Part shown: one piece after another, positions 1-64,000 of the stretch | How the letters are laid out: the number at the start of each line of letters is the position of its first letter | Position numbering within the stretch: position 1 is the first letter of the stretch | NCBI GenBank assembly: GCA_042408215.1 | Contig: JAYFMW010000030.1 | Coordinates: 576,001 to 640,000 of the forward strand | Length of the DNA: 64,000 nt | Reading direction: 5' to 3' | DNA from: Microcoleus sp. | GTDB lineage: Bacteria > Cyanobacteriota > Cyanobacteriia > Cyanobacteriales > Microcoleaceae | The notes under the pieces: model-generated | Told to the model about the DNA's origin: nothing | The model's database searches: none | Seen by the model: the letters and a program-made list of their open reading frames with translations, nothing else | Made by a program: the position numbers and the translations under genes

Positions 1-1
1 T

Positions 2-163
2 TTGCCAGTAGGACTTGTGGGAACTATTGTCGAAGTGTATGATACGGGAAAGGAATGTCAGTATTTAGTGGAGTTTTCTGATAGTCAAGGGATTGAATAT
101 GCTATGGCTATTTTGAAGGCAGATGAAATTTTAGTTCTGCAATATGAACTTGCAGTTGCTTAG
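2..163 (+). CDS. DUF4926-like small protein, 5'-truncated by the window edge
   Basis: Manual translation LPVGLVGTIVEVYD...YLVEFSDSQGIEYAMAILKADEILVLQYELAVA*; the GTIVEVY/YLVEFSD pattern is typical of DUF4926. Confidence 0.7.
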   Translation: MPVGLVGTIVEVYDTGKECQYLVEFSDSQGIEYAMAILKADEILVLQYELAVA

Positions 164-335
164 TAATGTGAGGGGAGTAAAAGTTCGATAAGCGCGATCG
201 CCCTTTTGCTTATTTGGGCGAAAAGGGCGATCGCACTTTGACCAGTCCTCATAGAGGCCGACACTGAAAGTAGCATCGCACTTTGGGAAAAAAGACTATC
301 GCCCCTAAGCATAAAAGGGGCGATACCACTACATT

Positions 336-1097
336 TCAAAGTGAAATACCGGGCAGTGGCAAATTAGGTAACACAGGAATAGGATCAGAAGGCTGTGGAG
401 GTTGCCCTGGTGTATTTACAGTCCCAGGACTCTCAAGCAGTGGTTGATTAGGCAACAAAAGCCTTGTAGTTGTGATACTGGAAGCTGGAACATTATTCAG
501 TTGGGCTAATTGTTCACCTGTGCTTCTAACACTAAGTAGGGTATTAACACCTGCGGCTTGAATCAAGATGTCACTGATATTTACACCTGCTGGTACTTGG
601 ATGAAATCGCTCCCATTTCCAAAGTCGGTGATGATATCTAAACCGCCACCTGTTGACAGTACAAATCTATCATTTCCCAGTCCACCTGTGAGGGTATCAT
701 TTCCCTGATCGCCTGAGAGGAAATCATCTCCTGCATCGCCAAAGAGTTGATCGTTGCCTTTACCACCAAATAAACTGTCGTTTTCGTCTCCGCCTCTAAT
801 GATATCTTCATTGGCATCGCCTCGGATAGAGTCGCTGCCAATTCCTCCATCTACGAAATCGTTATCTTTACCACCTATCAGGGTATCGTTACCAGCACCA
901 CCTGAAATGCTATCTTGACCTTCGTTTCCCAAAATTAATTCGCTGTCAGCAGAGCCTATGACTGTATCATTGCCACCGAGAAACCACGCGCCACCTGGAA
1001 TATTTGCTAGTTGTCCGGGGGATAGGGTGATAAATTCAGAGGTGTTATCGCCGATAAATCGAGAGATTCCGTTTACTACGTTAGGTTGTAATGCCAT
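336..1097 (-). CDS. RTX/hemolysin-type calcium-binding repeat protein
   Basis: Multiple GGxGxDxLx nonapeptides (GGAGNDTLI, GGKGNDQLF, GGLGNDRFV); ATG at 1097 chosen as start. Confidence 0.85.
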   Translation of the reverse strand: MALQPNVVNGISRFIGDNTSEFITLSPGQLANIPGGAWFLGGNDTVIGSADSELILGNEGQDSISGGAGNDTLIGGKDNDFVDGGIGSDSIRGDANEDIIRGGDENDSLFGGKGNDQLFGDAGDDFLSGDQGNDTLTGGLGNDRFVLSTGGGLDIITDFGNGSDFIQVPAGVNISDILIQAAGVNTLLSVRSTGEQLAQLNNVPASSITTTRLLLPNQPLLESPGTVNTPGQPPQPSDPIPVLPNLPLPGISL

Positions 1098-1223
1098 ATT
1101 TGACGCTTTCAAATCTGAATTGTACTGGATTTTATAAGGGTGATGGGAGATTGATCGCGGTTGAGAAAGGAAAGGGTAATCGCTCTGTTAACTATATGTT
1201 TATTTGCGAATTTCTTCTAGGAA

Positions 1224-3241
1224 TTACGCATACTCAAGACTACTATATTTCCCCCCCAATGGAACTAACCGAGAATCAAAATCTATTTTTGCTTCAAACT
1301 CAGGACCAGGACGCCAGGGCTTACCAGCAGACGAACCCATCTGGTCTAAATTAAATAGTTTGCTGATTTGGTCAGGATTTATTTCATTATTATTCTCGAT
1401 CATTTTTGCAAAAGCTGTGACAACAGCGATATGTTTATCGGTTTCGAGAAGCTGAACAACAGAATTAAATTTCAAATAAAAAGACTCATCAGCGGTATAT
1501 GCACGATCAAAATTACCTAATGCACTGCCATAAAATGCCCATGCCCACTTGGAGTAATCTGAAAAGTTCACATTTCCTTCTTGGTATCCGCCATTTGTAG
1601 TTGCAGCAGGATCTAAAGCAATGAGTTTATTGACTCCTCCGAGATCTTTAGCAGTTTGCCAAGCTACATAAGACCCTAAACTGTGACCTACTAAGTTAAT
1701 GTTGCTAGGATCTATTTTCCATTCATCGAATAGTTTCTTTTTAGTAGCATCTGCTACAGGCTCAATCCAAGAAGCTGCTTCTGATAAATTAATGCCAGCA
1801 TTAGCAGCTTTCCTCCAATCAAGAATCAATACCTGAACTCTGTCTTGATACCTATCGTATATGGCCTTGGCTAAAGACTGAATTTTATCATCATCTGAAC
1901 TATCATTAAAGCCATGAGTGAGTACCCAAGTAGGACGGTTAGCGATCTCTGATAATGGGCGACCTACAGACTTAAATTCTATAGGTTTAGACTCACTTCC
2001 CTTAGTGGCTGTACCCGAACCAGATATGGGATTAGATACTTTATCCCAAGACAGGGCAAAACTGGCTGCACCTTCTTGTTCTTTATATCCACCATAGACC
2101 CAATATTTGCCAGTAGTTCCCGGAGTAAAAGTGTATTTTTTGCCGCCGTAAGCATCATTTAACCAATTCCAATTTTGACCACTTATGTTAACCCATTGAT
2201 TCCCGTTAACGGGAAAAGCTCCTATTCTGTAAGAATCATCTGCTTTTATTGAAAACTCGTAAGTTTTACCTGCTTCAAAATCTGCTTTTGTATAGAAGTT
2301 AACTCCAAATTTATCTGAGCCAGTTAAGCCTAAATTACTAAGAGGAGCTCCATCACCCCAATTTCTGGAAATAGCGTTTCTACTACTAATAGCATTTCCG
2401 TCATTAAGAGTAAATTTATAAAATCCTTTACTTGTGATTCCTGAACTCCAATCAAAAATTTCGCCTCCCCAGTTTTGAGCATAGTAGTCATCAGCCTTCT
2501 CAATGGAAATTGTTTGCCCATTGAAGAGAACAGTCGCACTATCATTTTTATCCTTCAACCCCTGAAGATCACCCTCACTCAACTCCTTACCCTGAACAAC
2601 CCTCGCAAAAATCGCTCCCTCATCTCCCGGTGAATCCGTAACATTCAACCGCGCATCAACAGAGTGCCCTACCTCTTCCCGCAACACATCCGCGATCGCC
2701 CCCAAATTCCCCCCAGCCAATAATTCCCTCGATAAATAAATCGTATCCGTCGCCTCAGCAAAAGCCCCATTCGCCCCACCAATCTCAGCAGACGAGACAA
2801 CTTTCACCGGCGGGATATCGCTAAAATCTCCCTGAAACCATGCTTCAGCTAAGGTTTTCGCAGCCCCAGCATCCCAGTTTACCCCAAAAGGCACATTCAG
2901 CTTAGCCGCGAAATCTGGATCGGCCGCAAACTTACTCAAATCCCCATAAACCTCTGACATCGCCTGACCTGTTAGCAAATCGACAGAGCTATCCGGTAAA
3001 CTGCTGTTGGAGTCAGCGTGCTCACTGCACTAGCCATCCGGGTTAGCGCAGCGTCAGGCAAAATGATATTGTCATAGGCTTGAGGCGTTAAAGTTGGGAT
3101 ATTAACTTCCTGACCAATACCCCCCGTTAGCACAGGGTTAGCATCTAGCTTCGGGATAATAGCCTTAGTCGGTTCTAGGCTGGCATTCCAAGGAGCGATC
3201 GCACTTTCGTTATTAAATTCAGGCGTAAAAAAATTAGACAC
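1224..3241 (-). pseudogene. Alpha/beta-hydrolase (lipase-like) multidomain protein split by a single-base frameshift near 2998-3000
   Basis: ORFs 2972..3241 and 1224..2978 join as ...TPTAVLPDSSVDLLTGQAM if one T is added; lipase motifs THGFN, LVGHSLG and ALDPA in the C-terminal half. Confidence 0.7.
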
Positions 3242-3339
3242 GTTATTCTCCCCTGTTGATTAGAGACAAGTACATAGACTTGCCCTATGTTTGCTGAGAT
3301 TAAATAAACTGTTTGTTATCAAAGCCGATCGGCCGATCG

Positions 3340-3820
3340 CCCTGATACACCCTGAGCCCGGATGCACCGCAAAAGTAGCGGTAATTCTAGAGCTCTATTT
3401 ATCTATCAGGTTCAGTCCCCAAGTTTTATGCAAAATACTGGTCTTTTGTTACAAAACTTTACATAATCCGTTCCTGACCCTGACAGATAGTAGCTTTGAG
3501 CTGAATTAGAGCGATCGCCCTAATCCACCCTGAGCCCCGATGAACCGCAAAAGTAGCGGTAATTCTAGAGCTCTATTTATCTATCAGGTTCAGTCCCCAA
3601 GTTTTATGCAAAATACTGGTCTTTTGTTACAAAACTTTACATAATCCGTTCCTAACCCTGACAGATAGTAGGTTTGAGCTGAATTAGAGCGATCGCCCTA
3701 ATCCACCCTGAGCCCCGACGCACCGCAAAAGTAGCGGTAATTCTAGAGCTCTATTTATCTATCAGGTTCAGTCCCCAAGTTTTATGCAAAATACTGGTCT
3801 TTTGTTACAAAACTTTACCT
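3340..3820. repeat. 178-bp tandem repeat, about 2.7 copies, in a divergent promoter region
   Basis: GAYGMACCGCAAAAGTAGCGG recurs at 3361, 3539 and 3717. Confidence 0.95.
3448..3465 (+). promoter_or_regulatory. HLR1 (RpaB-binding) direct repeat; second copy at 3626..3643, degenerate third copy at 3804
   Basis: GTTACAAA-AC-TTTACATA matches (G/T)TTACA(T/A)(T/A)-N2-(G/T)TTACA(T/A)(T/A). Confidence 0.6.
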
Positions 3821-4012
3821 AGCGCCCTCAGACGTTCGCATATAGTAGCTTTGAGGTAACATGAAGCGATCGCGCCTCCCGTTTATCTAAGTATCTACAC
3901 TGATAGATTTAGTCGTTAGTAAAATACTACACTAGCTAAAGCTAGCTAGCAACTAACAAACGCTAGCAATTTCGGTTATGCTATCGTTAGTCAAATCTCA
4001 ACACACCCGAAA

Positions 4013-4462
4013 ATGATACCAAAGGAAGACTTATTTACCGAAGCCGCCAAAAACTGGGACTTAGAAAGACTCTACCAAGCTTTTGCAGAAGCTAAACGGC
4101 AAATCTCACCCCGATCGCGCCGGGGACTCACAGAAACCGAAAAACTCTACCTCCGAGGCTTGCTTTCCGGTTGCAGTCCCGCCGAAATCGCTCGCCAACT
4201 CCTTCAGACTTCCAAAAGTGCAGAGGTTTATTTATGTAAAACTTTATACCAATATGTTAAAAAAATCGCAGATGTACCTAACGAACCTGTAGGAAATTGG
4301 CGCAATATTTGCGATCGGCTACAGGAAGCCGGATATCAAAGTCAGTCTTCTCCTGAATTGAAACTAAATAATTCAGTACCTACAGAAGCATTAATAAAGA
4401 TAGTTGGTATAGGTGTGATTGAGAAGAAAGTACAATATCAATGGATATCAACATTCAATTAA
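4013..4462 (+). CDS. Cyanobacterial HTH DNA-binding protein (type found N-terminal to NB-ARC/AAA proteins); C-terminus possibly frameshifted
   Basis: LTETEKLYLRGLLSGCSPAEIARQL HTH pattern; an alternative frame from about 4429 runs to TAG at 4518. Confidence 0.65.
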   Translation: MIPKEDLFTEAAKNWDLERLYQAFAEAKRQISPRSRRGLTETEKLYLRGLLSGCSPAEIARQLLQTSKSAEVYLCKTLYQYVKKIADVPNEPVGNWRNICDRLQEAGYQSQSSPELKLNNSVPTEALIKIVGIGVIEKKVQYQWISTFN

Positions 4463-4530
4463 CATTCCCCTCAACTTCAGAAACTCCAAAAACCGAAGAC
4501 TTGGATAAAAAAGACTAGATGTGTTACGGA

Positions 4531-5000
4531 TGGGGTTCAGAAACCGGGGTTTTTTCCGAAATACTTCGTTGTCACCCGCAGACTTGGTGAAACACATTCG
4601 GCTTCGCTCAGTGCTTTGTCGGAGTGCGTGGGGTTCAGAAACCGGGTTTTTTCCGAGATACTTCGTTGTTACCCACAGACTTGGTAAAAAACCCGGTTTC
4701 TTGTCGGAGTGTAAGTCCAGAAACCGGGTTTTTTCCGAAATACTTCGTTGTCACCCACAGACTTGGTAAAAAACCCGGTTTCTTGTCGGAGTGCGTGGGG
4801 TTCAGAAACCGGGTTTTTTCCGAAATACTTCGTTGTCACCCACAGACTTGGTAAAAAACCCGGTTTCTTGTCGGAGTGCGTGGGGTTCAGAAACCGGGTT
4901 TTTTCCGAGATACTTCGTTGTTACCCACAGACTTGGTAAAAAACCCGGTTTCTTGTCGGAGTGCGTGGGGTTCAGAAACCGGGTTTTTTCCGAAATACTT
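4531..5000. repeat. Tandem array of about 84-bp REP-like units
   Basis: Repeated inverted pair AGAAACCGGGTTTTT...AAAAACCCGGTTTCT, 5-6 near-identical units. Confidence 0.9.
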
Positions 5001-5029
5001 AGGATAAACCCGCCCCACCCCACCTTAAT

Positions 5030-6439
5030 TCACCGTACCAAAAAAGCCGCACACTCCACATGAGAAGTCTGAGGAAAGAAATCAGCCGGCTGTACCCGCA
5101 CTAATTTATAATCCCCATTTTCACACAAGATTTTGAGGTCACGAGCCAAAGTAGCCGGCTTACAACTAACATAAACAATCCGATTCGGTTGTATTTCCTT
5201 AATAGTTTCCAAAACCGCGCGATCGCAACCTTTACGCGGCGGATCTAACAACAGAATATCCGGCTTCACCCCCAACTGCGGCAGCAAATCTTCCACAGTT
5301 CCAACATGAAATGTCACATTTGTCAAGTCATTTAACTCAGCATTTAACTCCGCTTGGGCGATCGCCTCCCGTTGCACTTCCAAACCTATTGCTATTTGCA
5401 CTTGTTTCGCCAGCGGCAAAGTAAAAGTCCCAATCCCGCAATAAGCATCCACCAAAACCTCATTTCCCTGCAAATTCAATTCAGATGCGATCGCCTGCAA
5501 CAAACCCTCAGCCGCCTCTGTATTCACCTGAAAAAAAGTATCCGCCCTTAACTGAAAATCCAAACCAGCAAACTCTTCTCGCAGATAAGCACGACCGGCA
5601 ATGCAGCGAGTTTCTGCACCAAAAATTACATTGGTTTTCGCAGAATTGATATTCAAACAAACACCCGCAAGTTTAGGATAGCTCTTTAACCAATCAGATG
5701 CTTGCGTTTCCAATCCCGGCAAATCTCCAGTCCTAGCTATTAAAGTTAGCAGCATCTCCCCCGTGCGTCGTCCGATTCGCAAGGATAAATGACGCAATTC
5801 TCCAGTATGTTGCTTTTCATCGTACACTGGCCATTTCATCCAGTGTATGTCTTCTTTGATTTCTTTTAATAAAGGATCGAGGCGCGGATCTTGCACCGGG
5901 CACTGATTCAAATTAACTAATTTGTGAGTGCTTTTTTGATAGTAACCAGCTTGGATTTTACCAGCCGCCGATCTTGCTAAAGGATAGGTGGCTTTGTTCC
6001 GGTATCCCAAGAATTGGGGGAAATTATCTATTTTCCCCGCTAAGATTTCATCCACTCGCAAATCGCTAAAGCCACCAATTCGTTCTAAGGCTTGAATTAC
6101 TTGATTTTGCTTGGCTTTAAGCTGATAGTCATAATTTACGTGCTGCCACTGACAGCCGCCGCACTTGTCGGCGACAATACAGTTGGGTCTGATGCGGTGT
6201 TCCGATGCTTCGAGAAGTGTCTCCAGCTTGGCTGTAGCATAGGTGGATTTGACTTGTACGAGGCGGACGAGAACTCGATCGCCCGGAACCGTATCGGGTA
6301 CAAACACCACCAAGGAGTCAAAACGACCAACTCCGTCGCCTGTGTCTGCTAAGTCGGTAATCTCTATTTCAATCAGTTGACCTTGCTGGCAAGGGTTTGC
6401 TGGTTTCGGGTTGAGGATGGGGGAATTTGATTTGGTCAC
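5030..6439 (-). CDS. rlmD: 23S rRNA (uracil1939-C5)-methyltransferase
   Basis: TRAM domain, CxxxxxCGGC Fe-S motif, FFQVN, DAYCGIG, LDPPRKG, YVSCKP, FPQTSHVE. Confidence 0.95.
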   Translation of the reverse strand: MTKSNSPILNPKPANPCQQGQLIEIEITDLADTGDGVGRFDSLVVFVPDTVPGDRVLVRLVQVKSTYATAKLETLLEASEHRIRPNCIVADKCGGCQWQHVNYDYQLKAKQNQVIQALERIGGFSDLRVDEILAGKIDNFPQFLGYRNKATYPLARSAAGKIQAGYYQKSTHKLVNLNQCPVQDPRLDPLLKEIKEDIHWMKWPVYDEKQHTGELRHLSLRIGRRTGEMLLTLIARTGDLPGLETQASDWLKSYPKLAGVCLNINSAKTNVIFGAETRCIAGRAYLREEFAGLDFQLRADTFFQVNTEAAEGLLQAIASELNLQGNEVLVDAYCGIGTFTLPLAKQVQIAIGLEVQREAIAQAELNAELNDLTNVTFHVGTVEDLLPQLGVKPDILLLDPPRKGCDRAVLETIKEIQPNRIVYVSCKPATLARDLKILCENGDYKLVRVQPADFFPQTSHVECAAFLVR

Positions 6440-6465
6440 AAGTAGTTGTGGTATAATTCACTATG

Positions 6466-6742
6466 TTGACACTCCCCGTCCTTTCCTGAGCGGGGATTCT
6501 TGGTTCAGCGAGACCACTTAGACTAGATACCTGGCAGCGTCTAACAAGCGAGGTGGGACTCTCCCCAAGCATTAATTTGGGTATGCCCTACCCTATTCGC
6601 ATTACTGCGGAGGGTGGCAACGAGACGAGGATTCATTGCCATAATCATGGTAAAATCCTCAGATATTGAACCGCAGAATCACAATCTAGGTCTAGATCGG
6701 AAACTTTTCATCCCACAAGTGGGGCGGGGCGTATTCCTCACT
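6466..6742 (-). mobile_element. Non-autonomous IS200/IS605 mini-element (tnpB 3' remnant plus right end)
   Basis: On the minus strand: TTAT, left-end hairpin ending GGGATGAAA, remnant GHTQINAWGE, right end GAATCCCCGCTCAGGAAAGGACGGGGAGTGTCAA. Confidence 0.7.
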
Positions 6743-6877
6743 ATAAAACGCCGTAGAGGTAAACAAATGTGAGTACCTTGAAGGAAGTTCTAGATATCCT
6801 TAACAGGATAGTGGAACCCAAACCATACCGCTTGCGGTTGGTGTGGGAGCGTCACACAGGTTGATTACCTTTCCTGT

Positions 6878-7140
6878 ATAGCTGGTAAAAGTATAGTCAT
6901 CTATTACAGTGCCGTGGGAGGCGTTCAGTCCCTCCCCTTTCGCTTTCACTTCGAGCGGATTAACCCTTCTAAAGCTGAACTACGCAGCTCTCTATCAAGA
7001 GTGCTAAACGCATTTGGGATTGCTTTTCTCAAAATATTGTAAGACCCGTTAACATCGGCGTTAATCAATCGACCCTTCTGACTATATGATACTACCATTG
7101 TCTATTGATGCTTACAATCTTAATGAAGTTTTACAATACT
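6878..7140 (-). mobile_element. Internally deleted tnpB element (MITE-like), paralogous to 50561..50833
   Basis: Encodes GRLINADVNGSYNILRKAIPNAF (RuvC-III end of TnpB); both termini shared with the 50.6-kb copy. Confidence 0.7.
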
Positions 7141-7177
7141 CAATATTATCACAAAATTGGGCGGAGCGTAGCGGAGG

Positions 7178-7449
7178 GTTAAAACCCCGTCCTTTTAGGA
7201 CGGCTTTTGCCATTGTTAAGTAATGTAACACATCTATCTCAACAAATGAATATGGTAGAATCAGTACATCAGACAAGATTTAAAAACCTACCCCCGGACT
7301 GGGGGAAAGTCTACGCCCAAAACATTCACAGAGGAGACATGACTACGCACTTACGTGCAAACGTGGTCAGCCTGGGAACTAAGCGCCATAGGGATATTAA
7401 GACCGAAAAGTCTTAAGAATCCTATGGTCTTTAGGTCTAGGAGTGTCAA
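7178..7449 (+). mobile_element. Non-autonomous IS605 mini-element
   Basis: Left hairpin AAAACCCCGTCCTTTTAGGACGGCTT; right end AAGAATCCTATGGTCTTTAGGTCTAGGAGTGTCAA. Confidence 0.65.
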
Positions 7450-7741
7450 CACAAAATATTGAGATCTGCTATGGGGACGCAGACAGAACTCGTCAAAGAG
7501 TCCAAATGTCGATCGAGATTCAAACTCTCGATCGCAGTTTTTGAATTTTCCCCGCAGTACCTTGGGACACAAGGAAACTGGCTTAGTTACTAAGCATAAC
7601 GCTTGCGGAGATTTATCTTCTACTTCTCTTGTTGATAAATGTTAGAATTAAGGTAAATCGCTGAACCAAGAATCTCATCTTTCAGGGATGAGAATGTCAA
7701 TTAATGTTAATCTCAAATATCCTCAAATTTTTTGAATAACA

Positions 7742-8227
7742 ATGAGCGTAGTTAGCCAACTAATTCTCCAAGCCGACGATGAACTTCGCTATCCCAGTAC
7801 CGGCGAACTTCAAAGCATCAAAGATTTCTTGAAAACGGGCGAACAGCGGGTACGCATTGCTACTGCGCTTTCTGACAGTGAGAGAAAAATTGTTGATGAA
7901 GCTAGCAAAAAACTCTGGAAAAAGCGCCCTGACTTTATCTCCCCCGGAGGTAATGCTTACGGTCAACGCGAACGGGCTTTGTGTCTGCGCGACTACGGCT
8001 GGTATTTGCGCCTGATTACCTATGGTATCTTGGCGGGTGACAAGGAGCCGATCGAAAGTATTGGTTTGATTGGCGTTCGGGAAATGTACAATTCTCTGGG
8101 CGTTCCTGTTCCTGGAATGGTGGAAGCTATCCGCTGTTTGAAGGAAGCTTCTTTGGCTTTGCTCAATCAGGATGATGCGAAGGAAGCTGCTCCTTATTTT
8201 GATTATATCGCTCAGGCCATGTCCTAA
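7742..8227 (+). CDS. apcD: Allophycocyanin-B alpha subunit
   Basis: [19 protein letters not shown] start, [16 protein letters not shown], 161 aa. Confidence 0.95.
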
Positions 8228-8343
8228 TTGCTTTTGTGGCCGATGTGGCGAAGCATTTGCGCGTGATTTTGGGGTGAATTTGTCTCGCAATTACTCGTGA
8301 ATGTTTCGCTTCTGTTTGGTTCGGGAAATCTGCTTGATTTCTA

Positions 8344-8727
8344 TTAGGAAGCGCAAGTTTTCAAAGTTTCCCAAATTTCCAGAGTGTCTTGGCGTTGAAT
8401 GCACATTTGTCGCAAAAAGTCAAGGGTTTTTTGGCAATATTGTTTTTTGAATTTGCGGCTGTCCTGTTGAATGGATGTGGCGAGTTGCGAGAGTTCCGAG
8501 AGGTTGGGGCAATTTTGGATCTGGTGGGCGATCGCATTTCGCCATTCTTCCAGCCTGCGGTACGAGATAAATTGTCCGCCTCGATCGCGCCGATGCACAA
8601 ACACCACATTAGCCCAAGATTCCACTCGCTTAATTAGATTTTGGGGGATTTTGAGCATTTGGGCGATCGACCTCACGGTGATGCGGAGCTTTTTCGAGGG
8701 TTGGATGCGACGAAATAGTGGTGTCAT
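8344..8727 (-). CDS. Conserved hypothetical 127-aa protein, copy 1 of 3
   Basis: RVESWANVVFVHRRDRGGQFISYR; intact frame kept in all three paralogs. Confidence 0.8.
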   Translation of the reverse strand: MTPLFRRIQPSKKLRITVRSIAQMLKIPQNLIKRVESWANVVFVHRRDRGGQFISYRRLEEWRNAIAHQIQNCPNLSELSQLATSIQQDSRKFKKQYCQKTLDFLRQMCIQRQDTLEIWETLKTCAS

Positions 8728-8845
8728 GGCTGCTGGTCGAGCGTTGATGCTAACATTGTAACAAAAATAATGAAAGTTGCCAACTTAAAAATCGAAACTA
8801 GAATCAGGCATGGTAACTTAGCTGTATGCAGATAGGGGATGACTA

Positions 8846-9226
8846 ATGGTTGTAGCAGAAGCTAAACGAGAAAAAGAATACTTAAGACGAAGATTTACTG
8901 ATACCGGGCTGCGGCGGTTGGGTAAATTGCTGCGATCGTGGCGGGAAGCTAGGGGCTGGAGCGTTCACGAATTGAGCGAACAGACCAAGCAGCATGAGGC
9001 TCAATTTTACATTCTGGGGGGAGAGCCTTTGCCGAAACTTTTGGGGGTCAGCATTGCAGGGATTTCGAGAATCGAAAATGGCTATTACAACAAGCCAGCA
9101 CCGGATCTTTTGTGGCTGTTTCTCGATGTTCTCGAACCAGTGCACCCAGTAGAGCAGCGCTTGCTTACTTTGGAAGACTTACTGTTGATCGGAACAGAAT
9201 TTTGGAACCCAAACGTTGAGGCCTAG
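8846..9226 (+). CDS. XRE-family HTH regulator, cassette 1
   Basis: LGKLLRSWREARGWSVHEL...GVSIAGISRIENG. Confidence 0.85.
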   Translation: MVVAEAKREKEYLRRRFTDTGLRRLGKLLRSWREARGWSVHELSEQTKQHEAQFYILGGEPLPKLLGVSIAGISRIENGYYNKPAPDLLWLFLDVLEPVHPVEQRLLTLEDLLLIGTEFWNPNVEA

Positions 9227-9268
9227 GAGTGTCAAATATTGGTCAACAGGAAAGGCGCTAATTCCTGT

Positions 9269-9652
9269 TTAAGATGCCACACTGTTCAAAGTTTCCCAAC
9301 TTTCGAGAGTGTCTTGGCGTTGAATGCACATTTGTCGCAAAAAGTCAAGGGTTTTTTGGCAATATTGTTTTTTGAATTTGCGGCTGTCCTGTTGAATCGA
9401 TGTGGCGAGTTGCGAGAGTTCCGAGAGGTTGGGGGAAGTTTGGATCTGGTGGGCGATCGCATTTTGCCATTCTTCCAGCCTGCGGTACGAGATAAATTGT
9501 CCGCCTCGATCGCGCCGATGCACAAACACCACATTAGCCCAAGATTCCACTCGCTTAATTAGATTTTGGGGGATTTTCAGGAGTCGGGCGATCGACCTCA
9601 CGGTGATGCGGAGCTTTTTCGATGGTTGAATCCGGCGAAATAGTGGTGTCAT
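9269..9652 (-). CDS. Conserved hypothetical 127-aa protein, copy 2
   Basis: Near-identical to 8344..8727. Confidence 0.8.
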   Translation of the reverse strand: MTPLFRRIQPSKKLRITVRSIARLLKIPQNLIKRVESWANVVFVHRRDRGGQFISYRRLEEWQNAIAHQIQTSPNLSELSQLATSIQQDSRKFKKQYCQKTLDFLRQMCIQRQDTLESWETLNSVAS

Positions 9653-9840
9653 GGCTGTATACTTTGGGTTGAAGACAGAAGTTTGTGTGTTTCTGAATTA
9701 GATTTTACGACATATCAGACTCTTATTGCACTTGTGCAAGGAATTTATTTAAATAAAACTATATTTAAACTCGGATGTCGATCGTGCAATCCTCAATCGT
9801 TGGTACTGTCCTAGTTTGAGAGTTAAGGTAGGTGGGAAAA

Positions 9841-10242
9841 ATGTCAAGACTCTCTAACAAAGTTGTGGTAAACAAAGAGCAGGAATTGCGTCCAGTTCGC
9901 TTCACTGAAACCGGACGGATGCGTTTGGGCAAAATTTTGAAAGTCGCAAGACAGGAAACAGGCTGGTCTGTTAGCGAAACGGAATTTAAGACGAAAGCAT
10001 ACGAAGAAGCACTGTTTACAGCTACCAATCAACCCATACCTAGAGATATCGGTATTAGTGCTGCTACAGTTAACCGTTACGAGCGCGGGAAGTTGGATAA
10101 TCTAGATTGGCGATCGCTCAGTTTGTTATGCTTTGTACTTAAGCCGATCGACCCGGTGACAGGAGAAGCCCTCGAACCGACAAATGCGCTTTACATCGCT
10201 TGCGAACATCCGCCTTATAATGATGCGAAGCTCTATGAGTAG
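9841..10242 (+). CDS. XRE-family HTH regulator, cassette 2
   Basis: LGKILKVARQETGWSVSE...GISAATVNRYERG; alternative GTG start at 9832. Confidence 0.85.
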   Translation: MSRLSNKVVVNKEQELRPVRFTETGRMRLGKILKVARQETGWSVSETEFKTKAYEEALFTATNQPIPRDIGISAATVNRYERGKLDNLDWRSLSLLCFVLKPIDPVTGEALEPTNALYIACEHPPYNDAKLYE

Positions 10243-10357
10243 TTGATTTGCCATAGGTTAGCTTTTGCTCGCTTTGCAGGAATTGCTGTCGATCGGAACT
10301 GAGTTTTGGGGTCGAAACGACAAGCTACCGATCGCAGGAAAGGCCCCTAATTCCTGT

Positions 10358-10741
10358 TTAAGATGCCACACTGTTCAAAGTTTCCCAACTTTCCAGAGTG
10401 TCTTGGCGTTGAATGCACATTTGTCGCAAAAAGTCAAGGGTTTTTTGGCAATATTGTTTTTTGAATTTGCGGCTGTCCTGTTGAATCGATGTGGCGAGTT
10501 GGCAGATTTCCGAGAGGTTGGGGGAAGTTTGGATCTGGTGGGCGATCGCATTTTGCCATTCTTCCAGCCTGCGGTACGAGATAAATTGTCCGCCTCGATC
10601 GCGCCGATGCACAAACACCACATTAGCCCAAGATTCCACCCGCTGAATTAGATTTTGGGGAATTTTCAGGAGTCGGGCGATCGACCTCACGGTGATGCGG
10701 AGCTTTTTCGATGGTTGAATCCGGCGAAATAGAGGTGTCAT
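10358..10741 (-). CDS. Conserved hypothetical 127-aa protein, copy 3
   Basis: Near-identical to copy 2. Confidence 0.8.
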   Translation of the reverse strand: MTPLFRRIQPSKKLRITVRSIARLLKIPQNLIQRVESWANVVFVHRRDRGGQFISYRRLEEWQNAIAHQIQTSPNLSEICQLATSIQQDSRKFKKQYCQKTLDFLRQMCIQRQDTLESWETLNSVAS

Positions 10742-10926
10742 GGCTGAGTCACTCCTGAACTTGGGTGAGTTAGTTGGTGTTCGTGCTTTGTTCTTACTAG
10801 ATCATATCATTCTACACGAATGAAAGTAAGTTGCAGTAATGTTTCTAAATGTGTAATGCTAAAACCCTGTCTGCTGCCAGCAAGGCAAAAGTACAGCTAG
10901 CTTAAGACTTAAATTGGGTTTGTAAA

Positions 10927-11328
10927 ATGTCGGGATTTCTTGACTTTAAGGCTGTCGTCGAGCAGGAAAAACTACGCCCTGTGCGATTCACGGATACGGG
11001 ACGTGGTAGATTGGGTAAACTTCTGAACGCAGCTAGAGGGATTCGTGGCTGGTCAATCATTGAAACAGAAATGGTCACAAAAGAATACGAAGCCGCTCTA
11101 TTTCGGACCGCAGGAGATCCTGTACCAAAAGATGTCGGTATTAGTAATGCTACTGTTAGTCGCTACGAACGCGGGAAGCTAGAAAGTTTGGATTGGCGAT
11201 CGCTCAGTTTGTTATGCTTTGTACTTAAGCCGATCGACCCGGTGACAGGAGAAGCCCTCGAACCGACAAATGCGCTTTACATCGCTTGCGAACATCCGCC
11301 TTATAATGACGCGAAGCTCTATGAGTAG
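10927..11328 (+). CDS. XRE-family HTH regulator, cassette 3
   Basis: LGKLLNAARGIRGWSIIE...GISNATVSRYERG; C-terminal ~45 aa identical to cassette 2. Confidence 0.85.
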   Translation: MSGFLDFKAVVEQEKLRPVRFTDTGRGRLGKLLNAARGIRGWSIIETEMVTKEYEAALFRTAGDPVPKDVGISNATVSRYERGKLESLDWRSLSLLCFVLKPIDPVTGEALEPTNALYIACEHPPYNDAKLYE

Positions 11329-11378
11329 TTGATTTTACTGGACAAAAATAAACCATGTCATTGCGACGCACTGCGAAT

Positions 11379-12442
11379 AATGACATGGTTATGTTTATTT
11401 GTGTCGGACTACTTATTTAGTTGGATTTGGAGTTTTTAACCGCAGAGGGCGCAGAGGGCGCAGAGGAGGAGAAGTGAGAGATTAGTCATTCTGATACTAG
11501 CGGATTTGATATTACTTATTGCCCTTTTTCTTGGCCAGCTTTGCTTTGGCTTGCTGCCAAATTTCTTCTAGTTCTTCTACTGGATAATCGGATAACGGCC
11601 GATCGCACTTTTCTTCAACTAACCTAAACCGCTCCACAAACCGCTGATTTGTCCCCTGTAAACCTGACGATGGATCTAAACCGTACCACCGAGCTAGTTG
11701 AATTAACACAAACATAATATCTCCTAATCACTAACAATGACATGGTTACTTTTATTTGTGTCGGACTACTTATTTAGTTGGATTTGGAGTTTTTAACCGC
11801 AGAGGGCGCAGAGGGCGCAGAGGAGGAGAAGTGAGAGATTAGTCATTCTGATACTAGCGGATTTGATATTACTTATTGCCCTTTTTCTTGGCCAGCTTTG
11901 CTTTGGCTTGCTGCCAAATTTCTTCTAGTTCTTCTACTGGATAATCGGATAACGGCCGATCTCACTTTTCTTCAACTAAGCTAAACCGCTCCACAAACCG
12001 CTGATTTGTCCCCTGTAAACCTGACGATGGATCTAAACCGTACCACCGAGCTAGTTGAATTAACGCAAACATAATATCTCCTAATCACTAACAATGACAT
12101 GGTTACTTTTATTTGTGTCGGACTACTTATTTAGTTGGATTTGGAGTTTTTAACCGCAGAGGGCGCAGAGGGCGCAGAGGAGGAGAAGTGAGAGATTAGT
12201 CATTCTGATACTAGCGGATTTGATATTACTTATTGCCCTTTTTCTTGGCCAGCTTTGCTTTGGCTTGCTGCCAAATTTCTTCTAGTTCTTCTACTGGATA
12301 ATCGGATAACGGCCGATCGCACTTTTCTTCAACTAACCTAAACCGCTCCACAAACCGCTGATTTGTCCCCTGTAAAGCTGACGACGCATCTAAACCATAC
12401 CACCGAGCTAGTTGAATTAACACAAACATAATATCTCCTAAT
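11379..12442. repeat. 357-bp tandem triplication containing the 3' end of mazG
   Basis: GTGTCGGACTAC at 11401, 11758 and 12115; two extra mazG 3' fragments at about 11512..11728 and 11869..12085. Confidence 0.95.
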
Positions 12443-13053
12443 TCTGACTGCTGCGCTTCTTTGTCTTCATGTTTGAGAGCCTGTTCAAATTCTGCCATTT
12501 CTTCGTGAAATTTATCCCAAACACCGTCTACTCTGTCCCAATCAAAACTCGCTTCTGCCGCTTTTTGAGAGATTTTCATCCCGGCGGCGATCGGAGGTAA
12601 TGTGCTAGCATAACGGCTCATTTTTGATGCTACAGTTGGCTTTTGCGAGGTTTCGCCTTTTTCTGCTGCTTTGATTTTTTCCCAGTTTTCGTTGACTTCA
12701 TCTACGCTTTTGATCTCGACATCGCCGAAGACGTGGGGATGTCGCCGAATTAGTTTTTCTGTAATCCCATTGGCGATTTCTGCGAGGGTGAATTGACTGG
12801 TTTCGCTGGCAATTTGAGCTTGGAGCACTACTTGTAAGAGTAAGTCTCCTAATTCTTCGGCGATCGCATCTTTTTCCCCCCGACGAATCGCATCGGCGAC
12901 TTCATAAGCTTCTTCGATAATATGGGGAATTAGGGTTTGGGGCGTTTGGGCTAAATCCCAAGGACATCCGCCCTCGGGATCTCGCAATTTTGCTACAACT
13001 TCGATTAATTTTTCCACTGCTATGAGCGATCGACTTTCAGAATTAGACATCAT
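12226..13053 (-). CDS. mazG: Nucleoside triphosphate pyrophosphohydrolase
   Basis: GCPWDLAQT, EEAYEV, EELGDLLLQV, RRHPHVF. Confidence 0.95.
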   Translation of the reverse strand: MMSNSESRSLIAVEKLIEVVAKLRDPEGGCPWDLAQTPQTLIPHIIEEAYEVADAIRRGEKDAIAEELGDLLLQVVLQAQIASETSQFTLAEIANGITEKLIRRHPHVFGDVEIKSVDEVNENWEKIKAAEKGETSQKPTVASKMSRYASTLPPIAAGMKISQKAAEASFDWDRVDGVWDKFHEEMAEFEQALKHEDKEAQQSELGDIMFVLIQLARWYGLDASSALQGTNQRFVERFRLVEEKCDRPLSDYPVEELEEIWQQAKAKLAKKKGNK

Positions 13054-13126
13054 AATTTACCTTATTTACCTTTTCTAGCAACCTTCTCGCCGCTTAGGAC
13101 ATTGTTAATCGCCCAAACCATTGATT

Positions 13127-13783
13127 TTATTGCTTCTTCCTTCTTTGTACTCTGAGCGCATTCCCCGGGCCTTCTTCCTTTTTCTTTCTGACTTCTACTA
13201 TGGATTTGCTAGATGTGTGAATGGGAGCTTTGCGTTTGCGCCTCTTAATTGGGCTTGGAGGCCGCCACCCGCTCAATCCTTTCTTTTTGAATCTTTTGTA
13301 AGCAGAGCCACCCCAATCGCTTAGATAGTGGCTCATAGCGCCCAATTCTAAGCCGATGTAAACCGTCAAAAGTTCAATGTGGTATTGAGCGATCGATCGC
13401 CAACAACTTAAAACCACTTCCTCCCAATTCCATCCAGGGTTTCCGACTGTTTGAGCAATTGTCAATCCAAATATCCCCACAAACCCGATCCAGGTAGTCA
13501 GGTACAATATTCGCAAAGCAGTGCCAATTAGAGGGCCGTGAGACAGGAAAGAGCGATGGCGCAGGCTTTTCTGGTACGGGAGCCAAATCGGCCGCAACCA
13601 TCCCCAGCGCTGATACTGACAGGAGTAGATGTCTAAGTCTGGCCCAAACATCAGCCCGCCAAATAAAAAGCTGCTGGAAACCAGCAAAGTCAGATTGCTG
13701 CTTTGAGTCTGGCCAAATGTGAGTGCTGCTACAAAGGGCAAACTCCACAGGGTTATGCGATCGTGGGTGTAGCCAGAGGGCAT
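13127..13783 (-). CDS. DUF2227-like membrane metal-binding protein
   Basis: MPSGYTHD, GPDLD, HRSFLSHGP, SHYLSD motifs. Confidence 0.8.
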   Translation of the reverse strand: MPSGYTHDRITLWSLPFVAALTFGQTQSSNLTLLVSSSFLFGGLMFGPDLDIYSCQYQRWGWLRPIWLPYQKSLRHRSFLSHGPLIGTALRILYLTTWIGFVGIFGLTIAQTVGNPGWNWEEVVLSCWRSIAQYHIELLTVYIGLELGAMSHYLSDWGGSAYKRFKKKGLSGWRPPSPIKRRKRKAPIHTSSKSIVEVRKKKEEGPGNALRVQRRKKQ

Positions 13784-13854
13784 TTAAAGTTTAGGATTTT
13801 TTTATTTGATTTTTCTGAGATACTGTGATATGATAAATCCTTGTGAGTGCAAAT

Positions 13855-13926
13855 GGGCGATTAGCTCAGTGGTAGAGCGCCTGCTTTACACGCAGGATGC
13901 CGTAGGTTCAAATCCTACATCGCCCA
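13855..13926 (+). tRNA. trnV: tRNA-Val(TAC)
   Basis: GGGCGAT/ATCGCCC acceptor stem, CCTGC-TT-TAC-AC-GCAGG anticodon arm, GGTTCAAATCC T arm. Confidence 0.97.
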
Positions 13927-14029
13927 TCCGATAACTCAATATCTACAGTTTCAGCCGTTTTTCGCCCTCCAGCGGAGAACGGCTGACATTGTATTGGATG
14001 ACGGTTGACTGGTGATGCTTGGGTGTTGT

Positions 14030-14135
14030 CATATCTAATCCGGTAGCATCGGAATTATTCATCTCTCTCTTCTCTCCCTCTGCGCCCTCTGGCGCTGGAG
14101 CGGTTAAATCATTCCGATGCAACCGGAAACGATAT
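14030..14135. repeat. Dispersed inverted-repeat element (CCGGTWGCATCGGAAT...ATTCCGATGCAACCGG) with CTCTGCGCC cargo
   Basis: Near-identical copy at 42716..42822; relatives at about 11410-11510 (x3), around the 20.2-21.7 kb IS and at 59640-59770. Confidence 0.8.
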
Positions 14136-14341
14136 CAGTTGGATTTGGTGATGACTATAGCAACCGCGCCCGGTGCCACCGGATCGTCTTAATTGCTGAA
14201 ACCATTACTGGGAATTGCATTTCCCTTCTTCCTTCTTCCTTCGGCTGTAAATTCAACATTCTGTGGCGGATGTCAGCAAAGTTGGCACTCGATGTTGGAA
14301 AATTAATTAATTCATTGATTTTCTTTTTTACAATCCTGTAT

Positions 14342-14725
14342 ATGAAGCCGAAAATAACTAGCCCGATCGCATGGCAGCAAGCTGAACTGCTGATGCAGCC
14401 CGCCCTGATTCGAGTGCTCGACAATATCCGCAAACAACTAGAAGAGTCTGTTTGGACAGGGACTTATCAAGAGGTGCACACTCCATTTCCTGGCTATCAA
14501 CTAATTTTAGAGCGACAAGGCGATCGAAGGTGCGTCGATATTTGGGAACTTTGCTATCGAGTCTGTTTTGTTAACTACCAACCAGCTCACTCTGATATGC
14601 AAAGTCAGGAAGTTGAAATTGATCCTCTTTTGATTGAGGAGGATACTGGCGATGTAGATTGGATTCGTCTAGATGCTAAAACTAGCCAATTAATACAGGA
14701 AATATTCGCTAATTTGGCTAATTAG
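14342..14725 (+). CDS. Conserved cyanobacterial hypothetical protein
   Basis: MKPKITSPIAWQQAELLMQPALIRVLDNIRK; the upstream extension in the ORF track runs out of a repeat. Confidence 0.75.
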   Translation: MKPKITSPIAWQQAELLMQPALIRVLDNIRKQLEESVWTGTYQEVHTPFPGYQLILERQGDRRCVDIWELCYRVCFVNYQPAHSDMQSQEVEIDPLLIEEDTGDVDWIRLDAKTSQLIQEIFANLAN

Positions 14726-14935
14726 TCATTGGTCATTGGTCATTGGTCATTGGTCATTAGTCATTAGTCATCAGTCATTAGTCATTAGTCATCAGTCATT
14801 AGTCATTAGTCATTAGTCATCAGTCATCAGTCATTAGTCATTAGTCATCAGTCATCAGTCATCAGTCATTAGTCATTAGTCATTAGTCATTAGTCATCAG
14901 TCAACAGTCAACAGTTAACAGTCAACAGTCAACAA
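14723..14935. repeat. STRR-type heptamer tandem repeat (TTAGTCA/TCAGTCA/ACAGTCA)
   Basis: About 30 heptamers visible directly. Confidence 0.95.
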
Positions 14936-14941
14936 AATCTT

Positions 14942-15994
14942 ATGCTGATTCAGGAATTGCAAGACATTCAAGCATCCGCAGGTGCTATCTTTGGTGAGTT
15001 AACAACCGGAGAAACAGTCCCTGTTACTTTTGGGAATGATCCAGCCGCCATCGCCGCAACTAAAGAAAGTGTAGCTTTGTGCGATCGCACTTATTGGGGA
15101 CGCATTCAAATTTCTGATAGCGATCGCCTACGGTTTTTGCACAATCAAACTACTAATAATTTCAATATACTCAAACCCGGTCAAGGTTGCGACACCGTTT
15201 TCGTGACTTTCACCGCGCGCACGATCGATCTCGCCACCGCCTATGCTACAGAAGATGCTGTGCTGCTGTTAGTTTCTCCCAACCGCCGCCAACAATTGCT
15301 CGAATTACTCGATCGCTATATTTTCCCAATGGATCGCGTAGAATTAACAGATTTAACTGATACAACTGTTAGTTTCAGTCTCCTCGGCCCGGAAAGTATT
15401 AAGTTCCTCGAAAAACTCGGAGTTAGCGAACTGGAAAATCAACCCTATGCTACTCACAAATTAATAAAATTTGCAGGAAGAGACGTCAGAGTTGCTGTTG
15501 GTAGCGGTTTAGCATCTCCTGGATACACCTTAATTGCGTCAGCCAGCGATGCAGCTAACTTGTGGCATGAATTAGTCGAAGCTGGGGCCGTACCAATGGG
15601 CGATCGCATCTGGGAACAACTGCGAATAGAACAAGGCCGCCCCGCAGTAGATTTTGAACTCACAGATGATTACAACCCCCTAGAAGCAAGACTTTTACAC
15701 ACGATTACCTATGATAAAGGCTGCTACATTGGTCAAGAAACAATTGCTCGATTGAACACCTACAAAGGAGTCAAACAGCAACTTTGGGGCGTGCAATTGA
15801 GCGGTGCTGTTGAACCGGGTACTGTAGTTACAATCGGAGAGGAAAAAGTCGGAAAAATTACCAGTTTTACTGAAACAGAATCTGGCTTTTTTGGTCTGGC
15901 TTACATCCGCACAAAGGCTGGAGGCGAAGGATTGAAAGTACAGGTGGGAGAAATTTATGGGGAAGTGGTAAATGTGCCTTTTTTAAGTTTATAG
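14942..15994 (+). CDS. ygfZ: Folate-binding Fe-S repair protein (GcvT/YgfZ family)
   Basis: KGCYIGQE signature. Confidence 0.9.
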   Translation: MLIQELQDIQASAGAIFGELTTGETVPVTFGNDPAAIAATKESVALCDRTYWGRIQISDSDRLRFLHNQTTNNFNILKPGQGCDTVFVTFTARTIDLATAYATEDAVLLLVSPNRRQQLLELLDRYIFPMDRVELTDLTDTTVSFSLLGPESIKFLEKLGVSELENQPYATHKLIKFAGRDVRVAVGSGLASPGYTLIASASDAANLWHELVEAGAVPMGDRIWEQLRIEQGRPAVDFELTDDYNPLEARLLHTITYDKGCYIGQETIARLNTYKGVKQQLWGVQLSGAVEPGTVVTIGEEKVGKITSFTETESGFFGLAYIRTKAGGEGLKVQVGEIYGEVVNVPFLSL

Positions 15995-16128
15995 CCGAAG
16001 GAAGGAGGAATCAGGAATAAAGTGTTCATAAGATTTTTTCACCGCAGATAAACGCCAATAAACGCCGATGCAATTCCATCGGCGTTCATCTGTGTTGATC
16101 CGCTGATATCTGCGGTGAAAAAAAGTCC

Positions 16129-16635
16129 TTATTTTGCCGATTTATGTGCTTTGTTTTCAGGTTCTGGAGATTGCAAAGCTTCGTCAAGAATTGCACGGGC
16201 CCCCTCGGCTTTACTCCTAGCATCTCGATAGCGGACTTGAGCTTGAGCGAAGTTTTTGAGAACCTTGAAACCGTCTTTGAGACTGCTGATTTCCTCAGCA
16301 TTTACAGGCTCATCTGTAAACAAAATGTCGATCGCAGCCCGGATTTTCAGTGCTTCTTCGCGGGATTCCATTACCTTCAATTTGAGACTTGCCAAATTGC
16401 TCAGAATCTGTACTGCTTCAGTAATCGCGTCTTCGCCTTCAGACGCAGCATCTTCCATCTCTTTAACTTCGACAAACTGTTTTGGCCCAAATCCTTCTTT
16501 GAGATCCGTAGGTAGTTGACCAGCATCCATGAGCTCCATCAGCTTATCCATCGCTTCTTCGCGGGCTTTGGCTGAATCTTTCCCTTTGACAGTTAAAATA
16601 ATTTCGGGGCTTTGAGGAAGTGTATAGCGAACCAT
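16129..16635 (-). CDS. Conserved cyanobacterial hypothetical coiled-coil protein
   Basis: MVRYTLPQSPEIILTVKGKDSAKAREEAM; long helical ORF. Confidence 0.7.
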   Translation of the reverse strand: MVRYTLPQSPEIILTVKGKDSAKAREEAMDKLMELMDAGQLPTDLKEGFGPKQFVEVKEMEDAASEGEDAITEAVQILSNLASLKLKVMESREEALKIRAAIDILFTDEPVNAEEISSLKDGFKVLKNFAQAQVRYRDARSKAEGARAILDEALQSPEPENKAHKSAK

Positions 16636-16773
16636 ATTTTGATAGCCTGTGCGCGACAACAATTAATGATATTTTATCTTTATTCGATCGCCAGTTGCAG
16701 CTATCAATCCCGCCAACTGGCTAACCGCTTGCCAAAAGTTGACACATATACACTCAAAAGGAACACTAAAATA

Positions 16774-17016
16774 ATGAAAGATAAATTTCTTAACTGGCTC
16801 AACATATTTTTAGTCGCTGACGTATTTTTCGTCTTTGCTAGCTTTGCGTGGTTTGCGATCGCAGTATTAGGTCGATCGACCGGCGTGAATCTCGGTTTCG
16901 ATCTGTGGTACAGTCTGTGGCAGCCCGTATTTAATCCCGCCCTCGGAATTCTCATGGGTGGCGCTATTCTGAGCGGCATTATTAATCAGATTTCTAAGCG
17001 CCTCAATCCCAAGTAA
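16774..17016 (+). CDS. Small two-TM membrane protein
   Basis: MKDKFLNWLN...; two hydrophobic segments. Confidence 0.7.
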   Translation: MKDKFLNWLNIFLVADVFFVFASFAWFAIAVLGRSTGVNLGFDLWYSLWQPVFNPALGILMGGAILSGIINQISKRLNPK

Positions 17017-17156
17017 GATTTTGGTAAACAGCCTCTTTCCAGAAAGTTCGATCGCCCGCCTGTCAGTTTTGATGCCACAGAGGTACGATGGAACCTAGGG
17101 AGGATGCCAGGCCTGGTACGGTTAAGCTTGGCGAGAATACCCACAGGAAGGGAAAA

Positions 17157-18584
17157 ATGACACTTAACTTGCGGCGACCGGTTTTAATTGGCGGAATAGG
17201 ACTTTCAGCAGCACTGTGGCTGTTGGAAAGTCTACAGCACTCTGGCTCAGAAATGGGCGAAACGGCACTCATCGGCTTGGTGGCAGCTAGTGCGGGATAC
17301 TGGTGGTGGCAGCGACAATCGCCCAAACTTGAACTCGCACTCCCGCAACCCCTGGCAAGTCGGGAAGCAGCCGAAAAAGCAATCGCGACTTCAGAAGCTG
17401 CAATTAATTTGCTAGCCTCAGAAGCTCAAAACTCCCCAGATCCTGCTCATCTAAAAGCACAGCTCGATCGACTAACCGCCGAATTAGACCGACAAGATTT
17501 GCGGATTAGCATCACTGGCGGCAAAGCTGTAGGCAAAACTGCCTTAATTCAAGTTTTAAATTCTAATTGGGCATCCCAACACTCACAAAAACTGAGTTTT
17601 CAAGAAACAGCCCCGCTATTTATTAATACGACGAATGCCGATGCCAAAATCAGCGATGATTTAGTGCTGTTTGTAACATCTGGCGACATCACGGATTCAG
17701 AATTTAAAACATTATCTCAGCTAGCCTCCGCCGGTCAGCGCTTGCTGTTAGTGTGGAACAAACAAGACCAATATTTACCGACTCAGCAGTCGCAAATTTT
17801 GCATTCTTTGCAGCAAAGAATGCAAGGAATACTGGGTACAGAAGATATAATTGCGATCGCAGCTTCCCCCAATTCGATTAAAGTGCGGCAGCACCAACCG
17901 GACGGCACTTTTCAAGAACGGATGGAAAATCAAGTCTCTCAAATTCAGCCGCTGACAGCAAGATTGACTCAAATCTTAACTCAAGAAAGTCAACAATTGG
18001 TCTGGGCTAACACAGTGCGATCGGCAGCAACAGTCAAATTAGAGGCGAAAACTCTATTAAATGCAGTCAGAGGCGATCGAGCTTTTCCCATCATCGAACA
18101 ATATCAGTACATCGCAGCCGCCGCCGTCTTTGCTAATCCCGTTCCCGCCTTAGACTTGCTCGCAACAACAGCCATCAGCACCCAACTTGTAATCGACCTC
18201 GGCGCTATCTACCAGCAAAAGTTTTCCTTAGACCAAGCTAAGGCAGTAGCGGCAACTTTGGCAAGCCAAATGTTCAAATTGGGATTAGTAGAACTCTCAA
18301 CTCAAACTATTACTGGACTTCTCAAAACCAATGCCGTCACCTTTGTCGCCGGAGGCGCAGTGCAGGGAATTAGTGCAGCCTATTTTACCAGAATCGCTGG
18401 ACTAAGTTTAATTGAATATTTCCAAAGTCGATCCCTGGAAAATTCTGTTAATGGTAGCTTAAATATTGACCAGTTGACTAAAACTTTGCAAGCAGTATTT
18501 AAGCAAAATCAGCAAATTTCCTTCTTGCAATCTTTCATCAACCAAATTGCGAGTAGCCTCTCGCCTCAAACATCCATCCGTTAA
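17157..18584 (+). CDS. DUF697/YcjF-associated degenerate GTPase
   Basis: GGKAVGKT, TSGDITDSE, WNKQD, NPVPALDL. Confidence 0.8.
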   Translation: MTLNLRRPVLIGGIGLSAALWLLESLQHSGSEMGETALIGLVAASAGYWWWQRQSPKLELALPQPLASREAAEKAIATSEAAINLLASEAQNSPDPAHLKAQLDRLTAELDRQDLRISITGGKAVGKTALIQVLNSNWASQHSQKLSFQETAPLFINTTNADAKISDDLVLFVTSGDITDSEFKTLSQLASAGQRLLLVWNKQDQYLPTQQSQILHSLQQRMQGILGTEDIIAIAASPNSIKVRQHQPDGTFQERMENQVSQIQPLTARLTQILTQESQQLVWANTVRSAATVKLEAKTLLNAVRGDRAFPIIEQYQYIAAAAVFANPVPALDLLATTAISTQLVIDLGAIYQQKFSLDQAKAVAATLASQMFKLGLVELSTQTITGLLKTNAVTFVAGGAVQGISAAYFTRIAGLSLIEYFQSRSLENSVNGSLNIDQLTKTLQAVFKQNQQISFLQSFINQIASSLSPQTSIR

Positions 18585-18617
18585 ATCCGTTACACAATCC
18601 GCTGCCGAACTTCTCCA

Positions 18618-20090
18618 ATGGCTGACAATTCCATTCAAGAAAATCGCTTATCCCTCGCCCGCGCCAGTTTGCGCCTCGCCCTGGCGCGCTATTCTCACCT
18701 ACGCCAAATCAAAAAAGACTCGAATACAGACTCGAATACAGAATTAGAAGCGGCACTGCAAAATCAGTTAGATATCTTAACTTACACCTCCGAAAAACTC
18801 GACCACAGCGTCATTCGCATCGCTACTTTCGGCTTAGTTAGTCGCGGCAAATCAGCAGTATTAAATGCACTTTTAGGTCAAAAAATTCTGCAAACAGGCC
18901 CTCTCAATGGCGTTACCCAATGGCCGCGATCCGTGCGCTGGCCAGTGCCTTTATCCCTGAATAACGGGGAGTCATCCGCAGTGCAAGTCGAATTAATTGA
19001 TACACCCGGAATTGATGAAGTTGGCGGCGAAGTGCGCGGGGAAATGGCGAAACAAGTAACTCGTCAAGCAGACTTAATTTTGTTTGTTGTTGCCGGTGAT
19101 ATCACCCGCACTGAATATCAAGCACTGTGCGAATTACAAACAGCTCAAAAACCGCTGATTTTAGTTTTTAATAAAATTGACCTCTATCCAGAATTAGACA
19201 GAAAAGCTATTTACAAAAGTTTGCAAGCCCTGGGAAATGCCGAAAAGTTAGCAGCCGATGCGGTGACAGATAAATCAGATAGCGAAAATTTGTCCCCAAA
19301 CAATCCCTCACCTAAATCTGCTACAAAATCGCCTACAAAATCCGCTCCTAAAAATGCCAAATCTTTAGAAATAGTGATGATAGCTGCGGAACCGGCACCG
19401 ATGCAGGTACGAATTGAATGGCCCGATGGCAGAATTACTCACGAATGGGAGTCGCCGCCACCGCAGGTAGACGAGCTCAAACAGAAAATTTTGACGATTC
19501 TTAACCGAGAAGGTCGATCGCTCCTAGCTCTCAATGCTTTAATGGAAGCTAGAGATGCTGAAGCAAATATAGCCCATCAAATTCTCAAATTGCGACAAAC
19601 AGAAGCCGAAGATTTAATCTGGCAATTTGCCAAATATAAAGCTCTAGCTGTTGGCTTAAATCCCATTGCTTTCCTCGACGTCATGGGAGCAACTGTCGCC
19701 GATTTAGCCTTAATTCGCTCTTTATCCAGACTTTACGGTTTACCCATGACTGGTTACGAAGCGGGGAAACTTTGGCAAACTATTTTCTCTAGTGCTGGTG
19801 GCGTACTTTTGGGAGAATTGGGTAGCAGTTTTCTCTTGGGATTCGGCAAAAGTGCAGCCATTGCTGCTCCCCAAATCGGCTTTTCTACTTTTGCAGGAGT
19901 TGCAGTTACTCAAGCTAGTTTAGCAGCTTATGGAACCTATGCTGTCGGTCGCGCCGCCCAAGTTTATTTAGAAAAAGGCTGCACTTGGGGTCCCCTGGGA
20001 CAAGATACAGTAATTCAAGAAATTCTCGGCACCATAGAACGAGATACAATTATCGATCGCCTACAGCAAGAATTCAAAAGTCATCAGTGA
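18618..20090 (+). CDS. Era-like GTP-binding protein with DUF697
   Basis: GLVSRGKS, DTPG, FNKID, NPIAFLD. Confidence 0.85.
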   Translation: MADNSIQENRLSLARASLRLALARYSHLRQIKKDSNTDSNTELEAALQNQLDILTYTSEKLDHSVIRIATFGLVSRGKSAVLNALLGQKILQTGPLNGVTQWPRSVRWPVPLSLNNGESSAVQVELIDTPGIDEVGGEVRGEMAKQVTRQADLILFVVAGDITRTEYQALCELQTAQKPLILVFNKIDLYPELDRKAIYKSLQALGNAEKLAADAVTDKSDSENLSPNNPSPKSATKSPTKSAPKNAKSLEIVMIAAEPAPMQVRIEWPDGRITHEWESPPPQVDELKQKILTILNREGRSLLALNALMEARDAEANIAHQILKLRQTEAEDLIWQFAKYKALAVGLNPIAFLDVMGATVADLALIRSLSRLYGLPMTGYEAGKLWQTIFSSAGGVLLGELGSSFLLGFGKSAAIAAPQIGFSTFAGVAVTQASLAAYGTYAVGRAAQVYLEKGCTWGPLGQDTVIQEILGTIERDTIIDRLQQEFKSHQ

Positions 20091-20181
20091 TCTCAATTCC
20101 GGCTGCGCCGGAATGATCTACCGAAACAGCGTCAAAAGTGCAACGAGGACAAGTTATATCAAATGTTGACATCGGAATTAT

Positions 20182-21628
20182 AAGAAATACCCTGAAAACC
20201 CTGCGACTTGAGTCCAGGGATGAAAGGGCGAGGGAGACTTTAGTCTCCCAATTAGATACTTCTAAATATAGTACAATTAATCAAAGGAGGTGAAATTAAT
20301 GTACGCAGTGCAAAAAGATGTATGGCATTTAAAAGGACTTGACAAAACCATTGTTGAACAACTGTTGAGATGGTCAAACAATCTGTTTAATGTCGGAACT
20401 TACGAAAGTCGGCAACGGTACTTCAAAGACCAAGGCGCAATTAAATACCCAGACCTGTACAAAATTGCCAAAACCAACGAAAATTACGGATTGCTTTACT
20501 CGCAAGTGGCTCAACAATCCCTCAAATCTGTTGCTGAATCCTTTAGCTCTTTCCGAGCCTTAGAAAGGTTAGCCAAGAAAGGAGAACTTAATCAAAAACC
20601 GAGATTGCCCAAGTACAGAACCAAGGGAGCAATGTACCAGGTGACCTACCCTGGGCAAGCCTTGAAAATAGTCGGTAATCGGGTGAGACTACCTTTAGGA
20701 ACCAAAGGGAAAGAACACTTTGGGACAGATGCTCTCTGGGTGACTTTACCGGAAAGACTGAAGAATTGCCAGATTAAAGAACTTCGAATAATCCCTAGAA
20801 ATGGCAAGGTTTGGGTCGAATTTGTCCACGAAAGTCTAACCAAACAAGCCCCTAGCTGTAGCTGGGAAGTAACGGGAATTTTAGGTATTGATCATGGCAT
20901 CAATAACTGGCTAACTTGTGTTTCTAGTAATGGTAAACCATTTATTATTGATGGTCACAAATTAAAGTCTTGGAACCAAGGGTTTAACAAGGAAAAAGCC
21001 CGGATTCAATCAGAACACGCACGGTATAAATTACCCAAAGGTTTTTCGTCGAAAAGACTGCAACAGTTGTCAGAAAAACGCGCCAGAAGGATGAGAGATG
21101 CTGTTAACAAAGCAGTCAGAACCATCATTGATTATTGCGAAAATCATCAAATTAACTTCTTAGTCTTTGGTTGGAATAAAGGACAGAAGCAAGAAGTCAA
21201 TATGGGAGGTAAGACCAACCAGAACTTTGTCCAAATACCGACAGCTAAAGTTAAAGATAGACTCATGCAAGAGTGTGACTTAAGGGGTTGGCGATTTGTA
21301 GAGCAAGACGAATCTTACACCTCAAAATCAAGTTTTTTAGACCGAGATTTGTTGCCAGTGAAAGTCGGTGAAAAACCTGACAATTGGCAATCATCAGGTA
21401 AAAGAATTAAACGAGGTTTGTACCGTTCGGCTCAGGGATTAACTCTGAATGCCGATGTTAACGGTGCAGCAAACATCATCCGAAAATCAAAAGTAGCCAT
21501 AGACTCAGTTATTGAGCGAGTGGGTAGCGGGTTACTGACTAACCCTTTAAGAATTAAACTTTGGGCGGATTCATCCCCCCAAAGTTTGTCCTTAAGAATC
21601 CCCGTGTCTTCAGACCGGGGAGTGTCAA
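20182..21628 (+). mobile_element. IS200/IS605 (IS1341-like, tnpB-only) element
   Basis: Inserted 3' of TTAT (20178-20181); ends in the hairpin ...GACCGGGGAGTGTCAA; both ends shared with 38548..40095. Confidence 0.9.
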
Positions 21629-21645
21629 TTCTCTCTCTTCTCTAA
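20290..21645 (+). CDS. tnpB: RNA-guided endonuclease TnpB
   Basis: GIDHG, ESYTSK, LNADVNGAANIIRK; an extra C at about 21575-21580 makes it read through the right end. Confidence 0.9.
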   Translation: MKLMYAVQKDVWHLKGLDKTIVEQLLRWSNNLFNVGTYESRQRYFKDQGAIKYPDLYKIAKTNENYGLLYSQVAQQSLKSVAESFSSFRALERLAKKGELNQKPRLPKYRTKGAMYQVTYPGQALKIVGNRVRLPLGTKGKEHFGTDALWVTLPERLKNCQIKELRIIPRNGKVWVEFVHESLTKQAPSCSWEVTGILGIDHGINNWLTCVSSNGKPFIIDGHKLKSWNQGFNKEKARIQSEHARYKLPKGFSSKRLQQLSEKRARRMRDAVNKAVRTIIDYCENHQINFLVFGWNKGQKQEVNMGGKTNQNFVQIPTAKVKDRLMQECDLRGWRFVEQDESYTSKSSFLDRDLLPVKVGEKPDNWQSSGKRIKRGLYRSAQGLTLNADVNGAANIIRKSKVAIDSVIERVGSGLLTNPLRIKLWADSSPQSLSLRIPVSSDRGVSILSLL

Positions 21646-21746
21646 CTCTGCGTCCTCTGCGTCCTCTGCGGTTCAATCATTCCGATACAACCGGAAACGA
21701 TAGGATTCCCAATTCTTTAATCGCCCATCGAAAATCGCAAATGGTA

Positions 21747-22448
21747 TTACCTCCTAGCGATCGCAATACCCTGCCTAAAATGAACGATCGTCGCAATTAC
21801 AGCAATAGAAAAGTAAAATATTCTAATCAGCCAAAAACAAATGAGCATCGACCAAGAAACAATAGTCGGAGCTAGCCCTGTCAACTGCACGAATCTGGAG
21901 TTAACTTTTTTTTCAAAGCGATCGAGGTCTTTCATCTCAGATTGATTCGTAGGAATCACCGGAAACTGACCGGTATAGAAGTAATAGCCAAGAAAACCCT
22001 GCATTCCTACCTGTTTTTTCAAAAATGAGTCAGTTAATGTTGTAGTTTCAGCCGGCGATAATTTGTCCAATTCTTCTACTTTTTCCAGCCAATGATTATA
22101 TCTAATAATCGGCGTACTCATAAAAACCAAGGGAACGATCGCTATCAACAAAATAGCACTAACTTGGCGACCGTATTGAGGCTTTAAAAGTCTGGTAGCC
22201 AAACCAAATCCCATACCAATAAAAGCAAAGATTAAGATATTTAATAATTCAATAATTTCGATGCCTCTCAACAAATCGCCCAGAATTAAAATTGTATATA
22301 ATATTTTGTCTGCCAACATCAGGGCGACAAATTTGATCAGGACTGAAATGCCCACAATCATCGCTGCACTCGCTACATAGCCGATGCCACCTAACAGGTA
22401 CAATAAAAGCGAACGAACTTGTTTGAATGACTGCTGCATATTATTCAC
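21747..22448 (-). CDS. Multi-pass membrane protein, hypothetical
   Basis: Four hydrophobic segments; abuts tlyA. Confidence 0.7.
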   Translation of the reverse strand: MNNMQQSFKQVRSLLLYLLGGIGYVASAAMIVGISVLIKFVALMLADKILYTILILGDLLRGIEIIELLNILIFAFIGMGFGLATRLLKPQYGRQVSAILLIAIVPLVFMSTPIIRYNHWLEKVEELDKLSPAETTTLTDSFLKKQVGMQGFLGYYFYTGQFPVIPTNQSEMKDLDRFEKKVNSRFVQLTGLAPTIVSWSMLICFWLIRIFYFSIAVIATIVHFRQGIAIARR

Positions 22449-22452
22449 TAAC

Positions 22453-23304
22453 TCAAAGGTGAGAAGCAGGATCGATCAGTCCCCGCCTGGCCGCCTGTGT
22501 GACTTGTGCGATCCGTTCTTTCATCACACTCTCTTCCACAGCATTTTGCTCCGACTGCTGTTGTCGATCGCTCCCTAACCATAAAAGATACTCGATATTG
22601 CCAGCCGGGCCAAGTAAAGGCGACCAAGTTAAGCCCCGTTCTTCCCATCCTAAAGCAATGGCTGCTTTCCACACTTGGAAAATCGCATCGGCTTGGGTGG
22701 CTGAGTCTCGCACTACGCCTTTTTTCCCGACGCGATCGCGCCCAACCTCAAACTGCGGCTTTACCAGCAACACCACTTCTCGCGGTGGCGCCAACAACTC
22801 CCACAGCGCCGGTAAAATCTTATCCAGGGAAATAAACGACACATCTACTACCGCCAAATCTGCTAGGGTCGAGTCGCCATAAAGCTCAGCAGCCGTCATA
22901 TACCGCAAATTGGTGCGTTCTTTCAAAATTACCCTCGGATCGTTCCTCAAGCCCCAATCAGCTTGACCGTAGCCAACATCTATCCCATAGACTTTCGCTG
23001 CACCGGCTTGCAGCAAACAGTCGGTAAAACCGCCTGTGGAAATGCCACCATCGAGACAAATTCTCTCTGTAATGGAAATGGCAAAAACTTCTAAAGCTTT
23101 AGCTAATTTTTCGCCGCCTCTAGAAACGTAGCGCGATCGCTCTTTAATCTGAATGTTTGCCGCCATGTCAACCTCAGTGCCCGGTTTGTCAACTAGCTGC
23201 TGGTTGACTGTGACTTTCCCAGTCCGAATCAAAGCTTGAGCTTGTTGTCTAGAAGTACACAAATCTAGGTTGACCAATAAAGTATCTAGTCGCTGTTTAG
23301 CCAA
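22453..23304 (-). CDS. tlyA: TlyA family rRNA 2'-O-methyltransferase
   Basis: KQRLD S4 domain, YVSRGGEKL, STGGFTDCLLQ, VKPQFE, GNIEYL; TTG start inferred. Confidence 0.93.
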   Translation of the reverse strand: MAKQRLDTLLVNLDLCTSRQQAQALIRTGKVTVNQQLVDKPGTEVDMAANIQIKERSRYVSRGGEKLAKALEVFAISITERICLDGGISTGGFTDCLLQAGAAKVYGIDVGYGQADWGLRNDPRVILKERTNLRYMTAAELYGDSTLADLAVVDVSFISLDKILPALWELLAPPREVVLLVKPQFEVGRDRVGKKGVVRDSATQADAIFQVWKAAIALGWEERGLTWSPLLGPAGNIEYLLWLGSDRQQQSEQNAVEESVMKERIAQVTQAARRGLIDPASHL

Positions 23305-23571
23305 GGTTTTTAATCTGTACCGATCGAGTAAAGGACAGTACCAGATTAGCACTTACGATCGCAAGTCCCCGGAACGCGGTCGTGGGAGCAATCTCAAATC
23401 TCAAATCCGATGATGGGCGATCGGCCTCACCCCGGTTTATGTGAGTTCTCTCACTGGATTTGTTGAGTTTTATCACAAAAAGACCTTCCTCTCATCACAC
23501 CAAAACTTGCGGGACTAGCAGATGATGTAGAACAGGTCAAAGCACGACAAATAAAATACTAACAATCGGCC

Positions 23572-23769
23572 ATGAAAAACTATAACTTTCCCATCAGAAA
23601 TCCCGACCATTATCCAGAACATCCGATCGCCATCGTCAGCCGCGACATCATCCACATTCTCTACCCCAACGGCCAAGTAGAAGCCGCCACAGTCGATCAA
23701 ATTGATTTCCTCAAAACTAAAACTTCCCTTGACAAATGCCTCGTTTGGGGATATGTAGACGTTCTTTAA
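23572..23769 (+). CDS. Small hypothetical protein
   Basis: 65-aa ATG ORF filling an intergenic gap, followed by a hairpin. Confidence 0.45.
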   Translation: MKNYNFPIRNPDHYPEHPIAIVSRDIIHILYPNGQVEAATVDQIDFLKTKTSLDKCLVWGYVDVL

Positions 23770-23959
23770 CAAATAAAAAAGACCGCTTCTTTGCGCTCGA
23801 TGCCCAAAAAAGCGATCCCTTAACTCAAATTGCTAGTTATCCAATCAAAATTGACAAAAATTAACAATCGACGATTCAGGGTGGCAAATAGGAAATAGCA
23901 ACCACCAATCACCAATCACCAATTACCAGTTACCAATCACCAACAACTAGCAAATTGAC

Positions 23960-24469
23960 TTAAATATCTTGTTCGCTCAATTCGCGAATCATGTAATCAA
24001 AAGGCTGTTCCAGAAAAGGCCCCACAGACAAGCCAGCAGCTTCCACTTGAGCCTTAACCATCTCCTTCATAATACTAATCCCCATCACCGTCGGGCCAAT
24101 GGGTACACCCAGAGAATTGTAAGTTTCCCGCAAACCTTGCAGCACCCGCTCATCAAGCACATCTGTACTTCCAGCCACCAGGGCGTAAGTAGCATAGCGC
24201 AAGTAATAGTCCATATCCCGCAGACAAGCCGCGTAACGACGAGTCGTGTAGGCATTTCCACCAGGACGGATCAGTTCTGGCTGTTCAGCGAATAGCTGAA
24301 TACCAGCTTGCTTGACAATTGCCGCAGCATTGCTATTAATTGCAGCAGCAGCAAGTACCCGTGCTGTACCCGTTGCAAAATAAGATTTCAACCGATCGAT
24401 ACCATCCCGGTCTAAATACTTACCAGCAACATCATAATTTTCAATCAGACTCGTCACTGCATCCCGCAT
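23960..24469 (-). CDS. apcF: Allophycocyanin beta-18 subunit
   Basis: MRDAVTSLIENYDVAGKYLDR, 169 aa, ACLRDMDYYLRYA; divergent from glnA as is usual. Confidence 0.95.
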   Translation of the reverse strand: MRDAVTSLIENYDVAGKYLDRDGIDRLKSYFATGTARVLAAAAINSNAAAIVKQAGIQLFAEQPELIRPGGNAYTTRRYAACLRDMDYYLRYATYALVAGSTDVLDERVLQGLRETYNSLGVPIGPTVMGISIMKEMVKAQVEAAGLSVGPFLEQPFDYMIRELSEQDI

Positions 24470-24701
24470 AAGTTTCTCTCCCAAAAATCTTTATCAATAC
24501 TTTGCTATCTGAGACAGACCGCCTATTGTAGACTACTACAAATCGGCATTTGATTAAGATTTGAGATGAGATCTTCACTCCAGGTAGTCAATCCCGGCAG
24601 AATCACCAAAATTCTGCCCAATACTTGTATCTTCAGCCGAAAAATCCACAGAACAAGACTAGCGAACTGTTCGGCCACCCTCATGCCCCTTGGCAAATTT
24701 T

Positions 24702-24743
24702 GTATCGAGAGATACAATAATCTAGGTACTGAATGCCTATCAT
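24702..24743 (+). promoter_or_regulatory. NtcA-activated promoter of glnA
   Basis: GTA-TCGAGAGA-TAC (24702-24715), exactly 22 nt, then TATCAT (TAN3T). Confidence 0.9.
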
Positions 24744-24823
24744 CGCCGAAATAGTCTGAAATCTGCCGTTAGCGAAGCCCTCGAAGAGGATCGCCCAGAC
24801 CAAACCAATATCAGGAGTAAGTC

Positions 24824-26245
24824 ATGTTCCAGACACCCCAAGAAGCCTTAAACTACATAAAAGAAAATAAAATCCAGATCGTTGACCTCAAATTCATTGA
24901 TATGCCGGGGATCTGGCAACACCTATCCCTGTTCCACGACCAAATCGACGAAACCGCATTCACAGACGGCGTACCCTTCGACGGTTCCAGCATACGGGGC
25001 TGGAAAGCCATCAACGAATCAGACATGACAATGGTCATCGATCCTACCACCGCTTGGATCGACCCCTTCATGGCAGAACCCACCCTCAGCTTCATTTGCA
25101 GCATCAAAGAACCCCGCACAGGCGAACCCTACGGCCGCTGTCCCCGCACCATAGCCCAAAAAGCCGTAGACTACTTAGTTACCACCGGTCTCGGCGATAC
25201 CGCATTCTTTGGCCCGGAAGCAGAATTCTTCATTTTTGACGACGTTCGCTACGACCAAACCCAAAACAGTGGCTATTATTATGTAGACTCAATAGAAGGA
25301 CGTTGGAATTCCGGCAAAGAAGAACCAGGCGGCAACCTCGGCTACAAACCTCGCTACAAAGAAGGTTATTTCCCCGTTGCACCAACCGATACCTCTCAAG
25401 ACATGAGAACGGAAATGCTGCTGACAATGGCAAAATGCGGCGTACCCATTGAAAAGCACCACCACGAAGTCGCCACCGGCGGCCAGTGCGAACTCGGCTT
25501 CCGCTTTGACACTTTAGTCAAAGCCGCTGACTATTTGCTGACTTACAAATATGTCATCAAAAACGTCGGCAAAAAATACGGCAAAACCATAACTTTTATG
25601 CCCAAACCCTTGTTTAACGACAACGGTTCCGGGATGCACGTTCACCAGTCAATTTGGAAAGACGGTCAACCCCTATTTGCTGGCGATCGATATGCTGGTT
25701 TCAGTCAAATGGGACTGCATTACATCGGCGGTATTCTCAAGCACGCACCAGCACTTTTGGCACTCACCAATCCCACAACTAATTCCTATAAACGGTTGGT
25801 TCCGGGTTTTGAAGCGCCTGTAAACTTAGCTTACTCTCAAGGAAATCGATCGGCCTCAGTACGGATTCCCTTGTCGGGAACCAACCCCAAAGCTAAACGC
25901 TTAGAATTCCGCTGTCCCGATGCCAGTTCTAACCCCTATCTAGCCTTTGCAGCCATGCTGTGCGCGGGCCTAGACGGCATCAAGAATCAAATCGATCCCG
26001 GTGAACCTTTGGATGTGGATATCTACGACCTTTCCCCTGAAGAATTGAGCAAAATTCCTTCGACTCCCGGTTCCTTGGAAGGTGCTTTGGAAGCTTTGGA
26101 ACAAGACCACGGTTTCTTGACTGAAACTGGCGTATTTACCGAAGACTTCATCAAAACTTGGATTTCCTACAAACTCGACAATGAAGTCAACCCGATGCGG
26201 TTACGTCCTCACCCCTACGAGTTTGCTTTGTACTACGATTGTTAG
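24824..26245 (+). CDS. glnA: Glutamine synthetase type I
   Basis: [31 protein letters not shown]. Confidence 0.98.
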
Positions 26246-26315
26246 ATAAGTTAATAATTAAAAATTAAAAGTTAAAAATGGTAATTATACCATTTTTAAC
26301 CGAGGATTTTTAATT

Positions 26316-26351
26316 AAAAAGAACGCCGCCCTTAAAAGCGGCTTCTTTTTG
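26316..26351. terminator. Probable bidirectional intrinsic terminator
   Basis: AAAAAGAACGCCGC-CCTTAAAA-GCGGCTTCTTTTT between convergent genes. Confidence 0.6.
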
Positions 26352-26354
26352 AGT

Positions 26355-26849
26355 TTAGAACTGCTGGATCGGGGCCCAGACTCTCCCGTTACCCGACACT
26401 ATCTGGGCAACGCTGTGAGTAGTAGGGCCCATTGTAGCCTCAGAGACATCCTCTACAGCCCATTTATTTGCTTTCTCATCAACAATAAACAAATCGTTAG
26501 CGGTAGTGCCTTCTTGAATTCGATATATTTTATTGAGAATAAAACGCTGGTTAGCCTCGGCTTTTGGTATGCCCGTAACTTCATCAGGATCGATGGAAAT
26601 GGCACTGCCTTCTTTTAATGTGCCTTTGGAATTGCTCAAATTTGGCTGTGTCTTTCCTGCTACTTGCGGGTGGCCGGGCCGCTCCCTCGGTACAGGATAT
26701 GATAAATTAGAGACACTAGCGATCGCCCCATATGCTTGCCAACCAAGAAGTGTAGCACTAGCCGTCAAAATCACCCAAGTTTTCCAATAATTCACAGCAA
26801 TTAAACTCCTAAACAGATGATTCCCAGCATCAGAAATAGAACCGTTCAA
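26355..26849 (-). CDS. Hypothetical exported protein
   Basis: 164-aa ORF with a hydrophobic N-terminal segment; start uncertain. Confidence 0.55.
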   Translation of the reverse strand: MNGSISDAGNHLFRSLIAVNYWKTWVILTASATLLGWQAYGAIASVSNLSYPVPRERPGHPQVAGKTQPNLSNSKGTLKEGSAISIDPDEVTGIPKAEANQRFILNKIYRIQEGTTANDLFIVDEKANKWAVEDVSEATMGPTTHSVAQIVSGNGRVWAPIQQF

Positions 26850-27303
26850 ACCTTTTTTTCTTTGAAGAGTGAACTGGTTTTATTCTAAACTAAAAACTTA
26901 CTTGATTCAAGAATTGTCGCAATTCTTAATTTGTCAATGATTGAAATATTTACCGACCTACTTGAATTAAAGCCATCCGAAAAGGCGATGTGCTGAGCCC
27001 TTCGGCGCAGTTTACCCGCGAGCGTCGCGGCGCACGCTCCCCCTTCGGCTACGCTCAGGATAAACTCCGTCGAAGTCTCGAAGGGCTCAGGATAAACTGC
27101 ATCGAAGTAACGGGGTTTTAAACCCATTTTTCTGATCGTAAACATCTCCAAAAAAGCCTGTGCAAAACAGGACGGCGGTGGCCGAGCCCGAAATCGAAGG
27201 GATGCCTGTTTTACCAACCAACTTCTACCTGGCGAGTGAATTAGGAATCCCAAAAACTGCGTTACAATCCTAAAGGTATCTTTACAAAAAAAAACATAAA
27301 ACA

Positions 27304-28209
27304 ATGACCGTAGCCTATCCCCGCAAGCTTCGCAATGGCATGGGAGCCCGTGAAATTTTAGCTCAAGTCGTGGGCGATCGCGAAATTCACCCGATCGCCC
27401 TCAACCGCTACCGCTTTAGCGAACAGCGCAGTTGCAAAGACCTCACCGACTTGATCGAACAGCTAGACGGGGAACCAGCCGAACTCGTCCGCGACCTCTC
27501 CCGGCACATTGCTGATGAAGCGCGACACGCCATGTGGCTGACTGACTTGCTGGTAGATATCGGCTGTGACATTGGTAAGCCGCCGGGAGTATCCTACATC
27601 GACGAGTTTGAAAGACTCCTCGACAGCGACCAAAAAGACCCCGCCAAAGACCGGGAAGACTTTGTAATTTCTTCCCTAGCCGCAATTAACGTCACCGAAA
27701 AGCGGGGCTGCGAATACTTCTCAGCGCACATCCACGCCCTGAAAAACGCTCCGCAAACTGATGAAAACGTCAAAATCCGCGAAACTATCGAAAAGATCTT
27801 TCCCGAAGAAGCAGGCCACGTCCGCTGGGGGAATCGCTGGCTGGGAAAAATAGCGGCCGAAAGCCCCGCCCACGCACAGAAAGTAGAACAGGCTAAGCGG
27901 AAGTATGTGGCGATCGAACAAGCTGCATTTGCATCGGGAATGGATATCATGCTGGGGGCGGAACTGCGCCGTGTCACTCGCTTGGTGGATATTGCTAACA
28001 CGATGCCTATGTGGGAACGGCCCCAATACTTGATGGAACGGTTGGCTGGAACTTTGCTGGCCCCGGATTTGCAAATGACTAGAGTTAATGTGGCTCAGCG
28101 GGCCTGGAACCGTGACCCCCAGGCATTTGTGGAGAAGTTTGTGCCGATGTTTCTCAATGGGCTCAATAACAACCAGAAGAAGCCGGCGGCGACTAAGCCT
28201 AGGGCTTGA
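27304..28209 (+). CDS. Ferritin-like diiron-domain protein
   Basis: Paired DEARH and EEAGH motifs. Confidence 0.85.
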   Translation: MTVAYPRKLRNGMGAREILAQVVGDREIHPIALNRYRFSEQRSCKDLTDLIEQLDGEPAELVRDLSRHIADEARHAMWLTDLLVDIGCDIGKPPGVSYIDEFERLLDSDQKDPAKDREDFVISSLAAINVTEKRGCEYFSAHIHALKNAPQTDENVKIRETIEKIFPEEAGHVRWGNRWLGKIAAESPAHAQKVEQAKRKYVAIEQAAFASGMDIMLGAELRRVTRLVDIANTMPMWERPQYLMERLAGTLLAPDLQMTRVNVAQRAWNRDPQAFVEKFVPMFLNGLNNNQKKPAATKPRA

Positions 28210-28218
28210 AAATAAGTC

Positions 28219-28420
28219 CGGCAGGGGTTGAAATCAGTAAACGGCAGGGGTTGAAATCAGTAAACGGCAGGGGTTGAAATCAGTAAACGGCAGGGGTTGA
28301 AATCAGTAAACGGCAGGGGTTGAAATCAGGAAACGGCAAGGGTTGAAATCAGGAAACGGCAGTGCCGTTTCCCTACCTGATTATTTTGGGGTAGGGAAAC
28401 GGCACTGCCGTCTCCTCCGT
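28219..28420. repeat. 23-bp tandem repeat (x6) merging into two GTAG-type REP hairpins
   Basis: CGGCAGGGGTTGAAATCAGTAAA at 23-bp period, then GGAAACGGCAGTGCCGTTTCCCTAC and its inverse. Confidence 0.9.
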
Positions 28421-28505
28421 TCTACTGGTTCCCAGGTAGAGTCGGGGAACCAGGAACCAGTTAAGGTAAAATGATGATTGGAATAGTTTCCATCTAATTA
28501 CAACC

Positions 28506-29009
28506 ATGACTACCAGCGAACCCAACCAAGAAACAGTTTCCACTGAAAGCCTCTCAAGTGAAAGTGCGATCGCCTCTGAGCAGGTCGAAACAGCCACAGC
28601 AGTCAGTTATACAGAAGAAATTGAAACTGTCATCGCCAGCATGGCTGTAGACCAAAAAGTCATGGTCGGTCAAAATGAAGCTGGCGGACATCTTTGGAAA
28701 TTCAAGTACGGTAGTGTCGAAGTGTTGGTGCAACTCACGGGCGAAACGGAAGATGATACTTTGACTGTATGGGCTTTTGTGCTTCAGTTGCCGGCTAAGA
28801 ATGAAGCTCAGTTAATGCGGAAACTTCTGGAAATGAATTGGCTGTCTACTTTGGAATCTCATTTTGCGATCGTTGATAATCAAGTTGCAGTAATTTCTAC
28901 TCGGACGATCGCCGAAATCTCGACTGGGGAAATTTCTCGCGCTATTACTATTGTCGCGACTATCGCCGATGACAATGACGATCTTCTGCAAGCTGAATTT
29001 GGACTGTAG
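28506..29009 (+). CDS. YbjN-domain protein
   Basis: WKFKYGSVEV, LLEMNW, TIADDND. Confidence 0.8.
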   Translation: MTTSEPNQETVSTESLSSESAIASEQVETATAVSYTEEIETVIASMAVDQKVMVGQNEAGGHLWKFKYGSVEVLVQLTGETEDDTLTVWAFVLQLPAKNEAQLMRKLLEMNWLSTLESHFAIVDNQVAVISTRTIAEISTGEISRAITIVATIADDNDDLLQAEFGL

Positions 29010-29100
29010 GGTGCGCGACTTTTAGGCGATAGACATTCCGCTAAATTATTGGCAGTTGTGCACCTGAAACTTAAGTAAGGTGCGCTACTCTTAGGTCTAT

Positions 29101-29583
29101 TTATTTAAACAGAAATGGTTTGATACAGGTCGCCATACGATCTAGTTCTGGTTTGTTGTGTTTGAGAAGATTATGTCCCCATAACTTACTTGTGTTGTCT
29201 GAACAATCTTTGGCAAGAGCTTCACCAATCTCCTCAAAAGTCTTTTTGCTCTCTCTTTTTAGATGCTCTGGTTCAGATAGCACTCCCAGCACGAATACTC
29301 TTGCTTTTAGGTCATCTGGAATATGACTTTCTACATAACTCAACCGATTTTCATCATCATCAAAATCAATAAACAAAACAATCCTTCTGTGTGAGTATTT
29401 TCGCATTTCAGGGGCATGATCGTCCGTGAAGGACTTAACAACGTTTTTCCAACCACGAAGAGGTGGCAGGACTTGAATAGCACGGTCATTAAGATTTGGA
29501 TGGAGAACAAATCCGTTTGCAATGTGGATATTAGCCTCGTCTTCGGGCAACACCAGAATGTGCGGTTTATACTTATTACTCAT
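29101..29583 (-). CDS. TOPRIM-like small protein partnered with the ABC ATPase
   Basis: ILVLPED and LFIDFD acidic motifs; 4-nt ATGA overlap with the upstream ATPase. Confidence 0.65.
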   Translation of the reverse strand: MSNKYKPHILVLPEDEANIHIANGFVLHPNLNDRAIQVLPPLRGWKNVVKSFTDDHAPEMRKYSHRRIVLFIDFDDDENRLSYVESHIPDDLKARVFVLGVLSEPEHLKRESKKTFEEIGEALAKDCSDNTSKLWGHNLLKHNKPELDRMATCIKPFLFK

Positions 29584-30689
29584 AGCTCTATATCGCCACG
29601 AATTAAAGTATTTACAAGATCGCCTCTAACAGGTAGATCGCTGAGCAATCTGACCAAAGTTGGCTCTAAGTGGCTTTTTCGATCTAATACAAAGATATTT
29701 TCATTTGAAAACTTGCGGATTGCTTCCTCATTATGCGAGGTCACTAAAATTTGACCACTATTTTTAAATGAGCGTCGCAGAGACATGACAAAATGTCCAA
29801 CCTCCGATAAGGATAGATAGTTATCAGGCTCATCCCAGAAGCAAAAAAGTGGGCCATAGGATTTGTTGGCAGCCAAGACGACAGCGCAAAGAAAAAAGCA
29901 TTTCTCACCGTCTGATAAGTCTTTAAAGTAAACACTCAGATTCGCATTATTTTCTTCAAACCGAACAATCATGCTTTTGAAGTCTTTGCCGATGAGTTCA
30001 TTCAGAAAATCCTTAATGTCAGGCATAACTTCTCGGAGATATTGGTCTACCTGTGTGTAGGCGGCAGGATAGCGACTGAGTAACCCAGAAAACCACTCCC
30101 CAAAGTTTGAACCATCTCGCTTTGGCTCTAAAGTTTCGCCGCTGGAGTCTCCAGTCATCAAGCTGGGAATCGGGGCTAAAATGATTATGCGAGCAAGCCA
30201 AATCTTAAAAATATGAAGCGGATCAGTCTCAGATTGCTCCTGAATTACTGGAAGGGCAACAAGATGCCAATCCACCAGAAACTGAGCTTCACGATTTTGC
30301 GAGCTGGTGTGAAGAGTGACTTGGGCTTCTTTTCGAGAGTAAATTGGATCTCCTGCAACTAGCAGTTGCTCTTCAAAAACTCGAAGCTCTCTAAATTTTT
30401 CTGGCAACTCCAAGGCAAGGACATATTTGTATAATTTATCCTCCAGTAATACTTCTATTTCAAACCGGATCGGGACATCAGACCTTCCACGAGCGAAATC
30501 TTTCGACCCGACGAGTTGTCCAACTCTATTTATTCCTCGACCGATGCGCTGAAGTACCTCTAATGCAATGGCGATAGTTGATTTACCTGCACCGTTTTTT
30601 CCAATCAAAAGAGCGGATGGCGTCCCCTGTATGTTCAGTTCAAAATTTTCTAGGCATCTGAAGTTGTTTATATATAGTCTTTGGATCAT
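29580..30689 (-). CDS. AAA_21/SMC-like ABC ATPase
   Basis: INNFRCL, GKNGAGKS, LSDGEK, WDEPDNYL, TSHN; no TM segments. Confidence 0.88.
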   Translation of the reverse strand: MIQRLYINNFRCLENFELNIQGTPSALLIGKNGAGKSTIAIALEVLQRIGRGINRVGQLVGSKDFARGRSDVPIRFEIEVLLEDKLYKYVLALELPEKFRELRVFEEQLLVAGDPIYSRKEAQVTLHTSSQNREAQFLVDWHLVALPVIQEQSETDPLHIFKIWLARIIILAPIPSLMTGDSSGETLEPKRDGSNFGEWFSGLLSRYPAAYTQVDQYLREVMPDIKDFLNELIGKDFKSMIVRFEENNANLSVYFKDLSDGEKCFFLCAVVLAANKSYGPLFCFWDEPDNYLSLSEVGHFVMSLRRSFKNSGQILVTSHNEEAIRKFSNENIFVLDRKSHLEPTLVRLLSDLPVRGDLVNTLIRGDIEL

Positions 30690-30905
30690 AGCAAAACGAC
30701 TCCAAGGAGTGGGAAGTGAAAAAACTTTTTGAACTTTTTGATCTGCTTAATTAGGGAATAGGCACTGCCATAAACTTCCAAAAAGTTCGGGTGCTTTTCT
30801 GAGCTAGAGACGGATTAGTTGGCGAACTATTAATCCCTGCCGCCGACATTTACCTCCAACTCGTCAAAAAACACCACTTCCCCAAATCTACTCCAAACTC
30901 CAAAC

Positions 30906-31376
30906 TTAATAAGCAGGCCCGGCCAGCCAAGAAATAGTTATTCCTAGCCCCAAACCGACAAACACTTGAAAAGGAGTATGTCCTAGCAACTCCTTCAGAC
31001 GAGCCTCATTAAAATTGTGGTCTTCCTCAAAAAACTCATCAATAATTTGATTGAGGATGCGAGCTTGCTTGCCGGCAGCTTGGCGGACGCCAGCAGCATC
31101 GTACATGACAATAATCGCAAAAATCGTAGCGATCGCAAACTCTGGACTTTCCCATCCCAGCGTTTGTCCCACCCCAGAAGCCAAAGCACCCACAAAAGCC
31201 GAGTGAGAGCTAGGCATTCCGCCAGTTGTGACTAAATTCCGAAGATTAAACTTCCGATTTTTGATTAATTCGATCGGCAATTTCAATACTTGAGCAGCCA
31301 GACAAGCGATTAAAGAAATCACCAGTACATGATTGTTTAAGATGCCGCTGCAAATTTCCTGCATAGTATTTGGCAT
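30906..31376 (-). CDS. Divergent PAP2 family protein (DUF212)
   Basis: GGMPSSHSA, YDAAGVR, LGHTP; follows crtE. Confidence 0.9.
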   Translation of the reverse strand: MPNTMQEICSGILNNHVLVISLIACLAAQVLKLPIELIKNRKFNLRNLVTTGGMPSSHSAFVGALASGVGQTLGWESPEFAIATIFAIIVMYDAAGVRQAAGKQARILNQIIDEFFEEDHNFNEARLKELLGHTPFQVFVGLGLGITISWLAGPAY

Positions 31377-31378
31377 TT

Positions 31379-32305
31379 CTAGTTACTGCGGCTGGTAATA
31401 TAATCGGCGATCGCCAGCAGCGGTAGGGCTTTATTCCCAAACACTGCCAGTTGAGCCTTAGCATCAGCAACAAGTTGTTGAGCTTGACGCCTTGACTCCT
31501 CAATTCCCCACAAACTGGGATATGTCACCTTTCCGGCTTGAAGATCTTTCCCAGCCGTTTTACCAAGTTCTTCGGCAGTAGCAGTAATATCCAGAATGTC
31601 ATCAATAATCTGGAAAGCCAACCCAATATTTTGAGCGAAACGGGAAAGCCGCTGCAAATCCGCAGCAGAAGCCCCAGCCAGAATTGCCCCACAAACCACC
31701 GAGGATTCTAACACCGCGCCGGTTTTGTGAGCATGAATGTAATTCAAAGTTTCTAGAGAAACATCTTTCAATCCTTCCGATTCCAGGTCAACCACCTGAC
31801 CGCCTACGAGTCCAGCAGCGCCCGATGCCCGCGCCAAATGGGCGATCGTCTGCAACACCTGATAGGGGGGTACGTTCTCAGTTTTAGTGGCGATATATTC
31901 AAAGGCATAGCTCAACAAACCATCGCCAGCCAAAATTGCGATATCTTCGCCGTAGACCTTGTGGTTAGTCAGTTGGCCGCGCCGATAGTCGTCATTGTCC
32001 ATTGCCGGCAAATCATCGTGGATCAGCGACATGGTGTGGATCATTTCCAAAGCGCAAGCTGTGGGTATTGCCATGTGGGCAGTGCCGCCAGCCAGTTCGC
32101 AGCTAGCCAGACACAGGATCGGACGCAGCCGCTTGCCGCCTGCTAGCAGCGAGTAGCGCATGGCTTCGTAAATTTTCTCTGGGTAGATGACCGGTAGCGC
32201 ACTGTCGAGAGCTATCTCGATCGCCCTTTTTTGCTCGACTAGGTAAGTAGATAAGTCGAAAGCGGATTCCGGTTGGGACTCATCCATTTCTGTTGCAAAT
32301 ACCAT
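31379..32305 (-). CDS. crtE: Geranylgeranyl diphosphate synthase
   Basis: [31 protein letters not shown]. Confidence 0.95.
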
Positions 32306-32595
32306 CCCTTGCTCTCTTGTACTTAATGTGACGAAAGGATACTCTGAGTTGTTTTGGTCGATCGCCCCGACTTTACGGTGGCGATCGATCGCAATCTGAG
32401 ACTCAATTTAATCATTCTACCGGTGTTGTGGCACAGAAACTTGTGTAAACTACCCGACACTGACCGCTTAGGCCTTACAGCACGGGCTTTCAGCAACCCT
32501 CAAAACGACATCTGGCTTCAAAAAAATCTAGTGTCCAATTGAAATAAAATTGCGATCGGTATATTAACCAGCCCTAGCAAACCAGAAAATCAAAA

Positions 32596-33642
32596 ATGTT
32601 AGAGTTCGATCGACTATTCCAAACGATCGCAGAATTAGTCATGCTGCATTCGCCCAGCGGTGTGGAGTCAGAAATTAACCAGCGGTTGATGGAAAAATTC
32701 GCCGCCCTGGGTGTGAATGCTTGGTTGGATCGCGCGGATAATGCGATCGCCCTAATTCCGGGCCGCAATCGGCAAAAGTCGATCGCCATTACCGCCCACA
32801 AAGACGAAATAGGCGCGATCGTCAAAACCATCGGTGACTACGGGCGCGTCGAAGTTCGCAAATTGGGCGGCGCGTTTCCCTGGGTGTACGGCGAAGGCGT
32901 TGTCGATTTGTTGGGCGACAAACAAACAATTAGCGGCATTCTCAGCTTCGGGAGTCGCCACGTATCCCACGAATCACCCCAAAAAGCTCAGCAGGAAAAA
33001 ACTCCGCTGAATTGGGAAAATGCCTGGATTGAAACTAAGTGTACCGCCGAGGAATTAGCCGAGGCCGGAATTCGGCCGGGAACGCGGATGGTGGTCGGAA
33101 AGCACCGCAAACAGCCCATCCGCTTGAAAGATTGGATCGCAAGCTACACCCTCGACAACAAGGCTTCAGTCGCGATTTTGCTGGGTTTGGCCCAATGTTT
33201 GAAAGAGCCTGCGGTGAATGTTTATTTGGTGGCTTCGGCGAAGGAGGAGGTTGGGGCGATCGGCGCTTTGTATTTCACCCAGCGGCAGCCGTTGGACGCG
33301 CTGATTGCTTTGGAAATTTGCCCCCTGGCTCCAGAATATCCGATCGCAGACGGCGATCGCCCGGTGTTGCTGGTTCAGGACGGCTACGGGATTTACGATG
33401 AAGGGTTAAACGGGGAATTGCGCGCCGCAGCTATTCGCGCGGGCGTGGAGGTGCAGTTGGCGACTATTAGCGGTTTTGGTAGCGACGCTTCGATCGCCAT
33501 GAAGTTCGGCCATGTCGCCCGCGCCGCTTGTTTAGCTTTCCCCACCCAGAATACCCACGGTTTCGAGATTGCTCACTTGGGGGCGATCGACAATTGCGCT
33601 CGTATCCTCAAAGCTTACTGCAACGAGCTTTCGGACGAATAG
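32596..33642 (+). CDS. M42 family aminopeptidase
   Basis: AHKDEIG, LDNK, KEEVG, NTHGFE. Confidence 0.88.
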   Translation: MLEFDRLFQTIAELVMLHSPSGVESEINQRLMEKFAALGVNAWLDRADNAIALIPGRNRQKSIAITAHKDEIGAIVKTIGDYGRVEVRKLGGAFPWVYGEGVVDLLGDKQTISGILSFGSRHVSHESPQKAQQEKTPLNWENAWIETKCTAEELAEAGIRPGTRMVVGKHRKQPIRLKDWIASYTLDNKASVAILLGLAQCLKEPAVNVYLVASAKEEVGAIGALYFTQRQPLDALIALEICPLAPEYPIADGDRPVLLVQDGYGIYDEGLNGELRAAAIRAGVEVQLATISGFGSDASIAMKFGHVARAACLAFPTQNTHGFEIAHLGAIDNCARILKAYCNELSDE

Positions 33643-33722
33643 AAAAAAAACTTTCCAAAAGTAGTTGACAGATTGGAAAAAATTAGTTATGGTATTAAAG
33701 GTGCGAAACAAACAAGCCACGC

Positions 33723-33795
33723 GCCCCCATCGTCTAGAGGCCTAGGACACATCCCTTTCACGGATGCGACGGGGATTCGAATTCCCCTGGGGGTA
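33723..33795 (+). tRNA. trnE: tRNA-Glu(TTC)
   Basis: GCCCCCATCGTCTAGAGGCCTAGGAC, CATCC-CT-TTC-AC-GGATG anticodon arm, GATTCGAATTC T arm. Confidence 0.97.
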
Positions 33796-33937
33796 TTGAA
33801 AATTTAACTCCGATATCAAAATGATATCAAGCAACTGTGGGGTTGGCATATTGCCAGCCCTTCTTGCTAGGTATAATTTTTGCTTTTGGGGTTCGGCAGA
33901 AACTTAGTCTTTGGTTAGACATTTCCAATCCGCAGTC

Positions 33938-34130
33938 ATTGGTGCAACTTAAGACTTAAATTCATGATAAATCTCGCTCGTAGTCGAGTCTAGATCCCCC
34001 TAAATCCCCCTTAAGAAGGGGGACTTTGAGTGCTTCTTGTCCCCCCGATGTTTTGGGGAGTAGGGGTTGACTTTGAGTGCTTCTTGTCCCACCCCCTACT
34101 CCCCTTATTAAGGGGGGTTAGGGGGGATCG
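33938..34130. repeat. MITE-like element with CCCCCTTAAGAAGGGGG hairpins
   Basis: Shares the CATTGGTG(N)CAACTTAAGAC start and GATCCCCCTAAATCCCCCTTAAGAAGGGGGAC core with 42385..42602. Confidence 0.7.
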
Positions 34131-34253
34131 AGAGGACTGTAGAAGAAAGACATGATTAAGGGCGCAAATCTTTTTCTCAATAGGTCAACCTATAAATAGC
34201 CGACTTCTTTAATAAGTCGGGTATCGGGGTATTCTTTTTTTTATGCTTGGGAG

Positions 34254-34568
34254 TTAGAGAGAAGAATCTGCAAGCGTTCTCGCACAGAACATGACATTTG
34301 ATAGAAAGAACTCCACTCGACAAAATCGATATCATCTCCTAATTCTCCCGCCCTAAATTTTTGGTAAAACTCAAGGTATGGCATTTTATACTGGGTTTCA
34401 AATTGTTGTAAATCTGTTTCTAGTTCTGCGGCTTGTTGTTGAGCAATGGCAATTTCGTGGGCGATGATTTTGGAGAGTGAAAGTTCTAGGAATTCACTGA
34501 CTTCGCCTCGGTTATAGAGTGCTTCTAAAATTTTGAGTTGTTCGAGAATTTGATTTTTTGGTGGCCAT
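34254..34568 (-). pseudogene. Frameshifted antitoxin-like gene (TumA-like), missing from the ORF track
   Basis: Removing one A from the A6 run after ATGGCCACC gives MATKNQILEQL...FETQYKMPYLEFYQKFRAGELGDDIDFVEWSSFY...LL*. Confidence 0.65.
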
Positions 34569-34617
34569 AATCAATGTGTTTATATTTTGGCTTGAGTTGA
34601 GTTTAACCTAATTTAAT

Positions 34618-35232
34618 GGTAAAAAACCCGGTTTCTTTAGTTGGCTGGTAGCCAGAAACCGGGTTTTTTTACGAAATACTTGGTTGTCACCCGCAGATTA
34701 GGTAAAAACCCGGTTTCTTTAGTTGGCGGGTAGCCAGAAACCGGGTTTTTTTACGAAATACTTCGTCGCCACCGGTAGATTCAGTAAAAAACCCGGTTTC
34801 TTTAGTTGGCTGGTAGCCAGAAACCGGGTTTTTGTCGAAAAATCCCCCATCAAAACCCGCAGATTAGGTAAAAACCCGGTTTCTTTAGTTGGCGGGTAGC
34901 CAGAAACCGGGTTTTTGTCGAAATACTTGGTTGTCACCAGCAGATTCGGTAAAAAACCCGGTTTCTTTAGTTGGCGGGTAGCCAGAAACCGGGTTTTTTT
35001 ACGAAATACTTCGTCGCCACCGGTAGATTCAGTAAAAAACCCGGTTTCTTTAGTTGGCTGGTAGCCAGAAACCGGGTTTTTGTCGAAAAATCCCCCATCA
35101 AAACCCGCAGATTAGGTAAAAACCCGGTTTCTTTAGTTGGCGGGTAGCCAGAAACCGGGTTTTTGTCGAAATACTTGGTTGTCACCAGCAGATTCGGTAA
35201 AAAACCCGGTTTCTTTGTCGGAGTGCGTAAGT
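34618..35232. repeat. REP-like array with a 248-bp higher-order period
   Basis: Same AGAAACCGGGTTTTT family as 4531..5000; identical spurious ORFs at 34719 and 34967. Confidence 0.9.
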
Positions 35233-35316
35233 CCTGTTACTGATTCATCTTATTGCTTTTTAGAGGCGGAACAGCTTATTGTAATTAGCAATTAGAGAAA
35301 ATTTAAGTAACCAGCC

Positions 35317-36744
35317 ATGCTGATGAGCCAGTGTCTAAACCCTGATTGTCTCAACCAAAACCCATCCGGTACTAACTTCTGTCATAAATGTGGAAATAAA
35401 CTGCTATTGGGCGATCGCTACCGAGCCCAAAAAATTATTGGACAAGGGGGATTTGGGCGCACTTTTCTGGCTATTGACGAGTATAAACCCTCAAAACCTC
35501 CTTGCGTTATTAAACAATTTTATCCTCAATTTCAAGGCACTTCTAGTATCCAGAAAGCTGCTGAGTTATTTGAGCTTGAAGCAGTACGCCTAGAACAGTT
35601 GGGTAAACATTCTCAAATTCCCGAATTATTAGCATATTTTAGTCAAGATGAACGGCAGTATTTAGTCCAAGAATTCATCGACGGTGAAAATTTAGCCAAA
35701 ACACTAGAAACTAAGGGATATTTTAGCGAAACGCAGATTCGTGACTTGCTTAAGAATTTATTGCCAGTGTTTGAGTTCATTCACTCTCGCCAAGTCATTC
35801 ACCGAGATATCAAGCTAGAAAATATTATTTTGAGGTCAAATCGTGAATTAGTTTTAGTTGACTTTGGCGCGGCAAAATATGCGACTCAAACAGCTTTAGC
35901 GGTAACGGGAACAATAATCGGAAGTGCTGGATATACAGCACCGGAACAAGCAGCAGGGAAAGCTATTTATGCTAGTGATATTTATAGTTTAGGTGTGACT
36001 TGTCTATGTCTGTTAACTCAAGTTGAACCGCTTGAATTATTCGATGTGAGCGAGTTTGAGTGGGTGTGGCGAGAACACTTAAAAACGTCTGTTAGTTCAG
36101 AATTGGGTCAGATTTTAGATAAAATGATTCAACCTGCTATTAAGAAACGTTATCAATCTGCTACTGAAGTGTTGCAGGCTATTGCTTCTCAATCACCTCA
36201 ACCATCACCTCAAGTATCTCCTCCGCCACCAGACTCCCTGAAATCAGCGCGGGGTGTTGACTATACTCGTCTCCGGGATTTATTGGCCACAGGGGAGTGG
36301 AAAGAAGCGGATGAGGAAACACTCAAGGTGATGTTAAAAGCTGCTAGACGGGAGAAGGAAAGCTATTTTAATAGGGAATCGATCGAGAATTTTCCTTGCG
36401 ATGATTTGCGGACGATCGACCAATTGTGGGTAAAATACAGTCAGGGTCACTTTGGCTTTAGCGTCCAGAAAAAAATCTGGTTGGAAGTAGGCGGTAAAGT
36501 TGATTATGATACAGAATGCAAGTTGGGCGATCGTGTCGGTTGGCGAAAGAGGAGAAAGGGGAGGAAAGATTGGTTGAAGTACGATGACCTGACGTTTAAT
36601 CTAAAGCAAGCACCACGGGGACACCTCCCGTCGTGTGCGCGTGTGTTTGCGTGGGAGGGAGGAGGATTGGGTTGGGTTGTTGGGGTGTTGGGGTGGTTGG
36701 GGTTGGTTGTGTGGTTCTCTCTTCTCTCGCATCGAGAACTGTAA
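35317..36744 (+). CDS. Ser/Thr protein kinase with N-terminal 4-Cys ribbon and C-terminal GUN4 domain
   Basis: CLNPDC..FCHKCG, GQGGFG, HRDIK, DFG, APE; GUN4 motifs DYTRLRDLL, WKEADEET, IDQLWVKYS, GFSVQ, GHLP. Confidence 0.93.
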   Translation: MLMSQCLNPDCLNQNPSGTNFCHKCGNKLLLGDRYRAQKIIGQGGFGRTFLAIDEYKPSKPPCVIKQFYPQFQGTSSIQKAAELFELEAVRLEQLGKHSQIPELLAYFSQDERQYLVQEFIDGENLAKTLETKGYFSETQIRDLLKNLLPVFEFIHSRQVIHRDIKLENIILRSNRELVLVDFGAAKYATQTALAVTGTIIGSAGYTAPEQAAGKAIYASDIYSLGVTCLCLLTQVEPLELFDVSEFEWVWREHLKTSVSSELGQILDKMIQPAIKKRYQSATEVLQAIASQSPQPSPQVSPPPPDSLKSARGVDYTRLRDLLATGEWKEADEETLKVMLKAARREKESYFNRESIENFPCDDLRTIDQLWVKYSQGHFGFSVQKKIWLEVGGKVDYDTECKLGDRVGWRKRRKGRKDWLKYDDLTFNLKQAPRGHLPSCARVFAWEGGGLGWVVGVLGWLGLVVWFSLLSHREL

Positions 36745-36856
36745 GCTGTAATCTCTAGCGATTTCAGCCCTTTGTCAAGTCTTTTTTCTCGAACCTTTTT
36801 CTACGAAGTTATCGGCTTTTGGTCATTTCATTACCTGCTACTTAAATTAATAATCA

Positions 36857-37111
36857 ATGCCAATAAAAGTCAGAGATATAATTAAACAACTAGAGGCAGA
36901 CGGTTGGTATCTAGCTAGAACACGAGGGAGTCACCGCCAGTACAAACATCCTACCAAATCAGGTTTAGTTACAGTTCCGGGTAAACTATCTGACGATTTG
37001 GCTCCTGGTACATCCAATAATATTCTCAAACAAGCTCAATTCAAAGAAGTTAAAGAGCAACAAAAACCTAACGAAGTCGAAACCAATCATCAAGATGAGG
37101 ATCTCAACTAA
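36857..37111 (+). CDS. hicA: HicA toxin
   Basis: GWYLARTRGSHRQYKHP..GLVTVPG. Confidence 0.9.
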   Translation: MPIKVRDIIKQLEADGWYLARTRGSHRQYKHPTKSGLVTVPGKLSDDLAPGTSNNILKQAQFKEVKEQQKPNEVETNHQDEDLN

Positions 37112-37320
37112 TGCGTTATGCCATTGTCATTGAAAAAACACCCAATAACTATTCAGCATATCCACCAGATTTACCCGGATGTGCAGCCACAGGCGCTACC
37201 CTTGCGGAAGTACAGCAACAAATTCAAGAAGCGATCGAATTTCACTTAGAAGGATTGCGAGAAGAGGGTTTACCGATTCCCGAAGCAACTACACTTTGTG
37301 AATATGTAGAAGCAATGTAG
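37111..37320 (+). CDS. hicB: HicB antitoxin (short form)
   Basis: YSAYPPDLPGCAATGATLAE, EAIEFHLEGL; coupled to hicA. Confidence 0.9.
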   Translation: MRYAIVIEKTPNNYSAYPPDLPGCAATGATLAEVQQQIQEAIEFHLEGLREEGLPIPEATTLCEYVEAM

Positions 37321-37356
37321 CGTTAATACACCAATATTTGTCAAACGACAACTATA

Positions 37357-37722
37357 TCATTCCAAATCCGCAAGAGCAACTTTCAAGCAAGCACGAACCT
37401 CCTTCCAATCGCGTTCCGACAAATGACCAATTAGAACTAAATTGGAAGATGGCGGTAGAGTCACAATAAAACTGCGAAAAACTGAAGCGACTCGTAAACC
37501 TGCTGCGGCCCAATCTTGGAGAATATAATCAGTTGAACCTAAAGCAGTTGTCTGTGTAGTAATGAGTCCAGCTATTACATCAGAGCGGATTGTGTTATAT
37601 AGCAATCCTAAATCATTTGTGAATTTCTTACTCCCTCCCCTTAATAAGGGGAGGGTTGGGGTGGGGTAAAAAACTTTACGACTCCTGCAAGGATTGCTAT
37701 ATATAACTGATGATAGAATTAC
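37357..37722 (-). pseudogene. PemK/MazF-like toxin remnant, N-terminally deleted and interrupted by a MITE
   Basis: VILSSVIY | NTIRSDVIAGLITTQ...DWAAAGL...IGHLSERD rejoins across the 37600..37699 insertion. Confidence 0.7.
37600..37699. mobile_element. MITE with TAGCAATCC terminal inverted repeats and TA duplication
   Basis: TA-TAGCAATCC...GGATTGCTA-TA. Confidence 0.8.
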
Positions 37723-37937
37723 ATCTCCTCGTTTTCAGGAAAAAGGGCGGTGGCGTACTGCAAAGAAAATGTGGTAACATCAATTTTATCTTCTTCATTC
37801 CAAGTCTCACTTTCATCGACGATAGATAGATTTTGCTGCACCAAATCGTTGAGAATAAGAGTTGCCAAGCGTAATCTATCGGTTGGCGAAAGGGTAGAGA
37901 GAACGCGATCGTAAACTTCTCGAACAGTAGTTGACAT
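37719..37937 (-). CDS. Small acidic putative antitoxin
   Basis: LSPTDRLRLATLILNDL; directly upstream of the PemK-like remnant. Confidence 0.65.
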   Translation of the reverse strand: MSTTVREVYDRVLSTLSPTDRLRLATLILNDLVQQNLSIVDESETWNEEDKIDVTTFSLQYATALFPENEEM

Positions 37938-38057
37938 AGCAAATCCTCTTGCTTCTTATCTTGTGGAACACTTAGGGAAGATTGATTTTAGTATAGCTCA
38001 AAAATTTAATAAATTCATGCTATACTTAAATTCTAATTTTTCACCTCACATTCACCT

Positions 38058-38483
38058 ATGCCAACTTTAACATATCTTGGCACTCTCATCATTTCCACAC
38101 CAGAAACCTGTGGAAAACGCCCCCGCATCGCAGGGACTAGAATAACTGTTCAACGAATCGCCGTTTGGTACAAAATGGGGATGAAACCAGAAGAAATTAT
38201 TGCATAAATTCCCCACTTAAATTTAGCACAAGTTCATGCAGCATTAGCTTACTATAGCAATCCTAAATCATTCATGCAGATATGTAGGGGCGGTGCCCCC
38301 GTGCCCGCCCTCTCCGAGGGATTGGGCAACCACGGGGAGTAGGGGTCGGATTGCCCCTACAAGAATTATGAAAATGATTTAGGATTGCTATACTACGCCA
38401 ATAAACAGCAGATAGATGCTGATATTGCGACGGAAGACGCTGAGTGCGATCGCGTAGCCAATGAACACAAAGCGGGGAGTTAA
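38058..38483 (+). pseudogene. DUF433 antitoxin pseudogene
   Basis: TPETCGKRPRIAGTRITVQ...LNLAQVHAALAYY; in-frame TAA at 38205 and a MITE insertion. Confidence 0.85.
38255..38390. mobile_element. MITE with TAGCAATCCTAAATCATT TIRs and TA duplication
   Basis: Perfect 18-bp TIR; excision restores the YYY codons of the DUF433 gene. Confidence 0.88.
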
Positions 38484-38547
38484 TCTTGAGCCAAAATCCC
38501 ATCTTCCACCCTCATCTCCTGTTATTTAATGATTAAAGCTAGGATGG

Positions 38548-40095
38548 TTGACACTCCCCGGTCTGAAGACGCGGGGATTCTTAAGGACAAACTTTGGGGG
38601 ATGAATCCGCCCAAAGTTTAATTCTTAAAGGGTTAGTCAGTAACCCGCTACCCACTCGCTCAATTATTGAGTCTATGGCTACTTTTGATTTCCTAATGAT
38701 GTTTGCCGCACCGTTAATATCTGCATTCAGAATTAATTTCTGAGCAGAACGGTACAAACCTCGTTTAATTCTTTTACCAGACGGTTGCCAATTGTCGGGT
38801 TTTTCACCGACTTTCACTGGCAACAAATCTCGGTCTAAAAAACTTGATTTTGAGGTGTAAGATTCGTCTTGCTCTACAAATCGCCAACCCCTTAAGTCAC
38901 ACTCTTGTTGTAATCTATCTTTAACTTTGGCGGTAGGGATTTGGACAAAGTTTTGGTGATTTTTGCCTCCCATATTAACTTCTTGCTTTTGTCCTTTATT
39001 CCAGCCAAAAACCAGGACATTGATTTGGTGATTTTCGCAATAATTTATGATGGTTCTAACTGCTTTGTTGACAGCATCTCTCATTCTTCTGGTGCGAGTT
39101 TCTGACAACTGTTGCAGTCTCTTTGACGAGAAACCTTTGGGTAATTTATGTATTGTGTGTTCTGATTGAATTCTCGCTTTTTCTTTGTTAAACCATTGGT
39201 TCCAAGACTTGAGTCTATGTCCATCAATAATGAATGGCTTACCATTACTAGAGACACAAGTTAACCAGTTATTGATGCCGTGATCGATACCCAGAACCCC
39301 TGTTACTTCCAAGCTGCAACTAGGGGCTTGTTCAGTCAGGGATTCGTGGACATATTCGACCCAGACCTCACCATTTCTAGGGATTAGCCTGAGTTCTTTA
39401 ATCTGGCAATCTTTCAGCCTTTCTGGTAAAGTCACCCACAGAGCATCTGCCCCAAAGTGTTCTTTGCCTTTGGTTCCCAGAGGTAGCCTTACCCGATTGC
39501 CGACTATTTTCAAGGCTTGCCCAGGGTATGAAACTTGGTACATTGCTCCCTTGGTTCTGTACTTTGGCAATCTCGGTTTTTGATTAAGTTGCCCCTTTTT
39601 AGCCAGCCTTTCTAAGGCTCGGAAAGAACTAAAGGATTCAGCAACAGACTTCAGGGATTGTTGGGCGACCTGCGAGTAGAGTAGACCGTAATTTTCGTTG
39701 GGTTTGGCAATTTTGTACAGGTCTGGGTATTTAATTACGCCTTTGTCTTTAAAGTACCGTTGCCTACTTTCGTAAGTGCCGACATTAAATAGATTGTTTG
39801 ACCATCTGAGGATTTGCTCGACAATGGTTTTGTCAAGTCCCGTTAAATGCCAAACATCTTTTTGTACTGCGTACATTTAACTTACTGGCTATGGTGACAC
39901 TAGGTTTAGTATATATCGTGAATTAACAAGTTAATTAATACTCCACAAATCTTTACCTTTGTCTCAATTGCTAGAAGTATTTGTCCGGGGACGGTTAAAC
40001 ATTATGTTATATTGAAACTTACGAACAGGCAGGATAAATCCTGCCACGCCCTTTCATCCCTGGACTAAAGTCACAGGGTTTTCAGGGTATTTCTT
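38548..40095 (-). mobile_element. IS200/IS605 tnpB-only element, paralog of 20182..21628
   Basis: TTAT | AAGAAATACCCTGAAAACCCTG left end; ...CCGGGGAGTGTCAA right end. Confidence 0.9.
38581..39876 (-). CDS. tnpB: RNA-guided endonuclease TnpB
   Basis: Highly similar to 20290..21645; GIDHG, NADINGAANI. Confidence 0.9.
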   Translation of the reverse strand: MYAVQKDVWHLTGLDKTIVEQILRWSNNLFNVGTYESRQRYFKDKGVIKYPDLYKIAKPNENYGLLYSQVAQQSLKSVAESFSSFRALERLAKKGQLNQKPRLPKYRTKGAMYQVSYPGQALKIVGNRVRLPLGTKGKEHFGADALWVTLPERLKDCQIKELRLIPRNGEVWVEYVHESLTEQAPSCSLEVTGVLGIDHGINNWLTCVSSNGKPFIIDGHRLKSWNQWFNKEKARIQSEHTIHKLPKGFSSKRLQQLSETRTRRMRDAVNKAVRTIINYCENHQINVLVFGWNKGQKQEVNMGGKNHQNFVQIPTAKVKDRLQQECDLRGWRFVEQDESYTSKSSFLDRDLLPVKVGEKPDNWQPSGKRIKRGLYRSAQKLILNADINGAANIIRKSKVAIDSIIERVGSGLLTNPLRIKLWADSSPKVCP

Positions 40096-40149
40096 ATAAA
40101 ACTCCACCCTAGCCAACAATATCTACAGTCCCCAGTCCACTTCTAATAT

Positions 40150-40870
40150 TTAGCCAGCAGGTGGCACTATAAGACGACTGAGTATATCTTGATCTCTAAT
40201 TTGAGGATTGGAGACATTTAGATCGAAATCCCTACCTATCTCACCTCCATACTGCCAAAGTAGCACTGGTACACCAGGAATAGATGTTGCTGGCGAAGCA
40301 TCTGCTGAGTTAAAGTTGAGTTTCGGCGAACTGGGTTCTCTAAAACGATTTCCGTAGTTAGCAATCCATAATCCATTACACTTAGCTCCCATTACGGATA
40401 GCTGAATTCAAAGCTTCAGAAGTTGTAGAATCCCCTGCATTTAGATAGACGCAAGGAAGAAGCTTTACCTTACTACTCAAGCTACGCACTGCTGTTGACC
40501 AACCTAAGTAATAGTCTGTCGAAAGTGGAGTGTCAGATTCTACGTCTAGAAATATGTAGTATTCACCTCCCTGTGATTTAAGGTAGTCCTCTCCAAAGCT
40601 AAAAACAACATCTTTTGCTTGATCGGTGCCATCCCGTAGCCCTTCGTTCTTGCCAAGTCCTACTTGGGTAGTGTACCTACCAATAGGCAAAACTCGAATC
40701 CCCGCCAGGTGTAATGGAGGATTTTCTTTACGGAAATATTCACCATCTCCCTGATAATCAATCCCGCTAAAATAGCGTCCCCAAAACAGAGGTTTTGTGC
40801 CCAGTACATCAGTCGAATCTTGAATATCTCTGGGCTGAGTTACGCGAAACAAAGTGTCTACACCGTACAT
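40150..40870 (-). pseudogene. DUF1906/GH25-like peptidoglycan glycoside hydrolase, frameshifted near 40388
   Basis: YGVDT, FWGRYF, IFLDVE, LWIANY, LWQY; the two ORFs join as AIRNGAKCNGLW if one base is removed. Confidence 0.7.
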
Positions 40871-40940
40871 TTATTTAGTTCTCCTTAATCATGGATTTTC
40901 ATCAAAAACAGTCTGCCACCCTTACAAACAACTTGAGGCG

Positions 40941-41531
40941 TTATTTAGAAACTCTATGTAGCCACATTGTTGCAGTAGATTCGATGTTGCTACTATCCCA
41001 GGTGTCATAAAATTCAAAAGCTTGATCCAAGCTAAAAGCATTGCCAGCGGAAGATATTAACCTGCGACTGTATAGTTTATTTTCACCTTTGTTATCTGGT
41101 GAGGATGGTGAATTCTTAAGATACCCATCGTAGAACCATTCTCCTGTGGGATCGTTTACAAAAAAATCACCGTTTTTGTGATAACCACGAATAACTAAAA
41201 TGTGCCCCGAAGCCGTCCAATAGCCATGCAATATACATATTTTCCCAGAATCAAGAGAGCGAGTAATGTTTGAAAGACTTCCGTTCAGTGTCAAATCATC
41301 TCTTAACCCTAAACCTTCTAACAACATCCTAATTCCATCGGGAGCACCGTGATCTATGCCAAGTCTATCAAAACGTTTTTTAACATCATCTTCGTACTGT
41401 GGGAAGGAACCTAAATCTGGAACCTTAAAATACTTCAAACACATTGCTGAACTTGTAGCACCGCAGGTGCGCCAAGGATCAATCTCGTTATCTTCTTGAC
41501 TGAAATACGGAACCTTATGATTAATAGCCAT
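40941..41531 (-). CDS. C39-like cysteine peptidase
   Basis: VPYFSQEDN, TCGATSSAM, SGHILVIRGY, VNDP. Confidence 0.85.
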   Translation of the reverse strand: MAINHKVPYFSQEDNEIDPWRTCGATSSAMCLKYFKVPDLGSFPQYEDDVKKRFDRLGIDHGAPDGIRMLLEGLGLRDDLTLNGSLSNITRSLDSGKICILHGYWTASGHILVIRGYHKNGDFFVNDPTGEWFYDGYLKNSPSSPDNKGENKLYSRRLISSAGNAFSLDQAFEFYDTWDSSNIESTATMWLHRVSK

Positions 41532-41717
41532 AATTTACCCCAAGTAAGTACAGCTTGTTTTAAAAGCTGGTTATTAAATTGATAACCTTAACCCGATCGC
41601 CCTGTCGGTGAGAAAAAGTGAGCGATCTTTGTAAAGTTTTTATAATGTTTCCTGAAAGGCTACTGGTAAGCGGGTTAGAAGCCTGTAAACCTAAAATAAT
41701 AGGTCAAGGTAGTAGCG

Positions 41718-42182
41718 ATGAGTGGACAAGAAGCGCTTACCATAATCGATCGACTTTTACAAGCTGCTAACCAAGGACAAAAACTCAACGATCTGCAATC
41801 TGCTGTGTTTCTGGAAACTTGGGCCGAACATTCCTATTCGGAAATTGCTCAGCAGTTAGGTTACGAATACGACTACATCAAACAAGTGGGTTCTCGGTTG
41901 TGGCGAAGTCTCTCCCAAATCTTGGGCGAACCAGTCTCCAAGAGCAATATTCAAGCTGTTTTGCGTCGCTACCAACAATCGCAATCGGCTAAGCAAGATT
42001 TGGGTGAAGCGATCGACCTTTCCCGGTTTTATGGTCGTCCAGAGGAACTGCAAATGCTAGAAATTTGGATGATTGAAAATCGCTGTCGTTTAATGAGTAT
42101 TTTTGGACTCGGTGACATCGGTACAACTGTCGGCTGTCTTACTCTGATAATTGTTGTCGGCATCGATCGAGATAAATTGTAG
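41718..42182 (+). pseudogene. N-terminal HTH and start of an NB-ARC protein, truncated at the Walker A
   Basis: LNDLQSAVF..SYSEIAQQLGY, FYGRPEEL, degenerate GLGDIGTT, then stop. Confidence 0.7.
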
Positions 42183-42384
42183 CTACCCGGCCGGATTTAG
42201 CCGCACACAATCTTCAAACAGTTGTGCAGCCTCGCTGAACTTTTCCCGATTGTAGAACATCTAGGCACTTTCAAAAGCTGTTTTCGCGATCGACTTATAT
42301 CGTTTCCGGTTGCATCGGAATGATACCGAGGACACGGCTTGGCCTTAGTCCCTACCCCATTAATTGTAGGGATACGGCACTGCC

Positions 42385-42602
42385 CATTGGTGACAACTTA
42401 AGACTGAAAGCCTTGGAATCTCTCGTTTTTAGCTGAGTCTAGATCCCCCTAAATCCCCCTTAAGAAGGGGGACTTAAAGAGGCTTCCTGTCCCACACCCC
42501 CTACTCCCCTACTCCCCTTCTTAAGGGGGGCGCCGGGGGGATCTGGCCTTAATAGTCAAACAGAATTCTCTGACTGGGTTTGACGTTAAGTTGACACCAA
42601 TG
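42385..42602. mobile_element. MITE with CATTGGTGWCAACTTAA TIRs and a 9-bp target duplication
   Basis: GGCACTGCC at 42376-42384 and 42603-42611; inserted in a GTAG REP hairpin. Confidence 0.85.
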
Positions 42603-42849
42603 GGCACTGCCGTGTCCTCCGTTTATATCATTCCGATGAAGAGAGGATTTAATATTAGCCGATCGAATTTCCGGCAGTTTCTAGTCAGGAATGCGAGTCC
42701 TTTCAATCAGGACTCATATCTAATCCGGTAGCATCGGAATTATTCATCTCTCTCTTCTCTCCCTCTGCGCCCTCTGCGCCCTAGAAAGGTTAAATCATTC
42801 CGATGCAACCGGAAACGATATCATATCAATTCCGGTTGCACCGGAATGA

Positions 42850-43048
42850 TTGTTGATTGTTGATTGTTGATTGTTGACTGTTGACTTTTGACTGTTGACT
42901 TTTGACTGTTGACTTTTGACTGTTGGCTGTTGGCGGTACGAATGTTGTCATTCCCAATGCCCCATGCCCCATGCCCCATGCCCCATTCCCCATTCCCCAT
43001 TCCCCATGCCCCATGCCCCATTCCCCATGCCCCATTCCCCATTCCCAA
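42850..43048. repeat. Heptamer tandem repeats (TGACTKT and CCCCATG/CCCCATT)
   Basis: Visible directly; similar tracts at 23900-23950 and 59590-59860. Confidence 0.9.
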
Positions 43049-43054
43049 GTATAT

Positions 43055-44755
43055 TTATTTTTCAGCGATTTTATCGAGTTGTTCCTTAACCAACAAATCT
43101 AACAACGAACGCAACATAAATAAACCGCCGAATCCTGAGAGAGCAAAAACTGCGATCGCCCCCATTTTGTATCCCCCCACCAGCAGCACTGCACCCGACA
43201 GCAACATCAAACCAGTCAGACCAGCAAAAATTAGAGTTTTCAGGGCTAAATTAATGCGTTTCAAGGCTCTTTCGCTCTCTATATTTCGCACTCTAATTTG
43301 CAGTTCGCCATCTTCTATCCGCTGCTCTAAACGTTTGAAAAAAACTTCCGCTTTACTGGGCTGCTGTAACTTATATGTAATAAAATTTCGCGCTTGTCTG
43401 GCTAATTCTCCGATCGCACTTCCCCGCCCTTTACTGACCGCAATACTCTTGACAAAAGGCTGAGCAGATGCTAAGAAATTGTAGTGAGGATCGAGAGTTC
43501 TGGCAATGCCATCGAGCGTCGTCAATGACTTGACAATAAACATCATTTGTGCAGGCAAGCGAAACGGCTGCTGCTCGAACATGATGTAAAGTTCGTTCTT
43601 AATTTCATTAAAAGCTTGAAAGTCGATCGGCTTATCAATAAACTTATCCAACAGAAAAGTAATCAGCCGCCGCACCGGCATCATATCCGGCATCCGGTCA
43701 ACTAAGCCGATCGCAATTAAAGTATCGAGTACCCCATCAGTATCCTTTCTCAACACAGCAAAAAAAGTCTTGACCATTTCGTCTTTAGCCAAAGACTTAA
43801 CTTCTGCCATCATCCCAAAATCGTAAAAAATCAAGCTCCCATCTTCAGTTACAGCCAAATTTCCCGGATGGGGGTCAGCTTGAAAAAAACCGTCTATTAA
43901 CAACTGCTTCAAATAACAGCAAATTCCGAGTTGATTGAGTTTCTGAATATCTACTCCAATCGCCTCTAAACTAATGCGATCGTCCACCTTAATACCGGGA
44001 GCATATTCTACAGTAATCACTTTTTTATTAGTGTATTGCCAATAGACTTTTGGGACAATAATCCGAGGATATCCTTTAAAATTATCGCCAAAGCGATCGG
44101 CATTTTTGCCTTCTTGCACGTAGTCTATTTCTTGATATAAAATCTTAAAAAACTCATGATATATAGCTTCCAAGTTGTACTTGCGCGTCCAAGGAAAATA
44201 GCGATCGCAAAAACGGATCACTTGGTAAACGGCCTTAACATCCAAATCAAATAACTTGGACAATCCCGGACGTTGCACCTTCACAACCACATCTTCCCCA
44301 GTGTGCAATCTAGCTCTATGTACCTGTCCGAGACTTGCTGCTGCGATCGGAAACGAGTCAAAATCGCGATACAAAGTATAAATATCTTTGCCCAACTCAG
44401 ATTCTACCAGGGCGATCGCCTCTTCGGAACTAAACTCAGGAACCCGATCCTGCAACTGTTCGAGTTCCTTGACATACTCAAGGGGGAGCAAATCCGCGCG
44501 AGTCGAAAGAGACTGGCCGATTTTAATAAAAGTCGGGCCCAAATCCAACAAAGTATTGACCAACCAATGAGCGCGAATTCTTCTAGTATGGGCAGATTTA
44601 TTTTGCAGCAGTCCATCCCACCACAAATAAAACAAAAACTTTCCCGCCGCTGCAAAAACATCTATTTGTCGTGCTAGCGGCGAATATTGAGAACGTTGCC
44701 AACGTAGGAGTTTGGGTGCAGTTTTTGTGAGCATAATATTCACGATCGAGTTCAA
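43055..44755 (-). CDS. ABC1/AarF/UbiB family atypical kinase
   Basis: LGPTFIKIGQ, AAASLGQVH, VKVQRPG, ADPHPGN, DFGM. Confidence 0.93.
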   Translation of the reverse strand: MNSIVNIMLTKTAPKLLRWQRSQYSPLARQIDVFAAAGKFLFYLWWDGLLQNKSAHTRRIRAHWLVNTLLDLGPTFIKIGQSLSTRADLLPLEYVKELEQLQDRVPEFSSEEAIALVESELGKDIYTLYRDFDSFPIAAASLGQVHRARLHTGEDVVVKVQRPGLSKLFDLDVKAVYQVIRFCDRYFPWTRKYNLEAIYHEFFKILYQEIDYVQEGKNADRFGDNFKGYPRIIVPKVYWQYTNKKVITVEYAPGIKVDDRISLEAIGVDIQKLNQLGICCYLKQLLIDGFFQADPHPGNLAVTEDGSLIFYDFGMMAEVKSLAKDEMVKTFFAVLRKDTDGVLDTLIAIGLVDRMPDMMPVRRLITFLLDKFIDKPIDFQAFNEIKNELYIMFEQQPFRLPAQMMFIVKSLTTLDGIARTLDPHYNFLASAQPFVKSIAVSKGRGSAIGELARQARNFITYKLQQPSKAEVFFKRLEQRIEDGELQIRVRNIESERALKRINLALKTLIFAGLTGLMLLSGAVLLVGGYKMGAIAVFALSGFGGLFMLRSLLDLLVKEQLDKIAEK

Positions 44756-44825
44756 TGCACCGCAAAAAGTTTAACTAGGTCATCAGCAATTAGAAAAATA
44801 ACTAATTGCCCATTTCTGGGCCTAT

Positions 44826-47051
44826 TTATTCTTCCAGACTAGAGAGTTCCCCTGGAAATTGTGGCAGAGTCAGAGTAAAAGATGTACGCCACAACCGATC
44901 GCCTTCAGAACTCTCGGACGGACGGCTATCAACATCAATACTACCATTCAAGTGCTGTACTAAATACTTTACCAGAGTCAGACCCAAACCGGTGCCGGGG
45001 ATAGCTTGGTCAGTGATACCAGTGCCGCGGCGGAACTTTTCAAAGATGTGTGGTAAATCAGCAGCAGAAATACCACACCCGAAATTAGATACTGTGAGGA
45101 CAAAGTAGCCCCCTGCTGCGGACACCTCCAAAACTACCACAGTTCCAGAAGCCGAGTATTTGCCGGCATTCGTCAGCAGTTCCAGCAAGATCCGATTGAG
45201 GCTGTCCCGGTCAGTTTGCAAAGCAGATAATGGATTTGGCAAATCCACCTTCAGAGTCAATCCCTTGTCTGCCCAGTTTTGCTCACAATCAAGGGCCAAA
45301 TCTTGAATTAAATCCTTGAGATCGATCGGCAGTATAGAAATAGGGACTGGAAACGGCTCAAATTGCTTGAGCGCCAGCAAATCGTTAACCAGAGCGGTTT
45401 CCCTAGAACACTGCTGCTCTAGAATGTCGAGATACTTAGCCCGACTCGCCGGCGAATGTTCAACTTGTTTGAGCATCAGAATTGCCAGCTTCATGATTGT
45501 CAAAGGGGTACGCAACTCGTGACTCATCACGGCGAGAAACTCGTCTTGAATCTGCTTCAACTGGCGCAGTTGCTCTTGTTGATTGGCAGATTGCTCGTAT
45601 AACTGCCCTTGGACATCTTGACTTTGCTTTAACTGAACGTTTCTGTCTTCGACAATAGCTTGCAAGTCCTTGAGCGTCTGAGTTTGGAGCATCGCCTGGG
45701 TGACTTGAGCAGCGACTAATTCTAGAACTTCCAATTCTTCAGGCCTCCAAGTACGGGGCGAGGAGTGCTGCAACATCAAGAACCCCAACACGGTGTCTGG
45801 TTCCCTCGCGCCCACTAGAGGCACCAGCACCCAGGCGCGAATGCCTTTGAGATTCAAGATTTCTGCGGGCTTTTGGTGTTCATTGCCGATCGATTCACCT
45901 GCGTCAGCCAGGGCGAGGGATTTAGGTGCGCTCTTGAATGCTTCCAGACACAAACTAGATTCCGACATCCAAAAAGCCGGGGAATTATTTGATTTTGAGT
46001 TGGGGATTTTGGTTTTGGAATTAGCAGTTTTATCCTTGTTTTTGGTTTTGGCTCTCGAGCTTTTTTTCCCCGCTGCGCTTTGTTCAATTGCCTGTTTGCT
46101 TTGATCTTTTTGGCGCTCGGATTCGCAAACTAATACGACTTTTGCTTTGGGAGTTTGAGTGGAGGATCTACTTTTTAAGAGTGGGTCTGTATATTGCAAG
46201 AGCAGGATTTGACCTCGATCTACTTCCAGGATATCTGTGGTATTTTCAATAACTCGCTGCAAAATTAGATCGATTTCTGAACTCCTGTCGATCGATAAAG
46301 CAACTCTGCGGAGGAGATGTTGATATTTAGCTTGTTGCTGCAACTGTTGGTTTAAACTGGCAATTTCTTGAGTTTTTTGAATGTGAGAAATCGCGCAGGC
46401 GATCGCGTCTGATACTGCTTCGACGCGCTGCCGATCGGCAGCAGACCACTCGTAAGGTTGCGACTTGACAATAATCATAATGCCATTGATCGCCCCCCCG
46501 AATCGTGCAGGCGCTGCCAAAATAGCCCGCACCTCGATCGGTGTCGCAGCGGCATTCGGCGCGTTTGCAGCCCTTTGAGCTTGAATATCGGAAATCACCA
46601 CCACCTCGCCATCTGTCAGCACCTGAGCTAAGACTGGTGAAATTAAGGGCGAGTTTAAGATTGTGGTTTGGTGGAATTGCGGTGTTTGAGTGAAATCTGC
46701 TGCGGTATCGGAGGATAAAGGGCGATCGCTCCCAATGTGCCAGCAAGCATTCGGAATTGCGACTCTGTTGTCAGTTACAGCAGCAACCAAACAACAATCA
46801 GCCCCCCATGCTACGCCCAAAGTATTGGCTATTTGCAGCAGCATTTCTCGATCGGGGCTGGTCGCGACAATTTGGCAAATTTGTGGCCCTCCAAAGGCAG
46901 GATCGACCTGGTACTGCATTATTCGATCCAGAAATTTTTGGACTGATAAGGGTTCTGCGATTTGCGGTAGATGTAATGGGTAAGACTCTGACGTCGCCCG
47001 GTTGAGCGGAGCCAAATCTGGATTTCCCTGATCGTTAGTCATAGCAGACAA
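44826..47051 (-). CDS. GAF-GAF sensor histidine kinase
   Basis: SHELRTPLT, ELLTNAGKYS, GTGLGL; two GAF-like regions. Confidence 0.9.
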   Translation of the reverse strand: MSAMTNDQGNPDLAPLNRATSESYPLHLPQIAEPLSVQKFLDRIMQYQVDPAFGGPQICQIVATSPDREMLLQIANTLGVAWGADCCLVAAVTDNRVAIPNACWHIGSDRPLSSDTAADFTQTPQFHQTTILNSPLISPVLAQVLTDGEVVVISDIQAQRAANAPNAAATPIEVRAILAAPARFGGAINGIMIIVKSQPYEWSAADRQRVEAVSDAIACAISHIQKTQEIASLNQQLQQQAKYQHLLRRVALSIDRSSEIDLILQRVIENTTDILEVDRGQILLLQYTDPLLKSRSSTQTPKAKVVLVCESERQKDQSKQAIEQSAAGKKSSRAKTKNKDKTANSKTKIPNSKSNNSPAFWMSESSLCLEAFKSAPKSLALADAGESIGNEHQKPAEILNLKGIRAWVLVPLVGAREPDTVLGFLMLQHSSPRTWRPEELEVLELVAAQVTQAMLQTQTLKDLQAIVEDRNVQLKQSQDVQGQLYEQSANQQEQLRQLKQIQDEFLAVMSHELRTPLTIMKLAILMLKQVEHSPASRAKYLDILEQQCSRETALVNDLLALKQFEPFPVPISILPIDLKDLIQDLALDCEQNWADKGLTLKVDLPNPLSALQTDRDSLNRILLELLTNAGKYSASGTVVVLEVSAAGGYFVLTVSNFGCGISAADLPHIFEKFRRGTGITDQAIPGTGLGLTLVKYLVQHLNGSIDVDSRPSESSEGDRLWRTSFTLTLPQFPGELSSLEE

Positions 47052-47418
47052 ACCTTTATTTTAATGTGTTTGAGCCTGCGAGTCCTGCAAAGCATAGAAC
47101 CTATCAAACCCCCGCTAACCCTACGGGTTAGCGGGGGTTTGTTGACAGTTATTAGTATTCAGCTTTGCTAGAGACTGGTTGGTGACACCCCTGTCCCTAA
47201 CCTGTGATGTTTTCTATTTAAGTTTGTGATTTTAGCAAATTTCTTTTGTGATACCACAGTGCCGTGTTGGTGACGCCGATCGCACAAAATTCCCTCTAGA
47301 AAAATAAAAGTTTCCGCTCAATCAGATAGCTTCCGACTTGAAAATCAAAAATTGCAATTTACAACTGCTATTGAGGCACTCAGACCGCCCTAAATATAAA
47401 TTTATGCGGCTGCCTGAG

Positions 47419-48294
47419 TTACTTATTTTCGGCTTCCTGTTGGGCTTTTTCGCTATTTTGGCGGTAAAGAGCCGTCCGGTTAGTAGCCGTTGTGTAGCGG
47501 GGATGCTGTCCAGGGACTGCTGCCATCAAATCCGAAGCTTGCTGCCACTTAGCAGCTACTACTAACCAATCCTCGCGAGATTGGGCTGTTTTGCCCTCTC
47601 TGGCTGCTTGCTCAGCCAGCCGCACAGCTTGTGCAAAAGAGTCAACATTAGAGCTAGCAGTCTCCTGAGAAATTTTATGAGCAGGTGTTACCTCGCCGGC
47701 GGGAGACGCCACTGCTTGGGTTGTGACTGAGGTGCTGTTTGCAACTTGGGAATTTAGTCCTTTGTAGATGGTGGCCACCACTGCGAGCAACACCACGCTC
47801 AGACAGACGCCACCGATGATACCACGCTGAAATTGCCGCGGTTCCTGCATAAATCGACGAGGTGCCCCCATTCTAGGTAAAGCCAGTTTCGGGCCTCTCT
47901 CTTGGCGTTCCTTTTGAGCTAGAGCGAAACGCTGCCAAAAATTGGGTTTGATCAGTTTAATTTCTTGCGACCACAGCAGTTGATTTTCCGGATCGCGACT
48001 AATTTCTTCCAGCCACAGCAATTGGTGTTCTCGAACCAGGCGGCTATTGATGTTGACTCGGCGAATATTGCGGGGCGAAATTCCCTCCAAAATTTGCCGC
48101 ACCCGATCGACCAAGTGAGACTGTTCGAGCAGCTCGACTTTTGCAGCCTCGCACAGCAGTTGCAGCACCCCATCTGCAAACACAGCCCTGGTTCTGACAC
48201 CTACCTGTGCGAGTTTGTCATTGAGAACTTGAATGATCGCTGCCACCGAGCCCTCGTGAGCCTGTCTGGCAATATTATCTATTTGATTCGTCAT
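47419..48294 (-). CDS. Conserved cyanobacterial single-TM hypothetical protein
   Basis: GSVAAIIQVLN N-terminus, a TM segment, then a helical AAKWQQASDLM domain. Confidence 0.7.
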   Translation of the reverse strand: MTNQIDNIARQAHEGSVAAIIQVLNDKLAQVGVRTRAVFADGVLQLLCEAAKVELLEQSHLVDRVRQILEGISPRNIRRVNINSRLVREHQLLWLEEISRDPENQLLWSQEIKLIKPNFWQRFALAQKERQERGPKLALPRMGAPRRFMQEPRQFQRGIIGGVCLSVVLLAVVATIYKGLNSQVANSTSVTTQAVASPAGEVTPAHKISQETASSNVDSFAQAVRLAEQAAREGKTAQSREDWLVVAAKWQQASDLMAAVPGQHPRYTTATNRTALYRQNSEKAQQEAENK

Positions 48295-48338
48295 CGGAAT
48301 ATATTAAAGCTTAGCAAGCTGTTAATTGTTAACCTAAA

Positions 48339-49670
48339 CTGCTATCTAAAACCCGGACAAACCCGGATATTAGTTGACACTTCATCAGGTAGCGACGGCG
48401 CAATTAACCCTCTGTGTCCAGACTCGGTTTAGCCATCCGAGCAGATTTTTCCAAATTAATAGAGGCATTGAAGTCCCTGTCAACTAAAAGTCCACAAGCA
48501 GAGCAATCGTAAATCCTTGCGCTCAACGACATCGGTTGCTTGTCACCACAGTTAGAACATAACTGAGTAGAAGCATACCAGCGATCGACTTTAACAACAC
48601 AGGAACCATAACGCTCTGCTTTGTACTCAATTTGTCGTCTAAACTCGTAGAAATTAGCGTCTGCCACAGCACCCGCCAGTTTATGGTTAGCCATCATCCC
48701 AGACAGGTTTAAATCCTCAATCGCTACAACCGCGTGGTTTTTGCAAATGTAATTTGTAGCTTTATGAGTCGCATCAAGTCTGATGTTTTTCACTCGCTGA
48801 TGAGTTGAAGCTAACCTTAACTTTTGTCGTCGATATCGATTACTACCCTTTTGTTTTCGCTGCAACTGACGCTGCATCCGCGCTAGTTGCTGACGTGCTT
48901 TCCCATAAGCCTGGGGATTGGCAATCACAACGCCACTAGATAGGGTAGCCAACTGCTTAATTCCCACATCCACACCCACAAAATCCCGCGACTTCGGCGT
49001 CACTTCTGGCTCTATTTCATAACTAAAGCTGATGTACCAGTTGCCAGCCTCTTGTGAAATGGTAAATGTTTTTGTGGTGACGTGGGGCAAGCCTTCAAAT
49101 GTAGATACCCAGCCAATTGTGGGTAACTTCAAGCGAGGGCCGCCTACAGCTATTGGTCTGCCACTAGCATCGATGGTAAAACTATCGTGTCTGCCCTTTT
49201 TCTTGAACTTGGGATAACTTGTCCTACCAGAAAAGAAGTTCCCAAATGCCTTGCCTAGATGGTCAAAAGCATACTGAGTTACTTTTTGACAAATGCCTTG
49301 TTCTTTGATCCAGGGATAGACAGGCTTAACGTGATTGTTAAAAAACTTCTTTAAAACCAAAGCATTAGGCTTCAATCCCTGGGAGTAGAGTGCGCTCCAG
49401 ATTCCTAGTCCCCAGTTAAATGTAAACCGAGCAATACCTGCGTGTTTTGCCATTAACACGGCTTGGGCATCGGTTAGTTTAAGCTTGGTTTTGAGGGAAG
49501 TCAGCACAAGTCTGTGAATAATTTAATTAGTTTTGATGTTAACACAACCGATTGCGAGCGTCACGAGAACAGAAACTAAACGAGGAAAGTCAGAAGTTGT
49601 CTACAGAATCAGCGATCGAGATTTAGCGACCGGAGCATTATACCACTATGTCCGTATATGTCCGGCTAAG
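48339..49670 (-). mobile_element. IS607-like tnpB element lacking tnpA; ends approximate
   Basis: Short direct repeats (CCGGAYA) near both ends; right end ...GTCCGGGTTTTAGATAGCAG. Confidence 0.55.
48404..49507 (-). CDS. tnpB: TnpB with zinc ribbon
   Basis: GVDVGIK, IEDLNL, CSNCG..CSACG, DRDFNASINL. Confidence 0.92.
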   Translation of the reverse strand: MLTSLKTKLKLTDAQAVLMAKHAGIARFTFNWGLGIWSALYSQGLKPNALVLKKFFNNHVKPVYPWIKEQGICQKVTQYAFDHLGKAFGNFFSGRTSYPKFKKKGRHDSFTIDASGRPIAVGGPRLKLPTIGWVSTFEGLPHVTTKTFTISQEAGNWYISFSYEIEPEVTPKSRDFVGVDVGIKQLATLSSGVVIANPQAYGKARQQLARMQRQLQRKQKGSNRYRRQKLRLASTHQRVKNIRLDATHKATNYICKNHAVVAIEDLNLSGMMANHKLAGAVADANFYEFRRQIEYKAERYGSCVVKVDRWYASTQLCSNCGDKQPMSLSARIYDCSACGLLVDRDFNASINLEKSARMAKPSLDTEG

Positions 49671-49823
49671 TTAAGATTAAATTGCGCCTCTCGGATCTGA
49701 ATTTTCACCTATACAGGCGATCGCTGACACTCCCAGGTTAAAATGGACAAGTGTAAATCTTGCATACTGCTCCGACTTCACAAACATCGCAACAGCATCT
49801 CAGAGACCAACAGGAAATAAACT

Positions 49824-50369
49824 ATGGGCAAAGTAATTAGCGGTAAAATTTTTGTTGTAGACGACAACATCGATACAGATCAAATTATCCCTGCCGAATA
49901 CCTGACCCTGGTTCCCTCAAAGCCGGACGAGTACGAGAAACTAGGCAGTTACGCGATGATTGGGTTGCCCGATCGCTATGGCAAGTTTATCGAAGCTGGT
50001 GAACAGAAAACCCAGTATTCGATTATAATCGCTGGCGAAAATTTTGGCTGCGGTTCTTCGCGAGAGCACGCTCCGATCGCTCTAGGTGCCGCTGGCGTCG
50101 CAGCTGTGGTGGCTCTGTCTTACGCTCGCATCTTCTTTCGCAATTGCTCAGCTACTGGTGAATTGTACCCGATCGAATCAGTCGATCGACTCTGTGACTT
50201 ATTTGCTACGGGCCAAGAAGTGACGATCGATTTTACAGCAGGGCGAATCATCAACCACACTCTCGATCGAACTTACTCCCTCAAACCTTTAGGAGAAGTA
50301 GAGCCCGTCATTGATGCCGGAGGGTTGTTTGACTACGCGCGCCAAACGGGAATGATTGCCGCTCGGTAA
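49824..50369 (+). CDS. leuD: 3-isopropylmalate dehydratase small subunit
   Basis: DNIDTDQIIP, NFGCGSSREHA. Confidence 0.93.
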   Translation: MGKVISGKIFVVDDNIDTDQIIPAEYLTLVPSKPDEYEKLGSYAMIGLPDRYGKFIEAGEQKTQYSIIIAGENFGCGSSREHAPIALGAAGVAAVVALSYARIFFRNCSATGELYPIESVDRLCDLFATGQEVTIDFTAGRIINHTLDRTYSLKPLGEVEPVIDAGGLFDYARQTGMIAAR

Positions 50370-50560
50370 AAGAGGGCAACCACAGGGGGATTGCCCCTAC
50401 AGAAACCCGATGGCAACCACGGGGGGATTGCCTACAAAAACCGGGTTTCTTGATTTTGTTTGTATTGATTTCCGCCTACTTTAATTTTGAAAGTTGGTAG
50501 TGCCTAACAAGTAATGATACTTGCTAGAGTAGTGTGGTAGTTCTGGCGTTGCTGAGTGAA

Positions 50561-50833
50561 AGTATGGTAAAACTTCATTAAGATTGTAAGCATTGACAAG
50601 CAATAGTAGTATCATATAGTCATGAGGCAGCTCCGATTCCCATTTATGCGAATGATGGCGCTTGTTGATAGGTCTTACAATATTATGCGAAAAGCAATCC
50701 CAAACGCCTTGTGCAATGGGATAGGTCCTGTACTTGGGCCCAGGCGGGTCAATCCGCTCAAAGTAAAAAAGAAAGGGGAGGGACTCAATGCCTCCCATGT
50801 CATGTAATAGATGACTATACTTTTACAAGCTAT
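50561..50833 (+). mobile_element. Internally deleted tnpB element, paralog of 6878..7140
   Basis: GTAAAACTTCATTAAGATTGTAAGCAT...SYNIMRKAIPNA...GTAATAGATGACTATACTTTTAC. Confidence 0.7.
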
Positions 50834-50856
50834 GAATCACAGAGTTCCTAACCCTC

Positions 50857-52263
50857 CTAGCGCCCAATTTCAACATCTTCAAGGATACCAAGTGCGTCAG
50901 GTACTAGCACGGCTGCGGAGTAATATGCAGTAACAAGGTAGGACATAATCGCCTTTTCACTAATACCCATAAATCTAACAGATAGGCCAGGTTGATATTC
51001 GTCGGGTATTCCTGTTTGTTGTAAACCGATCACGCCCTGATCTTCTTCACCAGTACGCATCACAAGAATAGAACTGGTTTGGTTTTTGGTGATGGGTATC
51101 TTATTACAAGGAAGAAGAGGTACACCACGCCACGCAATAACTTTACTTCCATCCATGTCGAGGTTTTGTGGATAGATGCCCAAACGGTTACATTGGCGAC
51201 CGAAGGCTGCAATAGTGCGAGGATGGGCTAACAAAAACTTCGACTTTCTGCGGCGAGTCAGCAATTCATCTAAGTCATCAGGAGTAGGCGCACCAGTGCG
51301 GGGGTGAAGACGCTGTTTAAGGTCAGCATTGTGCAGTAAACCAAATTCACGGTTATTGATCAACTCATATTCTTGACGTTCCCGTAATGCCTCAACAGTC
51401 AGACGCAATTGTTGTTCCGTCTGATTCATCGGTTCATTATACAAATCAGCCACGCGAGTATTGATCCTTAACACAGTTTGGGCAATACTTAACTCATATT
51501 CCCGGGGAGAAAGTTCGTAGTCAACGAAAGTCCCTGGTAATTGAGTTTCTCCAGTATGTCCTGAAGATAAAGCAATAGCCGCTTCACCCTGCTTATTCTG
51601 TGGTAATTGTGCGCGAGTTACGGCTCGATCAATATGAGACTGCAAAGCCTCCGACTGGTTTAGCACTTCCCTAAACGCTTGTTGTGGTAAGGCTAATACT
51701 GTGCATCGGGTGAGGGCCTTAACGGTAAACTTCCAACTGCTTTGAGACGCTACTAAAACCTCATCGCCAAAATGATCCCCATCGGCTAACGCGCCCAATA
51801 AAGGTTCTTCTTCATATTTGGCAATACCAAATTTATTAACTTTACCATGAGCGATCAGAAAAAGCCGATCGGCTGGCTGACCTGACTGTACGATGATGTC
51901 ATCGGGTGCAAACTCCTGTTGCACAAACCGACTGGCCAAAGCCGTCAAAACTTCAACATCATCAAACCCTCGCAGCAAGGGTAATTCACAAAGTTCTTGG
52001 GGAATTACCTGGACATTCGCTCCCGTATTGGTGAAAGTAACTCGCCCATCACCTACGGTATAGGTTAACCGACGGTTTACCCGATAATTACCACCTTTGA
52101 TCTGTACCCACGGCAACATCTTCAACAACCACCGCGAGGTAATTTCCTGCATTTGCGGTGCAGATTTAGTTGTTGTTGCCAAATTACGGGCTGCGGCTGT
52201 ACCTAAACTCTGTTGAGGTTGTCCATTCTCAACCTCCAAACTCGAATCATTAGAATATGTCAT
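50857..52263 (-). CDS. Family 2B encapsulin shell / cyclic-nucleotide-binding protein (cnb2)
   Basis: [24 protein letters not shown], internal cNMP domain, FVDYE..PREYEL, EFGLLHN. Confidence 0.9.
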
Positions 52264-52335
52264 TATCTCATCCTCTAATTACTCACAAAAATGCTGAATA
52301 ATACCAATTTCATCGATTCTTACTACATTGGGTTG

Positions 52336-52730
52336 ATCCCCCCTAACCCCCCTTAAAAAGGGGGGAATAAGAAATTTGCTCAAAGTCCCCCTTTTTAAGG
52401 GGGGAACAAGAAATTTGCTCAAAGTCCCCCTTTTTAAAGGGGGGAACAAGAAATTTGCTCAAAGTCCCCCTTTTTAAGGGGGGAACAAGAAATTTGCTCA
52501 AAGTCCCCCTTTTTAAGGGGGGAACAAGAAATTTGCTCAAAGTCCCTTTTTTTAAGGGGGGAACAAGAAATTTGCTCAAAGTCCCTTTTTTTAAGGGGGG
52601 AACAAGAAATTTGCTCAAAGTCCCTTTTTTTAAGGGGGGAACAAGAAATTTGTTCAAAGTCCCTTTTTTTAAGGGGGGAACAAGAAATTTGCTCAAAGTC
52701 CCCCTTTTTAAGGGGGATTTAGGGGGATCG
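52336..52730. repeat. 39-bp tandem hairpin array (about 9 units) between the encapsulin genes
   Basis: AAGAAATTTGCTCAAAGTCCCCCTTTTTAAGGGGGGAAC repeated inside GATCCCCCCTAA...TTAGGGGGATC. Confidence 0.93.
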
Positions 52731-52879
52731 TTTTTGTAGCAGTGTTTTATGAATTTGGTATCAAATAGTTGAGAGGTCAAAGTAATCAATTTTTTGTCAA
52801 AAATTACTGGATTTAACCCTAAAAATAGAGCGTAATTACCAATTGACAAAAATCAATTACCTTAACCTCTCCGAACCAA

Positions 52880-54289
52880 TTAACGACCGACTTCTACATC
52901 TTCGAGGATGCCGAGGGCGTCAGGAACTAGGACGGCTGCGGAGTAGTAAGCTGTGACGAGATAAGACATAATTGCCTTTTCGCTGATGCCCATGAAGCGG
53001 ACAGATAAGCTAGGTTGATATTCGTCAGGGATACCAGTTTGATGTAAACCGATAACGCCTTGTTTTTCAAGACCAGTGCGGAGTAAGAGGATAGAACTGG
53101 TACGAGCATTGCTGATGGGGATCTTGTTGCAGGGAAAGATTGGTACACCACGCCAAGCTGGAACGTGGTTGCCGCCCATCTCAACACTTTGTGGGTAGAT
53201 GCCCATGCGGTTACACTCACGAGCGAAGGCTGCGATCGCACGGGGATGAGCCAGGAAGAACGCCGGCTCCTTCCATACCGTAGCCAGCAATTCATCCATA
53301 TCATCGGGTGTAGGTGCGCCCGTGCTGCTATAGATGCGTTGTTTGAGGTCGGCGTTATGCAGCAACCCAAATTCGCGGTTGTTGATCATTTCGTGTTCTT
53401 GACGTTCCCGTAATGCCTCAACGGTCAGACGCAATTGTTGCTCGGTCTGATTCATCGGTTCATTATACAGATCCGCAACGCGAGTATTGATCCGCAAAAC
53501 GGTTTGGGCGATGCTCAAATCATATTGACGGGGTGAGAGATCGTAATCAACGAAAGTACCAGGCAATTCAGTCTCGCCGCGATGACCCGCAGACACATTA
53601 ATAGCAGCTTCACCTTCAGTAGTTTGTGGCTGGCTGAGGAGAGCACGGAACCGATCGACCTGACTTTGTAAAGCTTCGGACTGGTTAACGAGTTGCTCAA
53701 ACGCACTTTGAGGTAATGCTAAGACGATACATCGGGTGACAGCTTTGAGGGTATACTGCCAGGTGTCTTGAGACTGTACTAAAGACTCATCACCGAAATG
53801 ATCGCCATCCGCGAGTACATCTAAAACAACCTGCTCGTCATACTTGCCAAGACCAATCTTGTTAACTTTACCACGGGCGATCAATAATACTTGATCGGCT
53901 GCTTGACCTATTTCAACGATCGTGTCCCCGGCTGCAAATTCTTGCTGTACAAATTGGCTTGCTAACGCGGTTAAAACTTCCGTGTCTTCAAAACCTCTCA
54001 GCAAGGGCAATTCAGTCAATTCTTGGGGAATTACTTGGACAGTTGCGCCAGTGTTGGTAAAAGAAACTCGTCCATCACCTACGGTATAGCTTAAACGACG
54101 GTTAACGCGATAGACACCACCTTTGGTTTGTACCCAAGGTAAAAGTTTTAATAACCACCGTGAGGTGATTTCCTGCATCTGTGGTGCAGATTTGGTGGTT
54201 GTTGCCAGATTACGGGCTGCGGCTGTACTTAAACTTTGTTGAACCTGTTGATTCTCAAGATCTGAACCTGAATCACTAGAATAGGTCAT
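52880..54289 (-). CDS. Family 2B encapsulin shell / cyclic-nucleotide-binding protein (cnb1)
   Basis: Paralog of 50857..52263 with the same motifs. Confidence 0.9.
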
Positions 54290-54474
54290 AATTTAGCTCT
54301 CGACTTTCTGGTTACTAAAAAACAATGCGGTTTCACTTTACCAAATACCGATCAAGAAAAACCAAAGTGGACAAGAAAGATTATCTGGTAAAAAGGTTAC
54401 GATGAGATTGTTTTTTTACAAAAATATACAATCTCAACATAATTTTGACAAACAGAGATAATTTGAATCAAATT

Positions 54475-56748
<2,274 letters not shown>

Positions 56749-56755
56749 CTATTTT

Positions 56756-59050
<2,295 letters not shown>

Positions 59051-59150
59051 CTATTTTTTGCCGACCAACGGCTGAGCTGTGGCGGTTGGCGAGCATTCTC
59101 GTCGCCCTAGCCACGTCCCATCTGTGGTTTCTTTGTGATTGTACTGTAGG

Positions 59151-59591
59151 CTATTTCAGATCCACGGTAGCGATCGACTCAATAAAATTTAACAAAATAC
59201 GTTGGTGAAGCTGACCGAGCGATCGCACATCTCCTGACTGCTCAGAAAAGCATTTTCCAGCCCGAATCTGCTCCGGTGTCAACAACTTCATATCCCAACC
59301 CTCAAGCAAAACTAAATCCTTGACATCCACACTAAGTTGTGCATGAAAAACGTGGCGAACAACATCTCCTTCTGTAGCGCAACAAAAAAGAGAAACACTT
59401 GCAGGAATATAACTAATTTCTTCTTTCAATTCCCGCAGTACAGCAACTTCCGGCGTTTCCCCCGGTTCCATGTGTCCGCCAAACAAAGCCCAATTTCCCG
59501 GATACCTAATATTAGGAACATCATCCCGCAACTGGCAGAGAAACTTGCCGTCTTGGTACAAAATCGCGATCGCAACGTGAATTTCAGTCAT
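59151..59591 (-). CDS. NUDIX hydrolase
   Basis: GGHMEPGETPEVAVLRELKEE Nudix box. Confidence 0.92.
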   Translation of the reverse strand: MTEIHVAIAILYQDGKFLCQLRDDVPNIRYPGNWALFGGHMEPGETPEVAVLRELKEEISYIPASVSLFCCATEGDVVRHVFHAQLSVDVKDLVLLEGWDMKLLTPEQIRAGKCFSEQSGDVRSLGQLHQRILLNFIESIATVDLK

Positions 59592-59857
59592 TTGTTATTT
59601 GTGATTGGTTATTTGTTATTTGTTATTTGTTATTTGTTAGATCAATTCCGGTTGCACCGTCAGGTGATTGTTGACGGTTGACGGTTGACAGTTGACGGTT
59701 GACAGTTAACAGTTAACAGTTAACTGTTAACTCGAATTTACTATTCCGATGAAGAGAGGATTTGATATTACATCCTTGTTTCCAGGCTCAGCCTCCAATT
59801 CCAATTACCAATTACTAATTACCAATGCCCGATGCCCGATGCCCAATTCCCAAATGC

Positions 59858-60301
59858 CTATTTCCCCTTGTCTGCGGCGGGTGTACGCTTGAGCTGTTCA
59901 ATTTCCTCAACATAAACCTCACCTAAATCTTTACCCGCCAAATCCTTCAGCTTAATAGTTTTATACCGGACTGCGCCCTTAAGCAACACTTCATCGCCTA
60001 GTTGTGGCAAAACTTGCTTGGTTAAAATCCAAATACTGCCGGTATCATCCTGAAGTTGATAAGCCGCATTCCCCACAAACGGAGCGCGATTTTCCACCTT
60101 TCCCCGGAGATAAACTTCCGCATCCACTTGCCGCTTTTGTTGAACTTCGCCAATACTAGCCACATTCAAGCCAAGATTAAGTTGAGACATAGGTGAATTG
60201 CCACAACTGAACAAAGCGCTGGCGAATATTAGCGATAATGTGCCGATGCAGCCCTCTTTGATAAAAAACTTAACCCAAACTTGCTTAATTGCAGTAGTCA
60301 T
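59858..60301 (-). CDS. OB-fold lipoprotein
   Basis: LFSC lipobox, YQLQDDTGSIW. Confidence 0.75.
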   Translation of the reverse strand: MTTAIKQVWVKFFIKEGCIGTLSLIFASALFSCGNSPMSQLNLGLNVASIGEVQQKRQVDAEVYLRGKVENRAPFVGNAAYQLQDDTGSIWILTKQVLPQLGDEVLLKGAVRYKTIKLKDLAGKDLGEVYVEEIEQLKRTPAADKGK

Positions 60302-60445
60302 TAGTCAAATGATTTGAGATTGGAGATACGACTTACTCTAACAGAATCACCAGAATCGATCGCAACTCAGAAGAGACTGCTGTACAGTCCTTGACGGGGA
60401 TTAAGCTAAAATCTAAAATCGTCAGCCCCTAACCCAGAGTCTACA

Positions 60446-61318
60446 ATGGAAGCCAAAACTGCTCGCATATTAGATGGTAAAGCTTTAGCCCAAAAGATTC
60501 AAAGCGAGCTGAGCGATCGAGTTCGTTCCCTACAAACCCAGATTGGGCGTCCTCCGGGCCTTGCGGTGCTCATGGTTGGGGACAACCCAGCCAGCGCAGC
60601 TTACGTGCGAAATAAAGAGCGAGCCTGCGCTAAAGTTGGCATAGCCTCCTTTGGTCAGCATTACCCAGCAAACGCCACTCAAGCCGAACTAGAACTTGCA
60701 ATTCATGCACTCAACGAGGACGATCGAGTAGACGGCATTTTAGTACAACTGCCGCTACCAGAACACTTAGACGCAATTTCCCTACTGTATCAAATTGCTC
60801 CCGACAAAGATGCAGACGGACTCCACCCTATAAATTTAGGCCGCCTAGTGCGGGGCGATCGAGGTTTGCGAAGTTGTACCCCAGCCGGAGTGATGCGACT
60901 GCTGCAAGAATACCAGATTGATTTGAAAGGAAAAAACGCTGTAGTTTTGGGCCGCAGTATTTTGGTGGGTAAACCGATGGCGCTGATGCTGTTAGAAGCC
61001 GATTGTACGGTGACAGTAGCTCATTCGCGATCGCAAAACCTAGAATCAATCACCAGCCAAGCCGATATCTTAATCGCCGCCGTCGGCCGCACAGAAATGA
61101 TTACAGCTAATATGGTCAAACCGGGAGCAGTAGTAATCGATGTCGGTATCAACCGCGTTGTCAAGCCAGACGGTACTAGCCGTTTGGCCGGAGATGTGGA
61201 CTTTGATGCTGTTAAAACAGTAGCCGAATTTATCACCCCGGTGCCGGGAGGAATCGGCCCGATGACTGTCGCTATGCTGTTAGAAAATACCGTTTCTAGT
61301 TACAGCATTAAGAAGTAG
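60446..61318 (+). CDS. folD: Methylenetetrahydrofolate dehydrogenase/cyclohydrolase
   Basis: [38 protein letters not shown]. Confidence 0.97.
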
Positions 61319-61552
61319 GGTGCGTCGCTGTGAGATTTTATGTCGTAGTTGAATATTGAAGGGTGGTGACGCACCTGACTCCACGGTCGGGTGCGTCGCT
61401 GTGAGATTTTAGGTCGTAGTTGAATAGTGAAGGGTGGTGACGCACCTGACTCCACTGTAGGGTGCGTCGCTGTGAGATTTTATGTCGTAGTTGAATATTA
61501 TCGATGGCGACGCACCTTACTCCACTGTAGTGGTGACGCACCTGACTCCACT
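61315..61552. repeat. REPIN array upstream of the RAYT gene (71-bp units, about 3)
   Basis: GTAGGGTGCGTCGC...GYGACGCACCTKAC at 61315, 61386 and 61457. Confidence 0.9.
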
Positions 61553-61600
61553 GTTGTCAATGATAAAATGACACTATGGCAATGCACCCTACTAACGATT

Positions 61601-62161
61601 ATGTCAAATTATCGTAGAGCATTTGTACCGGGAGGTACTTACTTTTTCGTTTTAAATACATACAAAAGGATTCCTTGGCTTTCAAGCGATATCGGTCGCG
61701 CAGGGCTGCGAAAATCTATAATGAGAGTCCAAAAACTCTATCCTTTTAAAATTGATGCGATCGTGCTTTTGCCGGATCACCTTCACATGATGCTGACTTT
61801 GCCGGATGGCGACAGCAAGTACCCCACTCGTTTGAGGTTAATTAAAGATTTTGTAACCCGATATTACGGGCATAAATTGGGAATAGAAGCAGAAATTAGT
61901 CAGTCTCGTAAAAAACGTAAGGAAAGTAACCTTTGGCAGCGTAGATATTGGGAACACGTTATTCGCGATGAAAATGATTACGCTCACCATTGCGATTACA
62001 TTCATTATAATCCAGTTAAACATAATTTGTGTCGGTCTCCGAAGGATTGGGAATTTTCTAGTTTTCATCGATTTGTTGCTCAGGGGATTTATCCTGAAGA
62101 TTGGGGCGCGAATGAAGTACCGTTAATTCCTGAAGATATTGGCGGAGAATTATATTTGTAG
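61601..62161 (+). CDS. REP-associated tyrosine transposase (RAYT, Y1 HUH)
   Basis: GGTYFF, LPDHLH, LWQRRYWEHVIRD, YIHYNPVKH, WEFSSF. Confidence 0.92.
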   Translation: MSNYRRAFVPGGTYFFVLNTYKRIPWLSSDIGRAGLRKSIMRVQKLYPFKIDAIVLLPDHLHMMLTLPDGDSKYPTRLRLIKDFVTRYYGHKLGIEAEISQSRKKRKESNLWQRRYWEHVIRDENDYAHHCDYIHYNPVKHNLCRSPKDWEFSSFHRFVAQGIYPEDWGANEVPLIPEDIGGELYL

Positions 62162-62172
62162 GCTGGCGCCAA

Positions 62173-62560
62173 GTAGGGTGCGTCGCTGTGAGATTTTATG
62201 TCGTAGTTGAATATTGAAGGGTGGCGACGCACCTTACTCCACTGTAGGGTGCGTCGCTGTGAGATTTTATGTCGTAGTTGAATATTGAAGGGTGGCGACG
62301 CACCTTACTCCACTGTAGGGTGCGTCGCTGTGAGATTTTATGTCGTAGTTGAATATTTAAGGGTGGCGACGCACCTTACTCCACTGTAGGGTGCGTCGCT
62401 GTGAGATTTTATATTGGATTTGCAGATTTAAGGGTGGCGACGCACCTTACTCCACTGTAGGGTGCGTCGCTGTGAGATTTTATATTGGATTTGCAGATTT
62501 AAGGGTGGCGACGCACCCTACTCCACGGTAGGGTGCATCGCTGTGAGATTTGATGTCGAA
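62173..62560. repeat. REPIN array downstream of the RAYT gene (71-bp units, 5 plus a partial)
   Basis: GTAG starts at 62173, 62244, 62315, 62386, 62457 and 62528. Confidence 0.93.
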
Positions 62561-62572
62561 TCTGATTTGCAT

Positions 62573-63457
62573 TTAGAAGGGAAACCCTGGAGAACATAAC
62601 CGCAAATAAATATCCCGTTGAGTATCAGAAAAAGCTCTTCTGCCATGCATGATTCTAGTATTGTCAACCATTAGGATATCCCCTGTTTGCCAGGATATCT
62701 CTGTAGTTATTCTGTCAGCCACTTCATTAAGCTCAGAAACAATATCCTCAGTAATTTCTGCATCATCATCAAAGCGAAGTGCGTTTGGAGCTGCCTGTTT
62801 TACTGGCAATAAACTGTTGATAAACGTCGGATATTTTCCACATCTACTTGGATGTATTGCTGGACAAATATATTGAAGATCGATTGATTCATCGGCGTTT
62901 ATTTGCCATATTAAATTATTGCTTCTACAGGTCTGTTCTAGGACTCTTAAATCATCAGTTTTGTAGCGTTTCTGCCAAGCCTCCTTATCCAAATGACCCA
63001 AATTATACTTTAATTTTTTATTAGTAAATAACTCTTTGAGTGGACTACTGAGTTCATTAAACAATTGCCTGCCATCACATATTATTGTTTCACCGTCTTG
63101 TGATGCTGGATGAGCACAGAAGAACCAAACCATCAACGGAATATTTTGCTGATAGTACATTTCTCCATGCAATTTAATCTCATCCTGAAAATCATTGACG
63201 CTTAAAATAGTTGCATTCCCATTAATTACTCGGCGATTAAATAGGCCTCCGGTGTAATCCAGAAAATCTTTACTAAGGGAGTTAGTGAATTGGGTAAAAG
63301 TGTCAACACTATTTTCAAACCCTCTAAAAAGCAAGACACCATAAGATTGAAACAGGTTAATAATTTCTTCCCTGTCCAGGTCGAAAATATTGATATTATC
63401 CCTGTTGATGATTTGTTGACCAACATTTTCTGATAAAAGCTGTGTATTTACCTTCAT
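62573..63457 (-). CDS. TauD/TfdA family Fe/2OG dioxygenase
   Basis: GVLLFRGF, LHGEM, GETIICDG, WQTGDILMVDN..MHGRR. Confidence 0.9.
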   Translation of the reverse strand: MKVNTQLLSENVGQQIINRDNINIFDLDREEIINLFQSYGVLLFRGFENSVDTFTQFTNSLSKDFLDYTGGLFNRRVINGNATILSVNDFQDEIKLHGEMYYQQNIPLMVWFFCAHPASQDGETIICDGRQLFNELSSPLKELFTNKKLKYNLGHLDKEAWQKRYKTDDLRVLEQTCRSNNLIWQINADESIDLQYICPAIHPSRCGKYPTFINSLLPVKQAAPNALRFDDDAEITEDIVSELNEVADRITTEISWQTGDILMVDNTRIMHGRRAFSDTQRDIYLRLCSPGFPF

Positions 63458-63566
63458 ATCTATCTCCTAGCTATTTTCTATTTTGTACAGAGCGTGGTTG
63501 ACAATATCAGTGCCCATGCCTTGATATTTCTAAATATTCCTCAATTCAAAATTCATCAAACCTACC

Positions 63567-64000
63567 TTACTCTAGCAGTTCAGGTTGTTGATGTACCATT
63601 AATTCGTAAAGCGGTTGAAAGCTAAACCAGCCTAGCTGATGTGAGCCTACCAGGCGCTGCGTCAGACGAGCATTGTCGGAGTCGATGAGGATGGGGGTGC
63701 CCGCCACCTCTGCCATCAACTGCGCCTGACAAGAACGTTCCATTGCGACAAACCACCAAGCCGCTTCATCAACTGAATGACCCACCGTGAGTAGACCGTG
63801 GTTGCGGAGGATAATGGCTTTCTTCTCCCCTAGTGCTTGGGCTATGCGCTTACCTTCCTCAAGTTCAAGAACTACTCCCGTGTAGTCATCAAACAGGCTG
63901 TGGTCTTCGTAGAAGGAACAGGCATCTTGGGTGAGGGGGTCGAGGAGACGACCTAGGCTAGACCAGCTTTTGCCGTAAATTGAATGAGCGTGTGCTGCTG
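63567..64000 (-). CDS. Class II aldolase/adducin family protein, 5'-truncated
   Basis: AAHAHSIYGKSWS, ITQDACSFYEDH-like segment, ILRNHGLLTVG, MERSCQAQL. Confidence 0.88.
   Translation of the reverse strand, partial: AAHAHSIYGKSWSSLGRLLDPLTQDACSFYEDHSLFDDYTGVVLELEEGKRIAQALGEKKAIILRNHGLLTVGHSVDEAAWWFVAMERSCQAQLMAEVAGTPILIDSDNARLTQRLVGSHQLGWFSFQPLYELMVHQQPELLE

Follow-up and report, generated by a model that had tools for sequence, protein, structure and literature searches.

A three-type repressor switch at a core chromosomal locus of Microcoleus and its possible role in telling self from non-self DNA

The immunity switches lambda cI-cro, SaPI stl-str and ICEBs1 immR-xis are known for heteroimmunity and zygotic induction. 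The apcD-mazG locus of Microcoleus resembles such phage, PICI and ICE switches in its divergent XRE and small genes with overlapping promoters, its specificity groups by recognition helix and operator, and its predicted derepression in a naive cell. Unlike them, it occupies a fixed core-chromosome site with housekeeping flanks and no tyrosine integrase or replication genes nearby, had no match in phage and plasmid collections that sample this host group thinly, shows vertical co-descent with its host, and combines a small, stable allele set with orphan stacks and unlinked paralogous loci. The polymorphic toxin loci CDI, Rhs and T6SS carry orphan immunity arrays; they too have one active unit with a variable stack of 'immunity' genes assembled by recombination via conserved anchors, and their orphans decay as well, whereas in Microcoleus the putative effector is constant, the repressor-operator pair is variable, and neither a delivery system nor a toxin domain is present.

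Fungal mating-type idiomorphs and the het/vic genes are allorecognition loci and share with the present case dissimilar alleles between homologous flanks, trans-species polymorphism, unlinked loci and a filamentous organism. However, the Microcoleus locus is bacterial, its alleles are promoter-plus-repressor modules, recognition is putative, and the types must meet by DNA transfer, since no cell fusion is known in the bacterial case. CapH/CapP is an XRE-regulated defence, and type II toxin-antitoxin pairs can have XRE antitoxins; the likeness lies in a small XRE whose loss is possibly costly while its partner is intact. In contrast to these systems, the locus is divergent rather than operonic or co-transcribed, has no PADLOC or toxin match and no protease partner, and forms an allelic series at one site. 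No description of this system was found in literature listings and abstract openings or in passages of PMC10923798 and PMC12378983, and the terms 'XRE' and 'helix-turn-helix' are absent from those passages of PMC10923798.

Three complete cassettes between apcD and mazG

The preliminary description of this DNA had claimed three head-to-head pairs of a 127-aa gene, here called A, and an XRE gene, and six open reading frames in the window (the whole stretch of 64,000 nt that was analysed) confirm this triple array in Microcoleus. The strain carries three complete cassettes, one per type. Their left border is an allophycocyanin-alpha-like gene (7742..8227, plus strand), which we take to be apcD; it matches the ApcA model with a score under the cut-off, and it also borders 69 of the 71 related loci. 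A1 (8344..8727, minus strand, 3′ flank on the apcD side) is the copy in the ancestral position and encodes a protein outside known families; it is separated by the type-1 spacer (8728..8845), with back-to-back sigma70-like promoters, from X1 (8846..9226, plus strand), the type-1 XRE-family repressor (Pfam HTH_3, E=2e-8). A2 (9269..9652) and A3 (10358..10741), both on the minus strand, were identified from their reading frames, the alignment of the copies and the tree. A2 faces X2 (9832..10242, plus strand; the ATG at 9841 is the likelier start) across the type-2 spacer (9653..9831), in which an inverted repeat (9726-9739) is the candidate X2 operator, and A3 faces X3 (10927..11328, plus strand; assigned by profile match, helix count and tree) across the type-3 spacer (10742..10926), whose inverted repeat (10808-10822) is the candidate X3 operator. 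Between X2 and A3, at 10260..10319 (plus strand), a decayed X1-type 3′ end (family D8, 75%) is followed by the 3′ flank common to A2 and A3, and this segment is read as a recombination scar. To the right lie three 357-nt tandem units with the mazG 3′ end (11376..12389), of which the third is the real gene end, and mazG itself (12226..13053, minus strand), identified by TIGR00444 above its cut-off and by the same flank in relatives.

The three A copies, which form one clade (support 100/88), are 93-98% alike at the DNA level and 91-98% at the protein level; their near-invariance is attributed to recent copying. The earlier statement that A is almost invariant holds for these copies but not for the genus, where A is less conserved than any XRE type. 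The spacers (118, 179 and 185 nt) do not align with one another, so the intergenic regions are indeed unrelated; X1 is ~38-46% identical to X2 and X3, and X2 ~72% to X3. The helix motifs SIAGISRIENG, SAATVNRYERG and SNATVSRYERG are present as first read.

In two of three DNA or unlabelled sequencing runs (run X1 and run X2, either of which may itself be the source sample), contig pieces with all three spacers were found with 0-6 differences, each listed piece covering part of the stretch. In run X2, the A contig had a depth of 22.7 as against 8-9 for single-copy parts, and the triplication therefore looks real; the mazG-end tandem units had a depth of ~25 versus 8.7. An assembly artefact as the origin of the triple array was rejected on the strength of the run contigs, their depth and metagenome contigs.

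The resident locus in relatives and the age of its alleles

Throughout the genus, the apcD-mazG interval is a resident locus, flanked in relatives by apcD-like/rlmD and mazG, with A and XRE head-to-head in all loci. The usual relative has a single A, placed under one of these three promoter-plus-XRE alleles, and promoterless orphan XREs of other types often lie downstream, with gaps of <60 nt in 38 of 42 intact XRE-after-XRE junctions. Neither cassette number nor XRE allele is fixed: there are 19 layouts among 56 complete intervals, 26 of which have more than one XRE and only 4 of which have several A. Among the 71 related loci plus the window, the first XRE is X2 in 39, X1 in 16 and X3 in 13, and 4 have none. 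Arrays with several A occur in the window and in loci L032, L183 and L184; metagenome contigs that are almost identical vary in gene number and order, with A-X1-A-X3 in L183 and X1-A-X3-A-X2 in L184. A silent-cassette switch of the yeast kind was considered and rejected, most orphans being without a spacer of their own.

This comparison of cassettes and alleles with relatives supports the earlier exclusion of a plain tandem duplication. It shows a single resident A beneath one of three ancient specificity modules that can replace one another, each made up of a spacer and an XRE N-terminal half; the modules are swapped by recombination, with A/apcD as the left anchor and either the shared XRE C-terminal half or mazG as the right anchor. 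The C-terminal half is common to X2 and X3 and the DNA-reading half differs; the last ~130 nt of X2 are near-identical to X3, and synonymous sites of the two have reached saturation in the N-terminal part and are held in common in the C-terminal part.

On the flanking-gene tree (54 rows), the first-XRE type requires 20 changes, and shuffled types need 19.9 on average. Divergence in A follows the flanks (rho 0.78) and not the type (distance 0.149 vs 0.149), and within each XRE type it does likewise (rho 0.63-0.74). The X3 of a second family clusters with the other X3 sequences (97/99), and a topology test rejected monophyly of X2 plus X3 of the genus (p-AU 0.006); in one genus of that second family, two species have X3 and a third has an X2-like allele, at another fixed site. 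The recognition helix is identical in 23/23 copies of type 1 and is kept in 56/57 of type 2 and 36/37 of type 3. Given a type that is random on the flank tree, alleles that each track the flanks, near-invariant helices and an X3 spanning families, X1, X2 and X3 are, on this phylogenetic evidence, an ancient balanced polymorphism. As at idiomorphic loci, dissimilar alleles lie between homologous flanks and are trans-species. Because one genome per species was compared, polymorphism within species is deduced from the randomness on the tree and from a few metagenome contigs.

The design recurs elsewhere. Ten A-family genes are spread over six sites of the genome, and nine of these genes face XREs; two unlinked paralogous loci that were checked (loci 2 and 3, each by its best 30 matches, from 79 and 69 genomes) have the same allele-plus-orphan design with other XRE families. 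Spacers at paralogous locus 2 score 0.49-0.74 within types versus 0.45-0.50 between types.

Repressors, spacers and gene A

X1 passes the Pfam cut-offs for HTH_3 and HTH_31, and for HTH_26 X2 lies narrowly above and X3 narrowly below the cut-off. The spacers are type-specific and conserved inside each type, and sharing stops ~5 nt short of the A start. In the type-1 spacer, one promoter (8783->8755, with an extended -10) points towards A and the other (8777->8804) towards X1, and their -35 boxes overlap within a short palindrome (8774-8786). Since 4 promoter-like sites were found in this spacer and 4.5 are expected in shuffles, the weight rests on position and conservation; the type-1 -10 motif is present in 16/16 type-1 spacers and 0/59 others. 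The divergent layout of an immunity switch, as had been proposed, is present in all three cassettes; a consensus promoter pair was scored for type 1 alone. The type-2 inverted-repeat core occurs in 32/42 type-2 spacers and 0/33 others, and the type-3 inverted repeat in 17/17 type-3 spacers and 0/58 others. From family knowledge and layout, we infer that each XRE binds an operator in its own spacer and holds A off. Exact copies in the genome number 1 for the type-2 repeat, 1 for the type-3 repeat and 5 for the type-1 palindrome, with 16 and 3 copies of relaxed forms of the candidate repeats; a genome-wide XRE regulon is not supported by these counts of putative operators.

No named family was found for A among Pfam, PHROGs, NCBIfam and PADLOC profiles, and nothing named among PDB sequences and the ESM Atlas; weak HEPN Pfam matches of A1 fell far under the cut-off. 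The proposed AlphaFold check yielded a confident model (pLDDT 96) of a small helix/three-strand N-domain and a three-helix bundle, but searches with it gave no clear fold match. The likeness of the bundle to T4 UvsW.1 (Z 7.2, rmsd 4.2, 78 aligned) is a chance-level score for helical bundles. For the N-domain the best match had a Z of 4.5, and a Cro/Xis/AlpA-type fold was not among the listed matches; an excisionase-like reading of this domain stayed without support. Excisionase/MerR-type HTH matches in a few A relatives are faint and sub-threshold (HTH_17 in 2/44 members, E=0.03). In RNA run X14, contigs cover A1 and the type-1 spacer; they show neither strand nor level and may derive from DNA, and therefore have no bearing on expression.

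Across the genus, A evolves under purifying selection with a dN/dS of 0.23, versus ~0.08 for the XRE types. A is null in 9/71 loci (one of which keeps another, intact copy) and has been deleted from 3 further loci together with its XRE; there are 5 empty sites besides. By these measures A is the least constrained part of the locus and dispensable, and it does not vary with allele type. The XRE opposite an intact A is broken in 0/62 cases, as against 11/52 orphan XREs (p ~1e-4; three of the 11 are 3′ remnants only, and two loci probably share one event), and the XRE opposite a null A is still intact in 9/9.

A putative heteroimmunity switch and its rivals

We consider there to be an even chance that the locus is a chromosomal heteroimmunity switch for self and non-self DNA, held under balancing selection, in which the arrival of a cassette in a cell without the matching repressor releases A from repression. 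In its favour count the type-specific spacers, the random spread of types on the flank tree, the ancient alleles, the unbroken XREs opposite intact A, the joint loss of A and XRE, the short gaps before orphans and the recurrence of the design at unlinked loci. A cassette of a given type would arrive as chromosomal DNA in a recipient of its own or a closely related species (the genome encodes ComEC), and a recipient without the cognate XRE would respond with a burst of A expression similar to zygotic induction, which is the main inferred step. A rare type would meet mainly naive recipients, which would keep several types alive, and orphan XREs would serve as immunity against other types; a strain with the triple array would be protected from every one of the types and would itself set off A in any recipient holding just one. 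In the weakest step, the burst would either help the incoming cassette, by takeover of other chromosome copies or more local recombination, or penalize the naive recipient. As uptake of one particular locus is rare, selection would have to work at the cassette level. Orphan decay, null or deleted A alleles, the intact XREs opposite null A, the missing family or fold match for A and Symploca copies without a nearby XRE count against such a switch; in Symploca, an XRE lies within 2.5 kb of only 2/23 A-family copies. More tentatively, and with somewhat more doubt than belief, the ~six unlinked core sites could together make up a system of allorecognition or gene drive that acts on chromosomal DNA. 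At each, an A-family effector would be locked by one of a few ancient repressor-operator alleles and switched on in the recipient by DNA from a strain of another type; the combination of types would be a compatibility barcode shaping gene flow and the orphans acquired immunity.

Several other explanations were weighed against the heteroimmunity switch. XRE-controlled defence switches exist, and A might be a toxic effector of abortive infection that is derepressed when a different phage product inactivates each XRE, with phage diversity balancing the types and the triple array giving three triggers. The XRE that is never broken opposite an intact A and the multi-A arrays in 4/56 complete intervals agree with this guard, but promoterless orphans, the commonest multi-XRE form, are left unexplained, X2 and X3 share the would-be sensing half and differ in the DNA-reading half, and the flanks are housekeeping genes; A has no match among PADLOC 2.0 defence models and X1 only weak ones (E 0.005-0.017; capH E=0.017), and a stable three-allele set across families would fit an arms race poorly. 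We therefore regard the guard as unlikely, and orphan XREs without promoters, together with the differing DNA-reading halves, likewise weaken the multi-input sensor of the preliminary description. A rather improbable reading is that the modules are niche or developmental alleles giving different patterns of A expression (for example, how often cells switch at random to death or fragmentation, or how they respond to stress), maintained by varying environments and with no role for incoming DNA. The conservation of A, the fully different spacers and the consensus promoter pair of type 1 alone would suit it, but orphans would lack a target, the exact type-2 and type-3 candidate operators occur once in the genome, and a multi-allelic design of this kind is found again at unrelated loci whose XREs are unrelated too.

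Little credence is given to the idea that the XREs are decoys, retained to silence temperate phages or plasmids with matching operators, with A a left-over early gene, even though the layout is like cI/cro, intact orphans have a low dN/dS (0.09-0.12), A is dispensable and a few A relatives have the faint HTH matches. IMG/VR gave no match to A, X1 or X3, INPHARED phages none to A, and PLSDB none to A, to X1 or to two distant A-family proteins; benthic-cyanobacterial phages and this host group are thinly sampled in these collections. In the 79 genus genomes, every listed XRE match lies at the apcD-mazG locus, with the exception of a single partial match on another contig, and on the contig of the window the nearest tyrosine integrase, the recombinase class scanned for, is ~450 kb away. 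A is under purifying selection and, like the XREs, is inherited with its flanks; by all appearances the locus is not captured phage DNA, and the earlier suggestion of modules captured from temperate elements was not supported. Very improbable, finally, is neutral lock-and-key drift, by which equivalent repressor-operator pairs are shuffled by recombination and arrays such as the triple are by-products of a local hot-spot. Tandem repeats adjoin the locus at the mazG end, and null and deleted alleles persist, as drift would allow; however, three alleles with saturated synonymous divergence persist in ~70 species and two families, each tracking the flank tree, and drift should have lost alleles over so long a time. 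Tandem repeats of the prfA end are also found at one paralogous locus.

Because all three alleles lie in one background, this strain allows a direct 3x3 comparison of specificity. The likeness of the locus to mating or compatibility types hints at a means, so far undescribed, of distinguishing self from non-self DNA. Long-lived balanced polymorphism of the mating-type or het kind is a eukaryotic theme, and here a bacterial core locus shows it, in a design that consists of repressor-operator pairs and recurs at several unlinked sites. The mat-forming genus Microcoleus dominates soil crusts and river mats, and its speciation is framed, in passages of PMC10923798, as a continuum of gene-flow barriers. 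Should the types decide what becomes of incoming DNA, they would provide a concrete mechanism for such barriers in Microcoleus, or else amount to a first chromosomal selfish drive in a polyploid bacterium.

Layout and allele types of the cassette locus

Open reading frame checks and alignment recovered the six genes and three spacers of the preliminary description at 8344–11328 of the window, where each copy of the gene for the 127-aa protein A (A1–A3) stands head-to-head with one XRE repressor gene (X1, X2 or X3; HTH_3/HTH_26-type by Pfam). In pairwise comparison, the A proteins share 91–98% identity, X2 and X3 ~72%, and X1 about 38–46% with X2/X3; the intergenic spacers do not align with each other, as had been described. 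All three spacers were found, with 0–6 differences, in contig pieces of sequencing runs X1 and X2 (run names, distinct from the repressor types), either of which may be the source sample, and A depth in run X2 was ~2.7x single-copy; none of the listed pieces covers the stretch from end to end. A1, A2 and A3 are mutual closest relatives in the A tree, a 3′ flank is common to A2 and A3, and repeat and sequence comparison revealed a decayed X1-type 3′ end before A3 (10260–10319).

Repeat analysis also identified three 357-nt tandem units (11376–12389), each of which holds a palindromic repeat together with the final 59 mazG codons, and sequencing depth agrees; the two extra units equal the extra A copies, a match of number alone. 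Transposon-like remnants, shorter or missing in relatives, lie between rlmD and apcD (6500–7460), and short tandem repeats lie downstream of rlmD (4521–5063). In run X5, the type-2 cassette (9640–10134) differs at 23/495 places, most other window pieces at 0–2 and the mazG piece at 12, a pattern that would fit the exchange of an X2 sub-allele; strain mixture is a possible alternative.

All three XRE types recur in relatives. Of 72 loci, 39 have X2 adjoining A, 16 have X1 (including the window), 13 have X3 and four have no XRE there. Comparison of 16 type-1, 42 type-2 and 17 type-3 spacers indicated that spacer type matches the adjoining XRE; spacers are conserved inside a type, each type with its own conserved motif, and unrelated across types, and sharing ends ~5 nt short of the A start. 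The neighbourhood survey called for in the preliminary description showed that the interval is not fixed, with cassette number and XRE allele varying between relatives: the 56 complete intervals have 19 layouts, with one XRE (27), several (26) or none (3), and just four hold more than one A. Gaps before downstream XREs are mostly within 60 nt (38/42), and these genes therefore have no spacer of their own (orphans). Wherever X1 stands first in a relative (15/15), X2 or X3 comes next, as expected if the common 3′ half of X2 and X3 acts as a right-hand recombination anchor, which we infer. Metagenome contigs nearly matching the window also vary in number and order (L183, A-X1-A-X3; L184, X1-A-X3-A-X2), and thus the triple of the window stands at the upper extreme of a changeable series.

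A resident locus and its wider family

The XRE opposite an intact A was intact in 62/62 cases (one being two residues short), whereas 11/52 orphans were broken (p about 1e-4); an orphan truncated at a contig edge and a locus whose A is divided between contigs were not counted, three of the broken orphans are 3′ remnants only, and two loci are probably one event. An identical 23-nt insertion disrupts A at 9/71 loci, with the opposite XRE intact in 9/9, and three further loci have a transposase-like gene, presumably IS605-type TnpB, in place of the A 5′ half, the spacer and all XREs. These null and replaced alleles count against an essential role of A. The insertion lies at codon 20, at a HIP1-like site, in nine species with differing surrounding sequence (L079, L081, L088, L089, L091–L095), which points to one of two things, a very small mobile repeat that has an insertion hot spot here or a null allele that is spreading.

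AlphaFold, also proposed earlier, gave a confident model of A (pLDDT 96), in which a three-helix bundle accompanies a small domain of helix and three strands. Profile, sequence and structure searches matched A to no known family or fold, and an enzyme is not suggested because a Ser-Tyr pair is the sole invariant feature.

The named close homologues of A are all from Microcoleus, and A or part of it occupies the apcD-mazG site in 71/78 other genomes of the genus. Of the remaining seven, six were inspected: five have no intact A or XRE adjoining apcD, one of these retaining a 28-codon X2 stub, and in the sixth the contig stops at the gene. XRE matches listed in 79 genus genomes all lie at this locus, apart from a single partial one, which is on a different contig. 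No match was found in IMG/VR for A, X1, X3 or the A-family profile, in INPHARED for A, or in PLSDB for A, X1 or two distant A relatives, and the closest tyrosine integrase on the contig is ~450 kb away. The earlier suggestion of immunity modules captured from temperate elements found no support in these collections, in which phages of benthic cyanobacteria are thinly sampled; the locus is resident across the genus.

A profile search found ten A-family genes at six sites in this genome; nine of them face between one and three XREs, and the remaining one faces two small non-XRE genes. At two paralogous sites, the best 30 genus matches each displayed the same allele-plus-orphan pattern with unrelated XRE families: first-XRE types were divided 18/8/3 at one site (12 array forms among 29 informative loci) and 16/6/5/3 at the other (15 array forms among 30 loci), with 8 and 11 type changes on the trees (minimum possible 2 and 3), and 15/200 shuffles at each site had as few. 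Spacers at the prfA paralogous site are type-specific among these matches, and at the other site within-type similarity (0.49–0.74) partly overlaps that between types (0.45–0.50). On L101 2937–15234 (G000:C26), prfA is followed by two more copies of its 3′ 126 codons, which separate cargo blocks (including a phosphate-binding protein and what we take to be a tubulin-like cluster) and part two A-family/XRE arrays differing in first type. Tandem pairs of 64-aa genes, ribbon-helix-helix-like by eye and with no Pfam family, occupy the usual XRE place opposite an A-family gene at G000:C17 232926–233760 and in L153, L168 and L173.

The family is patchy (18/401 genomes sampled from the class). Outside the genus, divergent XREs (up to four) occur at 18/23 loci that are not from Symploca and have 700 nt or more of upstream sequence, and at only 2/23 A-family loci of Symploca. 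In two Symploca MAGs (L132–L179), each genome has 10 or more scattered copies of the gene, mostly without an XRE and adjoining short tandem repeats, which suggests mobility. A small co-oriented gene with no Pfam family recurs upstream of the A-family gene at 8/53 non-genus loci (L142, L147, L158, L167, L170, L178, L228) and is possibly a second effector. X1-type repressors occur in a third family (L226–L228), and the 3.3-kb locus lacks an A match in two of these three cases.

Age and balance of the alleles

On a flank tree (apcD, mazG and DUF2227; the 54 loci having all three genes and an XRE), first-XRE type changes 20 times against a shuffled mean of 19.9, and on the A tree 26 times against 27.7. 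Distances of A correlate with those of the flanks (rho 0.78), as do within-type XRE distances (0.67, 0.74 and 0.63). Because A and the XRE types track the flanks while type is random on the tree, all three alleles appear to have been kept in each lineage. Among copies holding it, the recognition helix is unchanged in 23/23 X1, 56/57 X2 and 36/37 X3, and dN/dS is ~0.08 for each XRE type and 0.23 for A. Synonymous sites between X2 and X3 are saturated over the first 85 codons and intermixed over the remainder. In a second family, the site between ilvN and a dehydrogenase gene holds A paired with X3 in two congeneric species and A paired with an X2-like allele in a third, and another genus there has X3 as an orphan behind a fourth XRE type. 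X3 from both families forms one clade (support 97/99), and monophyly of Microcoleus X2 plus X3 was rejected (p-AU 0.006, from a sample of 8 Microcoleus rows for each type). As judged from sequence, the alleles are ancient and balanced; old transfer between the families would also fit the presence of X3 in both.

A proposed switch and its alternatives

The three-type cassette locus is real and not ordinary, and it is probably described here for the first time, a search of largely open-access literature having returned no description of the system. Phage heteroimmunity works alike but involves a mobile element, which is missing here, and orphan-immunity loci are arrayed alike, whereas the effector here is constant. 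We give roughly even chances to a heteroimmunity switch in which A is fired when a cassette enters a cell without the matching XRE. Of the alternatives, all of them unlikely, we place a guard triggered by phage ahead of alleles suited to different niches, and these ahead of decoy immunity; neutral variation is improbable. Such a switch would also accommodate the null alleles, the sites that are empty, the decay of orphans and the recurrence of the design at unlinked loci.

Temperate elements entering a naive cell undergo zygotic induction. In the proposed switch, which builds on the observed structure and evolutionary pattern of the locus, each XRE would keep A repressed, and a cassette arriving in a cell that lacks its repressor would likewise release A; the burst may favour the incoming cassette or impose a cost on the recipient. 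ComEC is present in the genome, and natural transformation is reported for filamentous Phormidium lacuna (PMC7292380). Each of the type-2 and type-3 candidate operators is present, in exact form, a single time in this genome. An orphan repressor would matter only if its operator arrives on DNA, and the sole carrier found for these operators is the corresponding locus of other strains. In sequence comparison, the Microcoleus locus segregates in the manner of fungal compatibility loci. Stable coexistence of the types points to a rare-type advantage, and both this advantage and the use of orphans would follow from A firing in a cell without the matching repressor.

Follow-up and report, generated by a model that had tools for sequence, protein, structure and literature searches.

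A variable spacer and a three-frame end block at the 3′ end of a cyanobacterial kinase–GUN4 gene

The kinase–GUN4 gene and its terminal features

The window, by which we mean the whole 64,000-nucleotide (64-kb) stretch of Microcoleus DNA that was analysed, carries a gene for a protein composed of a zinc ribbon, a Ser/Thr kinase domain and a GUN4 domain. The 3′ end of this gene and the DNA that follows it can be divided into the features listed here.

35317–36744, + strand: zinc-ribbon, Ser/Thr kinase and GUN4-domain gene, 475 amino acids (open reading frame list, Pfam)
36244–36630, + strand: GUN4 core up to the GHLP motif, which lies at 36619–36630 (Pfam)
36631–36724, + strand: variable spacer (the ‘tract’), 94 nt, G+T-rich, encoding SCARVFAWEGGGLGWVVGVLGWLGLVVWFSL (composition, comparison of loci)
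36670–36709, + strand: degenerate tandem repeat within the tract, unit GGTTGGGGT (Tandem Repeats Finder)
36719–36758, + strand: frame-proof end block TCTTCTCTCGCATCGAGAACTGTAAGCTGTAATCTCTAG, with endings of the L-x-S-R/H type in three frames
36759–36841, + strand: conserved non-coding 3′ block ending in ATTACCTGCTAC (gap-free alignment with 19 loci of other genera)
36857–37320, + strand: hicA-hicB toxin–antitoxin pair (Pfam HicA_toxin, E = 1.1e-20; HicB_lk_antitox, E = 2.8e-12)

The Pkinase domain occupies residues 35–287 of the window protein (Pfam, E = 2.3e-39, 135.8 bits against a cut-off of 31.7), a match that identifies a Hanks-type Ser/Thr protein kinase with putative catalytic activity. 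The GUN4 domain (PF05419) spans residues 310–441 (E = 1.6e-41, 142.2 bits against a cut-off of 29.2) and covers positions 2–126 of the 141 in the profile. As far as the GHLP motif, this core can be aligned with the Gun4 structures 1z3x and 1y6i, and AlphaFold confidence (pLDDT) is 75–91 across it and below 50 at model residues 141–159, which represent the tract.

The core fold up to GHLP is shared with bona fide Gun4, the Mg-chelatase cofactor, a true copy of which is also encoded by the same genome (locus L001). Directly after GHLP, this true Gun4 reads LSNQLR, whereas the window protein reads SCARVF and lacks LxNxLR, the motif (as defined in PMC10156173) by which a bona fide Gun4 is recognized at this position. 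According to the available portions of two reports (PMC10156173, PMC1084334), LxNxLR is the tetrapyrrole-binding loop of true Gun4, and Asn211 and Arg214 are placed in this loop after GHLP. In true Gun4 as described there, the loop is followed by a fixed C-terminal helix, in contrast to the variable spacer and frame-proof end of the window protein. Alignment supports the view that the window tract occupies the place of the tetrapyrrole-binding loop, a position that agrees with the ligand-binding loop surmised in the initial annotation of this DNA.

Composition, replacement and stability of the spacer

The initial annotation drew attention to a near absence of adenine at 36624–36730, and a recount returned the same figure of 4 A among 107 nt (with 16 C, 49 G and 38 T), compared with 408 A in the 1,428 nt of the whole gene and 27.8% A in the window. 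When all 107-nt segments of the 64 kb are considered, those with six or fewer A start only at 36616–36630, and the minimum of 4 lies at 36624; the lowest T count of any such segment, equivalent to A on the other strand, is 11. Depletion of A is also a tendency of the family, as had been anticipated: the median A fraction is 0.11 in tracts and 0.31 immediately upstream in the same genes (38 non-redundant loci, drawn from the best 80 of 595 matches). Richness in G and T is not general, since G+T reaches at least 0.75 in 21 of these 38 tracts and one tract is 41% A.

The tandem repeat at 36670–36709 has a period of 8–9, 4.6 copies, 84% matches and a score of 50, and the longest G run in the window tract is 4. 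Another expectation, that a tract so poor in A stays open after insertions and deletions, stands only in part. All three frames are open in the window copy, but of 49 related loci in the genus only 19 share this state, and at least one unused frame is closed in the other 30. Three-frame openness thus holds for the window copy and is not a maintained property.

Between GHLP and the end block, 50 loci of the genus carry 13 unrelated sequences of 42–143 nt, with conserved flanks on both sides, and the variable length after GHLP that the annotation had predicted for the family is borne out. Several single protein clusters defined at 90% identity contain 4–10 unrelated tails in Planktothrix, Microcystis and Oscillatoriales. 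Smaller changes occur as well: two of the 12 members of a 90% cluster neighbouring that of the window gene have a 16-residue in-frame deletion between repeats, as does the protein P0054. At the level of sequence, these comparisons show that the spacer changes by rare wholesale replacement together with insertions and deletions.

The tract type found in the window (type 1) is present at 24 of the 50 genus loci, in different species, and is exactly 94 nt long in every case. Across 22 of its loci from 22 species, mean pairwise identity is 0.968 for the tract, and lower in the kinase part (0.925) and the GUN4 part (0.928) of the gene. Among type-1 variants, 8 of 19 distinct changes (31 of 48 occurrences) are synonymous in the frame that is used, whereas the two other frames give 0 and 5 synonymous changes of the 19, and a fraction of 0.25 is expected; this comparison comprises 19 variants among related, non-independent sequences and is thin evidence for selection on the peptide. 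All 15 listed members of the gene’s own 90% cluster carry one tail of the same length, with point variants only.

Contigs assembled from two independent sequencing runs, a form of data in which rare variants are not visible, contain an identical tract with no insertion or deletion at 36300–37000; contigs of this region cannot reveal expression of the window allele. A second form, recovered as contigs from one DNA run and one RNA run, has positions 36549–36719 swapped for 127 other letters. Its flanks are about 93% alike, and its source is therefore another strain or a paralogue. The annotation had proposed ongoing hypervariation at this locus, a claim that is not supported: 24 of 50 loci keep the tract type, and its conservation exceeds that of the gene body. 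As read from these sequences, the window locus is a stable allele and no active target of a mutator.

Tract types do not follow the history of the genes that carry them. The least possible number of tract-type changes is 6, and 18 are needed on a tree of the kinase part and 10 on a tree of the GUN4 part. Moreover, an AU test rejects type 1 as a single clade (p = 3.8e-5, for a group named after the tree had been inspected), and the type-1 tail is also found on a second kinase family (L063). This conflict between tract types and gene tree indicates that tails have been exchanged by recombination, and the phylogenetic comparisons show GUN4-plus-tail segments moving between lineages and between paralogous kinase genes.

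The end block and the DNA behind it

The end block of the window contains stop codons at 36742–36744 (in use), 36749–36751 and 36756–36758, spaced 7 nt apart as a result of three 7-nt units. Translation reproduces the staggered stops noted earlier: the frame in use ends in FSLLSHREL (stop at 36744), and the other two would end in SLFSRIENCKL (36751) and LSSLASRTVSCNL (36758). That these peptides resemble endings of other GUN4-domain proteins had been suggested, and the paralogs in the same genome confirm it. Specifically, one DNA block is read in three frames by L002, which ends in ILFSRVETCKA, L003, which ends in SSSLASRLVKCNI, and the window gene (L004), which ends in FSLLSHREL. The three endings have in common the pattern L-x-S-R and a final residue that is hydrophobic.

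Use of all three terminal frames, another of the annotation’s suppositions, extends well beyond these paralogs. The block is present in 67 of the best 80 of 595 matched loci, from many cyanobacterial genera, and is read in the three phases 23, 22 and 22 times (15, 13 and 10 times in the non-redundant set of 38 loci drawn from the same 80), the 80 being the best matches to a query made from the genome’s own paralogs and thus biased toward relatives of those paralogs. When the endings of 120 listed homologs were sorted by patterns devised in this analysis, 50 fell in class C, 31 in class A, 24 in class B and 15 in none of these. Exclusive use of a single frame, which would have counted against the annotation, is thereby contradicted, whereas conservation of the tract among many orthologs does count against it.

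In the 38 non-redundant loci (from the best 80 of 595), information content is high from position −6 to +33 of the block and ends with the last stop, and the window block aligns with this family block without gaps. No phase group has an excess at third codon positions (0.26/0.20/0.29, 0.30/0.27/0.27 and 0.22/0.20/0.24). Genes of class C retain the block beyond their own stop, with a mismatch of 0.20–0.30 compared with 0.75 for random sequence, a conservation that is not accounted for by selection on the frame these genes use. We infer that reading in all three frames across the population of tails is what keeps the block conserved at the level of DNA. Within its own genome, the block occurs only at the ends of three GUN4 genes, apart from one weak match. 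We use the term ‘frame-proof GUN4 tail module’ for such a block when it follows a variable spacer and provides one stop per frame at 7-nt intervals, as is seen at the window locus; this category is defined here and is not a published family, and no publication describing it was found in the literature.

The roughly 40-nt block and the roughly 80 nt behind it could also be kept for a function as nucleic acid, and the continuation of conservation past the last stop is consistent with such a role. RNAalifold predicts 0 pairs for 22 copies of the block, folding of the window block as single-stranded DNA gives a z value of −1.05 and no conserved hairpin, and a scan of 36600–36900 found neither terminators nor promoters.

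Both the non-coding 3′ block and its end motif are present in the window, where the motif is degenerate (ATTACCTGCTAC compared with GATACCTGGCAC). The end motif was found in 19 of the 38 non-redundant loci from the best 80 of 595 matches. In other genera it reads CCGATACCTGGCAC, and a Y1 transposase-like gene converges on it there: the last codons of this gene, taken as their reverse complement, make up the motif, and the Y1 open reading frames overlap it. This gene matches Y1_Tnp (Pfam, E = 2.3e-18) and is of the Y1/HUH type, putatively TnpA_REP-like. Among the 67 loci with a block (within the best 80 of 595 matches), 22 have Y1 sequences at the GUN4 end, all in other lineages, seven as whole genes and 15 as C-terminal remnants.

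Neither a Y1 gene nor a fragment of one lies within 1.5 kb past the block at the window locus or at any of the 50 genus loci, and a tblastn search of the window’s genome with the Y1 protein of L116 found no close homologue (best match 28% identical, on contig C17). By alignment, the window 3′ block is only a remnant of the Y1 junction. A Y1 gene is present in 13 of 79 genomes of the genus, with stops in several copies. In one case within the genus (G001:C675), 9 nt separate the Y1 gene from a GUN4 tail, and the block is found within 1.5 kb of the Y1 gene at four of six Y1 loci of the genus, in convergent, tandem or distant arrangement.

The hicA-hicB pair sits where relatives carry the Y1 gene or other flanks, and flanks past the block vary among species; the pair is outside the module and marks its 3′ boundary. 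A TnpB-like gene lies 1.8 kb downstream (38581–39876), with two pairs of toxin–antitoxin type between it and the tail.

Origin and meaning of the tail

We favour, with a probability of about 0.6, the interpretation that the window feature is this genome’s copy of a three-part module that terminates GUN4-like sensor domains in cyanobacteria, present here as a fixed allele. The first part would be the A-poor, G/T-rich spacer that directly follows GHLP and replaces the LxNxLR loop, a composition in which stop codons are rare and any frame yields a peptide rich in Gly, Trp, Val and Leu. The second would be the block of about 40 nt, which provides a short L-x-S-R type ending in each frame with stops 7 nt apart, such that a spacer of any length gives a complete protein. 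The third part, about 80 nt of conserved non-coding DNA, would correspond to the junction with a convergent Y1/HUH gene in other genera. At the window locus, the allele would be fixed in frame ‘C’, translated and under purifying selection, lacking a partner Y1 gene and undergoing no present diversification. As the origin of new spacers we propose, in first place, slippage, duplication or repair at the locus itself with subsequent selection and, in second place, a Y1-dependent process.

If the end is indeed conserved as DNA through reading in three frames, selection would be acting on several overlapping frames at once, which is unusual. Frameshifts would be rendered harmless at one defined place, the site at which true Gun4 binds its tetrapyrrole. 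GUN4-like sensor domains are fused to kinases, caspases, and TIR, CHAT and NACHT modules, fusions that are reportedly regarded in published work as conflict or signalling systems, and the module offers a concrete, testable model for bacterial sensor-loop variation without a retroelement. It would also bear on what GUN4-like sensors recognize, since the motif for bilin and porphyrin is missing from the paralogs. In annotation, the module accounts for three different conserved endings of GUN4-domain proteins.

The annotation had instead envisaged the tract as the target of a diversity-generating retroelement (DGR) elsewhere in the genome, an idea in keeping with the A-poor tract with which this kinase-fused sensor gene ends. 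The available portion of a published survey (PMC7517822) reports that cyanobacterial DGRs act on multidomain kinase proteins, and lists GUN4-like among the less common domains of variable proteins. The systems described there resemble the GUN4 tails in that variation is localized at the ligand-binding C-terminal region of proteins with kinase, caspase, TIR or CHAT fusions, and in that the variable part is poor in A, as is the window tract. However, all four RVT_1 (PF00078) matches in the window’s own genome, which is 99.98% complete and assembled in 30 contigs, fit best to group II intron reverse transcriptases in NCBIfam. A blastn-short search of the whole genome with 36620–36800 returned nothing beyond the query and, in the blocks of L002 and L003, matches of 18 nt; a template-like second copy of the tract is absent. 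Furthermore, the fold is that of GUN4 and not a C-type lectin, and tract variants are unequal in length and unalignable, which mutagenesis of A positions does not yield. Unlike DGR targets, GUN4 tails shift in length and frame and have whole stretches replaced, with neither a DGR-type reverse transcriptase nor a template repeat. The DGR reading is largely refuted, and we regard it as highly improbable.

A diversifier that needs no reverse transcriptase is a less remote idea. Here a convergent Y1/HUH (TnpA_REP-like) enzyme would nick single-stranded DNA at the block, repair would rewrite the spacer, and the frame-proof end would serve this process, with the window locus as a retired target whose enzyme has been lost. 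The tail-to-tail placement of the Y1 gene, the match of its last codons to the end motif, the whole copies and remnants at GUN4 ends, the genus copy 9 nt from a tail, the proximity of block and Y1 gene at most genus Y1 loci and the lack of a Y1 gene in a genome whose tract is stable all fit this scheme. A published analogue exists in the procA (prochlorosin precursor) genes of marine picocyanobacteria, which face tnpA_REP genes and their C-terminal fragments (Laurenceau et al., 10.1101/2020.03.09.984088). As far as the available text of that report goes, procA genes share with GUN4 tails a conserved 5′ coding part, a 3′ end made hypervariable by insertions and deletions, and a cyanobacterial gene end that faces a Y1 TnpA_REP-type gene with many C-terminal fragments adjoining. 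They differ in that procA encodes a small peptide, whereas in GUN4 tails a sensor domain, carried by kinases, caspases and similar proteins, is affected in its loop and end; the three-frame-readable end block is a feature of GUN4 tails that the same text does not describe for procA, and the window locus, unlike procA loci, has no Y1 gene. In an added note, the procA authors themselves state that causality is neither strongly supported nor strongly contradicted by the evidence (10.1101/2020.03.09.984088).

Several of our own observations weaken the case for the Y1 enzyme. The gene is found in only 13 of 79 genus genomes, with stops in several copies, yet tails differ genus-wide, and the mixed arrangements would equally fit an element with a preference for insertion close to the block. 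Known Y1 enzymes recognize hairpins, whereas the block has no conserved hairpin by either folding analysis. In favour of the scheme, partial inner copies of the block start, conceivably a trace of site-specific activity, number 2 among 64 distinct tracts where 0.18 would be expected, but this is too few to build on. We rate the Y1 scheme as possible but doubtful. A wider version is more speculative still: in a phylum-wide variation of the ligand loop of GUN4-type sensors without reverse transcription, a Y1/HUH single-strand nuclease or another enzyme would open the DNA at the block, rewriting would be G/T-biased and free of stops, the three-frame block would make each rewrite productive, and tail alleles would persist and pass from species to species in the manner of immune-receptor alleles.

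Two other readings are both unlikely. In the somewhat better of them, the loop and terminal helix of Gun4 have disappeared from these GUN4 paralogs, the sequence after GHLP is neutral junk, and the block is an old mobile-element end or a DNA site with chance stops. Tails that cannot be aligned among lineages, AlphaFold confidence below 50 across the tract, a block without codon-position signal, and conservation that runs into non-coding DNA and adjoins a transposase gene speak for this view. Neutrality is harder to reconcile with a tract that, within its type, surpasses the rest of the gene in conservation and whose common variants are synonymous in the used frame, or with strong block conservation that stops exactly at the last of three stops, confinement of the block to GUN4 ends in its own genome and the shared pattern of the three endings.

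The other, slightly less probable, takes the tract as a simple-sequence contingency locus, in which slipped-strand mispairing in the G/T repeat would cause frequent, reversible length changes and a switch among three C termini. Contingency loci undergo phase variation by slipped-strand mispairing, and the frame shift usually switches the gene off. Both they and the GUN4 tail consist of low-complexity coding DNA in which a length change shifts the downstream frame. The degenerate repeat in the window fits, as do a (TC)n-like lead-in that varies by 2-nt steps among tract types, G runs of about 14 in one relative (L050) and the 16-residue deletions between repeats. Nevertheless, the repeat is imperfect and the longest G run of the tract is short, the length is constant in the 24 type-1 loci, in the gene’s own cluster and in the contigs of two runs, and tract types are unrelated sequences rather than differences in copy number. 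At least one unused frame is closed at most related loci, and, unlike in contingency loci, every frame of the GUN4 tail ends in a similar conserved peptide.

Two further candidates for the tract were rejected. A canonical G-quadruplex motif occurs in 7 of 64 distinct tracts, compared with a mean of 7.0 in shuffles, and a telomerase-like templated repeat would have a fixed unit, whereas none was found in the tracts, which have just a moderate enrichment of GGGTTT-type words. By analogy, the GUN4 tail may be likened to CDR3 junctional diversity in antigen receptors, in that a stretch of variable length, apparently untemplated, lies at a fixed junction in a binding loop between conserved flanks. 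CDR3 diversity is somatic, is made by known enzymes and leaves out-of-frame joints non-productive, whereas variation of the GUN4 tail is germ-line and evolutionary, with all frames productive.

Three frames and a shared end block

The gene under study encodes a kinase–GUN4 protein and ends in a dense set of signals, all on the forward strand:

35317–36744 (+): N-terminal zinc ribbon, Ser/Thr kinase and C-terminal GUN4, 475 residues (ORF list, Pfam)
36619–36630 (+): GHLP motif
36742–36744, 36749–36751 and 36756–36758 (+): stops, one per frame, at a spacing of exactly 7 nt

Base counts and frame translation confirm the A-poor tract and the staggered stops as they were described in the initial annotation. 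Positions 36624–36730 hold 4 A, 16 C, 49 G and 38 T and, overlapping starts at 36616–36630 aside, every other 107-nt stretch of the 64 kb holds at least 7 A; the T count never falls below 11 in any such stretch. The three frames of the window end as FSLLSHREL (the one used), SLFSRIENCKL and LSSLASRTVSCNL, and the stop-bearing 7-nt units read CTGTAAG, CTGTAAT and CTCTAGC.

The genome (7.36 Mb, 30 contigs; a Microcoleus, judged by how its closest proteins are named) has six GUN4 matches, and three of these genes share the DNA TTCTCTCGC[G/A]TCGA[G/A]A..TGTAA..GTAA..TCTA[A/G], each in a different frame. The resulting endings are ..FSLLSHREL for the window's gene, ..ILFSRVETCKA for paralogue L002 and ..SSSLASRLVKCNI for paralogue L003. 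Among the best 120 of 4197 homologues, sorted by patterns that we defined, 50 endings are of class C (..LLSRRDL type), a count that includes many near-copies of the window's own gene, 31 are of class A (..FSRVETCKL), 24 are of class B (..LASRLVKCNI) and 15 are other endings, which include cut proteins. For DNA, the sample was the top 80 loci among 595 matches on contigs from one genome per species (Nostoc, Tolypothrix, Scytonema, Planktothrix, Dolichospermum, Crocosphaera, Lyngbya, Floridaenema and other genera). A fuzzy 20-mer finds the end block (36719–36758 in the window) in 67 of them, with phases 23/22/22, or 15/13/10 in the 38 loci that stay once near-copies are dropped. The 13 loci without a block call comprise six failures of the GHLP parser and seven diverged blocks, and several visibly end as one of the three classes. 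Use of all three terminal frames, as had been proposed, is thus seen both in three paralogues of one genome and across these 67 loci.

Between 6 nt ahead of the block and +33 the information content stays high; it drops right past the third stop. Mismatch to the family consensus reveals no wobble signal in any phase group, with values at codon positions 1/2/3 of the used frame of 0.26/0.20/0.29, 0.30/0.27/0.27 and 0.22/0.20/0.24. Class C genes stop first, yet their next 14 nt are kept, with mismatch of 0.20–0.30 versus 0.09–0.19 in the groups that translate them. Since tails in different frames have the block in common, we infer that selection acts on all three of its frames simultaneously. 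The genome carries the block only at the ends of L002, L003 and the window's gene, plus one weak match, and a search of a shuffled contig returned zero matches. The block showed neither a conserved hairpin nor a terminator in consensus folding, a terminator scan and single-strand folding. At three loci from three genomes (L040, L052 and L072), the 3′ flank turns to unrelated DNA right after ..TGTAATCTATA within the block, a switch that lengthens one ending to ..SCNLYCN and marks the third stop as a recurrent breakpoint.

A variable spacer at the ligand-loop position

Solved Gun4 chains align with the window's domain as far as GHLP, and in the true Gun4 of this genome (L001) GHLP is followed by LSNQLR. 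One study describes LxNxLR as a conserved motif, reports that its Asn211 is required for bilin binding and states that LxNxLR is missing from the GUN4 paralogues (PMC10156173); another assigns Arg214 and Arg217 to the alpha6/alpha7 loop, with Arg214 essential for porphyrin binding (PMC1084334). Given this alignment, the L001 sequence and these published roles, the variable spacer takes the place of the ligand loop, in agreement with the position first suggested for it. In an AlphaFold model of residues 300–475 built from 50 aligned sequences, pLDDT is 75–91 in the core, below 50 in the tract and roughly 58–60 in the terminal helix (last 15 residues). No description of a three-frame ending or variable spacer was found in the GUN4 passages of the papers that literature searches brought up, subscription journals aside.

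The window's gene or its GUN4 part is found by blastn in all 79 genus genomes (one per species). Across 50 genus loci, the interval between GHLP and the block takes the form of 13 unrelated sequences of 42–143 nt, followed by a conserved 3′ flank, and the frame classes are 25 C, 15 B and 10 A. These unrelated tracts and the use of three frames uphold the expected length variability between GHLP and the block, as well as the broader idea of a variable loop that tolerates changes of length and frame. Variation starts immediately past the Pro codon of GHLP and ends at a CT-rich lead-in, the length of which varies by 2-nt steps between types. Protein clusters of other lineages (90% identity) have the same variable-tail pattern and all three classes, with 10 different tails in 15 listed members of an Oscillatoriales cluster, seven tail strings (five unrelated) in a Microcystis cluster and four tails in each of two Planktothrix clusters. 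The predicted A-depletion stands, with a median of 0.11 in 38 non-redundant tracts versus 0.31 in the 300 nt upstream; the accompanying G+T bias (median 0.77 versus 0.52 upstream) is not universal, being at least 0.75 in 21 of the 38.

Several tracts have peculiarities of their own. Locus L050 (G043:C165) carries a 143-nt tract with G runs of about 10–14 and an internal duplication, broken by a run of N, and is the sole near-homopolymer tract seen in the genus. Partial second copies of the block start lie inside the tract at loci L056 and L126 and in protein clusters 8 and 9 (for example, ..SLVSRVFSRVETCKL and ..GLLSRKTLASRLVDCNI); these look like local duplications at the tract/block junction. 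A fifth GUN4 gene of the genome, L006 (C30:486776-490159), ends in ..WFLLSRGDW after a G/T-rich tract, with no recognisable block, and a long array of tandem heptamers (AGTCATT / GGTCATT) lies immediately 3′ of it.

Old tails and their exchange

A remote diversity-generating retroelement had been put forward as a possible maker of the tract. This is not supported: all four RVT_1 matches in the genome have a group II intron reverse transcriptase as their best NCBIfam family, blastn-short found no second copy of 36620–36800 in the genome, and the variants differ in length and whole sequence.

Present-day activity at the window's locus is likewise at odds with the data, as its 94-nt tract (type 1) is kept in 24 of 50 genus loci with identity above that of the gene body. 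Over 22 full-length type 1 genes, the tract has a mean pairwise identity of 0.968, compared with 0.925 for the kinase part and 0.928 for the GUN4 part; a second tract type (11 loci) gives 0.974 versus 0.947 and 0.894. In the used frame, 8 of 19 distinct type 1 variants (31 of 48 occurrences) are synonymous, compared with 0 of 19 and 5 of 19 in the unused frames and a chance expectation of 0.25, in a test on small numbers of related sequences. The pattern is that expected of a translated, constrained peptide. Unused frames are not maintained open, the tract being open in all three in only 19 of 49 loci. In the window gene's own 90% cluster (64 members), 15 listed members share one tail with point changes; in a neighbouring 90% cluster, 2 of 12 members have a 16-residue in-frame deletion between repeats. 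Assembled contigs from two independent sequencing runs carry the same tract with zero indels. A DNA run and an RNA run hold an additional form, that of another strain or a paralogue, with 127 other letters in place of 36549–36719 and flanks that are about 93% alike.

Tract types are scattered on the gene-body tree of 42 full-length loci, requiring 18 changes on the kinase-part tree and 10 on the GUN4-part tree, where the minimum possible is 6. The AU test rejects type 1 as a single clade (p 3.8e-5), for a group defined by tract but named after the tree was seen. In the genus, a second kinase family (start MLWTPGQ..) has a GUN4 domain 73–94% identical to that of the window, with the same block and flank, and in one genome a member (L063) carries the type 1 tract. 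This scatter and the shared cassette argue that GUN4, tract and block are exchanged as a unit between lineages and between paralogous genes, and a few old tail alleles persist across species. The window adds this second kinase family and, at genus level, a picture of tail alleles that are discrete, old, internally conserved and exchanged via recombination. Members of the second family (L061, L063, L070, L071, L076, L078 and L079; N-terminus ..MLWTPGQILKTRPYRID..) share the GUN4 domain, block and flank from about nucleotide 922 of the query, which suggests a recombination boundary at the GUN4 domain start.

The 3′ neighbourhood and a Y1 transposase-like gene

Two features follow the third stop:

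36759–36841 (+): conserved stretch of about 80 nt, aligning gap-free to loci of other genera
36857–37320 (+): hicA (84 aa) and hicB (69 aa) toxin-antitoxin pair, 16 nt past the conserved stretch (Pfam)

Other species have different DNA in place of hicA–hicB. The conserved stretch finishes in the motif CCGATACCTGGCAC, which 19 of the 38 non-redundant loci have; the window's copy of it is degenerate. In other genera, this motif is overlapped by the last codons of an ORF that runs convergently and is about 270 residues long; the ORF matches Pfam Y1_Tnp (E 2.3e-18) and has H-V-H and RYIHANP motifs. By tblastn, this Y1 gene is whole at 7 of 67 loci, is a C-terminal remnant at 15 and is found at none of the 50 genus loci. 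The window's genome has no close homologue (best tblastn match 28% identical). Elsewhere in the genus, 13 of 79 genomes carry the gene, several copies containing stops; in one of the 13, 9 nt separate it from a GUN4 tail, and a block lies within 1.5 kb of it in four of six genus cases, in differing arrangements. These counts beside tails indicate that the link is real as a neighbourhood, and the Y1 gene may encode a partner enzyme or belong to an element prone to land there. The window adds a locus at which the Y1 neighbour has been lost and the whole block is retained. The closest published case, from a preprint, is procA facing tnpA_REP, alike in its neighbourhood and in C-terminal fragments of the transposase gene; its authors now leave causality open (10.1101/2020.03.09.984088).

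The genome has 20 Y1_Tnp matches. One is weak (E 4.2e-5) and falls in a 245-residue open frame at about 61637–62008 (+), 25 kb from the GUN4 tail, with HLH and YIHYNP motifs resembling those of a REP-associated tyrosine transposase. A TnpB-like gene (38581–39876 (−), 431 aa; OrfB_IS605, E 4.9e-18, plus a Cas12f1-like TNB domain) has no adjacent TnpA. REP/BIME-type elements are the usual substrate of RAYT enzymes, and a palindromic repeat that looks like such an element (AAACCCGGTTTCT .. AGAAACCGGGTTT, spacing about 83 nt) forms arrays at 4637–4986 and at 34624–35215, the latter about 100 nt upstream of the kinase–GUN4 gene; its arms have 609 and 571 copies in the genome.
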